A stretch of 64,000 bases of DNA. It comes from Eledone cirrhosa (lineage: Eukaryota). Of this stretch, positions 1 to 64,000 are shown in pieces (position 1 is the first letter of the stretch; every line of letters begins with the position of its first letter). The DNA lies in contig OZ024742.1 in assembly GCA_964016885.1 (NCBI GenBank), positions 248,248,001-248,312,000 on the forward strand. The letters are read 5' to 3'. The notes below the pieces were generated by a model. The model worked only from the letters and a program-made list of their open reading frames with translations, made no database searches and was not told the DNA's origin. Both the position numbers and the translations under genes were made by a program.

Positions 1-509
1 AGTTGTAGAGAATATTGGAAAGTCTCTTTAGTATCAAAGGTGAAACTAACGCCAGAATATTCCGTCGAAACGCAAAATTCAGTAAGAGGCCATTTTCTGT
101 TTATCTTGAAGACTTTTCACCTTGTTCAAATATTTAATCAAGAAATTGTCGATTTTTTGCCGAGTTGAAAGGAAACCCAGAAAACACCAGCAACATTTTT
201 AAAATAGAAACAATAAAAATAATAATAAATATAAATACATAAAATAAAAGAAAAGAAATAATCATAATTTGTTTCCTTCACATAATATTATTTATAAAAA
301 TTTTCTTTTGTTTCTTTCCTGAATTTATAAGAAACGAAATCAATAACGATATTATTTGATGTAAATTTTAAAAAAAAGCTACATTTATCAAAATTGTTAA
401 ACAGTTCATCATTTCTTTTAAATACCAAAAAAATAAAAGAGAGACAAAGACTAAAAAAAACTATTTCAGATTTTGTCATATTGTTACCATAATAGTATAA
501 TGAAGACGC

Positions 510-554
<45 letters not shown>

Positions 555-966
555 AGACGATGATGATGATGATGATGATGGGGATGATGATAATAATAAT
601 AATAATGCTATTATTATTGCGGCAGTAATTATTCATTCCAGACATGTTCCAATTAATAAAATATAATCACAACAAGTTTTCACGTGAGAAAACAAAACAA
701 AACATAAGAGGTAATTTATATCCATATATGAATATAATAAAGAAGCCCATTCGTCAAGTTATGGCAATTGAAATCTATTGTCAACACTGAATGAATTACA
801 ATGTTTTTATATTGGAATGTCGTTTGTGTATAAAGTGCCTCGAAACGAAACATCGTTTATATATATAGAGATAGTTAGATATAAATAATATACATATATA
901 CATATATATATTCATATGTATATATGTATGTATCTATCAATCTATCTATCTATCTATCTATCTAGA

Positions 967-1025
<59 letters not shown>

Positions 1026-1039
1026 CTTTGATAACTTTG

Positions 1040-1290
1040 ATAGGTTTCTATTAATAGCACCACCTGGCGAAGTCTTACAAATCAGTGTTTGGGTACCATG
1101 GCCCACTCGAGCAGAGAGTTATTGTTTACGGAGGCATATCCGGGTGTAGGAGGCTTATCCGGGATTTATTGAAGGCATTTATCCAAAGACTTCTTCAACT
1201 TGATGGGGTCTGTCTCTGCTTTGATGTGTTTTGGTGTAATGTTAAAGAGTGCAGGGCCAATTGAGGTGAAATAATTGTACCGTATTGTTA
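1040..1290 (-). mobile_element. Decayed 3' end of a CR1/L2-group LINE
   Basis: Minus-strand translation reads NYFTSIGPALFNITPKHIKAETDPIKLKKSLDK, matching the GP.LFN.LP...FK..LDK C-terminus of CR1-group ORF2; contains stops. Confidence 0.55.
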
Positions 1291-1297
1291 TATTATA

Positions 1298-1373
1298 TAG
1301 AAGTGGTTACACAACAGTTAGTTCACCATACCTAGAACAATTGTTTCACCTTAGCGGATACTCAGCTCGTAAT
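1298..1373 (-). mobile_element. PLE pseudo-LTR fragment, family A, with decayed hammerhead (1331-1370)
   Basis: Near-identical to 25087-25141 and 33467-33521; core reads CTGAGTA (G8 mutated)...GAAA CAATTG TT. Confidence 0.75.
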
Positions 1374-1611
1374 GTATGTATCTATGTATATATATATATA
1401 TATATATATATGTCTGTGATATGTGTCGTCTAGTCCTCATACAAATGTTAATTAGTTAAACTCATATCACTATCTGAAGAGAAGTGAAAACATAGATGGG
1501 GCACTTTTGATTTATCTATAACCATAGAATCATAACAACTGTATTTAAGTTGAAAAGTTACATGAAGGACAAAACACTAGATTGAAATTGTAAACTGATT
1601 TATTATCCCTG

Positions 1612-1647
<36 letters not shown>

Positions 1648-1651
<4 letters not shown>

Positions 1652-1810
1652 ATTGTATAGAAGGAGCTTCTACAGGACTAGTACTGTTTCATTCAGATGA
1701 AACAGTACTAGTCCTGTAGAAGCTCCTTCTATACAATAAAAAAAGTTTACTCTGCCATGTATTGAGTACCTTACTTACTGTGGTTATCTCCGACTCAACC
1801 CGGGACCTAC

Positions 1811-1811
<1 letters not shown>
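1648..1811. repeat. Inverted pLTR-like pair (family E): perfect 45-bp arms 1648-1692/1697-1741, right arm extended about 70 nt
   Basis: Direct reverse-complement comparison; flanked on both sides by (TA)n; the extension recurs inverted at 38498-38560. Confidence 0.85.
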
Positions 1812-1909
<98 letters not shown>

Positions 1910-1973
1910 AGACAGACAGAGAAAAGAAGATAATACGAATTAGTTTCAGATGTTACTGTTTTTTATTGATAAG

Positions 1974-2048
1974 GCTGTGATTAATATTACAATGACGACA
2001 GTGGTCACGCGATTCTGAGTAACCAGTGCCATCATCTCATCAGAAAGC
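1974..2048 (-). ncRNA. Hammerhead ribozyme motif (slightly decayed)
   Basis: gcttt CTGATGA [GATGATGGCAcTGGTTAC-loop-GTGACCAcTGTCGTCATT] GTAA TATTAA TC acagc; long stem II, GAAA mutated to GTAA, stem I 4/5 paired. Confidence 0.6.
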
Positions 2049-2290
2049 TTCTTACATAATAAGGTTACAGTGAAGTCTTATAAAATAAGGGAACGCGCGA
2101 AGGCTTCAAGAACATCATCTTTGTCCGTTCCTTCGTTTTAATTTGGATTGCGCGCGCGTGTCTGTGTGTGTGTGAGTTCAGTAAAAGATGTTTTGGTAAA
2201 AATCAGCAGTAAGCAGAGGAAGCTCTCTATATTCGTAGTGTGTAATTAACATGGAGATTCAGGATAAGTAGAACATTAACACAGATGGTG

Positions 2291-2570
2291 CGATTACATA
2301 ACGCGCTTATTCATTATAGTTATTTTAATGGTTCCCTTATGCAATCCACAATGTAACGTATGGATTTCTTGTTGGAATGCGAATGGTTTCTTCAGATGAA
2401 AATCCGTTTATGTGATATACCGCAGGCAAAACAATCATATCCTTCTACTTGTGTTCCGGGTAAGCAATCCCATATACAATCCCAGACAACAACAAATGCA
2501 TGCGTTACATCGTGGATTGCATAAGGAAACCATTGAAATAATTATAATGAATTAACTCTTTATGTAATCG
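2291..2570. repeat. Diverged inverted pair (family G), arms about 2291-2374/2487-2570, with composite hammerhead
   Basis: Arms are diverged reverse complements; left arm (minus) gives ttcat CTGAAGA..., right arm gives GAAA TAATTA TA atgaa. Confidence 0.7.
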
Positions 2571-2590
2571 AAGAATCCTTTTTAATGTTA

Positions 2591-2622
<32 letters not shown>

Positions 2623-2657
2623 ATAAATGCAATCTGAGTTTTTCGAATATTAATAAT

Positions 2658-2731
2658 TGTTTCTACTTTAGGCACAAGGCCAGCAAATACCCAGTGCATT
2701 ACTGGTCAACCTCGGCAGGATTTGAACTCAG
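2658..2731 (-). mobile_element. Internally deleted SINE inserted in a pLTR fragment (family P) with 11-bp TSD
   Basis: ATATTAATAAT at 2647-2657 and 2732-2742; the uninterrupted host sequence is seen at 3047-3085 and 16666-16748. Confidence 0.8.
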
Positions 2732-2796
2732 ATATTAATAATAATATTCGATTCGTTTGCAATTATGCAGATAGCCTCTTTAAGCCATGTCAGTAC

Positions 2797-2845
2797 AACT
2801 GCAGACAGTAATGTTTCTTCGTGATTACCCTTCATCAGTGCAGTT
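2797..2845 (-). ncRNA. Hammerhead ribozyme motif (family P)
   Basis: aactgca CTGATGA agggtaatcacgaa GAAA CA-TTAC-TG TC tgcagtt: perfect 7-bp stem I, GUC triplet, weak stem II. Confidence 0.75.
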
Positions 2846-3197
2846 TACTGCTTAACTGCCAACTGTCAGAGCTTGTGAAAATATAAGATATTTTCTGAAA
2901 TATACAATGAGTGATTGGCCTGATTTGCATATTCGCAGATAGACCAGTCAGTTTCATGTATACGGACGATTAATGGCCGGCTTTGAAATATTCAAATAAC
3001 TAACAACTAGTTATCGCTCAACATGGCAGAATTCAATAAATGTTATCTGAGTTTTTCGAATATTAATAATAATATTCTATTCGTGCTTGCAGCTCTGTTT
3101 CCATGCTAACACAAGAGCGAGAATGAGGATCTCATTCTACTGGCATGTCGTATAAAAGAGGTTGTTTGTATAAATGCAAACGAGGGATAAGTAGTTG

Positions 3198-3230
<33 letters not shown>

Positions 3231-3233
<3 letters not shown>

Positions 3234-3420
3234 CTGTTTCTACTTTAGGCACAAGGCCAGCAATTACCCAGTGCATTACTGGTACTTTATTTTATCTACC
3301 CCGTAAGGATGAAAGGCAAAGTCAACCTCGGCGGGATTTGAACTCAGATCGTAAAGGGACGTAACTATGCTGGAAAGCATGGCGTCCGACCCTCTACCGA
3401 TACTGCCAATCCACCGCCTT
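3231..3420 (-). mobile_element. tRNA-derived SINE (main family, about 190 bp)
   Basis: A-box-like TGGCAGTATCGG, B-box GAGTTCAAATCC, central GCCTTTCATCCTTACGGGGTCGATAAAATAAAGTACCAG domain, ATT-type tail; more than 12 copies in the window. Confidence 0.9.
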
Positions 3421-3536
3421 ATATTATTATTATTATATATATATATATATATAATAATAATAAATTTGAAGACTAAAATCCAAAGAGGTCTCGATAAGGA
3501 TAAATATATATCAAATATATAAGAACCGTAGAGCAA

Positions 3537-3681
3537 ATATTTATTAAAATAACAGATTAAAGTTTAAGCAAAGAATCGCTGCTTTCACCCTTAACAGGAT
3601 ATTCTGAAACTCAAAAGATCCCGTTAAGGGTGAAAGCAGCGATTCTTTGCTTAAACTTTAATCTGTTATTTTAATAAATAT
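3537..3681. repeat. Inverted pLTR-like pair (family F), 64-bp arms 3537-3600/3618-3681
   Basis: One mismatch between arms; arms begin with AGA TCCC GTTAA GGGT GAAA (3' half of a hammerhead); ends at (TA)n. Confidence 0.85.
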
Positions 3682-3870
3682 ATATATATACTCAATACAT
3701 AAACATAGAAAGCCCTAAGCGATATTCTGACCAACTCCATCTCACTCAACAAACATTAGGATATACCTAAGTATTTTCCCAATTTAGTGTTTGGGTGCTA
3801 ACTAGTCAGTATTTCGTGGATAGCTGGTTGTATTATTTTATATGAGACATTAAATAAATATCTCTTTCCT

Positions 3871-3994
3871 TCCAGACGGCCGTTTCGTTATAAGATTTCT
3901 ACAATTTGTGATAAATAATGTCCAGTTTATGTAGAAACTTGTACATAATCCATAGTTTTATGCACAAGCGGACTCTTATAAACTCATCAGTGGA
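3871..3994 (-). ncRNA. Hammerhead ribozyme motif, canonical core, about 80-nt loop II
   Basis: tcca CTGATGA GTTTATAAGA-loop-TCTTATAAC GAAA CGGCCG TC tgga; palindromic stem III ACGGCCGT, GUC triplet. Confidence 0.8.
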
Positions 3995-4231
3995 TGCCCA
4001 AATAATATCGATATAAGAATTATATCAACATTAATATATTGGTGATGGTCTCCCTCAGCGCTAATAAGAGACTGGTAGATTAGAAAATTCAGCAGTCCTC
4101 CCAAAGATGAAATACACACTGTCCCCAAGAGGGTAAAGTTTCTATGGTGGTTTGAGTAGTAGCTAACACAATTATTATATATAACAATATACACGTTGGC
4201 CATTTAAACCTGTTAGGTATTAACCACGTGA

Positions 4232-5830
4232 TATATATATATATAGTATACAAGAGAAAACACAGGTAAGCATTAAGAATAATAAACAAGTAAGACTACG
4301 TTAATACTCTCCTATTTATTTTATTATACGTATTTCGACGATGTATTGCCTTTGTTTAACATGTGCCAACGTGTCATCTTCAGATAAAATCCACACGCGA
4401 TAAAAAAAAATCCGTTGATATGCGACCGGTCGCACGAATTATTCATTTCGGCGACTGGCCAGCAGATCATGTATGAGTTGGAAATATATCTTACATTTGG
4501 CGTTGCTATTTCTGAACTGGCTAGGGTTTTGGGTTACAGGATTGGTCAATTAGTTCAAAGGGAAGCATGCATGGATTGTTAGTCTAGTTTTTCCTTTTAT
4601 GCGAGATTCAATTCACTTAACTATTATTTCAAGTTTTAGATATTTATCCATAGATGCTGATATTATAATGTAAATAAATATGAAAGAATTTTGAATTACT
4701 TATTTCATAGTCTTTTTAACTCTATTTACGTTTTAACTATGAAATATCTTGCTGATTTTGTGCAGACAAGAACTAAAACTTTCTGTTTATTTATAATGTT
4801 TTTATAATGTTATGTCTATTGTGTTTGGTGTGGAGGATCTCTGTGGTACAGAGATCACACCCATTTAGATATAGATGCATTTGTGTATGGAAAAGTGTGT
4901 GAGAGTTTTTGCCAAGAAAGGGAATATTCAACATTTTTATTTTTAAACGACCAAATCAGTTCTGACAGGGCCGTTCTACATCTTTTATCTTCTCTTTTAA
5001 ATGAGTGGCGATGGTTGTACCACCTTTCCTTAAATCTAGTGGAAGTTGCGCCAATATAACTATAAGACTCACTACTAGTTTTTACTTTGCACCTATATTA
5101 TTATCTAGAGAGTTATGATTAAATGGGCAAATATTACTATTTCTACAGTTGCAGTTATTTCCGTTACCCTTCGAATTTCCATCCCTAGGTTTATCTTATC
5201 TATGTTAACGGCTTTATCCCTTTTATTCGAGTTTCTGTTTATTCTATGAACGCTTCAATGTTTGCTATAGTGAGTTAACTTCCTATGTTTAATTCCTAGA
5301 TTTCTATTGTTAATTTTCGCTATATTCTGGGCTATGTTTTTGATAGTCGAGTAGGAAATTTGATTATGTGTCGGTTATAGATTTTACTGTATTTATGTGA
5401 TCTGTTAAAACACCTATCTAATGCATTAAAGAAAAGACTAGCTAAGATATTTTGAATTCCAAGGGGGTGGGGTGTATTATACCACAGAATGGAGCGGGAT
5501 CTAACACCCTTATGCAACTTTTTGGTGGTATTCGAGTTATATCCGTTTGAAATCTGATTTGTCCTGAGGTTATTGGTTTGGGTGGGAGTACCCACATTAT
5601 TTCGATTGCCATTAACTGTATGTATGCAAGTGTTAATAACTATGGGTTGTTTTTTTCTGTGAGAGTGTGTAATTATATTTATCTATATTCGTGTACTCAA
5701 TTTTATGCTGGTAGCCTTCTCTAGTTAATGCATTATTATAGTATCTAGACTTACTATCAAATATTTCCTTGTTAGCTGAAAGTCAAGAGATTATCAGCTC
5801 TACATTATTGACTATGGCCTTCTTAAAGTA
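4232..5830 (-). mobile_element. Decayed 5'-truncated Penelope-like element (linker/GIY-YIG region plus 3' pLTR)
   Basis: ORF 5332-5595 RSILWYNTPHP...FFNALDRCF...HKYSKIYNRH matches the WFNPP..TN.G..FL...D.HF...H....IFNR motif also seen at 25753-26064; (TA)n at both ends; hammerhead downstream. Confidence 0.8.
4318..4390 (-). ncRNA. Hammerhead ribozyme motif in the 3' pLTR of the 4.2-5.8 kb PLE
   Basis: attttat CTGAAGA t GAC-loop-GTC GAAA TACGTA TA ataaaat: perfect 7-bp stem I, palindromic stem III ATACGTAT. Confidence 0.85.
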
Positions 5831-5836
5831 TCTATA

Positions 5837-5931
<95 letters not shown>

Positions 5932-6332
5932 TTATATATATAATAATTGTGTTAACTACTACTCAAACCACCGTATAAAGTTCAAGCTCCGATGAATTGA
6001 CGGGTTATAACTTTGTATTGGTGATCGAGTAACGTGAAAATAAGCGGGTAGCGATCTCTAGACCTACCAGTTCAGAGAAACAAATGTCAGCAATGAGATT
6101 AAACACCTTTTTTGTATAGCAAACCGTGTCACTCTTCTTTCCTGATTTATTATTACTCCAAGTGTTTACAACATAGTAATTACAGCCTACTCGCAGCATC
6201 ACTATGGAAACGCCTTGTTGAGTCAAACTTAGCCAAGCGTTGATAACATCCACTACCCGGAGTACCATAACTGGACTACACCTAAGTGGACTACCTATAA
6301 CAATAATTTGTTACCGCGTATATATATATATA

Positions 6333-7230
6333 CTAGCAAATGACCACCGTCCATTGGAAGGTATCAGTTCTTGGTAGGGCTGCAATGTTAATGGTCAATT
6401 TCCGTGTTGTATGTTTAACTTGGAGGATAATTTTACCTGATCAACTCTTTCAATAAAATAAAATGAGACGGTATTCAAAAAGAGCAAGTTTTATTTACAG
6501 ATATGTGTCATTAAAATGTGAACATAGAGAAATGTATCGTTAGCCGTGTCGGTTGAACAATGTGTATTTTAAAACATCCATAATGTACACACACACACAA
6601 ACACATACACACACAAACATACACAAACACACACACACACACACACATACACACACACAATCCCAAGACGTGACGTTGTGGAAGGGGGAGAGTTAAGAAG
6701 TGTAATAAATAAGTTAAAATTATAAACGCTGTATTTATCATATTCGCGTCGCACACACTCCTCTCTTTCTTTATTTTACTCTCTCTGTCTCTGACTCATC
6801 TCTTTCTATCTCCCTCTCACACATCATTCTCTCTCTGGCCGTTATGGGAATTACACACACACACACACACACACACATGCACGCACACATACACACACAA
6901 ACACATACACACACATATACACACGCACATACACATACAATCCCATAACGTCGTGTTGTGGAAGGGGGAGAGTTAAGAAGTGTGTAAAAGGAACGCTCTC
7001 TCTCTTTATGGCCGTCATGGAATTTGTTAGTGCAAAAGTCTATAAGATTATAAAATCGAAGTTTGTGACTTCGAAATTAATCATTATGAAATAATTTTTT
7101 CTTGATGTTACAAACCGTAGCCTATTTTGGCTCTGTGTTTAATTTGACAGAGATCGATGGAATATTTTCCAAGTGAAACTCTTTTACACACACACACAGA
7201 ACGGGAATTATATATATATATATATATATA
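6333..7230 (-). mobile_element. Probable non-autonomous Helitron-like element
   Basis: Minus-strand 3' CTAG (6333-6336) with an imperfect palindrome about 10 nt inside; internal (CA)n and duplicated about 48-bp block (6658-6705, 6938-6985); other end merges into (TA)n. Confidence 0.55.
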
Positions 7231-7321
7231 TAATGGAAAAATTTGAACAGGAACAAAACAGAGAGGCAGTACAACGAATGTTTATTAATTTCACGCTCTG
7301 GAGAGTGGGGTGGTGGTGGGG

Positions 7322-7355
7322 AACGACGTTTCGGGCATAAGCCCTTCCTCAGGTG
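7322..7355 (-). ncRNA. Minimal hammerhead motif
   Basis: CTGAGGA a GGGC TTAT GCCC GAAAC GTC; loopless palindromic stem III (ACGT), weak stem I; lies in a 250-bp island between (TA)n tracts. Confidence 0.65.
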
Positions 7356-7476
7356 AGAAGTGTGTGGGAACAGAGTTCAAATGGTGTGTAGGGGAGTGGT
7401 GGAGAGACATATAGCGAAAGAAAACGGTGCGAATGAAATTAAAAATAAAAATAAAAATAAAGCATGATCAAAATAA

Positions 7477-7658
<182 letters not shown>

Positions 7659-8095
7659 CATTCTGTTTTACGTTCGCGCCTTTCACAACACTTTCTTTCC
7701 TTTCTTTCAGAGCATTACATCAACGACCCCCGCATATGCACATCAAGTTCTGCCTTTAATAATTATTCATCTTGACTAACATTTAAAAGATAAAAGGAAT
7801 TACAATGTTTCTCCTTTCTTTCTAGCACTTCTGTATCCTATAATAACTCCCATCATAAAGTAATTCTATGTGTTCATTCATCATACTTGGTACATGGTGT
7901 GAAGTGAGAACCCTGTCGAAACGTTTAAATATGACAACAACAACAACGCAGAAAAAGAAATTTAGAATTGAATGACAATAATGGGAGGGGAAAAATGGCT
8001 TGTACAGAGAAGTTATCAAGTATGAGTATATATACACACAAACATACACAAACACACACGCACATATTTATGTGTGTCAGTGTATATATATATAT

Positions 8096-8275
<180 letters not shown>

Positions 8276-8344
8276 TATATATATATATACTTGTAAATTT
8301 ATTATAGATTTATTATAAATATATTATCTATATTATACAGTATG

Positions 8345-8461
<117 letters not shown>

Positions 8462-8567
8462 TTATATATACATATATATACATATATGTGAGTATGTGTG
8501 TGTGTATGCTAAGTTGTACTTGATAATTCCTCTCTCTCTCTATATATATATACACACATACACACAG

Positions 8568-8632
<65 letters not shown>

Positions 8633-9408
8633 TATATATATATATGCATAGCCCTTTCACTCTCTTTCTTTCACTCTGCATATATATCTGCATGTGCATT
8701 TTAATGCATGTATGCCTTTACCTGGATGTGTGCAAGTGTATGTTTGTGTATGTGTAAATGAAATTGTTAAGATCTGTTTTATTATCGGATCAACAGTAGG
8801 GTGGAGTTGATGGGGATGCTTCTTGTTAAATGGAGGGTAGGAAGTTAAATCAAGCAGAAATAACGCTCTGTATTTGATTATATATATTTAAGTGATATTT
8901 TATATAGTTAGAATGTGTATATGAAGAATACTTAACGTATATTATGAATCGGGCAATGTAGGAAGCAGTGTATTTAGCACCCATAAATATTTGCTTCTTC
9001 ATTTATGATCATCAACTCTCAATTGATATAATAATGTTCTGAATATTATTTGATGTATTATATGTTATGACATGCCATATACTATGACTCATCACATCAT
9101 ATAATATATCATAGTGTGTAACATGTTATGTACAGTGATGTATCACAATAGATATGAAATATTTCAATATACGACATGATATAATATGTGGGATCTCACA
9201 ATATGTGATATGTAACACTATGAGGCATGTCAAAATAAGAAAGACTTATAACATAAATAAATATATTTGTTATATCTCAAAGCATGTAAGAATATATGAA
9301 ATATCAGAAGCTATGTTATGAAAGAATACATGACATGTCCAACTATAAAACATGTGGGAATACACAAATGTTTCATAGTAATGACATATCAGATATATAT
9401 ATATTCAT

Positions 9409-9593
9409 GGATTGGCAGTACCGGTAGAGGGTCGGACGCTATGGTTCGACGCATGGAGTTACAGCCCTTGCCATTCTGAGTTCAAATCCCGCCGAGGATA
9501 ACTTTGCCTTTTATCCTTACGTGGTCGATAAAATAAAGTACCTGTAATGCACTGGGTAATTATTGGCCTTGTGCCAAAAGTAGAAACAATTAT
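9409..9593 (+). mobile_element. tRNA-derived SINE (main family)
   Basis: Reverse complement of 3231-3420. Confidence 0.9.
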
Positions 9594-9873
9594 CATCTTA
9601 GACATGACCAGTCCATTATTTCATGTGTGTAGAGATTTAATATATTCTAGCCCTGATTAAAATCTTAGTGTATATATTAAGGGTAATATTTGTCTGAATT
9701 CTAGCCACTGTAACGTCAACATAGAAGCTACTTCGTAGTCCCTACCATTCTGTTATTTCCTTGGTTAATCAAATGTGTGTATGTAGAGAAATAGAGATAG
9801 AGAGAACGACAACAAGATAATGAGGCCAAGTGTTATATATATATATATATATATACATACAAACATACATGCG

Positions 9874-9939
<66 letters not shown>

Positions 9940-10009
9940 TGTGTGTGGAGACAGAGAGAGAGTGAGTGAGAAAGAGAGTGACAGAGATAGATAGATAGAA
10001 AGAGTGAGA

Positions 10010-10045
<36 letters not shown>

Positions 10046-10269
10046 ATGTAAGGAATTGCAGAGTGACGGCTCGATCAGTTATTAGATTGTCTATAAAACT
10101 CAAAGAATTAGGTGCAAATAGAATATAATTCCATATTTGATGTCTGAACTTGGATTGATTTTTTCCTGTTATATACCAGATATTTTTACACCTATTTCTC
10201 ATCACACGCATGCAAACACACACGCACACACCTACGCACACACACGCGCACATACGGATACAAGCACCC

Positions 10270-10323
<54 letters not shown>

Positions 10324-10600
10324 TAAGCAAAAAGGATATTTAATTTGTTGGTAATTCAACAAATATATATGTTTATAACTGATTCGAAGCACTCGACAGT
10401 ATTTCTGGAGTATAATATCAATGATATTAAATAAATGGAAACTATATTTATAAAACCATATTTATTCCCTTATATATATTTCAAGGGTACCAAAACTTTG
10501 GTACACCCTCGTCAGATGAAATACAAAGTTTGTTTCATAAATATTGACATATCCAGGAAGAAGATATACCGTTAAGATCTTCTTCCTGGATATGTAGTTT
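10324..10600 (-). mobile_element. PLE pLTR-like fragment, family B, ending in a small inverted repeat (10548-10597)
   Basis: Homologous copies at 23007-23135, 34335-34600, 37779-38029, 38660-38713 and 56251-56500; all abut (TA)n. Confidence 0.8.
10464..10522 (-). ncRNA. Hammerhead ribozyme motif (family B)
   Basis: atttcat CTGACGA gggtGTACCA-aagttt-TGGTACcctt GAAA TATATA TA agggaat. Confidence 0.75.
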
Positions 10601-10639
10601 CCATTTATTTGATATCATTGATACACATATATATATTTA

Positions 10640-10719
<80 letters not shown>

Positions 10720-10778
10720 CACACACACACGTACACACACGGACACACACACACACACATATACATATATATATATAC

Positions 10779-10900
<122 letters not shown>

Positions 10901-12481
10901 TTATACGACACTGTCTGCATTTTTATATATATATATGTGTATGTTATAAATTCGACACTGTCTGTATGTTTTTGGATATTTTTAATGATTATCCAAACAA
11001 AAGTATGTTTTTATGTCCTATGTTAAAACCACTATTATTTTCAGATTAATAATCAGCATTTTCTAAACCTTTGTGGTTTCGTATTCTTGCTGAAATACAG
11101 TAAATTGACTCGTGTTACAGCCAACAATAGCAGGGTCAAGGTTATTATTGTTGATATTGAAAACGTCTCTTTACACGCCTATAATCCGTGATGAGTTTTG
11201 TTTTGTGATAAGTGTATGATGCCTATATATCTGTATACCATTCTAATGTATTATGTTTATTGGTTCCGTGATTTCTGTATATGATAAATTTTCTATATTA
11301 ACGTTTAACCAATCTTGATTTCTATTTTTTGTTTTTGTATATCTTGTTTGTATTTCTTAGTGGTTTGTATTCCTTGTAAGTGCATGTTGTGTCTGGGAAA
11401 CTAACGTTGATGTATCTCCAATCGCTGTTGTGAATTTTACATTTCCGTTTTCAATGAAATTCGTACATTACATTGATCATTACTAGTGTGTTGGAAGGCG
11501 TATATTGTTTGTTACTTAGGTCGCTGATGTGACATTTAAAATCAAGAATAAGAGCTCTACCCTTCCAATATTCCACGAAGAACAAAGACAATGACCTACA
11601 GTAAAACATGGCAATTAATTATAAACAGCTTCTGTATAACGTGATGAATCTTTAGATTTATAACTCCCTGGTGACAACTTTAAATAGTCACAAGTATAGT
11701 TGGGTACAACGTTGGCAAACTCTAGAATTTTGGTTTACATTTCAAATAATTATTCTCAAAGGCCAACTCTCTGATATTTTATGTCTTGCATTCACTTCCA
11801 TTTCACAGCATTTTACTTTGTTTTATGAGAGCCATTTGTTGGGAGATTGTGGTCTGAATGATGGCAAGCTTTGCTAGGTTCCTTAATAAAGCAGTTAAAG
11901 ACCTTGCCGCTGGCATATTTATCACTTTATTGCTGCTCTTTAATTAATAGTTATGGCCAATATTGCTGACGGTACATTAATTTTTTTGTTCTTCCCACAG
12001 TTAATGTATTCGTTGGTTAAATTCACGCGATCTCTCGTTCAACTGAAATCTCACATCAAATGAAAAGCTTGTGACATGAACAGGACATATTTTCAAGTTA
12101 TTTCAAAATGAAAATAAACGAAAATTGTTTAAATTATGGGAATCACTCTCAGTATAGTTAACAATAACAACGACAGCTAACACTAACTCTATAACTATAC
12201 CTTCTATACGAAGAAGCTGAATTTAACTCTATTGATATCAAACCATACATAGTTTTATTATATATATCTGTTTATTTTAAGGTGTTTGTATATATCTAAC
12301 ATTCTTTCATCATAATTCTATGCAAGAAATTCAGTTATCCCAAGTACAAAACTAATAGCGAAAACCTTCATCATATTCCTATATTTCTCTACATGCTTAC
12401 ATATTTTCAAAAGAATTTGAAAATAAAAAGGAATTTATTTTATGAGAAACGAAAGAACCAGTCCAGTGCTGCGGCCAATTT

Positions 12482-12536
<55 letters not shown>

Positions 12537-12549
12537 ATATATATATATA

Positions 12550-13356
12550 TGACGAAGAGAGACTGTCTACCTCTTGTTTGTGTTTCCTTCCCTTCTAACA
12601 CCCGTTATCAGTAACCACACAGCCTCTCCTCTCATCCATAGTTTTGATATTTACTGCTGTGACCTTCGCTCCCTCCTCTCTACCTATCTCACTCGATTCG
12701 CTGTTCCTGGCGGATTCATATCGCGCCACACCTTTCGATCAACTCCTTCCCTTTCTCTCCATTTGCCTCTCGCTCTCTCTTTAACTCTCTTTCCCCTTCT
12801 CTCTCTTCCTTTCTCTTTATCGATCTCACTTGCTTGTCAGTCCACGTGCGTCATACACCCGTTAGGATTATCTCCCTTTCCCGCCTCCTCCCCCTCTCTT
12901 TCTCTATCCCGTTCACTCACTCCCTCTCGCTTCAGTTTCCTCCGTCTTTTTCTGTTTATGCTGCACTTTCGCTGAGGACAGACGTGGAATACCTAGCTGC
13001 GTTATTATGGCCCCGGGTTTAAACCCAACAGTTTTTTTAAAACTTGATTTCCATTCTCTCTGTGACATGCTTACATGTACCATTGTCACGCGTTCCCACT
13101 GCTATCGGTATGTTTATTATTTTTACTTTTTTCTTCCTTTTTTCTCCTGCCTTTCTTCTTTTCTTTCTCTCCCTCGTGGCTTTTTGATAGATAAAAGGTT
13201 ATGGGCGTGCTATGGATAGTTGCATAGCTTGTAATGCGCCGAAACATCCGTGAACCGCAGTAAACTGCTGACAAAGAGAGACTGTCCATCTCTTGTTTGT
13301 TTCTCCTTACCTTCTAACACCCGTTATCAATAACAACACAGTCCCTCCTCTCATCC

Positions 13357-13363
<7 letters not shown>
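12550..13363. repeat. About 810-bp element between (TA)n tracts with about 95-bp direct terminal repeats (12550-12645, 13269-13363)
   Basis: Both ends read gagagactgtc..ctcttgtttg...ccttctaacacccgttatca.taac.acacag...cctctcatccata. Confidence 0.8.
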
Positions 13364-13431
<68 letters not shown>

Positions 13432-13559
13432 CTCTTTTATATATCTAACACTCTCTACCTCACTCTGGTAGAAATTGACTGCATTCAGACCTCCCGAAAA
13501 TGGAACGGACGTTTCAAGGTTTAAAATTACCAAAGTAAGCTGTCTCACTGCGACACGCT

Positions 13560-14000
13560 AACGATTATATCAGATTTTGCACGCCCTTTTATAGATGAAT
13601 CAATCAATGAATTTCCCATAATTGGCGGAGCTAGTCGTTCGGATCCCACTCTAGATGCTTTATCTTGTGTCTATCATGGGCCTTAGAAATTCTTGGCAGG
13701 GCTCATCTCTCCAAGCATCTAATCCTTCAGGTGTTTTATCCCGCCACAATAAGCAGTTCTCGTTGTGTGGCAGAAATATGTATCGGAGCAAAAAATTAGA
13801 GGCGGGAGACAAATGGTGTGTGCGCCAATCCTTCGGGATGTAGTTGTCAAATATCAAGGTATTCTCTCTAATCGAACACCAGTTTTGAGATAATATTTCT
13901 CCAATCATGGATAACGGTACGACCTATATTGTAATAACGTTTCTTCACTGCCCTCTGTTTTCTATGGAACATTACATAACACTAAAATTATAGGACTCAA
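13560..14000 (-). mobile_element. Highly decayed non-LTR RT N-terminal fragment (R4-like)
   Basis: NWCSIRENTLIFDNYIPKDWRTHHL resembles W...GRT.LIPK...P.NWRPITCL. Confidence 0.4.
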
Positions 14001-15563
14001 TCAAAGCGATGGAGTATTACAATCATAAGCGGATGAGACAAAATCCATTGTCCTGTGACGTTATTGTGCTTTACGGTCTAAGTTTAATACACTTTCTGAT
14101 CAATTTTGCTTTTTTATGCTTGTCGATGGAATTTATGGCCAGCAGTATAGTGAGTCATATTCCATTCATAAATATTAGGTAGATATTGGCTCAGGCTACC
14201 AACAGACGGAATTGAGGATCGTTATTCTGGAGGATAACTAGAGTGATGCAATAAAGGAGCCAATCAAATTCGTAGCGTTTGTTCTTTTAGATGGTCATCT
14301 CTGCCTCGATTTCAGTAAGCTGGGTATATATTTTGAGACAAATGATCCAAAATGAATACACCACTATGGCTTCGACAAGAAACCAGTGTATCACGAATAG
14401 CTTGTTCTTGTCGTTGGTTTTATGACCAAGGACGTCAGATGTTTCAGCTGTTATGTTATTATGGTAACTGATATAGGTTATCCTCTTAGTGCAAATATAA
14501 TCTCCGATATTATCAGCAATTACGATATTGGCAATGTAATCTAATGTAAGTAACTCATTTAAATAATATATATCTCTTGTAATACAACTTATCATATACA
14601 CTGCCTTGATACCTACTATGAGATTTCTCTCTAATACTTTTATTACCATAAAACTGAAACAAACAACCATCCTTTCTCCCTTGTGGTTTCCTGTGATTTA
14701 TTTTCATTTCATTTGCATCGTTTTCCATATTTCCCCTATTCAAAACTAAATTACCTGTGTCTATGTTGTGGATTTGTCTTCTTTCTTTATTTTATTATGT
14801 CTAACACATTTACTTTTCTTGCCTCATACGTAAAAAATATATTAACCACATATAATACAATAGTCGCTAATATACAATAATATCGCTTACGTGTTTACTG
14901 CATACAAAGAGAATAACATAGTGTGTTTACGTTTGTTTCATTTCTGCAATGTGAGTCATATTTACAAACTGTAGTTATACGTGTATTAAATATATTGTCT
15001 TAGATTTTCTAATTTCCCTTGTGTTGTAAATAAATATCCATTATTTAATTAACAATATCAGGGAAATAATGCATATCTATCCTAAGCATTACAGTAAATC
15101 TCTTATTCCTGTTATTGTTTTACGACGTAAATGCTAGTTTGCTGTCGATTCTCATCCCAGGTGAAGGATAATGGTACTTGTCATCTGTTGAATAAACAAA
15201 TAGTTGTTATACATGTCGAAACAATATCTTATATTGTTCTGTGAACAGGGAAAATAAAAAAAAAAAAAAAAAACTTTAGCAATGAAAGTATATTTACCAC
15301 AAGCGTTGAAATCGGAAATTGAAATGTTTTGATTATATAACTGAATGCTCATTCACGCTCTCAAACTCTATTGTCAAATCACCACCTTTATTAATATCGT
15401 TAATAAATATTGATCGGAATTATTCCACCGTGTACCAAATGGGCCAGCAATGAATAACACTCTGTTGAGGAATTTGTCATTTTCCAATGCATGCTAAATA
15501 TTTCTCTATAATTCATCATATACAGATTATACCCAATATATTAATATCACAGATCTTCTTAAA

Positions 15564-15874
15564 CAGGGGTTTGCAACAGGCGGTTCGTGGGCCACAATCT
15601 GGCCCGCCGGACCTGTCAGAGTTGCCCGCGTTTTTAACTTTTACCTTATATGCTTACATAGAATTTGTTCGTAACCGTAATACATTTTTCTGTTAGTTGA
15701 CCTATGTTAAAGGGCTTCACTGATAGGGTTATGTGTGTTATAATTTCCCAGTTCCATGTTATGGAAAGAAGTTGTGGTGAATCTTTGGAATAGTGCTTAA
15801 TAAATATTAATGGGCCTAATAGCTGTTCCAGTGTTCAAAGGTAGCATGCCGATGGAATATGTTGCACACCCCTG
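15564..15874. mobile_element. hAT-type MITE
   Basis: 14-bp TIR CAGGGGT(T/G)TGCAAC at both ends; 8-bp TSD ttcttaaa/ttctaaaa; subterminal GGCCCGC motif. Confidence 0.8.
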
Positions 15875-16104
15875 TTCTAAAATTATCTCTTATATCTCAA
15901 CTACTAAAATCTAACCATGATTTCTACGTCGTAATTTCACGCACAAGATTATGTTTGGCGTCGCCATATGTATTACGTCCTACGAGAATATTACACAATT
16001 TCACAACATTTTTTTAATGTATGTTAAATATCTTTAATTTCCTATAATAGGATAGCTCTTCTCTAACTAGTCAGATATCAGATTTACTTTTACTTTTGTT
16101 CGTT

Positions 16105-16287
16105 AGAGCGTCGGACAACATGCATTGTGGCCATTTTTGATCTGAGTTCAATTCCCGCCGAGGTTAACTTTTCCATTCATCCTTACTGGATCAATAAAAT
16201 AAAGTACTAGTCACGCACTGGAGTCAATTTAATCGACTTTCCCTTCCCTCAAAACTGGTGGCCTTGTGCCTATCTAAGAAAACATTG
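16105..16287 (+). mobile_element. tRNA-derived SINE (older subfamily)
   Basis: Diverged B-box and central domain; longer 3' segment shared with 36806 and 43133. Confidence 0.8.
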
Positions 16288-16576
16288 TAAGAATCATATT
16301 ATTGTTATACTTATTATTCCCAGTAATAAGGATGTTCTGTGCATTGTAGATTTATTTGAAATAAAAACCCAACTTTATGGCCCAGTCCGTTCCATGTGTA
16401 TGTGTCTTTGTGTATGTTTGTCCGAATATGTGTGTCTGTGTGTGTGTGTGCGTATATGCCTGAGTTATTGTTGGAATCATTACAACATGGTTCTTGTCTA
16501 TATAAAATATAAACATCAAACTTGTCTATATAAAATATAAACTCCCATATGCATGTATAATCAATATCAGCCATAT

Positions 16577-16657
<81 letters not shown>

Positions 16658-16789
16658 TAATGTATTCTGAGCTTTTCGAATATTAATAATAACAGTCGAT
16701 TCGTTTGCAATTATGCAAACAAGCCTCAGTTTATTAGCCATGTCAGTAGAATGAACCCTTCATTATTGCTCTTTGTAGATGTACATGTA

Positions 16790-16873
<84 letters not shown>

Positions 16874-17325
16874 CTTATCACTATATAATGAATCCCATGC
16901 ACAAACATATTGATATGTTCACAATGGCGACAAACACATTTAATGTTTGGCAATATGGCCGTCTTCCACATGATTCTTTGTAACAAGTGGTCAATCAATT
17001 CTTATTCTCAAACCATATATAGAATCGTTAGCTACACCTTTCTATAGAAATTCGTATACTTATAAACCTCTGCTATTCAAATATTCTGCCAGGTGAATCA
17101 TTAAGATACGTATGAGAATCAAAATTCTGAAATTGCATTTTCCGTGATATTTGGGATTCCAATTCTAATATTGGACAGTTAAATGCAAAATAGTCCCTTT
17201 ATCGGCTACATTAATAGACCTTTCGTGTAAAAGAGGTTAAAAGTTGACCGTGAATGTGTACAATGGAAGCAGAATACAATAGTGTAACCGCAACAGCCTC
17301 CTATGTTCCTCTCCTCAAACAACGA

Positions 17326-17432
<107 letters not shown>

Positions 17433-17787
17433 TTACTACTACAGAAGCTTTTGATGTTGTTTTTATTATAATACAAATGTATCATTGATCTCAACTTCAT
17501 TATATAACTGGTAGCCTTTTGACAGCTAATTTACTCTTTGTAATTCTGCTACTTTTCAGTTAATAGATATAAATTATTATTACCGAGCCAGTGTTACGTA
17601 AAGACTATACGTTTTGTGTTCAAATGCTACTTAGATTAATTTGCCGTTTGTTTTTCAAAGGACAGTAGAATAATGTATCAGTGGAATGGTCATGTGTGTC
17701 AGAAATTATTGTTTTTATATTATTATCATTATTATCGTTGGTATTGTTGTTGTTGTAGTTGTTGTTGTTAGTGATACACCAAAACTA

Positions 17788-17890
17788 AATAATTGTTTCT
17801 ACTTTAGGCACAAGGCCAGCATTTACCCAGTGCATTACTGGTACTTTATTTTATCGACCCCGTAAGGATGAAAGGCAAAGTCAACCTCGA
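17788..17890 (-). mobile_element. 5'-truncated SINE (main family)
   Basis: Matches the 3' half of 3231-3420. Confidence 0.85.
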
Positions 17891-18399
17891 TGGAGGTGTG
17901 TAACCCCTACTCCTCTACATTCAGTGAGGAAAATAATATGGCCCGGTGGCAGACATGTCCAAAATCGAGTAAGAGCTTGCAGCTTAGCGACAATAAATTA
18001 TCTCCTGTGAGTACGTGACGATCCTCTTATATTTGCGGCGCTTAAGAATGAATTATATCTCTCCATGCAAAAAATGTAAAACAGGCATGACGTTGGAGGT
18101 CCAGGGCAATGGCCAACCACCAAAGAAAACCAACATCCCAGATTATCTCCAGTTGTAGAACTGCGACAAAATCAGAGATATATTAGAGGGTTGAGATGTG
18201 ATATAAGCAGTATCATAAGTCCTTTTGTCCCATGGAGAGCGCGAGTGAGACGAATTAGAAATGTTCCTTCCAACCACTTCTATAAATGAAGCCCAAAGTG
18301 AATGCGGAAACCCCTTTTATGCGACCAATAAATAAGCACATCACAAAAACAGGCATACTAAAAGAAAAACTGGTTGGACAACTGATACCAGTTCTTTCA

Positions 18400-20250
18400 T
18401 TCGAAAAACGCAACACGCAATACAAATTTTAGAGGGCCGTTTAATGAGTCGGTCAAGAGGAAGTCCAGTATGACAACAATGTCTGGGTTTGATCTCTGAC
18501 GGACAAAAGCGGAAGAAATCTGTACAAATTTCCTAGTTTTCCAGCTGCACATTCTAGTGAACTTCACGTAGAGTGATGAAATGGAGGCAAGGCAATGGCA
18601 TACCCACTTCGTCGGTTTACCGTGACCCTCAACAAGGGAGTCAGTGTGCTGTGAGAAAGTGACCGCGCTATATGAAGTGGCCGACAAACTGAGTCACTGT
18701 GAAGGAAACCAATACCCAGCTTTATGTTCATTACTACGAGCTCTATTTTAACATTCCAGAATTGATCACTACTTTCCTGACAGACAACAAGGCCAGCTCT
18801 CAGCAAAGAGCATCTCCAGTTGAGTGATCAGAAAATTAGGGACATCGATCAAGGGAGACGTAATACAAAACGCCAGGTCCGTTTTACTGCTGAGCCCAGT
18901 GTTTAAACCTTTAACACATGTGCTCGCCAATTAGGTGGCACTTGTTTTCAGTAGCCTAGTCGGGACATGCAGGCATAAGTAATCCCTCACATATCTCAAT
19001 CGACAACTCGACTTTTAGGACAGCTCGAGATTTGCCCTTTATTTTGACTGGGTTTACCATCTGTAGCTTGACGACGTCCTAATGACAGTCGGTTTCGGTC
19101 CTGTTTTCTGAGGCAGGATTGCTGAAATCTACAGCGACATAGGTTCACTGGTGAAACTAAGCTGTCTTCCTAGCTCCTCCATATGTTGGTCCTAGACCCG
19201 CCGTCGAAGATAATGGAATCTCTGAATTGCATTTCACTTGAACTGGGTCACAATAAAACAGTGAGTGCCTATCTATACAGATAACTACACCTTCATGGTG
19301 CAGGGCACATTGAATGGGCTTCATACTAGAGGAATACCGGGTGACGGCCATACACAGAAGCCAGGCTAAATACTTGGGCTTAGAACTCGCCTTGTGGAAA
19401 GGCAAGGCCATGTTGCCCGACGGGAATTTTTGTTCCTGGATCGACAGCCCGCTTAGAATGATTGGAGTTCTTGTTTAACCCGTACTTCCAGGCGGAGAAG
19501 AATTTGGAAGACCGTGAAGAGGGCCGTCGCCTGACTAAAAGCTCGCCTGATAGAAATCTTTTCCTGAAATACCTGGGGCAAGTGGCGAACCCCTACATTA
19601 TCAATGCTTCTTTACCACTTGGTAACTGTGACATGTTCCATGGGACATATGACCAGCTTGAAGTGCATATTCTTTCGTATCTTGACTAATAAGGAAATTC
19701 ATCAGCTGTCAACATCCATTCTCTCTAGACCTCGAAATACCATCGTTGAATATGCGTTGACTCTCCTGTACATATGCCTCAACTCGCACAACTATGAAGG
19801 CACCGACCAACCGACCATATACACATTTCGTTAACTACATTTCCCCACAACTCGTACCATTATAGAATTTGCTCTCCTGAGTAAAGTGCAAATTAAGAGT
19901 AAATGGATGGCAGCTACAATTCAACAAATCATACACAGCACACTACCGCATGACGAGAAAAGGTCACTTTCTTTCGATGGTTAATAGAGAATATACAACG
20001 ATAGCTCAGGAATTGCTGAGTATATCGATGAGAAAACTTCGAGTCAGTGATCAGGACAATTTCCAAAAGTGCTTTTCCGAGGAAATCTCTATAGGCAATT
20101 GAGTGCGAATACCCGAACCATATATAGATGCACCCATGTCGACGAAACCAACTTAAACGGTATCGTTGAGTGCCTGGGCATTAAAGATTTGTTGTAGAGG
20201 TAGAAATTATGTGTGGGGGACATGTGTGGACAGGACTTTCCTTTCTGGCT
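18400..20250 (-). mobile_element. Decayed Gypsy-like LTR retrotransposon pol (protease-RT-RNase H)
   Basis: FVDMGASI (DTG-like protease, about 20125-20150), FH....KPKYL (RT, about 19370-19400), TFSQHTD (RNase H, about 18640-18665) in Gypsy order; many frameshifts; no LTRs recognised. Confidence 0.5.
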
Positions 20251-20652
20251 AAGTTGCTATTACCTCGAGATCGATGAGTCTTTGTAACTAGTATTTTTAT
20301 GACACGAAGAAATTACAATAGTACAGGGGGTAGTAATGCCCTTGATTATACAGAAACATCCAGGGTTATTTGTAGGGTTTTCGCCCCGAATTACTTTAGG
20401 TAGTATTCCATACTATTAGGTATTTTTTCCTGTCATATTTATTATATTTGTAATTCGTGTTTTGAATTGTTCCTATTGTTTGGGCCCTTGTGGCCAATGA
20501 ATATAATCATTATTATAATTTTCTTTTGCTGCAGTAGTTACTGTTGTAATTTTCAATTCAATGTCACGGGGTTGTCTCGCAATCAAAAATGTGCCTTCTT
20601 TCCTTACCTTTTATTTCCTCCTTCCTTTTCTCTTTCTTTCTTTCTATATCTT

Positions 20653-20753
<101 letters not shown>

Positions 20754-20780
20754 CTCTCTCTCTTTCTCTCTCTCTCTCTC

Positions 20781-20816
<36 letters not shown>

Positions 20817-22041
20817 TCTCTCTCTCTCTCTCCTTTTTATTTCCTTTCTTTTTACAAAAATAAAAGAACAACGATGAAAATCTAATCGTAATCCTGGCAT
20901 TCTCTACAGCATTGAAACACTTCTAAAAATTATCGCATTTCGGTGTCTTTTGAGGTTACACCGTTCTGCCATCAACTCTCATCAAATGATGCCAGTTACC
21001 AATTTGATGTTCAGAGCCACGTGACATTGGAACAGTCAGGTACAATGTCGCCAAAGTGGAATATTCTGTTCTGAAGGACGGAGTAAAAAAAAAAAAAACG
21101 GTCAGATATTCAATTTTCAAATCTCTTTATAATGCCATCGTTTGCCTGCATTCTGTATTCTAAGACAATCACTTTCGACACTTGCAAGGTAGAAGAAGAT
21201 TTGCTAATAGATAATGTTGGTTAAATTGTTAACTGGCAGCAATTAATGAAATGTTGCATTTGATTTTCCATCAAATCAAAGAATTTAATGGAAAGTTCGA
21301 CAAAAAAAAAATTGTAGTTAACTTTGTGTGAGGAGAGAATATAAAATACTAATTCGACTCATGTTCAGTTTGGGTTTTCATACTTGAGTATTTGCCTTGT
21401 GTTAGCGATAGAATGTGACAGGAATGTCTGAACTGTGGCCTGCCTGAAATGGAAACAATAGTGACTGTTCAGTTTCAAACCCCACTGTACACACTTTAGT
21501 TTTGCTTTATATTTTACGTCTAAGATTTAGACAAATGGTTCCCAATCTTTTATGATTTTCTGAAGATCGTCGAGCTCATGTCGATATTTGCAAACACTGG
21601 TGATTGAACGATACTACATTTCATCAATCAAGGAAGGATTAAAGGAGAATTTGAAATCGGTGGGATTCGAAATTAGAATGTAAAAAGACGTAACCACATT
21701 CTGTAATGCATTACCTCCGTCTCTCTGAAAGATGGTGCAATATACCGCCTAAACCAGATACGCTATTAATGAAAATATGATGTCAGATCAGACAACTACA
21801 ACTCCATGAACAACAGCAGCAACAATAACAGTAACATTAGACATGCAGTACAATTATTATCATATTTAGATACTGTTCATATGTAGATCCAAATCGGTAT
21901 ATTAATAACTAAGAGATATGTATCTGTTATTAATTGATATCACACTCCTATTTATCTATCTTAAAAATCGATCTAGCTACATATTGCTATTGACAATTAC
22001 GATTTTTTTCTGTACTCAACAGCTGCACCCAATAACACTCA

Positions 22042-22209
<168 letters not shown>

Positions 22210-22255
22210 GTATGTATAATAATTGTTTCTACTTACATAATGATAATATATATAT

Positions 22256-22286
<31 letters not shown>

Positions 22287-22345
22287 AAGTCGCACACAAA
22301 TATATAACACATATATGTGAAACATACGCCTATGATAATCATTCG

Positions 22346-22427
<82 letters not shown>

Positions 22428-22734
22428 TATGTCTGTGTGTGTGTGCAAGACAGAGAGTGTGTGTGGTTCGTGCGATTTCTTTACAAATGTGAGGAAATAT
22501 TCCCCATACCAAAACAGAATATATCATATTTTATATCGATAACATTATTCTTTGTTGCTATTCTGAGCTTCGCTGATTTACATTTACGTTGATTAGTGTC
22601 GCGTGTTCAGATGGAAATCGTGAAGATTAGAGTAGGAGTGGGCAATTTCAGTATTATAACATATACAATCTTCCTATATATGCCAATGGTCAGAACAGCT
22701 AGAGTACCACACACACTCAGACACTAATATATAT

Positions 22735-22782
22735 CAGCCTGATTGAGTTGGGGTGCACAACCCAACAAAACGTAAGTACCTG
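22735..22782 (+). ncRNA. Hammerhead motif with expanded core (family H); mirror copy 23314-23360 (-)
   Basis: Two-arm consensus cagg CTGATTGA GTTGGG-gtgcacaa-CCCAAC GAAA CTTAAG TA cctg; each arm carries different decay mutations. Confidence 0.7.
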
Positions 22783-22918
22783 TATATGTCAATGTTGTAA
22801 CTAATATTTAACTCATCCTATGGACTGAGATGTCTTACCCTTGGATATTTCTACCAAACTTATACTACAGTGTATATATATATATATATATGTATATATC
22901 TACCAAACTTATACTACA

Positions 22919-22972
<54 letters not shown>

Positions 22973-23033
22973 CTACCAAATTTATACTACAGTGTATATA
23001 TATATATTTATTTATAAAACTGTTATATATTGT

Positions 23034-23096
23034 ATTTTGTCTCATGAAGGCATACCATAATGTAACTTGGTATCCTTGAAATATATATAATGAAAT
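23034..23096 (+). ncRNA. Hammerhead-like motif (family B subfamily, core CTCATGA)
   Basis: attttgt CTCATGA AGGcATACCA-loop-TGGTATCCTt GAAA TATATA TA atgaaat. Confidence 0.6.
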
Positions 23097-23173
23097 AAAT
23101 ATGGTTTTATAAATATAGTTTCCATTTATTAATATCGTATATATATATATATTTCTACCAGACTTATACTACA

Positions 23174-23223
<50 letters not shown>

Positions 23224-23678
23224 TGTAGTATAAGTTTGGTAGAAATATCCAAGGGTAAGTCAACTCAGTCCATAGGACGAGTTAAATATAATTAGTTACA
23301 ACAGTGACATATACAGTACTTAACTTTCGTTGGGTTGTGCACCCCAAGTCAATCAGCCTGATATATATGTGTGCGCTGAGTATATGGCTAAAACAGCACG
23401 ACGTGCTGTGACCAGCGGCGCCGATTGGCGCCCGAAAGACTGGTCGGTCAAGGTGATCAAGGTGATTTGCTTTTATCCTTCTATGTTGTTCACTTGTCCC
23501 CCTCGCTTTAGGCGAATTACTGGTCCCAATAACTTTTTTTAGTTATTGCGCGCACCAACCTGAAGTATCTGATTTTTAATGCGATGAAATACCAACGATG
23601 GTTGGAAAATCACTGACGAAGGACTATTTTAATCATATGTAACCTATGTGCAACCACGCAGTATTCTTCTTTCTTCTC

Positions 23679-23718
<40 letters not shown>

Positions 23719-23824
23719 TGTGTGTGTGTGTTTGTGTGTGTGTGCGAGTGTGTGCGTGTGCGTGTGCTTTCGAGTGTGTGTGCGTGTGTGTGTGTGTTTA
23801 TAATATGTGTGTATGATTTTAGAG

Positions 23825-24000
23825 AGCGTGAAAGTACTTGGCTTGGTGGTTAAGGTCTTCTGCTCATGACCATAAGGTCGTGATTTCGATTCTACGACAA
23901 GGCCGTGCGTTCTGTCCGTTATAAAGAGAGTTTGCTCAAAACCGCTCATATGTCGAAAATATGTTGTACGGGTATTTTAAGTGGTCAGCCTCGTCATACA
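23825..24000 (+). mobile_element. Old tRNA-derived SINE (second family)
   Basis: TGGCTTGGTGGTTAAGG A-box and decayed B-box ATTTCGATTC. Confidence 0.5.
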
Positions 24001-24288
24001 CCCTTTCATGCTATATGATGTTTATGAGAAATCCGTTACGAGCGCACGTATCTGGGAAAGTCAATCTCGTTGATAAATTCATCTGGAAAACTGATCGTCT
24101 GTGACGACGGAGAACCTCCATATACATAAAGACTATTATTGTGACTATCATTGTAATTATTATTATTTTTATCTTTTGGCTAGATAACTGGAGGATGCAA
24201 CAAATCGAGAACAAAAGTAAACCAAGTCACGTAATTGAACCTAAATACACGCACATACACATATACACACGCACGCGCGTATATATAT

Positions 24289-24354
<66 letters not shown>

Positions 24355-24373
24355 ATGTGTGTGTGTGTGTGTA

Positions 24374-24425
<52 letters not shown>

Positions 24426-24428
24426 TAT

Positions 24429-24488
<60 letters not shown>

Positions 24489-25001
24489 AAGCATATATAT
24501 ATATGCAGATTTATATATATATATATATGTGATCTCTCTGTTTGTATACATGTGTCTATGTATACATATAAAAATGTATGTCTATATGTACTCATGCATA
24601 TATGTATGTATGCATGTATACATATGTATTTATGCATGCACGTAAGCATGTATGCGTGTATATATATGTAAACATGCATGAAGGTTTGTGTGCAGGTGTG
24701 TATAAATAAACTTAACCAACGAAATCAAAAGTTATTTTCCTAATGTTAATCACGAACGACACAAGATGAAGAAAAATAAAACATGTAACCGACACCAATA
24801 AACAGGTAAACAAATACGTAATTCAAATATATTAACTTATTTGCACAGGTAAAAATACACAGGTATATGATCGTTATCTGACACAAATGTTTTGTTGACG
24901 GATTTCAACAGGATATTGATAAATGCTCTCTAATTTGCAGTTGTCTGTCATACACACACGCACACACACATATATATATAAATGTACATGTATATCTGTA
25001 C

Positions 25002-25058
<57 letters not shown>

Positions 25059-25101
25059 CAAATATACATGTATATCTATATATACTAGTTAGTTCACCAT
25101 A

Positions 25102-25141
25102 CCGAAAACAATTGTTTCACCTTCGCGAATCTTCAGCTCGG
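25102..25141 (-). ncRNA. Hammerhead ribozyme motif (family A), sense to the PLE ORF
   Basis: ccgag CTGAAGA ttcgcgaaggt GAAA CAATTG TT ttcgg. Confidence 0.75.
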
Positions 25142-26420
25142 GATGTGTATAGTTATAGGAACAGGAAGGACAACCGTACGAACGCGCATGCGCAGAAACT
25201 CGGTCACTTCACACAGGCAATACTAGACTGCGTGCGAGGGGTGTAAGGAGGATAACTGCGAAAGTCCGGAAAGTTTTGGGGTTGAAAATAAAATTTAAAA
25301 ATTAAAAATAAAATTACAAAGAATCAGTCCGGAGCTTTGTAGTTATGCAATAGATGTCTGGTGACGTGTGGACAACGTGTGAAAAATTCACTTCTCGTGT
25401 TTAGGCAATCACTATTGCGTAATCTCTTTAGGAAAGTTATTCGTTCGTCAATACATTAGCCACACGTCGGATTTCCCCTTGCGTATGGCTTGGACTTAGT
25501 GATGGCTTTCCATTGAATGGAGTACCCTATACTTGAGTTATTGAGAGACCATGCGTGGCTCGCGAGTTTCGTGGATGAACGTCTGTCCGGGTATCTGAAG
25601 GTAGACTGGCGGTTCAGGAAACGCTCCTTGAATCGGCCCTCCACCATGCCCACATGGGATTTGACCTCCTAAGGTCCGTTTGGTCGGTTGGAAGTGACCA
25701 CAGCTTCATAGATTAAAGCTGGTGTGTTGCATTGTTGTTGAAAGGGGTAAGCTTAAGGCTTACGGCAAGAGCACCCTGGTGGGGTGTTACTCCTAGGGCT
25801 GCTGGTGATGTGGGCCTTCATGTTCTTAGCGCAGTAGTATCCTAGTTTAAATTTGTGTCGGTTAAAGATGGAGCAGTATTTATGACCTATGAGGAAGTGT
25901 CTATCTAAGAGGTCTAGACATTTTTTTCCTACATTGGTTTTAACGTTGAGTGAGAAGGGATGAGAGAACCAGGTAGTTTGTCTATTGACGCGCTTACTTT
26001 TCTTAATGGTGTTGTTGCTAGTGGGAGAGTAGGTGATAGGTTGTGAGAAGCCGATGTTAGCCAACGCCGTGTTATAGTAGGGTGCCGCCCTGTCAAAGAT
26101 AGCCTTATTATTGACGAATGAATAACTATCCTAAAGAGATTACGCAATAGTGATTGCCTAAACACGAGAAGTGCATTTTTCACATGTTGTCCACACGTCA
26201 CCAAACATCTATTGCATAACTACAAGGCTCCGGATTGATTCTTTGTAATTTTATTTTTAATTTTTTTATTTTATTTTCAACCCAAAAACTTTCCGGACTT
26301 TCGCAGTTACCTCCCTTACAACCCCCAGACGCAGTCTAGTATTGCCTGTGTGAAGTGACCGAGTTTCTGCGCATGAGCATTCGTACGGTTGTCCTTCCTG
26401 TTCCTATAATCATACACATC

Positions 26421-26460
26421 CCGAGCTGAAGATCCGCGAAGGTGAAACAATTGTTCTCGG
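26421..26460 (+). ncRNA. Hammerhead ribozyme motif (family A)
   Basis: ccgag CTGAAGA tCC-gcgaa-GGt GAAA CAATTG TT ctcgg: perfect stem I, palindromic stem III ACAATTGT. Confidence 0.85.
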
Positions 26461-26554
26461 TATGGTGAACTAACTGTTGTGTAACCACCTCCACCTAACT
26501 CGTCCCTTGGACTGAGTGCTCTACCACTACGGATATTACCTTCCAGTGTTCCAC

Positions 26555-26606
<52 letters not shown>

Positions 26607-26699
26607 TATATGTATATATATACAAATATATATATATATATATAATATATATATGTATGCATATATATATGTATGTATATATGTGAGTATATATATATG

Positions 26700-26751
<52 letters not shown>

Positions 26752-26837
26752 ATATATACATATATGTATGCATATATATATATGTATGTATATATATATA
26801 TATGCATGTATGTATGCATATATATATGTATCTATGT

Positions 26838-26870
<33 letters not shown>

Positions 26871-27360
26871 CGTGGAGAAGTAAAATACAGGAGTACAGAC
26901 CGTTAAAACATCTTTATTTAAAATACCACCTACGTACGTTTCCCCCGAATGGGCTTCTCAGGGGCATAATAGCGAGCAGGCGCTACTAAAAACATCCGGA
27001 AACTAACCATGCACCCCAGTCCCGGCATGAATCGTCCGAGGCGCAGAAAACGAACGTCTCGAAACAAACGTTGCATACCTGACCCTGTGCGTATCGGCTA
27101 AAAAATTTGTCAGGGAAAAACTTCACTAACACCGGCCACAGTTATCTCCCTTGACATACTTCAAAATCTCTAAAAACCCATTCCGGGTCAGGTCATGTAA
27201 GGAACGCTTTTTAGTTATTATGCCCTTGAGAAGCCTATTCGGGCGAAACGTACGTAGGTTCTATTTTAATAAACATGTTTTAACGGTCTGTTCTCCTGTA
27301 TTTTACTTCTCCACGTGCTTACGCTCTGCTAATTCTCTCACCCACTAGATATTAACACTT
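26871..27360. repeat. Head-to-head inverted pLTR pair (family I), arms 26871-26970/27217-27315, about 245-bp GC-richer spacer
   Basis: Reverse-complement match; each arm has a hammerhead-like motif. Confidence 0.85.
27223..27258 (+). ncRNA. Hammerhead motif with U3:A8 core variant; mirror copy 26929-26964 (-)
   Basis: cc TTGAGAA GCCT-attc-GGGC GAAA CGTACG TA gg; short stem I. Confidence 0.65.
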
Positions 27361-27479
27361 CTAATCTTTAACACTGCCGGCACTAGTATTGAGCACCTTC
27401 TGCATACGCTATTTGGCAAATAACTACATGTATCACCTATCCCTCCTTTTCTCTCTCTCGATACGTAAATATTCTCTCC

Positions 27480-27552
<73 letters not shown>

Positions 27553-28847
27553 TACATGTACATAGTACGTATTACATAGAAAGTGAGCGAAAGAGACAAA
27601 GAGCGGGCGAGGATATGTTTTGATAGTTTGTTTTGCGCTCTAGCCTAAATAAAATAAGATGTTATTATCAGCTGTACCCCCATGTTACATTCATTGTTCT
27701 TTTGTCATGTATGTTTATCATTGGCATTAAAACTGTCTGAGTGGTTAACAACATTAACCGGACCAATTAACCGTCCCAGTGCTCCAAATGATTTTCGGTT
27801 TTGTGCTGTACTGTTTCTCTTCATACACCTGTATAACAAATATGTATGTGCTAATGTTTCGTGTGGTTGAGGCTTCAGAATTGATCCCGGTTCTCAGGGC
27901 TTTGAGTTAATTTTCTGCGGAAATAAATCTTACTTATCACTGTTTGCGATAAATCAAATAATAAATAAAATAATAAATTAAATAATAAATTAAAGTAGCA
28001 ACCAATGTAGTATATCGTTTGCGTATCTATGGGAAAATATAGAAGCCTGTATTTGCATGTCCCGAGAGACATCAATTCACGTTACCTTGTCTTTCTGAGG
28101 GTGCTGCAGGGCGGGGTAATATGCTTCCTGTAAATCATCCTTTTTGTGAGCAATGACGTGGTATGTGGCAAAGTTTTTACTGGTTCTTTCCTTCATCCAT
28201 TCTTCCTCAGGTATCCTTGTTTCCCTTTTCATGATCTTTTCCTGGTATTATGGTTTTGGTTAATTCATCAGATTTCTGTTTGGGAGACTAAGTACATTGT
28301 TTCAAGTGTAAAAGAAATTGTAGAAACATCTGTATAATTCAAATATCAGTTGACATTACACCTAAAACAATCGTAAATTTGTTATTTATAAAGTTTCTCT
28401 AATTCAATGTATATCTTTTAATAACTATGTGTATCTGTCAGTCTAGAGTTTAGAGATAGCAGCCCAATCTACACCTAATCCTCTTACCGGAAAAAAAGCG
28501 TACGACGGATACATTAGATAATAATCCTACATATGAAATTAAAGGCAGAATAATAATTGTTGTTTAGGACCAAATTTGAACTGAATTTAATCAACATGAA
28601 CAAAAGCAATATCAGTTTCCTTTCGATATAGTAGCCAAATCTGCTTCATATTATATCATAGAGCCTTTTAGTGTTTTACGACAGAGAGGAAACCACAATA
28701 ATAGCTTATGAACTGTCTTGCTTGTATTTACGTCTTAGTTAAAACATCATAACAAAGCAACACCTGAATATATTTTCACATTTATAATTTTCTAAAAAAA
28801 AAAAAAAATGTGTCTGTTTGTTTATGTATATATGAATGTATATCTAT

Positions 28848-28893
<46 letters not shown>

Positions 28894-28939
28894 CTCTATA
28901 TATATATCCCCCTTCTCGCTCTCTCTCTCTCTCTCTCTC

Positions 28940-29006
<67 letters not shown>

Positions 29007-31460
29007 ATTCTCATTAAACTAGCTCATCGGGATCTACGAACACTTAAATTAATATTAAGGATATATTACCCTCAATTGTACATCGTAAGCATCCATTGGG
29101 GCCGGTGTAAAATGTCATAATGACCTAAGAGACAATCTAAGTTTAAAGGGAAATAACTGCACCTAGAATTTAATTTGGTTAGTAAACAAATATCCTGCGG
29201 TAGCCCCCCAAAAAATATAATAGTAAAAATAAAAGTTATTGTAAAAAACAGTAAAGAAATAAAACGACTGGTAAGTTAAACTATAGGTTTGGATGAATGG
29301 GACGGCAAAGAGAGGGGGGCATTACAAGAGATCAGAAAACACCCGAAATATTAATCCCTTTCGAATATGCGCCCATCAAATTGCATTCAAGTAGGATCGA
29401 AAGTTGTGTGGTAGAACGATTGGAAAATGTTATTGTTGCAAGAGGGAATAATCTCATTCTTGAAGTTTATCAGGGCGATATTGGATGTGAAAATTTCCAA
29501 ACACAAATCACAATTTTTCCGTCGTATATGATAAGGTTTGCTAGAGTAAACTAAATCCCATTTACGGATGTAGTTTATATTTCTACTTTTTAAATCCCAC
29601 ATCTGTTTAACTATAGAAGTTGTGCATCTTATTTTTTCGTTCTTAAAAGAGTGGATGTGTGAGTAGAATATCGCCTTGAAGCAAAAAATAGCTTTGGCAT
29701 ATTAAAAGTGAATTGCGTGTGGAAGGTTGAACCTGATGCACATTTTCTTCTATTATTCTGTATGTTATCTAGCTGATTCTGCAATTCATATATATGTGTG
29801 CCACAACTATTATTAAGAGTATTCTGGTAGTGGTCCGGAATACCTTCAGTATTTCTATTGTGAGGTTTGCCATAAATATTGGGTTTACAAAAGGGGAGAC
29901 TGGTTTTGTAAATTTTCGTCAATATTCCCAAGTATATGCTTAGAATTTGGGAGATCAACAGAAGGGTGGTTATTCTGTTGATTGACATTATTGGTGTTAG
30001 AGCTACATATATTATGGAGCCTTTTTATGTCCCGGTATTTACTGTTATTTGACGTATTGGGTTTACCTAATTTCCTAGATCCATTATTATAAGTATTGTT
30101 ACTACGAATCCTATGGTTATTATTGTACGTTATGTTGTTTCTAGAAGCTTACATGTCTGTGTTGAAGAAGTACATCTTCTCAGCATAGCCTGATCTCGCA
30201 AGGGTTTCATTGGAGTGTTGAGCATTAAGATCAAAAGTCGTCCCGTTATCAGACAGCCTGCAGATCCTTTACAAACGGTTTTGATAATAGATCTAATAAT
30301 AGCTTTCGGGTGTTTTGCAATCTTATAGATATCCTAGTGGTACTCAACAGGCCTACAAGGTTTTGTGGTTAGGTCTAAAGTAACATCTAAAAAGTTGACT
30401 ACCTTAGTGATATTATTTAGGGTTATACTTATAATATAAGTTTTGTAGAATCTGTGCATACGATGTTTAATAACTTCGAGTCTGAAGTTGCTAATATATG
30501 TGAAGTAAAATAAAGCATCACGTCTGTATACGCCACGCTCCATATCGGGAAATTATTTGATTAAATTCTTCAGCAGGAAAAGCTCAACTAAGTCGGAGAC
30601 CTGCACACAGCCGCTCGACTTCATAGTGATATCGAAGTTATTTGGGCAATTAATCCTTGTCCAGTGGCTACCGTCAAATTCTATTAACGTGCATTTAGCG
30701 GCCATGATAATATCTATTTCCAGCCTAGTGAGAATTCGTGTATTTCTTGGCCATTGTAAGGGCCCATTTACTAGGTCAGGGGTGATAGAAGCATAATAGT
30801 TGTCTATATCAAACAGGAAAAATTAGAATCAGGCTTTTTACAGAGGTACTTGAACCAATTAATTACTTGACTGGTGTTCCCCATACGTTACCTTTTTACT
30901 GATAGGTGCGGATAATTCTATCTGGGATATGTTTGCTTGTTCTACCCATATATTAGGCATATTAGCCTAAAAGACGGGTAGTATTGAAATTATCTTTATG
31001 GTCCTAAGGGCAAACCTTGGTGCTTTTGGGATGTTAGGCAGTGTACTTACAAAATCTAATTGTTCGACCAAACATTTACACAGTGTATTCATCTCAATTA
31101 AATTCTCCTAGATATTTGTTTCGTGATATTTACTTACCTCTCTATTTATGGAGGATTCTTAGATTTCAAAGCTCATAGTATAAATGTTTAAGTTTTATCG
31201 GCTAGGACTTGTATATTGTTATGGTTTTTAAAATTAGTAGCATTTAAAAATGGTAGCGTTCAATATTTTGAAGAGAGGATTGTTATAAGATGTTTTTTCC
31301 TGAATTCGATGTATTTTTTGATGAAATTAAACAGCCCATTATCACATCGATCCAGACTTGAATGTGCAAAATCCAAATATGTGTGGTTGTGAGTTACTGC
31401 CATCATGGTTACATGGTTTCTTATCATAAGGAAACATTTTTCCATCTGACTCTTCTAATG
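29007..31460 (-). mobile_element. Near full-length decayed Penelope-like element (RT + GIY-YIG)
   Basis: Minus-strand FDIDNYYASI (RT motif A), FDITM...VSDLVELFLL (B), GVYRRDAL (C, YRDD-like), VNFLDVTLDL (E), then WDLK...W......KPY....KNCDLCL (EN C-terminus); many stops and frameshifts. Confidence 0.9.
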
Positions 31461-31686
31461 AAAGAGTTAATTATTCTAAGCCGGTGTTAAGATAAAGATT
31501 TTCCCCCGACATTTCTATACACTTCAGTGAGAAGTGAAGATGACCTTTAGTGAACATATTGCCAAATTCAACAAGAACCTCAACGCAGGTGAACAGTTCT
31601 CTATATTTATATGTGTGTGTGTGTGTATGTGTTTGTGTGTGCGTGTGTGTGTGTGTATGTGTGTTTGTGCGTGTGTGCGTGTGTGC

Positions 31687-31775
<89 letters not shown>

Positions 31776-32797
31776 GGTATATATATATATATATAAGGTA
31801 AAACAATGAAATAACTAATCAAGTCATTAGAAATATAATTCACTGCTTTACGATCGTTTCTATGTGATGATAATACATCGTAACTATACTTCGATAACGA
31901 TCTATGTAAGGTTAGTTACAAAATATCAGATAAAGAGAATGTTTACTTACATGCATATCACCAGCTGTTGTCAAAAGCAATAATAATTTTATTCAACATT
32001 AGTTTTATGTTTAGTTCTATGACCTTGTTTGGAGGTAGTTGAAGAAGTAACCAATCAGATTCTTTTTTCCATATGATGTTGAGATGAAAAATAATTCATT
32101 TTAGTTGAGGTCATGGCCCGTTGAAAGGAATGGTTGAATGGTGTTAATAATAGAATTGCCATAAAAATTTATTAGCAAGAAAGGGATTGTCAAATTGATA
32201 GTTGAATGTATATGGTATAATGAAGTTTAAAAGGAATGTCAAAATTAAATATTGATTTGTGTTGTATGGAGTTTTTAGGTGAATATAAGTTAAGGTCATG
32301 GCAAAGAAAGATAGTATATTAAAAGATGAAAATTATAATAAGATAATGAAATACAGTAATACAATAATGTAATATAATGTAACACAATATAGTAGAGTGT
32401 GGTAAATTGTACTTAGTATAATACAGCGTATGATATGGCTTAAAATAGTTTCAAGTATGTCTATGTATAAATAATCAAACTCAGATAAATACATGTTGAC
32501 TTAGTCAAAACGCATAACTTTCATAGATCACAAAGTGCATATACCCACATTATAGATAGAGGTATAGTTATATTGATACTCAACCAAAAATATACATACG
32601 CATAAATAGATGCAAACATATACATACATCTACATATGTGCACACAATCATATACACATATATTTAATTATATATATATTCACATATACACACCTATACA
32701 CACACATATATATATATATGTATGTACACACACATATATGTACACACACACACATATAAACACTCATACACATATACTCGCATATACACACATACAT

Positions 32798-32864
<67 letters not shown>

Positions 32865-33169
32865 CGTATACTTAGGAGAAAGGGATACTAACAAATGTTA
32901 CGCTACATAGAATTATAGTAAGTTGCTATTTAGAATATTTAATTAGCTTTATAGTATAAAAATGTTTTTCGTATACGGTGATTACAAACTATAATCAGTT
33001 CCTGTCTTTTATTCAATAAATCGTCCTTAGATTTAGTAATTTCCAAGATCTCCCCTGAACATAACCTGCATTCTCACCTGTTCCTAAGTTATGGAATTCT
33101 TTGTAGAATGGTGTTCCACGATAGCTTGGAATCTATTTTTTTTCTTTTTATAGTTATTGACTGCTTCAG

Positions 33170-33217
<48 letters not shown>

Positions 33218-33305
33218 AATGACTTCTAAAGGGCTAAATGAAATCTATACACTCACTCCTGCAACGTTTCTGAGTAACTTTTTTAACAATAATAATTTTC
33301 CAACT

Positions 33306-33366
<61 letters not shown>

Positions 33367-33379
33367 CATATATACAGAC

Positions 33380-33454
<75 letters not shown>

Positions 33455-33466
33455 TGATTACACATC

Positions 33467-33672
33467 AGTTAGTTCACTGAACCGAGAACAATTGTTTCAC
33501 CTTAGCTGTTCCTCAGATCGGATTACGAGGATCTGAGGATCTGCTAAGGTGAAACAATTGTTCTCGGTATGGTGAACTAACAGTTGTGTAACTACTTCTA
33601 CCTAACTCGTCCCATCGTCCCATGGATTGAGTGCTCTACCACTACGGATATTACCTTCCATTGTTCTACCAC
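33467..33672. repeat. Compact head-to-head family A pLTR pair with two hammerheads (33482-33521 -, 33528-33567 +)
   Basis: Both arms read CTGAGGA...ctaaggt GAAA CAATTG TT ctcgg; the right arm carries the distal extension ending ccac(TA)n as at 26557. Confidence 0.88.
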
Positions 33673-33693
33673 TATATATATATATGTATATAT

Positions 33694-34111
33694 ATTGTTA
33701 TACTTGGGGAGGGTCATATTTGAGTAATATTATTGTCAGAATTAATAACAGGACACACTCACTGTTTGGTTGGTTTTCGCTTCTGTGTCTTTACATCGGT
33801 TAATTTAATTTTTTTTCTTCGGTCCTCAATGTTACCATTGACTGACCAACGGTCAAAAATACAGATATAATATAGACACAAACACATATATATAGTTTAA
33901 CAAAGTTCTATCGTTGCACATCTGCAACATCGTCATAAAAGACACCGATATAAAAGACACAGAAGCGAAAACCAACCAAACACTGAGTGTGTTCTGTTAT
34001 TAATTCTGGCAAAACTATTCACAAATATGACCCTCCCCAAGTATAACAATATTTGTTTCAACACACGATTCCATATCAAAAACCTCGCAAAACTAATTCA
34101 TCGCCGTTATG

Positions 34112-34145
<34 letters not shown>

Positions 34146-34310
34146 TATACATAACGGCGATGAATTAGTTTTGCGAGGTTTTTGATATGAAATCGTGTGT
34201 TGAAACAAATATTGTTATACTTGGGGAGGGTCATATTTGTGAATAGTTTTGCCAGAATTAATAACAGAACACACTCACTGTTTGGTTGGTTTTCGCTTCT
34301 GTGTCTTTTA
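33694..34310. repeat. Three alternating-orientation copies of pLTR family C (33694-33935 -, 33945-34109 +, 34152-34310 -)
   Basis: Shared gaccctccccaagtataacaata and gacacagaagcgaaaaccaaccaaaca; further copies at 34619-34855 and 53806-53960. Confidence 0.9.
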
Positions 34311-34817
34311 TATATATATATATATATATATGTAAAAGTTGTATTTAAATTTTTGGGATACGACAAGCAAATATTTTTATAACTGATATAAAGCACTCAA
34401 CAAATAATTGGAGTAAAAATACGATATTAACAAATGGAAACTATATTTATAAAACCATATTTATTTCATTATACATATTTCAAGGACACCAAGTTAAATT
34501 ATGTTGTGCTTTCATGAGATAAAATATAATATAGAGCAGTTTTATAGATAAATATTGACATACCCTTAAAGAATGCAACCATTACTGTTGGAAGCTCCCG
34601 GATATATATATATATATATTGTTATACTTGCTGAGGGTCATATTTGTGTAATAATATTGCCAGAATTAATAACAGAACACACCCACTGTTTGGTTGGTTT
34701 TCGCTTCTGTGTCTTTTATATCGGTTAATTTAATTTATTCGGTCCTCAATGTTACCATTGACTGACCAACGTCAAAAATACAGATACAATATAGACACAA
34801 ATACATATATATAGTCT

Positions 34818-34858
34818 ATCAAAGTTCTTTCGTTGCACATCTGCAACATCGTCAGTAT
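34818..34858 (-). ncRNA. Hammerhead motif (family C), truncated at stem I by (TA)n
   Basis: CTGACGA t GTTGCA-gatg-TGCAAC GAAA G-AA-C TT tgat. Confidence 0.7.
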
Positions 34859-34870
34859 ATATATATATAT

Positions 34871-35380
34871 ATTGTTATGCTTTGGGAGGGTCATGTTGCC
34901 AATAAGAATTACACGCACCAGTTACTTTCACTCCAATTTATTATAAATTAAAATTATAAATTTAAGAATTCATAAATTTTCGGTTGGTTGGTTCCACAAC
35001 CGGACGGTTGTTCATATATTGTCATTCTGTGACCTCTTAAGTGACTGGGGATTCTTGTCTTTGTTTTGTGCCTCTCCTTTGTTGTGCTCTACGCCATTTT
35101 GTTTTTATATAAAAACAAAGGAGAGTCACAAAACAAAGAAAAGAATCCCCAGTCACTGAAGAGGTCGTGTGACGAAAGAACTTTGACAATATATGAACAA
35201 CCGTCCGGTTGTGGAACCAATCAACCAACCTGAAATTTATAAATTTAATTTATAATAAATTGGAGAGAAAGCATGGGTGCGTGTGTTTCTTATTGGCAAC
35301 ATGACCCTCCCAAAGTATAACAATATCGGTTTCAACACACGTTTTCAGATAAAGAATCTTGCTAAACAAATTCAGAAACG

Positions 35381-35383
<3 letters not shown>
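34871..35383. repeat. Head-to-head inverted pLTR pair (family D, related to C), about 220-bp arms
   Basis: 34871-35095 vs 35113-35325 reverse complement with indels; right arm extends about 58 nt to cagaaacgaaa(TA)n. Confidence 0.88.
35152..35187 (+). ncRNA. Compact intact hammerhead motif (family D)
   Basis: gtca CTGAAGA g GTC-gtgt-GAC GAAA G-AA-C TT tgac; all three stems paired. Confidence 0.85.
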
Positions 35384-35468
<85 letters not shown>

Positions 35469-35566
35469 CGTTTCTGAATCTGTTGAGTAGTCTCCACAAT
35501 ATTACACCAAGATTGACCATACGGAATAATGAATTCTATCCAGTGGTGAACCAACAAACCTAAAAA

Positions 35567-35712
<146 letters not shown>

Positions 35713-36003
35713 CAAAGCATGGTGGTACACAGGACAAAGTCAACGCCAGAAGGGACAGTCTTATATATGATCGGCGACTATTTACTGGTGGGGGTATTTT
35801 CCCTGATTTTCTAAGCTTCAATTTATAGCAATTGTGATTACAGTTGTTTTCTGCGTACGGATGGCTAAAATTTCTTCCATACTTAAAAGTACCCAAGCTT
35901 CGATACCTTATCTAGGATACATGCAAACACTCACACACACACACACGCGCGCGCATACACACATATATATATATATATACACACACACATATATATATAC
36001 GTA

Positions 36004-36070
<67 letters not shown>

Positions 36071-36805
36071 TATATATGAATATATATATATATATATATA
36101 TAAATATATATATGAATATATATATATATATATATATATTTATTTATATATATATGTACGTTCGTATATTCACACTCCTCTGTCAATACGTTCATATTAA
36201 AATCGATTTTTCGAGCGCCACCTTGCAATTGCCAGTTCTAATTACTTATGCAGGGCGTCAAAATAGGCCTGAGTCCAGCGATTAATATATGTACTGTTCT
36301 TAAACTGATCACTTCCACTAGAAACCAATGAACGACGTCAGTCGACAAATTAGAAATACGTGCACTTTTTTCTTTCTTGTCTCTTATTTTATACTTCCGC
36401 TGTTATTTTTGTATTATTGTTATATGAGTGTTACCATTCATTTTTTTCTCTTCTCCTGTGTGTCTGCTTCATTGTGAGTGCATATGTGTGTGTGTGCGTG
36501 ATGCCTTATTGTTTTGTGTTTTATTTTCACTGTAGAGTCTGTGTTACGTTTATTGATATTGCGATATGTGGGTGCGTGTTATTATGCGATTTGTGTCTCT
36601 TGTGTGTGTATATCTTTGTTGTTGTTGTTACTGCGTATGTTATGTTCATTGTTGTGTGTGTGTCTTATTAGGTTTTTCGTTTAGTGTGAGTTTTCTCTTG
36701 CTGCCAGAAACTATTTATTTAAATATATTTTTCTTCTTCTTCTCCCCCTCCTCATTCTTCTTCAACTTCCTCTTCGTCTTATTATTATTATTATTATTAT
36801 CATTA

Positions 36806-37016
36806 TGGCAGTATCGGTAGAGCGTCAGACACCATGCTTTGCAGCACAGAGTTATGGCCATTTACGTTCTGAGTTCTAATCCCGCTGAGGTTGGCATTGT
36901 CTTTCATCATTACGGGGTCCATAACATAAAGTACCAGTCACGCACTGGGTTCGATTTAATCGACTTCCCTTCCCGCCAAAATTGCTGGTTTTGCGCCTAT
37001 ATCAGAAACCATTATT
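36806..37016 (+). mobile_element. tRNA-derived SINE
   Basis: A/B boxes and central domain; preceded by (ATT)n and ends in ATTATT. Confidence 0.85.
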
Positions 37017-37778
37017 ATCGTTCAGTCTTTCAAGAGGTGGTTCACTTCGCTCCTGTAAGTTTCTTCTATTTTCACTGTTATTCAACCATTTGTATTGATT
37101 TTTTCATATCGCTTTGAAACTAAGTAAGCAAGAATCGTTGTGAGCTGGTTCTTTTAGCACTACTTGAAACACTTAGGTGTCAATTCTGTGTTTGTTTTTG
37201 AAATATGTCCCTCAATCTCCTACGAAAATTAAGATGGCGGACCAAAATATTGCGTCCACTAAACAGAATGGTGGGCTCACCATAGAATGGAACGGCCAAA
37301 ATTCTGGAAATAATAACAGCAGCAGCAAAAACAGCAAGAGCAGCAGTGGCAGCAGCAGCGACCAACATTTATTTCGTGAAAACAAAACGGACAATACTAG
37401 TAGTAGCACTAGCAGCAGCCGCGGCAACACGAACAAGACCAGTAGCAGCAGTAGCGGCAGCAACAATTGTGCCACTGAAAAAGTGATCATTTCTTTTGCG
37501 GTTTTGCCCCATAATATAGGGACGGAAATGGCGCTCGCAAGAGCCATGGTGACTAGAAAGACAAATCGAGTCTCTCTAAAACATCCACACGATTTTTTCA
37601 AAGACCAACAGCTTCGTACGGTGACATACCGCATGATAAGCAAATAATCGAATCGGCTGGAGAGAGCCACAGAGTCTCAAATACGGAAGTTCATATAAAT
37701 TGAAGTGAAAGCAAACAGGTGCTTGTGTTTTTATTGGCAGTATGACCCTCCCAAAGTATAACAATATATATATATATA

Positions 37779-38029
37779 CAATGATGTTAAATAAATGGAA
37801 ACTATATTTATGAAACCATATTTATTCTCTTATATATATTTCAAATTTACCAACATTTTGGTACACTATCACCAGATAAAATACGAAGTGTGTTTTATAC
37901 ATTTTGACATAACCAAGGAGAATATACCTTAACGGTTCAAGTTATCCGTTATCCTTGTAGAGTGCTCTGAATCAGTTATAAACATTTATATTTGTTGAAT
38001 TACCAACAAATTGAATATCACTTCTGCTT
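37779..38029. mobile_element. Family B insertion with internal inversion
   Basis: 37779-37940 is colinear with 10420-10575; 37961-38029 is the reverse complement of 10324-10394. Confidence 0.8.
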
Positions 38030-38074
38030 ATATATATATATATATATATATATATTAAGGAACGATCGACTTTC

Positions 38075-38277
38075 GTCAAAATGGACCGAGGAAACAATGT
38101 TTCCGTTGGTCTTTCCAATTGCTAATACTATCTATCGGTCGCAACTCCAGGTAGAAGGAGCGACGTGAAATAAAGTGTCTTGCTCAAGGACATAACGCAT
38201 CGCCTGGTCCAGGAATCGAACTCACAACCTTTCGATTGCGAATCCAATTCTCTAACCGCTCAGTCACACGCTTTCAC
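38075..38277 (-). mobile_element. tRNA-derived SINE (second family)
   Basis: Minus-strand GAGCGGTTAGAG A-box, GAGTTCGATTCC B-box, TGTCCTTGAGCAAGACACTT core. Confidence 0.8.
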
Positions 38278-38317
38278 ATTATATATATAATTATATATAT
38301 AATAATATATATATAAT

Positions 38318-38497
<180 letters not shown>

Positions 38498-38594
38498 CGT
38501 TATTCCGGGTTGAATCGGAGGTAACCACAGTAAGTAAGGTACTCAATACAAAGCAGAGTATAACAGTTTTAATATAGATGAATCTCATCTATAT

Positions 38595-38654
<60 letters not shown>

Positions 38655-38715
38655 ATATATTCTGCTTATATATATATATATAAGCAGAAGGGATATTCAA
38701 CTTGTTGGTAATTGA

Positions 38716-38780
38716 TGAACTGATGAACGATTCCAACCGTGACTAACCCCACTGGAAAGTTTCGTGAAATACTATTTTTA
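38716..38780 (+). ncRNA. Hammerhead ribozyme motif
   Basis: tgaa CTGATGA ACGA-TTCCA-loop-TGGAA-TCGT GAAA TACTA TT ttta; follows a short inverted family B terminus (38681-38713). Confidence 0.7.
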
Positions 38781-39060
38781 AGACTATATAGAGCATTTGT
38801 AGATTTTTCCAAATTGAAGGATAAGTATTAACCCTTAATTTTATTCTGCGTTAAGACTCTATTGGTTTTTGCCCTGGATTTCATAAAATCTGTGGATAAA
38901 ATGTCTGTCTTGACTCTTTTTTGGAATTGAGATTGAATTATTTTCCCATATCTTACGTTAAATATTTTCCATCTTGACGTTATAGTCACTTATATATTAT
39001 GAAATACTGTTGGCTTCTTGCTCACATTAATTTCTCTATTTTCATTTATACATATATATG

Positions 39061-39237
<177 letters not shown>

Positions 39238-39963
39238 TATATTTCGGTCTTGTAATTTCTTTCATTTCTATTTCTCAGGTTAGAAGTATTATTCTACATT
39301 GTTAGTAACAGAACAAACATTAAGACCGCATGTAAGACGTCCCTCTTAGTTCAATCCATCCATCGTGTTGGTTGCGTTACAGTATCTGTTTAGTATTTTT
39401 GCATTCCATGTAGAAGCCCCAGTTTTTGTCAACGGAAACCGTGATGATACTGCCTAGTGTTACGATAAGCAGACAAGCAGTGTAATCTCACGCTGTAAAG
39501 TAACTGGCCTAAAATTGTGATCGTGAATATTCTTCGATAATAAGTGAAATATGTTCTCAACCTTTCATACTCTGCAGTAAGCGTAAATAACGATTGAGAA
39601 TGAGTGATTGTGTTGAGAGGGTCGACCACTGTATTATAGCTAACTTCCAGCAACACCACTGCCAATAATGTTAACATATATTCTGTTTTAAGAGTAAGAA
39701 AGAACAAAGAGTAATTACAAAGTAGTAATTATGTCTCCTAATTATAAAAACAAAATGTGTATAACATTTCAATATGTCTTCTAAGCCTCCTTCATTGATA
39801 TATTAACAATATCATTAACACCCTGTGCTTAATTTACGTAGCACATAGTAATATTGTAAATGTGTCAATGAGAAATTGCTTCCAGCTGCCAGATGTAAGA
39901 TGATGATGATGAAAGAACAACAGCAACACTCCCCCCCCCCCCTCCTCCCCCTACCACCACCAT

Positions 39964-40058
<95 letters not shown>

Positions 40059-40151
40059 GGACACAGTGACCCTGACCACCAGGGCAAGTGCCCTCTCCCA
40101 GTTTTCCACCTTTAATTTAAAGACACATACTCAGAGTAGGCTTATTCACTG

Positions 40152-41565
40152 GGGCCAGTAAGTGTGGAGTCATTGTGATGAGGAGGGGTAGGTTGAGCAG
40201 AAGTAACGGAATCGAGATACCAACAGGTGAGATGATAAAGGAAATTGACTCTGAGGAAGGATACAAGTATTTGGGCGTTCTGGAGGCTGATGGCATAAAG
40301 AACAAAAAAAATGAAGGAATTGTTAAGAACTGAATACATTCAGAGAGTAAGGAGCGTATTGAAGTCACATCTGAACAGCAGAAATGCCATAAGCGCAGTA
40401 AATTCCCGAGCTGTGTCTATTATTAGGTACAGTGCGGGAATTCTGAGATGGAATGTTGCTGAACAAAAAGAAATGGATAGGAAGACTAGGAAGCTATTGA
40501 CTATCTACAACATGTTCCACAAGAGGAGTGATGTCGATAGACTCTACCTAAGAAGATCTGAGGGTGGAAGAGGTCTTATCAGCATAGAGGACTGTGTTCA
40601 GATGGAGAAAAACAACCTACACAAATACGTGACTGATAGTAAGGAGCCAATGCTCAGAACTGTACTGAAGGAGGGGACAATAGGCCAGGGGATGTCCAAG
40701 GAGGAAATAACATCACGGAGAAAGAGCAGCCTTCAGGAAAAATGCCTTCATAGTACCTTCTTTGAGAAAACTGAATTTAGAGATCTACAGACATGGAACT
40801 GGTTGAGAAGAGGAGACCTTAAAAAGGCTACAGAAGGAATGTTAATGGCTGAGCAGGAGCAGGCCCTCAAAACGAAGTGGTTGAAACACCATATTTACAA
40901 GGAGGAGGCTAGCCCACTGTGCAGGATCTGTGGAGAGAGAGAGGAGACTGTGGCTCACATTGTATCCGAGTGTAAACACCTAGCCCAGACCCACTATAAA
41001 GGCTGGAGACATGATGTGATGGGTAGGGTGATCCACTGGCACCTGTGCAAAGTAAACAATTTACCACATTCTGAGAAATGGTATGAGCATAAGCCAGAGG
41101 CGGTGATGGAGAACGATCAGGTGAAGGTGCTGTGGGATTTTAGGATACAGACGGACAAGAAACTGGAACACAATAGACCTGACCTGGTGGTTGTGGACAA
41201 AGAAAAAGGATCGTGTCTGATTGTGGATGTGGCCTGCCCATTCGACACGGGAGTGCAAGAGAAGGAGAGGGAGAAAATTAACCGATACCACGACTTAAAG
41301 TGGGAGGTAAAAAGGATTTGGAACTGCCATGAAGTCAAAGTGATCCCGATTGTCATAAGCGCACTGGGGACTATCTCCAAAAGTTTCCAGGGATGGTTAA
41401 AGAAAATCGGCACCTTCACGCTTTTTGGAACGCTTCAAAAGGCATGCTTGCTGGGAACAGCAAGAACCCTCCGATACGTCCTGAATATCTGAGGCTGCAG
41501 GTAGTGGCTTGATATTCATTCCAACGGACTTTCCAGTTAACTAACATCAATGACTGAGATTCAAG

Positions 41566-41625
<60 letters not shown>
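40152..41625 (+). mobile_element. 5'-truncated R4/Dong-like non-LTR retrotransposon with (TAA)n tail
   Basis: KC...YKYLG RT end (frameshifted at the A-run near 40305), ORF 40311-41492, about 75-nt 3' UTR, (TAA)n 41568-41625. Confidence 0.92.
40311..41492 (+). CDS. C-terminal part of RLE-type LINE ORF (RT thumb, CCHC finger, restriction-like endonuclease); truncated, not a complete gene
   Basis: 393 aa open: GGRGL, CRIC...ETVAHIVSEC, RHD, LWDF.IQTD...HNRPDL, DVACP, EK...Y.DL, PIVI.ALG. Confidence 0.9.
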   Translation: MKELLRTEYIQRVRSVLKSHLNSRNAISAVNSRAVSIIRYSAGILRWNVAEQKEMDRKTRKLLTIYNMFHKRSDVDRLYLRRSEGGRGLISIEDCVQMEKNNLHKYVTDSKEPMLRTVLKEGTIGQGMSKEEITSRRKSSLQEKCLHSTFFEKTEFRDLQTWNWLRRGDLKKATEGMLMAEQEQALKTKWLKHHIYKEEASPLCRICGEREETVAHIVSECKHLAQTHYKGWRHDVMGRVIHWHLCKVNNLPHSEKWYEHKPEAVMENDQVKVLWDFRIQTDKKLEHNRPDLVVVDKEKGSCLIVDVACPFDTGVQEKEREKINRYHDLKWEVKRIWNCHEVKVIPIVISALGTISKSFQGWLKKIGTFTLFGTLQKACLLGTARTLRYVLNI

Positions 41626-41627
<2 letters not shown>

Positions 41628-42577
41628 CTTTCTTTATTAACCACAAGGGTTTACATAAAGTAGACATTAAGGACAGTACAGGACAATACAGGACGGTACA
41701 AATGGGCATTTCTGCGTGTAAAAAAAACAGAGGATGTAATAAAAACATAACAATGAAAAATTCCCCAATAGGGGGGGAGACTTCCGGGGGAAATTTGTCG
41801 GAGAAAGCCCATTAAAAGGCCACAGTGATCCTGACCACCAGGGCAAGTGCCCTCTCCTAGTTTTCCACCTTTAATTTAAATACACATACTCAGAATAGGC
41901 TCATTCACTGGGGCCATTCTTGTTTCTCTCACCGATCTTTCAACAAAATGCTAGGAGGAGAGCACTTCCCTCTCTACCCTGATTTTCCTTTTCAAATGAA
42001 ATTTGAAAAAAATTAATCAGGGCATCACCGAAGAGGTAAGTGCTCGTCTTCAGCCCTTTCAAACGTGTCCACCATACTATCTCTTTCACCATGGCCACCA
42101 GACAGATAAAAAGAGCCTGACCTTCCCGGCTAAAGGAAATAGGGCGGGACAATCCTCACGATGGATTCAGCTAATAGCTGGATCCGTCATACACGTGACA
42201 GTATGTGTTCGACATAAACCCAGAAGTCAGCAATGCTCGGACACTAGACGAGTGCGTGCAGGACGGTTTCGTTGCCCTGCGCGCATCTCGGACATGCCCG
42301 GCTGACGGCACCTCCATGCCTGTAGAGTTTATCCCGAGCTGGCAAAGCTCCTCGGTAGCACTGCCAGGCCAGGGATTTCTGGAAGTTGGCCATAGGCCCC
42401 GGCTTGAAAGTCCTTCCGAAGAAATTGGCTTGTTGATTTTCGTCGACGCCTAAAGTTTCCCCAACTACGTCGTCGCTGTTCCCCTCCACTAATCCTCTAT
42501 AGAACGCCAAGGTGGAGTTTCTACCGATCACATTGCCCGACTGGTCGAGGGCAGTGAGCGCCTGAAGACATTCCAGT
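41626..42577 (-). mobile_element. 3' end of an L1/Tx1-clade LINE with AATAAA and (ATT)n tail
   Basis: LAWQCYRGALP.RDKL...CPRC...ETVLHAL (zf-RVT-like C-terminus); other copies at 40058-40158 and 44738-45290. Confidence 0.85.
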
Positions 42578-42589
42578 AGTAATAATAAT

Positions 42590-42995
42590 AATAGAACATA
42601 ACAGGCCTGACCTAGTGGTTTTTGACAAGGAAAAAATATCGTGCCTGATTGTAAATATAGCCTGCCTATTTGACACGAGAGTGCAAGAGAAGGAGAGGGA
42701 GGAAAATTAACTGATGCCAGGATTTAAAATGGGAGTTTAAAAGGATGTGGAACTGCCATGAGATCAAGGTCGTTCCGATTGTCATAGGAACACTAGGTAC
42801 TATCTCAAGGAGTTTCCAATGATGGTTAAAGAAGATTAGTCCAGCCCCGTTTTTTGGAACACTTCAAAATGCATGCGTGCTGGGAACAGCAAGATCCCTC
42901 CATACGTCCTGAATATCTGAGGCTGCAGGTAGCGGCTTGATATTCATTCCAACAAACTTTCCAGTTAAATAACATCAATGGCTGAGACTCAAAGA
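42590..42995 (+). mobile_element. Second R4/Dong-like 3' fragment
   Basis: Diverged copy of 41166-41567 including the 3' UTR; followed by (CAA)n(TAA)n. Confidence 0.88.
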
Positions 42996-43045
42996 ACAAC
43001 AACAACAGCAACAACTACAACAACAACAACAACAACAATAATTAA

Positions 43046-43112
<67 letters not shown>

Positions 43113-43132
43113 GTAGTAGTAGTAGTAGTAAT

Positions 43133-43341
43133 AATATTTTCTTATACTGGCACAAGGCCAGCAATTTTGGGAGGGGAAAATCGACCCCAGTGCGTGACTG
43201 GTACTTTATTTTATCGACCCCGTAAGGATGAAAGGCAAAGTTAACCTCGGCGAGATTTGAACTCATAACTTAAAGGACCATAACTCGATGCTAAAATGTA
43301 TGGTGCCTGACGCACTACCAATACTGCCAATCCACCGCCCA
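43133..43341 (-). mobile_element. SINE within a (TAA)n tract
   Basis: Main SINE family motifs. Confidence 0.88.
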
Positions 43342-43747
43342 ATAATAATAATACTACTACTACTAATAATAATAATAATATATCTTCTAAATAAACTCTC
43401 CAAATATAAAGATCTACAGATTGAAATAACTCGAATGTGGAAAATGTAAACAGAAACAATACATATAATAATAAGTGATCTAGGAATGATGAAAAACCCA
43501 GGGACAATATCAGCAAAAACTTCACTGCTTATATTCAAGGCACACAGAGCTGTGCTTGGTAGAGCAGTATTGATGCGCAGTAACTATAATAAGGGAAATC
43601 ATAATAATAAAATTAATAATAATAGTAATATGGAGAAACCCACAAAAAGCCATGGTAACCATGACAGCTTGGGTAATTGCTCTCTCTCAGATTTTCTGTT
43701 CCAATTTACTGGCGCATACACAGAGAAACTGATCCACTCGGACATAA

Positions 43748-43915
43748 TAATAATTGTTTCTATTTTAGGCACAAGGCCAGCAATTACCCAGTACATTACT
43801 GGTACATTATGTTATCGACATCGTAAGGATGAAAGACAAAGTTATCCTCGGTGGGATTTGAACTCAGTTCATAAAGGGAGGTAACTCTATGCTTCAAAGC
43901 ATGATGTCTGACTCT
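43748..43915 (-). mobile_element. SINE with probable TSD
   Basis: Main family; ctcggacataataataat occurs on both sides (43737-43754, 43914-43931). Confidence 0.85.
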
Positions 43916-43929
43916 CGGACATAATAATA

Positions 43930-44485
43930 ATACCGACTGTAAACACATGGCTAACCCTGATATCATAGGAAAAGATATCAACTGGTATTTATTCATACTA
44001 AAGAATTTACACCACTTTGAGAAGTCGTTTGAGCATAAGCAAGATTCATTGATAGAAATCGGTCGGGTGAAATTTGTGTGGGATTTCAGGATGCAAATAA
44101 TAGAATTAAAACATAATAGCCCTGAACTGGTGAATTTTGACAAGGACAATAGATGTAGCATGCTGCTTTGACACAAGATTATGCGTAAAGGAGAATGAGA
44201 AATTTAACCGGTACCAGGATCTTATTTCAGAATTGAAAATAATTTGGGACTGTCACATAATCAAGGTCGATCCCTTCATGGAAGTTACTGCTTCGAAGCA
44301 TTTCCAAAACAGGCTAAAGAATATTAGCACAGTCCCCTTTTTAAGAACACTTCAAAAAGCACGCGTATTGGGAACAGCAAAGACCAATACCTCATGAATA
44401 TCTGAGGCTACTGAAAGCAGCTTGATATTTATTTGAGCAAATTTTCCAGTTAAATAGACTGAGATATCAGAGACTGAGATATCAA
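43930..44485 (+). mobile_element. Third, older R4/Dong-like 3' fragment
   Basis: VKFVWDFRMQ, HNSPEL, DVACCFD, EKFNRYQDL, LQKARVLGTAK; decayed 3' UTR. Confidence 0.85.
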
Positions 44486-44489
44486 ATTC

Positions 44490-44527
<38 letters not shown>

Positions 44528-44545
44528 ATTAATGATAATGATAAT

Positions 44546-44730
44546 AATAATTGTTTCTACTTTTGACACAAGGCCAGCAATTATCCAGTACATTACTGGT
44601 ACTTTATTTTATCGACCCCGTAAGGATGAAAGGCAAAGTTAACCTTGGCGGGATTTGAACTCAGATCATAAAGGGACGTAATTATATGCTTCAAAGCATA
44701 GCGTCCGACTCTCTACCAATACTGCCAATA
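44546..44730 (-). mobile_element. SINE (main family)
   Basis: Matches 3231-3420. Confidence 0.9.
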
Positions 44731-44737
44731 TATTAAT

Positions 44738-45290
44738 AATTTCTTTATTAGCCACACAGGACTCACATTAAGGAAACATTAATGACAGTATAGGACGATA
44801 CAGTGAGGGCTTTTTGTGTAAAATAAAATTTAAAACAGCGACTAAGAAAATAAATATTTGTAACAAACATAACAAATTACCCAAAGGTAATTACTCTAAG
44901 GGTAACTCGTGTAGAAATCCTGCTAATCTCAAGGTAAACTTGTCTGCTAGGGCCAAGTGCCCTCTCCCAGATTTTCTTCTCATATCTACTGGCGTATACT
45001 CAAGACATGCCCATTCAAATGGACCATGTTATCCAGTCTCACCCACCTTTCGACAAACTGGTTGAAAAGTAACACTTTCCTCTATATCCTGATTTTCCTC
45101 TACAAGTGAAACGAGAAAACGTTAACTAGTGCTTCGCCGAAGAGGAAAATTGCTGTCTTCAACCCTTTTAAAAGCGTCCATCACATGACCTCTTTCGCCA
45201 TGGCCACCAAGCAGATAAACACTGCCTGTCCATCCTCTATAAAGGAGGATAGCGGGGTGACCTTTACAATGAACTCAGTTGATAGTTACG
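44738..45290 (-). mobile_element. Older L1/Tx1-like 3' fragment
   Basis: Diverged homolog of 41626-42180. Confidence 0.8.
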
Positions 45291-47059
45291 ATGCTGTCCG
45301 TAACTAGGAAATATATCTCAAAACATTGATAACAGAAAGGCTAATTTTCCTCGAAAACGAATAAGAATATGCTAGACAAAACCAACGAACCCTACGAAAA
45401 ATATATTTTATGTATGGCAGGTATCTATCATAAACATTCCTTTGTTAAGTTAGAAAACGCGTGCAAATGGTGCAATCAATTGAAAACCAGCGACAACATT
45501 ATATAAGAACACCAAACATTAATGGATCTCACTATATACAAGAAATGTATCTCGCAAAGATAAAGATCCAAGGTTAAATGGTAATAATTATGAAACATAC
45601 CAACTGGATTATTATAAACATAACACGAACATTGACATGCACAATATCATAAACTTCTGATTGAAATACTTTACTGGAAAACATGGTGTGCATGCAGAAA
45701 TGCTTAATGAGATGCTAATGGAGCCAGAAATATCACGTGGCTAGTTCACTAAAGAGAAAACCATCCTGATCCCAAAGAATATTGAAACAGTATACCACCA
45801 ACATTCTGGGTACAAAACGTGCCAGTATTTTAGTGAAATAATATCGCTTAAACTAACCAAGCACATTAAAAAACAAAACTGTTATCCAAGCAACAGCCTG
45901 CCCTGCCTGTCTCCCTTTGAAAATGTTTATTACCATTTTTATCTATCATTAACTAGTCCCGGTAACTCTACTACCTGTTCTACACCATCTTTGATCTGAC
46001 GTTAGTAAGTCTGATATTCGAAATGTTTATATAGCTCCTCAGGTATTTTTGCAATCAACAACTTACACATAATTTGACACTATCACATCATCATCAGTGA
46101 TCCCCAGTCACAGAAGCATTCAGTTGGTTGTTATCCCGTTGAATTACAAAATTACTCGGCTCTGGAAGCTGTACAAAGCAATACATTATACCAATCCCTC
46201 CAATAATAGGTGGTCTAGAAATAAAATACATACACAGACGCACTCATAGGTATATAACCTGAAACCGATGACTTACATGTATATGAAACTTGCAAAAAAT
46301 AGCACTACAAGACACCGACCATGTATTACAAAGATTCCCTTCAATCCATAGAAGCAACACCAAAATCAACTCTGTTTATACCCAAAACACAGAGCCGTTC
46401 TGTGTAATGTTGTGATTACTTACACTGAAAATAAGATAAATGATAATACAGATTAAGCAGATTAGTGTTCGTTGTTGACAATGATCAAGGATAATCATAT
46501 TACAATCATATTGTTCAGGTGAACGATACTTCAAAATCTAAATGTTTCTTCCCATGTTTTTAGAGCTGACAGCTTTCCCTCTTCTCAGACATAGATGCAT
46601 ATGGATGAGATATACGTATTGAATGTGGATATACATAGTATATAGAGAATATTGTCAAAGAATATTCATCTAAGTCATAGACAATATAATGATTAGAGTC
46701 GGTGACCGATGGCAACGTTTATAATATATATAACCGCCTGTATAATTATATATTCATGCATAGGTCCTCAGCAACTGATTGGATCATAGAAGCACCGCTG
46801 TGACATGATATGCATCTTAGACATTTATCTCTGGCGGTGTCCATCCTGCTCCAGATTTAAACCCAGAGAGCGTGATAAGCAGAGATGCAGCGGTAAAATC
46901 GTCCCTAGAGCTGGAACGATATTTAATGCTTCGATCTCAGAATGATCGAAGGCAAAGTATTATGTCAGCGCACAGAGAGCGGGAATGAATAACGTAAGTA
47001 ATTCTATCCGACGTTCTAAATCCCTAACACGCACTCGACAGATTTAGGGATATCATTAT

Positions 47060-47240
47060 TTGCAGTATCGGTGGAGGGTCGGACGCCATGCTTTCCAGCA
47101 TAGTTACGTCCCTTTACGATCTCAGTTCAAATCCCGCCGAGGTTGACTTTGCCTTTCATCCTTACGGGGTCGATAAAATAAAGTACCAGTAACCTACTGG
47201 GTATTTGCTGGCCTTGTGCCAAATGTAGAAACAATTATTT
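47060..47240 (+). mobile_element. SINE (main family)
   Basis: Close reverse complement of 3231-3420; ATTATTT on both sides. Confidence 0.9.
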
Positions 47241-47794
47241 CAATATCGAAACTACTACAAATATATTCTTCAGATCCGTGTATTTCAGATTTGATAGAAT
47301 CAGATATATTGGGGTATGATATCATTCCTAAATTATTATCAAATTTATTTCATCAGGGAAATATTTTCATATAATTAATATTGAGTCATTAAGAATTTTG
47401 AATTGGATTTTTATCCTCTTACAAAGATTTGACAATTTCTGACACCCACTTAAGTTTAGTAACATAATGGTTTCTTTTTTGTTTCTTTGTCCTTAAATTT
47501 CATCATTTATTTGCTTATTATAAATCTACCCAACGCCGTCCATTTGTTCATTTATTCTCAACTAAAATACAGAAATTGCTTTCTTTCCAGCATATTATAT
47601 ATATGCTAAAACATACTTATATATGGCGATTGGGAGGGAATGTGAGTGTGCATGTGCGTAAGCTGCCGACTACCTTGAAATGTCACAAAATGTCAAACCT
47701 CCACATATCATTTCACCGCAATTCGTATTTATCAACATTATTAACGAATGTATTGAAGTCATTTATTACTATAGAGCGCATTTCTTTAAGAGTG

Positions 47795-47966
<172 letters not shown>

Positions 47967-47997
47967 CATGTATGCATATATATATATATACACACAT

Positions 47998-48029
<32 letters not shown>

Positions 48030-48366
48030 TCACCAGAAAAAAGTAGCGGAAACGAGATGTTCGCATATTCGCCAGATATTATGATAAGGAAACTCCTGTC
48101 CACGGTTGACAAAATGCTGAGAAATCAATAGAATATGCAACGCGTGATAATATAATATATATAATAAACAGTAATATATCAACAGACTTTAAAAAATTAC
48201 TAGTACATAACTGTGGAATTAAAATCCATAAATATGTTTCATATAATGCATGCTTCAAAGCATGATCGCTATATAGCTATATATATTTGTATACACATAT
48301 AGGTGCAATGTATAAATATGATACAAATATATACTGCTGCGTGATTTTTGGTTCTTGGCTGTATTT

Positions 48367-48430
<64 letters not shown>

Positions 48431-48471
48431 TACATATATATATATATATATATATACATATACATGTATAT

Positions 48472-48521
<50 letters not shown>

Positions 48522-48879
48522 GAGATATAAGTGAGATCAGATTATTTGATTATACAACTGTACTGGCTGATATATATTCAAGGCTCGAATGCGAGTTTAT
48601 TAACTACAGTATTATTAAACTCTTTCACTCTATCATGAACCGTGTGATTTCTTATATTATGGTCATAAAAATTTAAATCACGCTAAATATATTATTAACT
48701 CTATTGTATATAATATATCAGGTAAAACTTCTAGACTTCGTCCAATAAAGATATGTCCACTCAAAATCCTATATCTTGTTGTGAAATTTTTGCTATAACC
48801 ATAAAATATGATTCAACCCTACATCTAAATTAGCTAATAATAAGATTTGTACACATAAATGTATTTTGAATCCTAATTA

Positions 48880-49260
48880 TAATAATTGTTTCTACTTTTG
48901 GCATAAGGCCAGCAAATACCCAGTGTATTACTGGTACTTTATTTTATCGACTCCGTACGGATTTAAGGCAAAGTTAACCTCGGCAGGATTTGAACTCAGA
49001 ATGGCAAGGGCCGTAACTATGCGTCAAAGCATGGCGTCCGACTCTCTACCGATACTGCCAATCGCGCTACCGATAGTATAATAATTGTTTCTACTTTTGG
49101 CACAAGGCCAGCAATTAATCCAGTACATTACTGGTACTTTATTTTTATCGACCCGTAAGGATGAAAGGCAAAATTAACCTCGGCCGGATTTGAACTAAGA
49201 TCGTAAAGGGATGTAACTATGCTGGAAAGCATGTCCGACCCTCTACCGAGACTGCCAATT
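48880..49260 (-). mobile_element. Two tandem SINE copies (48880-49062, 49080-49260)
   Basis: Both match the main family; they differ in subfamily (atggcaagggccgtaac vs tcgtaaagggatgtaac). Confidence 0.9.
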
Positions 49261-50720
49261 CACCAGGGAACTTAAACCTAATGAGAATAATAAAACTGGA
49301 ACAAATAAAAGTAATGTTATTAATCCAAAATTTAATATTTTATTAAGACCATTAATAATACTCATCCACTATTGTCTCACAATTAAAAACTCATTAAATC
49401 AATTAAGTAATAGAAATATGAAGAGAAGGAGATCATATATATGTTTTAATCTTCCATACTGAATTCAAATAGTGTCCCGTATAAATAAAATATATTTTCA
49501 CATTTTAGAAACACAATTTTACCGAAGGACATACATAATTTAGGATAAAAAATAAAATTTTGAATTATCGTTCTCCAGCAAACTTAATTTGGTAAAATAT
49601 TTAGCTATAAATAACAATATACTTATATACACCGGAATAAAATAATTCCCGCACAGAACCAGCTGGAAGTCGTAGATAATGAGAACAACAATAGTAGTCA
49701 CAATATATAGACAATAAAGAATATAGTAATGGAGTTAATGATAGTTATTGTAAACAATCGAATAATAAATTTCCTTTACCGTACCAGGGTAATATCTAAA
49801 ACATTCGTCATACAAAACACTGGTAGCGCATATACACTCCTTTAACATTGAACAATTAAGTAATTCTTTAGCTACAATTATTTGGTCTCTAACATAATGT
49901 TTATCACATTTTGAGATGGAATATTATTAATTCAGGAGAATTCTATATAGAGGGAAAAACTAAATGTAATTTGTTTGACTGAGACATATGAAATAGTAAC
50001 TTCTAAGAAAATTCTCCTGAACTCTAGAAATGAAAATATTCCTTCATGTTCACATAGAACGTTTCACTCTTTCTTTTATGAAATGGAATCTGATTAATTT
50101 TAACCTTTACTTTTACCTTTACATTCTGATTCTGTATTTCCTTTCTATTCCTATTACTGTACTTATAAGGCCTCTCTTTGGTATTGTTCGCCCTACCTAT
50201 TGATTGTACTATACTAGAGCATTTATTATTATTCCGATCTTAAATGTATGTATTCATTTGTGTATGCAATTGTGTATGTGAGTTTATGCGGGTATATATG
50301 TGCGATATGAGTATGTTTGTATGTGTATGCTTGTATGTAGAGCCATACATATGTAAAACAACTTAGGTAATATACATCTTATTTACATGTTATTACCCTA
50401 TTAACATAATTGGATATACGTATGTGCGTCTAAACATGCTTTTACATGCACATATGCATACACAGTGGACACACAGAGAAGCGTGTATGTGTTCGTCTGT
50501 GTTGGCACACAAGTGTGTGTGGCTGTGTCTGTGTGTGTTTGAGTGTGTGTGCACAGGTACACAATATTAGAAAATAGTCGTGACTCTAGGTTAAAAGTTC
50601 TTGAGAATTATATATCATCCTACTGATTGAAATATTACTAATATAAGCTTACATAATTTCCTTAATATACTGTATAGTTAAAATTAAAATTGCTCGTAAC
50701 TAATTTATAAATGTTGTGGA

Positions 50721-50872
50721 AATAATTGTTTCTACTTTTGGCACAAGGCCAGCAATTACCCAGTGTATTACTGGTACTTTATTTTATCGACCCCGTAAGG
50801 ATGAAAGGCAAAGTTAACCTCGGCGGGATTTGAACTCAGAATGGCAAGGGCCGTAACTCTATGCGTCAAAGC
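50721..50872 (-). mobile_element. 5'-truncated SINE
   Basis: Main family motifs. Confidence 0.88.
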
Positions 50873-51279
50873 AGTGGAAATAATAAGCCCTAATTTCCCT
50901 CCTGTAATATTTTTTCTAGACAAAATACCAGTATTAAATATGACAGTCAAACTGACCAGAACATAGTATAAAAAGTGCAAAGCATTTTAATTAGTGTGTC
51001 TAATATTTTACAACCATATGTAAAGCTCGTTTATTTTTTTCGAATTTTTTCTTGTTCTCAGTTATCGATATGGAGCTGGTAAAAAAAAAAAATGTTTATA
51101 TTATCTCATGATTCTGATGAATTCCACACAGAGGAATAGAATCATAACTCCTTCTGTATGTTAAGGAAATACGTGTAAATCAATTAAATAATACGCACAC
51201 ACACATATATACACACACATATATATATATATATATATAAAAATATATATATATGTATGTATATATGTATATATATATG

Positions 51280-51349
<70 letters not shown>

Positions 51350-51622
51350 AGAGTGTAGGTATACATAAAGCATTCAATGCATCAAATAAGGTATATATTT
51401 GTAATTAGGCAGTTTTTGTGTCTCAGAGGTATTACTATGTAGTTCATGAACACGAGATAATTGAGTAATGTTTTACACGATGGTAAATATATAAGTATAT
51501 TCATAAAGTCAATTATATATATATGTATATATAAATATAAAAATATATATATATATATATATATATACATGCACACATATATGTATATATATATATATAT
51601 ATGCAGAGAGAGAGAGGGGGGG

Positions 51623-51659
<37 letters not shown>

Positions 51660-52146
51660 TTTATACATATGGATGTTTGTATGAGTGCTTGCCTACATTC
51701 AAACATTAGATATTAAATTTTCTCTGACGCAATTTAAGAATTCCATATGTTTGATTAGATAGAATATATAACAATTTATATATATTTTTTAATGAATTAC
51801 AAATCAAAAAGAAAGTAGTAAATATATCTAACATGCAATCAAACATCCCTCTACATGCATATATACATACGCGTATATACGTGGATCCATTTTTGTATTT
51901 CGATTTCCGGTTTATTTGTAATATCGAAGCTAGATACATATGGAACTATATGCAAGGAAGCACCTTAGAGCTGCCTGAACACTGCAAAACTATGTAGAAA
52001 GCAACGAAGAGAGATCGGGTTTATTGAAAGATATTCTTTTAAAATTAATCAAATTAAAAGATTTCGAGCGAATCATTATCGATATTAAAATATACCAATA
52101 TAGGTAAGATTACGAAGAAATAAATGAGAAATAATACGTAAAATAA

Positions 52147-52179
<33 letters not shown>

Positions 52180-52868
52180 CCCAAAAAATAGGAATACGGA
52201 TATAAAACAACAATTTTAAGATTTATTCGAAAATTTTCAAATCTCTTAACTTGCTTGAAATGATTAAACTGGAATTAAAATTTCCATTTTTTTTTCTTAT
52301 ATGTAAGCTTGAATCAAGTGTTCTCGTTTTGTCTTGTTTGTGTTGTTCGTGTGTATCCTTGTTAGTTGTTGAAGTTTATTTCATTTTATCTTGTTTTACA
52401 AAATATCGCCAAATATCAGAATTAGATACAATGTGGCGGAGTCATTCATATATATTGATATATGAAATGTGAAATGTTGATGTGTGCATGTTTGTGTGTA
52501 TGTCCTTGTGTCTTGATCGTGCGGGTGTTCCTCTACGCGTACATATATCCATGTATAAATAAATATATATATATATACACACACATATATATAGATATAT
52601 ACATATACATACATAAATATATGTATATATTGAGGGAAATGATTATATACTCTTACATCTATAATACTACCACCATTTCCATATTTCTATATCTATCAAA
52701 GATAGTGACTATCTTCGTGCATATGTTTATTCATAAGAACTTAATGGATATCATCAATAGACACACACACACATGCACACACACACACTCACATATATAT
52801 ATATATGTGAGTGTGTGTCTCTGTATATATATAAATATATAAATACATGCATATATATATATATATAC

Positions 52869-52960
<92 letters not shown>

Positions 52961-52974
52961 GTATGTATATGTAT

Positions 52975-53035
<61 letters not shown>

Positions 53036-53070
53036 TGTGTGTATATATTTATATATATATATATATATAA

Positions 53071-53102
<32 letters not shown>

Positions 53103-53484
53103 TGATATTGATATTTATGTATAAATATATAATACACACACAGTCACTCATACATATGTTGTGTAGAATAACGGAGATAAAAACAATATTTTACATTGAA
53201 ATAAGCGTACACCATACCGGGCAATGCTTGTTTTTCAGCAAACTGGGTACATTTACAAATTACATGCAGTAGAGTCAAGATGTGGGAACAAAGTTACATA
53301 GATTAGCAGGAAGGCAGGTTTACTATGCATGTGCATAGAATAAATCTAAATGTTTACAAATGATGTCGGTTCTCTAATAAATCTATTATATATATTGAAA
53401 ATATTTTGTCTGCCGCCACCGAACGCTCAATCCATCGCATATGAAATAAATATACACCAAATATCTCAATACTTGTCACATCTT

Positions 53485-53525
<41 letters not shown>

Positions 53526-53581
53526 GTGTGTGTGTGTCTCTCTCTCTCTCTCTCTATCTCTAGCTCACTCTCTCTCTCTCT

Positions 53582-53653
<72 letters not shown>

Positions 53654-53805
53654 ATATATATATATATTAATAAAGGACTCTAACATCTTCAACTTCGCAT
53701 TTTCATCTTTATTAATATACACTGTGATCCCTGTTCTTAGGAACTAATATGGCGTTGAGTGCTCGAAGTTAATTGCATCCTTGTTTAGCGAATATATATA
53801 TATAT

Positions 53806-53960
53806 AACGGCGATGAATTAATTTTGCGAGGTTTTTGATATGAAATCGTGTGTCGATATAAAAGACACAGAAGCGAAAACCGAACAAACAGTGAGTGTGT
53901 TCTGTTATTAATTCTGGCAATATTATTACACAAATATGACCCTCCCCAAATATAACAATA
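53806..53960. mobile_element. Minimal two-armed family C insertion
   Basis: 53806-53852 is the inverted distal tail; 53853-53960 is the upstream segment ending gtataacaata-like at (TA)n. Confidence 0.85.
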
Positions 53961-54498
53961 TATATATATATATATAACAATATATATTGGTAAACGGAAT
54001 AGAAAATGCTGACAAATTGTTCACAGTGAAAAATAGTTTAATTAGGAATAAGTTTGAATTAGTAATGGTATTGGTTACTATTCAGTTTCGGTTTTAAGTT
54101 TTACCGGTTGCGCATTTCTAATGCTTTTCAAAAATAATTTTGAGATAGAGCGTCCGTGATGTTTGCTCTGATCTGATTAGTTTTGGGAATTCTACCTGTT
54201 TTTATGTTAAAAAAGTGGCTCCAGTGGTATTAAAATAAGTTTTGCGCCAATTCGTGTTGCAAAAATGATTGTGGTCAAAACAATTTTGATTGGTCGGTGG
54301 AGGTCATGTGAATGTAAACAATTGATTTGGCGCCAAATGTAGGTTTGTGTCGGCTGACTGAGAGATACGTCTTTCACAACAAATATGTGTGTGTGTGTGT
54401 GTAGTAGTAGTAAAGAGGTTCGTTGTTGTGATAATGGTCAGCAGGGATGTATGTGCGCGAACCGCAGACTGTTGACAGTTCAAATGCCTATTAAGACA

Positions 54499-54537
<39 letters not shown>

Positions 54538-54672
54538 CAGAGTAATTCGTGGTAGAGAGATGGTCAGTAGGAATGTGTCTGTAAGTGTGTGGGGGATATT
54601 TTAACATGTTAAAAGATATTTTTTCAGCTCTTGTCTTATACGGAGAAGTGTGGGTGGGTGTGTGTGTGTGTA

Positions 54673-54714
<42 letters not shown>

Positions 54715-54814
54715 TGTGTATGTGTGTGTGTGTGAGAGAATGTGTGTGTGTATGTGTGTGTGTGTGTGTGTATGTCTCTTTGTATGTTAATGTACGCGTG
54801 TGTATGTGTGTGTG

Positions 54815-54846
<32 letters not shown>

Positions 54847-55021
54847 AGAGAGAATGTGTGTGTGTGTGTGTGTGTGGGTGGATCAGTGTTTATTTCTGGT
54901 AAAATGGTGTACATTATTCGATATTTTCAGTAAAATCGATTCTCTCAATAGAACATCAAAAACCTTAATAATAAAAGGTGTGAAATTATATATAGTATTG
55001 GCATAATACCAAGGTGTGTGT

Positions 55022-55290
55022 GAGTGTGTCCAGATTGTACGTACTGCAAGGGGGATCCATTAGGCCTTGCCGTATTGGAATACCTGTGCACAAATATGTA
55101 TCTGGAGTGTGTTCAGAAATTGTATACCTGTGCACAAATTGTATACCTGTGCACATATGTATCTGGAGTGTGTGCAGAAATTGTATACCTGTGCACAAAT
55201 ATGTATCTGGAGTGTGTCCAGATTGTACGTACTGCAAGGGGAATTCATTAGGCCTTGCCGTATTGGAATACCTGTGCACAAATATGTATG
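55022..55290. repeat. Nested tandem repeat (about 80-bp, 41-bp and 19-bp units sharing ATACCTGTGCACAAAT)
   Basis: Direct inspection. Confidence 0.85.
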
Positions 55291-55306
55291 TGCCCATGAG
55301 TGTGCA

Positions 55307-55673
55307 ATGCATGTGTGCGTTTATATATTTGTGTGTGTCGGCACGTTTATATCTATAGACATCAAAAGGTATGCAAATTTGTGTATATTTGTGTTGCACC
55401 ATAGAACATGTGTGTTTACGTATGTCATTGTGTTTATGTGTGGGTAGAGATGTATGCTGATGTAGGTATGTATGTTGACGTGTGTATATATATATATATA
55501 CACACGTAAACATACATACCTACATCAGCATACATCTCTACCCACACATAAACACAATGACATACGTAAACACACATGTTCTATGGTGCAACACAAATAT
55601 ACACAAATTTGCATACCTTTTGATATCTATAGATATAAACGGGCCGACACACACACATATATAAACGCACACA

Positions 55674-55678
<5 letters not shown>
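55307..55678. repeat. Palindrome, 178-bp arms centred on (TA)8
   Basis: 55307-55484 vs 55501-55678, about 4 mismatches. Confidence 0.92.
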
Positions 55679-56500
<822 letters not shown>

Positions 56501-56833
56501 ATATATATATATATATGGAGGGGTGTATGTGTGTGTGTACCTGTGCTTGTACCTGTGTCTCTGCGTGTTTCCATGTATGTATATATATAACTTTGATAAA
56601 TTGTATACGTTTCGCCCAGTATTGAACAAGGCGATGTCTAACACATATGCAAACACCTGTACGTGTATACATCTATACCTCATACATCTATACCTCATAC
56701 ATGCAAACATCTATACGCACACACATATATACAACTATATATACATATCATCCAATATACCGACCTATCCATTAAAATATACATTACTAATCCACGTGGC
56801 CCACACCATCCCTATCTATGTTAATACATACAA

Positions 56834-56887
<54 letters not shown>

Positions 56888-56896
56888 ATATATATG

Positions 56897-56986
<90 letters not shown>

Positions 56987-57356
56987 TGTGTGTGTTTGTA
57001 TGTGCGTGTGTGTAGTGTGTGTGTTACGGTGACTGTACATATATATACATATATGTATATATGTATATATGTATATATGTATACATTTAGAAATCTTTAT
57101 ACTTTAATCTATATATTGCAATCAGTATCACTTAATTCTCACCTTTCTCCAGGCTGTTTTGTTCTTATAATGGAGTTATTTTTTCATGTGTTTGTCTTTT
57201 CAATGATTTTTCACTATGAAAAGATCTTCAACTTCTCAGAAAAACGGCCATATTTATTTTGGGAATTAAGACTTGAGACGCCTGGTTTATCACTTTAAGT
57301 AACTTATCTTATCTTATCTTGCCATTCATTTACTCTATTCTCTGCTCTATTATATA

Positions 57357-58400
57357 TCTTCTTCTTCTTCTTCTTCTTCTTCTTCTTCTTCTTCTTCTTC
57401 TTCTTCTTCTTCTTCTTCTTCTTCTTCTTCTTCTTCTTCTTCTTCTTCTTCTTCTTCTTCTTCTTCTTCTTCTTCTTCTTCTTCTTCTTCCTGAGAGCGT
57501 CGTGGGGGCAGAGTCCTCAAACACCCCTTCCAGTGGTTTCTGTCAGATGCAATAATCTCTAGCTGAATCACCAAGTGAGACCAACCAAGCTCTTGATTCG
57601 CCCTTAAATTCTGTCCGGTGATTCTTTTCTGAGACCTTGTAAACACATGCTCGTTGTATATTTCATCACTAAATTCGGAGAAGTAGTGGCTCAACCTTGA
57701 GTGACTCTCTGATCTCGGAGCTACGCACTGCATCGAGTAATGTAGCTCCAAGGACCCTTCGGACGAAACCGATTTCGGCCGCTTGTATTCGTGATCGTAT
57801 TCCTTCGGTCTTTGCACAATATTTCAATATTTATGAACATGGGTAAAAGTTGGTATAAATATAGAATGGACGACAACGAGATTGGTTTTGACATCTGCTT
57901 CGCTTCTGCAGCTGGGTTATTACTGCAATGATTTAAGCCTTCGCTCTTCCCTCTCTCGTGAACATGGTGTAGGCGTCCTTGAGAGAAAGTCCAAGATTAA
58001 CTTCTGTTGAGTTAATTAATATCATGTGGTTTGAAATCTCCAGTCGATTTATTTTATAGCTACCAGTCTTAATACCACTTAATACCCAGCAGCACACGTC
58101 GATCCTATTCGCGAAAATAATGAACAGGAGATGTCACAGTATGCACACTTGGCAGAGTCAGACTCCAACATTGGATGGCTTTGATTTAATGCAATTTGTC
58201 CGAACACAAATATTTGAACAGAAAAAGTCAGGGAATCAAGACACTTACCACCGACCCCATTCTCCTCCAGAACTTTCCACAGCATCGCCCGATGTACGCA
58301 GTCATATGCGTTTTCGAGGTCTATAAAACGAGGCAATGACCCCAACATTTCCCGAAAACCTGCCGCAGTGTAAATATTTGAAGGTGAAATCCTCACTGTT
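57357..58400 (-). mobile_element. Decayed RTE-clade LINE with (GAA)n tail
   Basis: FIDLENAYDCVHRAMLWKVL..NGV.G (RT) and LGWSHL...IASDRNHW...LPPR C-terminus running into (GAA)n at 57357-57490. Confidence 0.8.
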
Positions 58401-58719
58401 CATCAGTTATCTTGGACTCGACAGTCTCCCAACATCCCTTACTACTCACTTAGCATAGACTTTACCAGGGATGCTTAACATGGAATAGAAGTCGAAAAGG
58501 AGGAAGAAGGGAAGGAAGGAGATAAGAAAGAAAATAAAGAAATAAATGAAAGAAAGAAGGAATAAATGGGGGACAGATAGAAAGGTTAAGGGACACCAAA
58601 ATAAGAAAGCCGAGAAGGAGGAAAGAAAGAAAAAACATAATAAATAAACAGTGATTAGACTCCGGAGATAATTTGTTCATATTAATCGTTAATTTGAAGA
58701 ATTTAAAACTACTACAAAA

Positions 58720-59625
58720 TCGGAATAATGGTTAGTTTAAAAAATAATGGTTAGCTAAATAAATAATGGTTAGATAAAGATCAGTTAACAGATCAGCTAA
58801 CGGGATGTTTAGTTAATGAAATGATGGTTAGCTAAGATAATAATTGAGGCGTAGTGTAATGGAATGATGATGAACTTAAAGAATAATGGAGCACTAACGG
58901 TAGCTAATGGAATGATAATATAACGGAATGGTAACTTAACGGAATAGTGAGGTAACAAAATGGTTAGCTAACGGAATGGCAATGTAATGGTCAGGTAACA
59001 GAATGATGAGCTAACGAAGCGGATAGCTAATGGAATGGTAATGTATTGGTGAGGTAACGCAATGGTAATATAAGGGAATGTTGAGCTAACGCAATGGAGC
59101 GGTAATATAAGGGAATGTGATCTAACAGAATGGTTAGCTAATGGAATGGTTCTCTAAGAGAATGGTTAGAAAATGGATTGGTAATACCACGGAATGGTGA
59201 TCTAAGAGAATGTTTAGCTAACGGACTTGTAATATAACGGAATGTTGATATAACAGAATGGCTAGCTAATGGAATAGTGATATAACGGAATGGTGAGCTA
59301 AGAAAATGACTAGCTAATGGAATGGTAATATAAAGCAATGGTGAGCTAACAAAATGGCTAGCTAATAGAATGGTATACCACGGAATGGTGATCTAAGAGA
59401 ATGTTTAGCTAACGGACTGGTAATATAACGGTATGTTGATATAACAGAATGGCTAGCTAATGGAATATAACGGAATGTTGATATAACAGAATGTTTTGCT
59501 AACGGTAATATAACGGAAAGGCTAGCTAACAGAATGATAACTTAAGGCAATGGTGAGGTAACGGTATGTTAAACAAAAGGAATGAAAGTAGGTTACCGGA
59601 ATGGTAAAGTAATGGAATAATAGGT
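58720..59625. repeat. Degenerate about 16-bp minisatellite (TAACGGAATGGTNANN)
   Basis: Repeated taac/tgaatgg units; younger duplicated block 59179-59275 vs 59369-59465. Confidence 0.9.
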
Positions 59626-59943
59626 TAATAGTAGGCTTATAAATAGAAATATTTCCTACCCCACTTACCTCTCCTGAAAATACATTCTATCATTTAATGT
59701 TATCATATAGGGGTCCGGATGATGGATCTTTGAAAGAGGAAAATTAGTAAAATCTGAATTTGTAATTGGTAACAACTAATAGACGAAGGTGATAACCTTG
59801 ATGACAATGATGTTGATGATGGATGTGATGATGGTGATTATGATGATAAAGATGAAAAGGATGATGGTGACAATGATATGAAGGCTATGATGATAGTTGT
59901 GATAAGAAAAAATACTAACTACTACTACTACTACTACTACTAT

Positions 59944-59980
<37 letters not shown>

Positions 59981-59999
59981 GATGCTGTTGCTGCTGCTG

Positions 60000-60053
<54 letters not shown>

Positions 60054-60439
60054 TTGCTGCTACTACTACCATTAGAGCGATTTACATTTTCTTTTAAATG
60101 GAGTGAGTGACAAAGAGAGGCAAGAGAGAGCGGGTGAGAGAGTGTGTGTATACATTGAGAGACAGTGAGATAGATAGGTTGGGATGGGAAGCGGGCTAAT
60201 ACGGGATAATCTGTGAGAAGTCTTTGAAAGAATGGTGGGTATTGTATTTAAAACATCCCAGTTTATTCACAAGATGGCGCTGTAGGATATTGCAAATAGC
60301 AATAGACTAATGTTAATAAGAACAACAAAAGGATCAACAAAAATAATAAAAACAACAATAACAATACGAATGATATATTTATTTATTTATTCAGTATTGT
60401 TATTTATTGATGATGATGGTGGTGAGGATGAGGATGATT

Positions 60440-60487
<48 letters not shown>

Positions 60488-60547
60488 ACAAAGATCGTCA
60501 TAATAATCGTATTCATTATCATCATCGCAAAATAATAATAATAATAA

Positions 60548-60578
<31 letters not shown>

Positions 60579-61316
60579 GAGAAGTAGAAGAAGAAGAAGA
60601 AGAAGAAGAAGAAGAAGAAGAAGAAGAAGAAGAAGAAGAAGAAGAAGAAGAAGAAGAAGAAGAAATGATAGAAAGATAGAATGGGTGAAAGATAGAAATA
60701 AAAAAATACGAAGATAAAGAGAAGGTGAGAAAGTCACTAAAAAGGATGTAAAAGGATAAATTGAAAAGGCATGTAATAGCGTCAACGACGGCGAATAAAG
60801 AAAGTTAGTGTTGGTGATGTGAACATAGAATGGTGGTAGAGCTGTGGGTATTGGTGTGGCTGTGAAAGAAGAAAATCTGAATATTTGAAGAAAAAGTATC
60901 TGGCGGGAAAAAAAAAGAAATTTTGTAAGAATATGTAAAGAAATTGTACGTGACCTTACACCTGATGAAGAGATCAATGACTTAGCAAAGTCATTGATTA
61001 TCAACAGTGCTACTTTGGCTGAAAAATCACGTTGTCTTAGAGTGCTGAATAAAAAGGGGTTTAATTTAAAGTCCGTATCTTGTTTCAATGTGGTCACAAT
61101 TGGTTTCATTGCGAAAAACCTATTGAATTCGTTATTGTATTGAAATCAAGACTTCTGCACAAACTACCAAATTTTAAGAAGCTTTATATTTGCGATGTAG
61201 AAATATACACAGGAAAATGTAAAAATATATTCTCTTCACTCATTACTTTTTTTCTTTATGTTTTATAAGTCTTAACTTTCACTCCCTGACCAAATACCTG
61301 TATGAATATTTGTTTA

Positions 61317-61523
<207 letters not shown>

Positions 61524-61524
61524 A

Positions 61525-61627
<103 letters not shown>

Positions 61628-61632
61628 CTTCA

Positions 61633-61936
61633 AAATATTAATAAATATAGACATTCATGTGATCAAATATATTTTATTATACATATTTCAGAGGTACTGA
61701 CCTATTTCAACAGTACGGCCTGATCAGATAAAATCAGTTGATGCCTGACATACCTTGACTATGTTGATGGTTATAATTCAGCCATCACTGAATTATAACC
61801 ATCAACATAGTCAAGGTATGTCAGGCATCAACTGATTTTATCTGATCAGGCCGTACTGTTGAAATAGGTCAGTACCTCTAAAATATGTATAATAAAATAT
61901 ATTTGATCGCATGAATGTCTATATTTATTAATATTT
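61633..61936. repeat. Head-to-head palindrome (family L), 149-bp arms, 6-nt spacer
   Basis: 61633-61781 vs 61788-61936, 2 mismatches seen; adjacent to a long (TA)n. Confidence 0.92.
61671..61734 (-). ncRNA. Hammerhead-like motif (core CTGATCA); mirror copy 61835-61898 (+)
   Basis: attttat CTGATCA ggccGTACTG-loop-CAGTACctct GAAA TATGTA TA ataaaat. Confidence 0.65.
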
Positions 61937-62489
61937 ACTCAGATATAGAATCAGTGTTTCTGTATTGGTGCTTCAACAACTATTCTAAAGGTTCGATTAT
62001 AACTCCAGGGATATTCTACCAATGAATCTTTGCATATTCCTTGAATATGTTGCTACAGAGCATAGCCACTACCCTGCGTACAATCAACATTCACTTTCGA
62101 GCATTAATGCTGGGAATTCACCGGCTCCATAAACATATCTTGCACTGTTACATGAAAGAATAACATCATGTCTGACTCCATACTCAAAACAATACTCCAC
62201 GGTAACTTCTTATATTTAGCTCTCCTCGAGCCAATTTTCTACACTATCACTGAAGCAACAATAGTTATTCAAAGATATGAATATGGAGGAACATACAGAT
62301 CGTTGACTCTATTTACCCCCAACATCCATAGTAGTTTCTGCTACTCTGGTCTCACTTTTTCCTCTAATGCCAATTACTTCTGTGATAGCTTTCCTTTTTG
62401 ATACGGTGAATTCATCTGTCATTTTTTGCTAAGTATGACTGATTATTGAAACCTGATGCGTGCAGTCACTGTCATCTAATATATATAAT

Positions 62490-62790
62490 ATTAAGGATAC
62501 TATTTATAGCTATGTATATTTTAAACTATAAACAACTATAAACAGGGAAGGTCAGTAATTTATTACTACCTTATTACCAGTAAGATAAATAGCTCAATGT
62601 AAGAACATCAGTTGTTTTACAGAGCAGTAATATTGAATTCAGGAATCAAAGCTATGTTCAAAACATTTATCCGCTAACAATTGTTTCTTCCAAACCTAGG
62701 TTTGGAGTCTGCGGAGCATTTTTAATGGTTGTACATATATAATTTACCTCCTACTCAACGTAAGAGACTACAGATACATATATATATAGT
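62490..62790 (-). mobile_element. pLTR family M copy; hammerhead-like motif 62673-62717
   Basis: gct CCGCAGA cTCCAAACC-ta-GGTTTGGAa GAAA CAATTG TT agc. Confidence 0.75.
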
Positions 62791-63281
62791 GATGTACAGT
62801 GTGGAGTTGATGCGACATATATTATATTATACTATATTTGTACAGTAATTCAAATTAAGATTAAAATCAAAATTGAAAAACAAGATTAAAAGCATAGTTT
62901 GGAATAGATGCGACAGATATTATAGATAATACAGGAGAATAGTCTAATAATCAAATTAAATAGATAGTATATGCGTTAGTCATATATAGAGGGATGGAAC
63001 AAGCAAGTGTATGATGCATATATGAGTACTGTGTGGCAAGGCATTACATGAAATACAAGCACTTTAAGCGGGTATGTAAGTGTATTATGGTGGTTGCAGT
63101 GTGAGGATATGTTCTGCATAGTTCAAATTTGTATGTGTGCAGAAAAAGGAAGTTATAGTTTTCACATCCATCACTATTTTCACATCTAGAACAAGGCAGT
63201 TACAGTTTTCACATCCATCACATAAGTTAGACCATTAAAATTCATAGCTAAATGGTTTCAAATGTTTATTCGTAAATACAA

Positions 63282-63372
<91 letters not shown>

Positions 63373-63874
63373 CATGTGTGTGTGTGTGTGTATGTATACA
63401 TATGTACATTTATATACACATACATACATGTATAAACTCATACATTCCGTTCCCCCCTATCTCTCTCTCTTCATATTTATCTATATTTATCTATACATGT
63501 GTACGTGTGCCTGTATTTTTATATACACACATATACATACAAAATCAGACACATACAGACACACACGCGCACACACACACATTAATATATATATATATAT
63601 TTATATATATATATACATTTATATGTACATACACATGTATGTATACATGTAATTTGCATCTGTGCGTATTTTCATTTATCTCCAATGAGATTGGATAACA
63701 TTTATGTGCATGTAATGACCTGACAGCCATATAAACTGTTATATTCCTCACCCGTAAAACTAAACTCCAGGAATTTCAACAAATTATTTCTGGAATCAGA
63801 AAATTATTTCCTATAAATCCACAGAACTGCAGTAAATGTTATTGGCCAATAAATACCATTTGTAAACGATCGCC

Positions 63875-63944
<70 letters not shown>

Positions 63945-63961
63945 TTATAATAATAATAATA

Positions 63962-63993
<32 letters not shown>

Positions 63994-64000
63994 AATATTA

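Follow-up and report, generated by a model that had tools for sequence, protein, structure and literature searches.

The array at positions 22851–23242 of the window (the whole stretch of Eledone cirrhosa DNA analysed here, 64,000 nt) holds five copies of the end of one decayed Hydra-type PLE. They probably arose by local duplication of DNA, at a time when the element had long since inserted. The original prediction had favoured a different origin—repeated, abortive copying of an RNA end by the RT, alternating with TA addition—and had named DNA slippage at a microhomology as the alternative. It is this alternative that is now best supported, with one amendment: the microhomology common to the unit and the TA run is the 4 bp ATAT, not ATATTT.

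The array is defined by a 22-mer with five matches in the window (chance mean 0.01; none of 100 shuffles reached five). All five predicted copies were found, although not all are the same: the copies starting at 22851, 22900 and (inverted) 23221 are exact, while those at 22973 and 23155 carry one mismatch each, a private change that differs between the two. As predicted, the TA runs behind the units differ in length (Table 1). The picture of a simple series of bare units requires two corrections. Firstly, copies 3 and 4 are parted by a stump of a second PLE-type family (family C). Secondly, copies 1 and 5 each end an arm of about 145 bp (arms A and B), both of which bear a putative hammerhead. 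Furthermore, the true repeated unit is 24 nt long (in copies 3 and 4 it starts two T's further upstream), and the final G of the 22-mer lies outside the family end.

Table 1. Features of the array and its surroundings, in window positions.
Feature	Position	Strand	Description
Outer flank of arm A	22715..22727	+	Non-family; six exact bases plus a partial match to the arm B flank
Arm A	22728..22871	+	Pseudo-LTR end, truncated on the 5' side, from a decayed Hydra-type PLE of family A
Decayed minimal type I hammerhead motif (putative)	22734..22783	+	Stem I 3/5 pairs, stem II 6/6, GAAA changed to AAAA
Copy 1	22851..22872	+	Family long end plus locus-specific G
Spacer 1	22873..22899	.	19 nt TA, G, 7 nt TA
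Copy 2	22900..22921	+	Same as copy 1; 5' junction ATAT, versus ATTT in the family
Spacer 2	22922..22970	.	49 nt TA
Copy 3	22971..22994	+	24-nt unit, one private change
Spacer 3, left part	22995..23007	.	13 nt TA
Family C stump	23008..23137	+	130 bp; second PLE-type family, hammerhead-bearing, very abundant
Spacer 3, right part	23138..23152	.	15 nt TA
Copy 4	23153..23176	+	24-nt unit, one private change
Spacer 4	23177..23220	.	44 nt perfect TA; hairpin centre between copies 4 and 5
Copy 5	23221..23242	-	Start of arm B, exact match
Arm B	23221..23367	-	Inverted duplicate of arm A, beginning with copy 5
Outer flank of arm B	23368..23382	-	Resembles 22715–22727
Family D end, truncated	23383..23464	+	Third, unrelated abundant repeat (presumably SINE-like), at the palindrome stop; longer copy in L216

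The arm is a member of family A, which is dispersed through the genome (2,039 candidates, 40 of them scored). A 21-mer search of the 3.0-Gb genome returned 55 exact and 632 near matches (at most two mismatches), compared with 0 and 5 for reversed controls. Family A copies have a common end and variable 5' truncation, and a TA run of at least 10 nt lies within 12 nt of the end in 37 of 70 cases. One locus, L061, carries a decayed full-length copy consisting of a short pseudo-LTR, a broken RT-endonuclease ORF, a 3' UTR, the arm and the end; its two ends are about 2.6 kb apart, and the RT, followed by a C-terminal endonuclease, is physically linked to the end. This copy aligns with the 628-aa open frame of a sister family (L085) in five collinear tblastn blocks, at 41–64% identity. 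The motif DKT is present in L061 and L083, as are variants of RWK (RWR in L061, KWR in L083). The CxCX5C linker, CxxC, and CxH, around conserved E and N, all occur in the sister frame of L085; CxCX5C is also found in L082, and L061 has CxxC, a frameshifted linker, and CxH without its H. No CCHH motif was matched in the L085 endonuclease by one loose regular expression in one frame.

The architecture of the arm fits that of a minimal type I hammerhead as described in PMC4209133. Stems I and II are kept in 21 of 30 arms, seven of which also retain the full core. The family A core has two bases, not one, between CUGA and GA (window 22739–22746; L003–L032), and in many copies the CpG that precedes GAAA is decayed. 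A search of 22400–23700 with Rfam gave 38 matches, all below gathering scores and mostly hairpin-shaped microRNA models on the TA hairpin, with no hammerhead model among them; single-strand folding of four arms gave z-scores of 0 to -1, none significant. At the protein level, Pfam returned no PLE match for four ORF pieces (a single weak zf-RVT match belongs to an unrelated element at 40299) and a PDB sequence search returned 0 matches. Atlas neighbours at 0.95–0.99 are annotated with HTH_animal or GIY-YIG, in many cases for fewer than half of their members. There is no PLE coding sequence at the array locus itself; the nearest is a truncated sister-family copy at 25327–26235. Together, the motifs, the linked ORF and the pattern of insertion indicate, at the level of sequence, that family A is a TA-inserting Hydra-type PLE with a putative hammerhead, and hence that the 22-mer had been correctly recognized as a PLE end in (TA)n. 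We also considered a DNA transposon, on account of the inverted repeats and the TA target; this candidate was rejected because the two arms face inwards, family copies are truncated on the 5' side, and an RT ORF is linked to the end.

The same end had been taken for the RNA 3' terminus, which it is not. In tandem junctions (L061 and L025), the 22-mer is followed by A and then by the element body, with no TA; it is thus an internal point of the element. The base that follows the end was tallied at 70 family A loci: 59 have A, seven G, three T and one C, as against G in all five copies in the window. That all five have the G indicates that it was copied from one genomic junction. Family A has two stopping points, the long end seen here and a short end about 67 nt upstream, behind which lies a hairpin (seen in L025); most inverted 5' arms stop at the short end. 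The Poseidon PLE RT is reported to start inside its RNA in vitro (PMC11167929), and by analogy the two family A stopping points fit internal initiation at two sites.

Arms A and B are 91% alike and form a tail-to-tail inversion, detected by self-BLAST as a palindrome spanning 22715–23381. Alignment with 28 other copies reveals seven changed columns inside the element that are common to both arms (two of the seven are adjacent, and one is found in 7 of the 28 other copies as well). The arms also have in common the G and a short non-family outer flank. Genome-wide, the shared marks occur exactly only in these two arms; two matches with one mismatch show the family state, such that no third copy carries the marks. 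Since both arms bear the seven changes and a unique 5' flank, one aged genomic copy must have been duplicated. After the shared marks, six private events occurred in arm A and four in arm B. The geometry of the duplication is likewise unusual for the family: an inverted arm on the 5' side is found at 31 of 70 loci, and a tail-to-tail arrangement at 0 of 70.

The relative ages of insertion, arms and units point in the same direction. Family A copies lie at a mean distance of 8.5% from the majority, while the A/B split corresponds to about 3.4% per arm. The five units carry two private changes in 110 nt (three if the copy 2 junction is included), where 8–9 would be expected at family age; the probability of so few is 0.005–0.04 if the units are as old as the family and 0.28–0.49 if they date from the A/B split, in a test that is small (110 nt) and at a locus that was chosen for its look-alike copies. 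The units appear, from their sequences, to be younger than the insertion, and the number of their changes fits the age of the A/B split.

A search for junctions at which a TA run leads straight into the unit gave 15 matches at eight loci: the window, a second array (L178), hairpins with one short and one long arm (L187 and L188), and four single 24-nt stumps. All eight break at the ATAT nearest the end. L178 has six units, five of which are identical despite the age of the family. A spacer interruption—a second G—occurs at the same place in four of its six spacers, which indicates that the spacer was copied rather than added. The four TA spacers after the interruption (L178 1300–1680; G000:C12:8289561–8289887) measure 39, 29, 29 and 19 nt, differing in steps of 10 nt. 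A third array, L286, consists of five units of about 55 nt in two alternating variants, with non-element spacer DNA repeated. The G follows every unit in two of the three arrays and two of the five units in the third, a count that we set against duplication of DNA. Among 74 other family A ends (all 52 other exact-match loci and 22 near matches) there is one direct array and one hairpin. L058 was left out of the array count; it holds two longer family copies separated by 590 bp. At L172 and L173 (G000:C4:123.08 Mb), two near-identical stretches lie about 4 kb from each other and represent either a local tandem duplication or an assembly duplicate.

If reiteration were a property of PLE ends, as predicted, it should be rarer at other TA flanks. 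A control sample of 119 evenly spaced 10-kb loci (1.19 Mb) was scanned by script with relaxed filters. Its 1,156 complex TA flanks yielded 15 events (1.3%) in which a unit was directly reiterated with (TA)n, spread over 14 loci. By eye, about ten of these are clean, some with nearly fixed TA lengths (L225, L244); about five look degenerate or are repeat ends themselves (L141, L143, L199, L224, L232). The frequency at family ends (1/74) is similar to that at control flanks (15/1,156; Fisher p=1, with criteria that are not identical and low power), which speaks against specificity. Nor are the control units necessarily dispersed repeats: the L243 unit has nine matches, all at one genomic site, and the units of L245 and L225 have no second copy in 1.66 Mb. 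TA-centred fold-backs occur at seven control loci, four of which (L114, L160, L161, L164) lack a second copy in the same 1.66 Mb. L211 mirrors the window, with direct and inverted copies of a unit and a private change common to all three; as this unit belongs to an interspersed family (100 matches), it was rejected as a non-repeat control. A scan with strict filters (59 loci, 1,697 TA runs) yielded nothing beyond minisatellites of fixed spacer length (L165, L169) and a single near-microsatellite (L161). Rough extrapolation gives 38,000 unit-(TA)n arrays in the genome. A separate observation concerns L208 1219–4654, where two long arrays of a 12-nt unit (more than 50 units) have a TA run and a GA run that both vary by copy.

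The preferred reading, multiplication of one end at the DNA level, draws on the G in 5/5 copies versus 7/70 loci, the A in tandem junctions, the marks shared by the arms, the age of the units, the tail-to-tail geometry, the copied spacers of L178 and L286, the control rate, the confinement of the L243 unit to one place, and the fold-backs at unique flanks. We propose that it would have proceeded in four steps: (i) a 5'-truncated stump of family A inserted at (TA)n, where a G marked the junction, and presumably aged by about 4–5%; (ii) a break or stalled fork in the self-complementary TA may have allowed a 3' end to fold back and copy the arm plus about 15 nt of flank, giving the tail-to-tail palindrome; (iii) strands ending in ATAT could have paired anew with the first ATAT upstream, which lies 24 nt into the element, such that the end, the G and TA were re-copied, after which a unit between TA runs could expand further and each TA run could change in length by slippage; and (iv) a younger PLE, family C, would then have inserted into the third spacer. 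The copying itself may be by replication slippage or by templated repair of the polymerase-theta type. There is precedent for the ingredients: breaks at TA repeats are mended by MMEJ, which leaves short templated duplications (PMC13645644), and polymerase theta makes both direct and snap-back copies (PMC4912351). The insertions reported in the latter have a median length of 7 bp, well below the 160 bp of the fold-back proposed here.

The presence of family C inside the array raises an alternative, which we consider unlikely: that a younger PLE which targets TA, either family C or one of its sisters, cleaved TA beside the old end with its endonuclease, whereupon its RT or host repair copied the neighbouring DNA. 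The template would still be DNA, and copy 4 could represent a long target-site duplication made when family C inserted. Family C is abundant, with about 31 copies per Mb, and lies within 100 nt of 32 of 1,039 TA runs of at least 20 nt. It is found in or beside two of the three family A arrays (inside that of the window and about 70 nt beyond that of L178), but near none of 70 single ends and none of 12 control arrays. The association is post hoc (p=0.001 against single ends, p=0.03 against control arrays), has n=3, and does not extend to L286. A purified Poseidon protein is reported to cut and extend both strands (PMC11167929). Several points weigh against it. The window stump is 98.5% identical to another family C copy, which makes it younger than the A/B split; copies 3 and 4, on either side of it, differ at 2 of 24 sites; the family C copy of L178 is at most 94% like any sampled copy, while the L178 units are identical; and arrays present many TA runs as targets.

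Family C has junctions of its own. A junction search gave 79 matches, and among 30 of these (29 loci) there are five direct reiterations and three hairpins. In L283 and L288, spacer interruptions or higher-order blocks have been copied. In L278 the second copy has a tail that is absent from the first, which fits re-initiation or a second insertion, and L199 contains three head-to-tail family C ends. A broader proposal is that TA-targeting PLEs remodel each other's ends: the endonuclease would cut TA by an older insertion, and the RT would jump between RNA and flanking DNA via ATAT/TATA, writing reiterated or folded-back copies together with a TA spacer, with a minority of young arrays (L278, L199) representing true RT re-initiation. 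We regard this, too, as improbable.

Telomerase-like re-priming is very unlikely at this locus. In that scheme the family RT, during insertion, would have begun to copy the end of the RNA, broken off at ATAT, paired again with TA and restarted, lengthening the TA in the process. The product has the right shape: the long arm is 5'-most, the short units lie 3', and all break at ATAT. The single 24-nt stumps, cut at the same ATAT at four of the eight junction loci, indicate that the RT does abort there; in family C, direct reiteration at 5 of 29 junction loci compares with about 3% expected from independent insertion, and L278 (which fits re-initiation) and the three ends of L199 may be added. 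However, the element runs on past the end with A and no TA, such that the unit and the realignment motif are not both RNA-templated, and the one tested PLE RT starts inside its RNA in vitro (PMC11167929). The G, the copied spacer interruptions, the aged arms and the tail-to-tail geometry need a DNA template. The units are too little changed for the age of the insertion (2–3 changes seen versus 8–9 expected, in a small sample), there is no enrichment over random TA flanks (1/74 versus 15/1,156, at low power), and even within family C, L283 and L288 copy interruptions or blocks. With the G in 5/5 copies, spacers copied and arms duplicated after ageing, the original prediction of an RT that actively expands TA repeats does not hold for this array. 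Re-priming at this locus is largely refuted, while the RT may be involved at some young family C ends.

An assembly artefact at a TA-rich palindrome is more doubtful still. Six sequencing runs were available, none of them long-read; four were compared with the locus, skipping the TA region, and in these no read or contig spans the array (opposite-strand joints from the runs were left out, as they could originate from other family A copies). Against an artefact, the private changes of copies 3 and 4 differ, the arms are 9% apart, a stump is inserted in between, and arrays with the same breakpoint exist elsewhere in the genome. Single contigs of run X1, which may be the source sample, match both sides of the array, at 22600–22788 (two differences) and 23295–23399 (one difference, one gap). 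Finally, five independent family A insertions into one TA hotspot are scarcely credible: the family does target TA and leave 24-nt stumps, and a different PLE did insert here later, but five G junctions at 7/70 each have a probability of about 1e-5, only 632 ends with at most two mismatches exist in 3.0 Gb, and the private marks common to the arms already refute the idea.

The window contains further PLE sequence and other repeats. The truncated coding copy at 25327–26235 belongs to the sister Hydra-type family, is 86% like the L085 frame, and has a 5' inversion; pseudo-LTR ends of the same family adjoin TA runs at 26380–26600 and 33449–33700. A query with the sister-family RT gave 24,805 candidates genome-wide, some with open frames of 600–720 aa, which points to a far younger age than that of family A. 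Coding remnants of more distant PLEs, at 30–43% to the L085 frame, lie at 4885–5827 and 29495–30810. A non-LTR fragment at 40054–41626, between TAA/AAT tracts, has a 397-aa frame with RT thumb, zinc finger and restriction-like endonuclease motif; we take it to resemble the Dong/R4 group. TA-centred palindromes are found at 55307–55678, 33948–34313 and 35362–35487, the first with low-complexity, 178-bp arms that are 98% alike and unlike a PLE end. Others lack a TA centre, most of them being TA-flanked (61633–61936, 3537–3681, 1648–1741, 2264–2597, 33449–33600, 34869–35326); these resemble PLE stumps in a head-to-head arrangement. At 57357–57490 lies a perfect trinucleotide run of 45 copies, and at 58902–59618 a complex 16/32/48-nt minisatellite.

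On this reading the array is ordinary, as the genome may hold tens of thousands of arrays of the unit-(TA)n kind. Its value is as a control: an array with the shape of a telomerase product can form at a PLE end with no part played by RT. It also supplies tests that separate an RT from a DNA origin, namely (i) a shared junction base, (ii) copied spacer interruptions, (iii) unit age versus family age, and (iv) arm geometry. Were the remodelling of PLE ends by other PLEs to prove true, it would connect PLE enzymes with the origin of minisatellites and with the expansion of their own TA target tracts, and would be a first sign of reiterative synthesis by a telomerase relative.

The element itself most resembles the Hydra clade of C-terminal-endonuclease PLEs, which insert in (TA)n and carry hammerheads in their pseudo-LTRs (Craig et al. 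2021, PMC8557442). The likeness to the published description, in the text available, extends to an element of about 2.6 kb, DKT, an RW-basic motif, the CxCX5C linker, CxxC near the end, a pseudo-LTR hammerhead, (TA)n insertion, and 5' truncation and inversion. The supplement lists Hydra-1_Obim, of 2,507 bp and with a (TA)n preference; compared by description only, family A may or may not be this element. The differences are that family A is decayed and that tail-to-tail arms are not among the arrangements in the available text of PMC8557442.

The closest match for the array is provided by transposon-derived minisatellites, as modelled by Haber-Louis and Jurka-Gentles (described in PMC3389668), in which short direct repeats bound part of an inserted element, and this part is first duplicated locally and later expands. 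The array likewise has a unit from an interspersed element, with ATAT upstream, a TA run downstream, a common G, and the same breakpoint at eight loci. It differs in that its bounding repeats are 4 nt, versus 5–20 in the models, in that one of them is a (TA)n tract—which lets the spacer vary freely in length—and in that an inverted copy is present too. The insertions described for MMEJ and polymerase theta (the portions available of PMC4912351 and PMC13645644) are similar in their direct and snap-back copies by a break, microhomology joins and TA break sites; that work is in mammalian cells, and its typical insertions are shorter than those proposed here.

In the open-access literature we found no report of reiteration of PLE ends or of telomerase-like repeat addition at them. 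In telomerase repeat addition, the 3' end of the product realigns on a short repeated motif, and the same array shape would result. For the Poseidon RT, the text available of PMC11167929 reports an internal start and no reiterative synthesis. The array in the window stands apart from both telomerase and Poseidon in its template, which includes a genomic junction and spacer.
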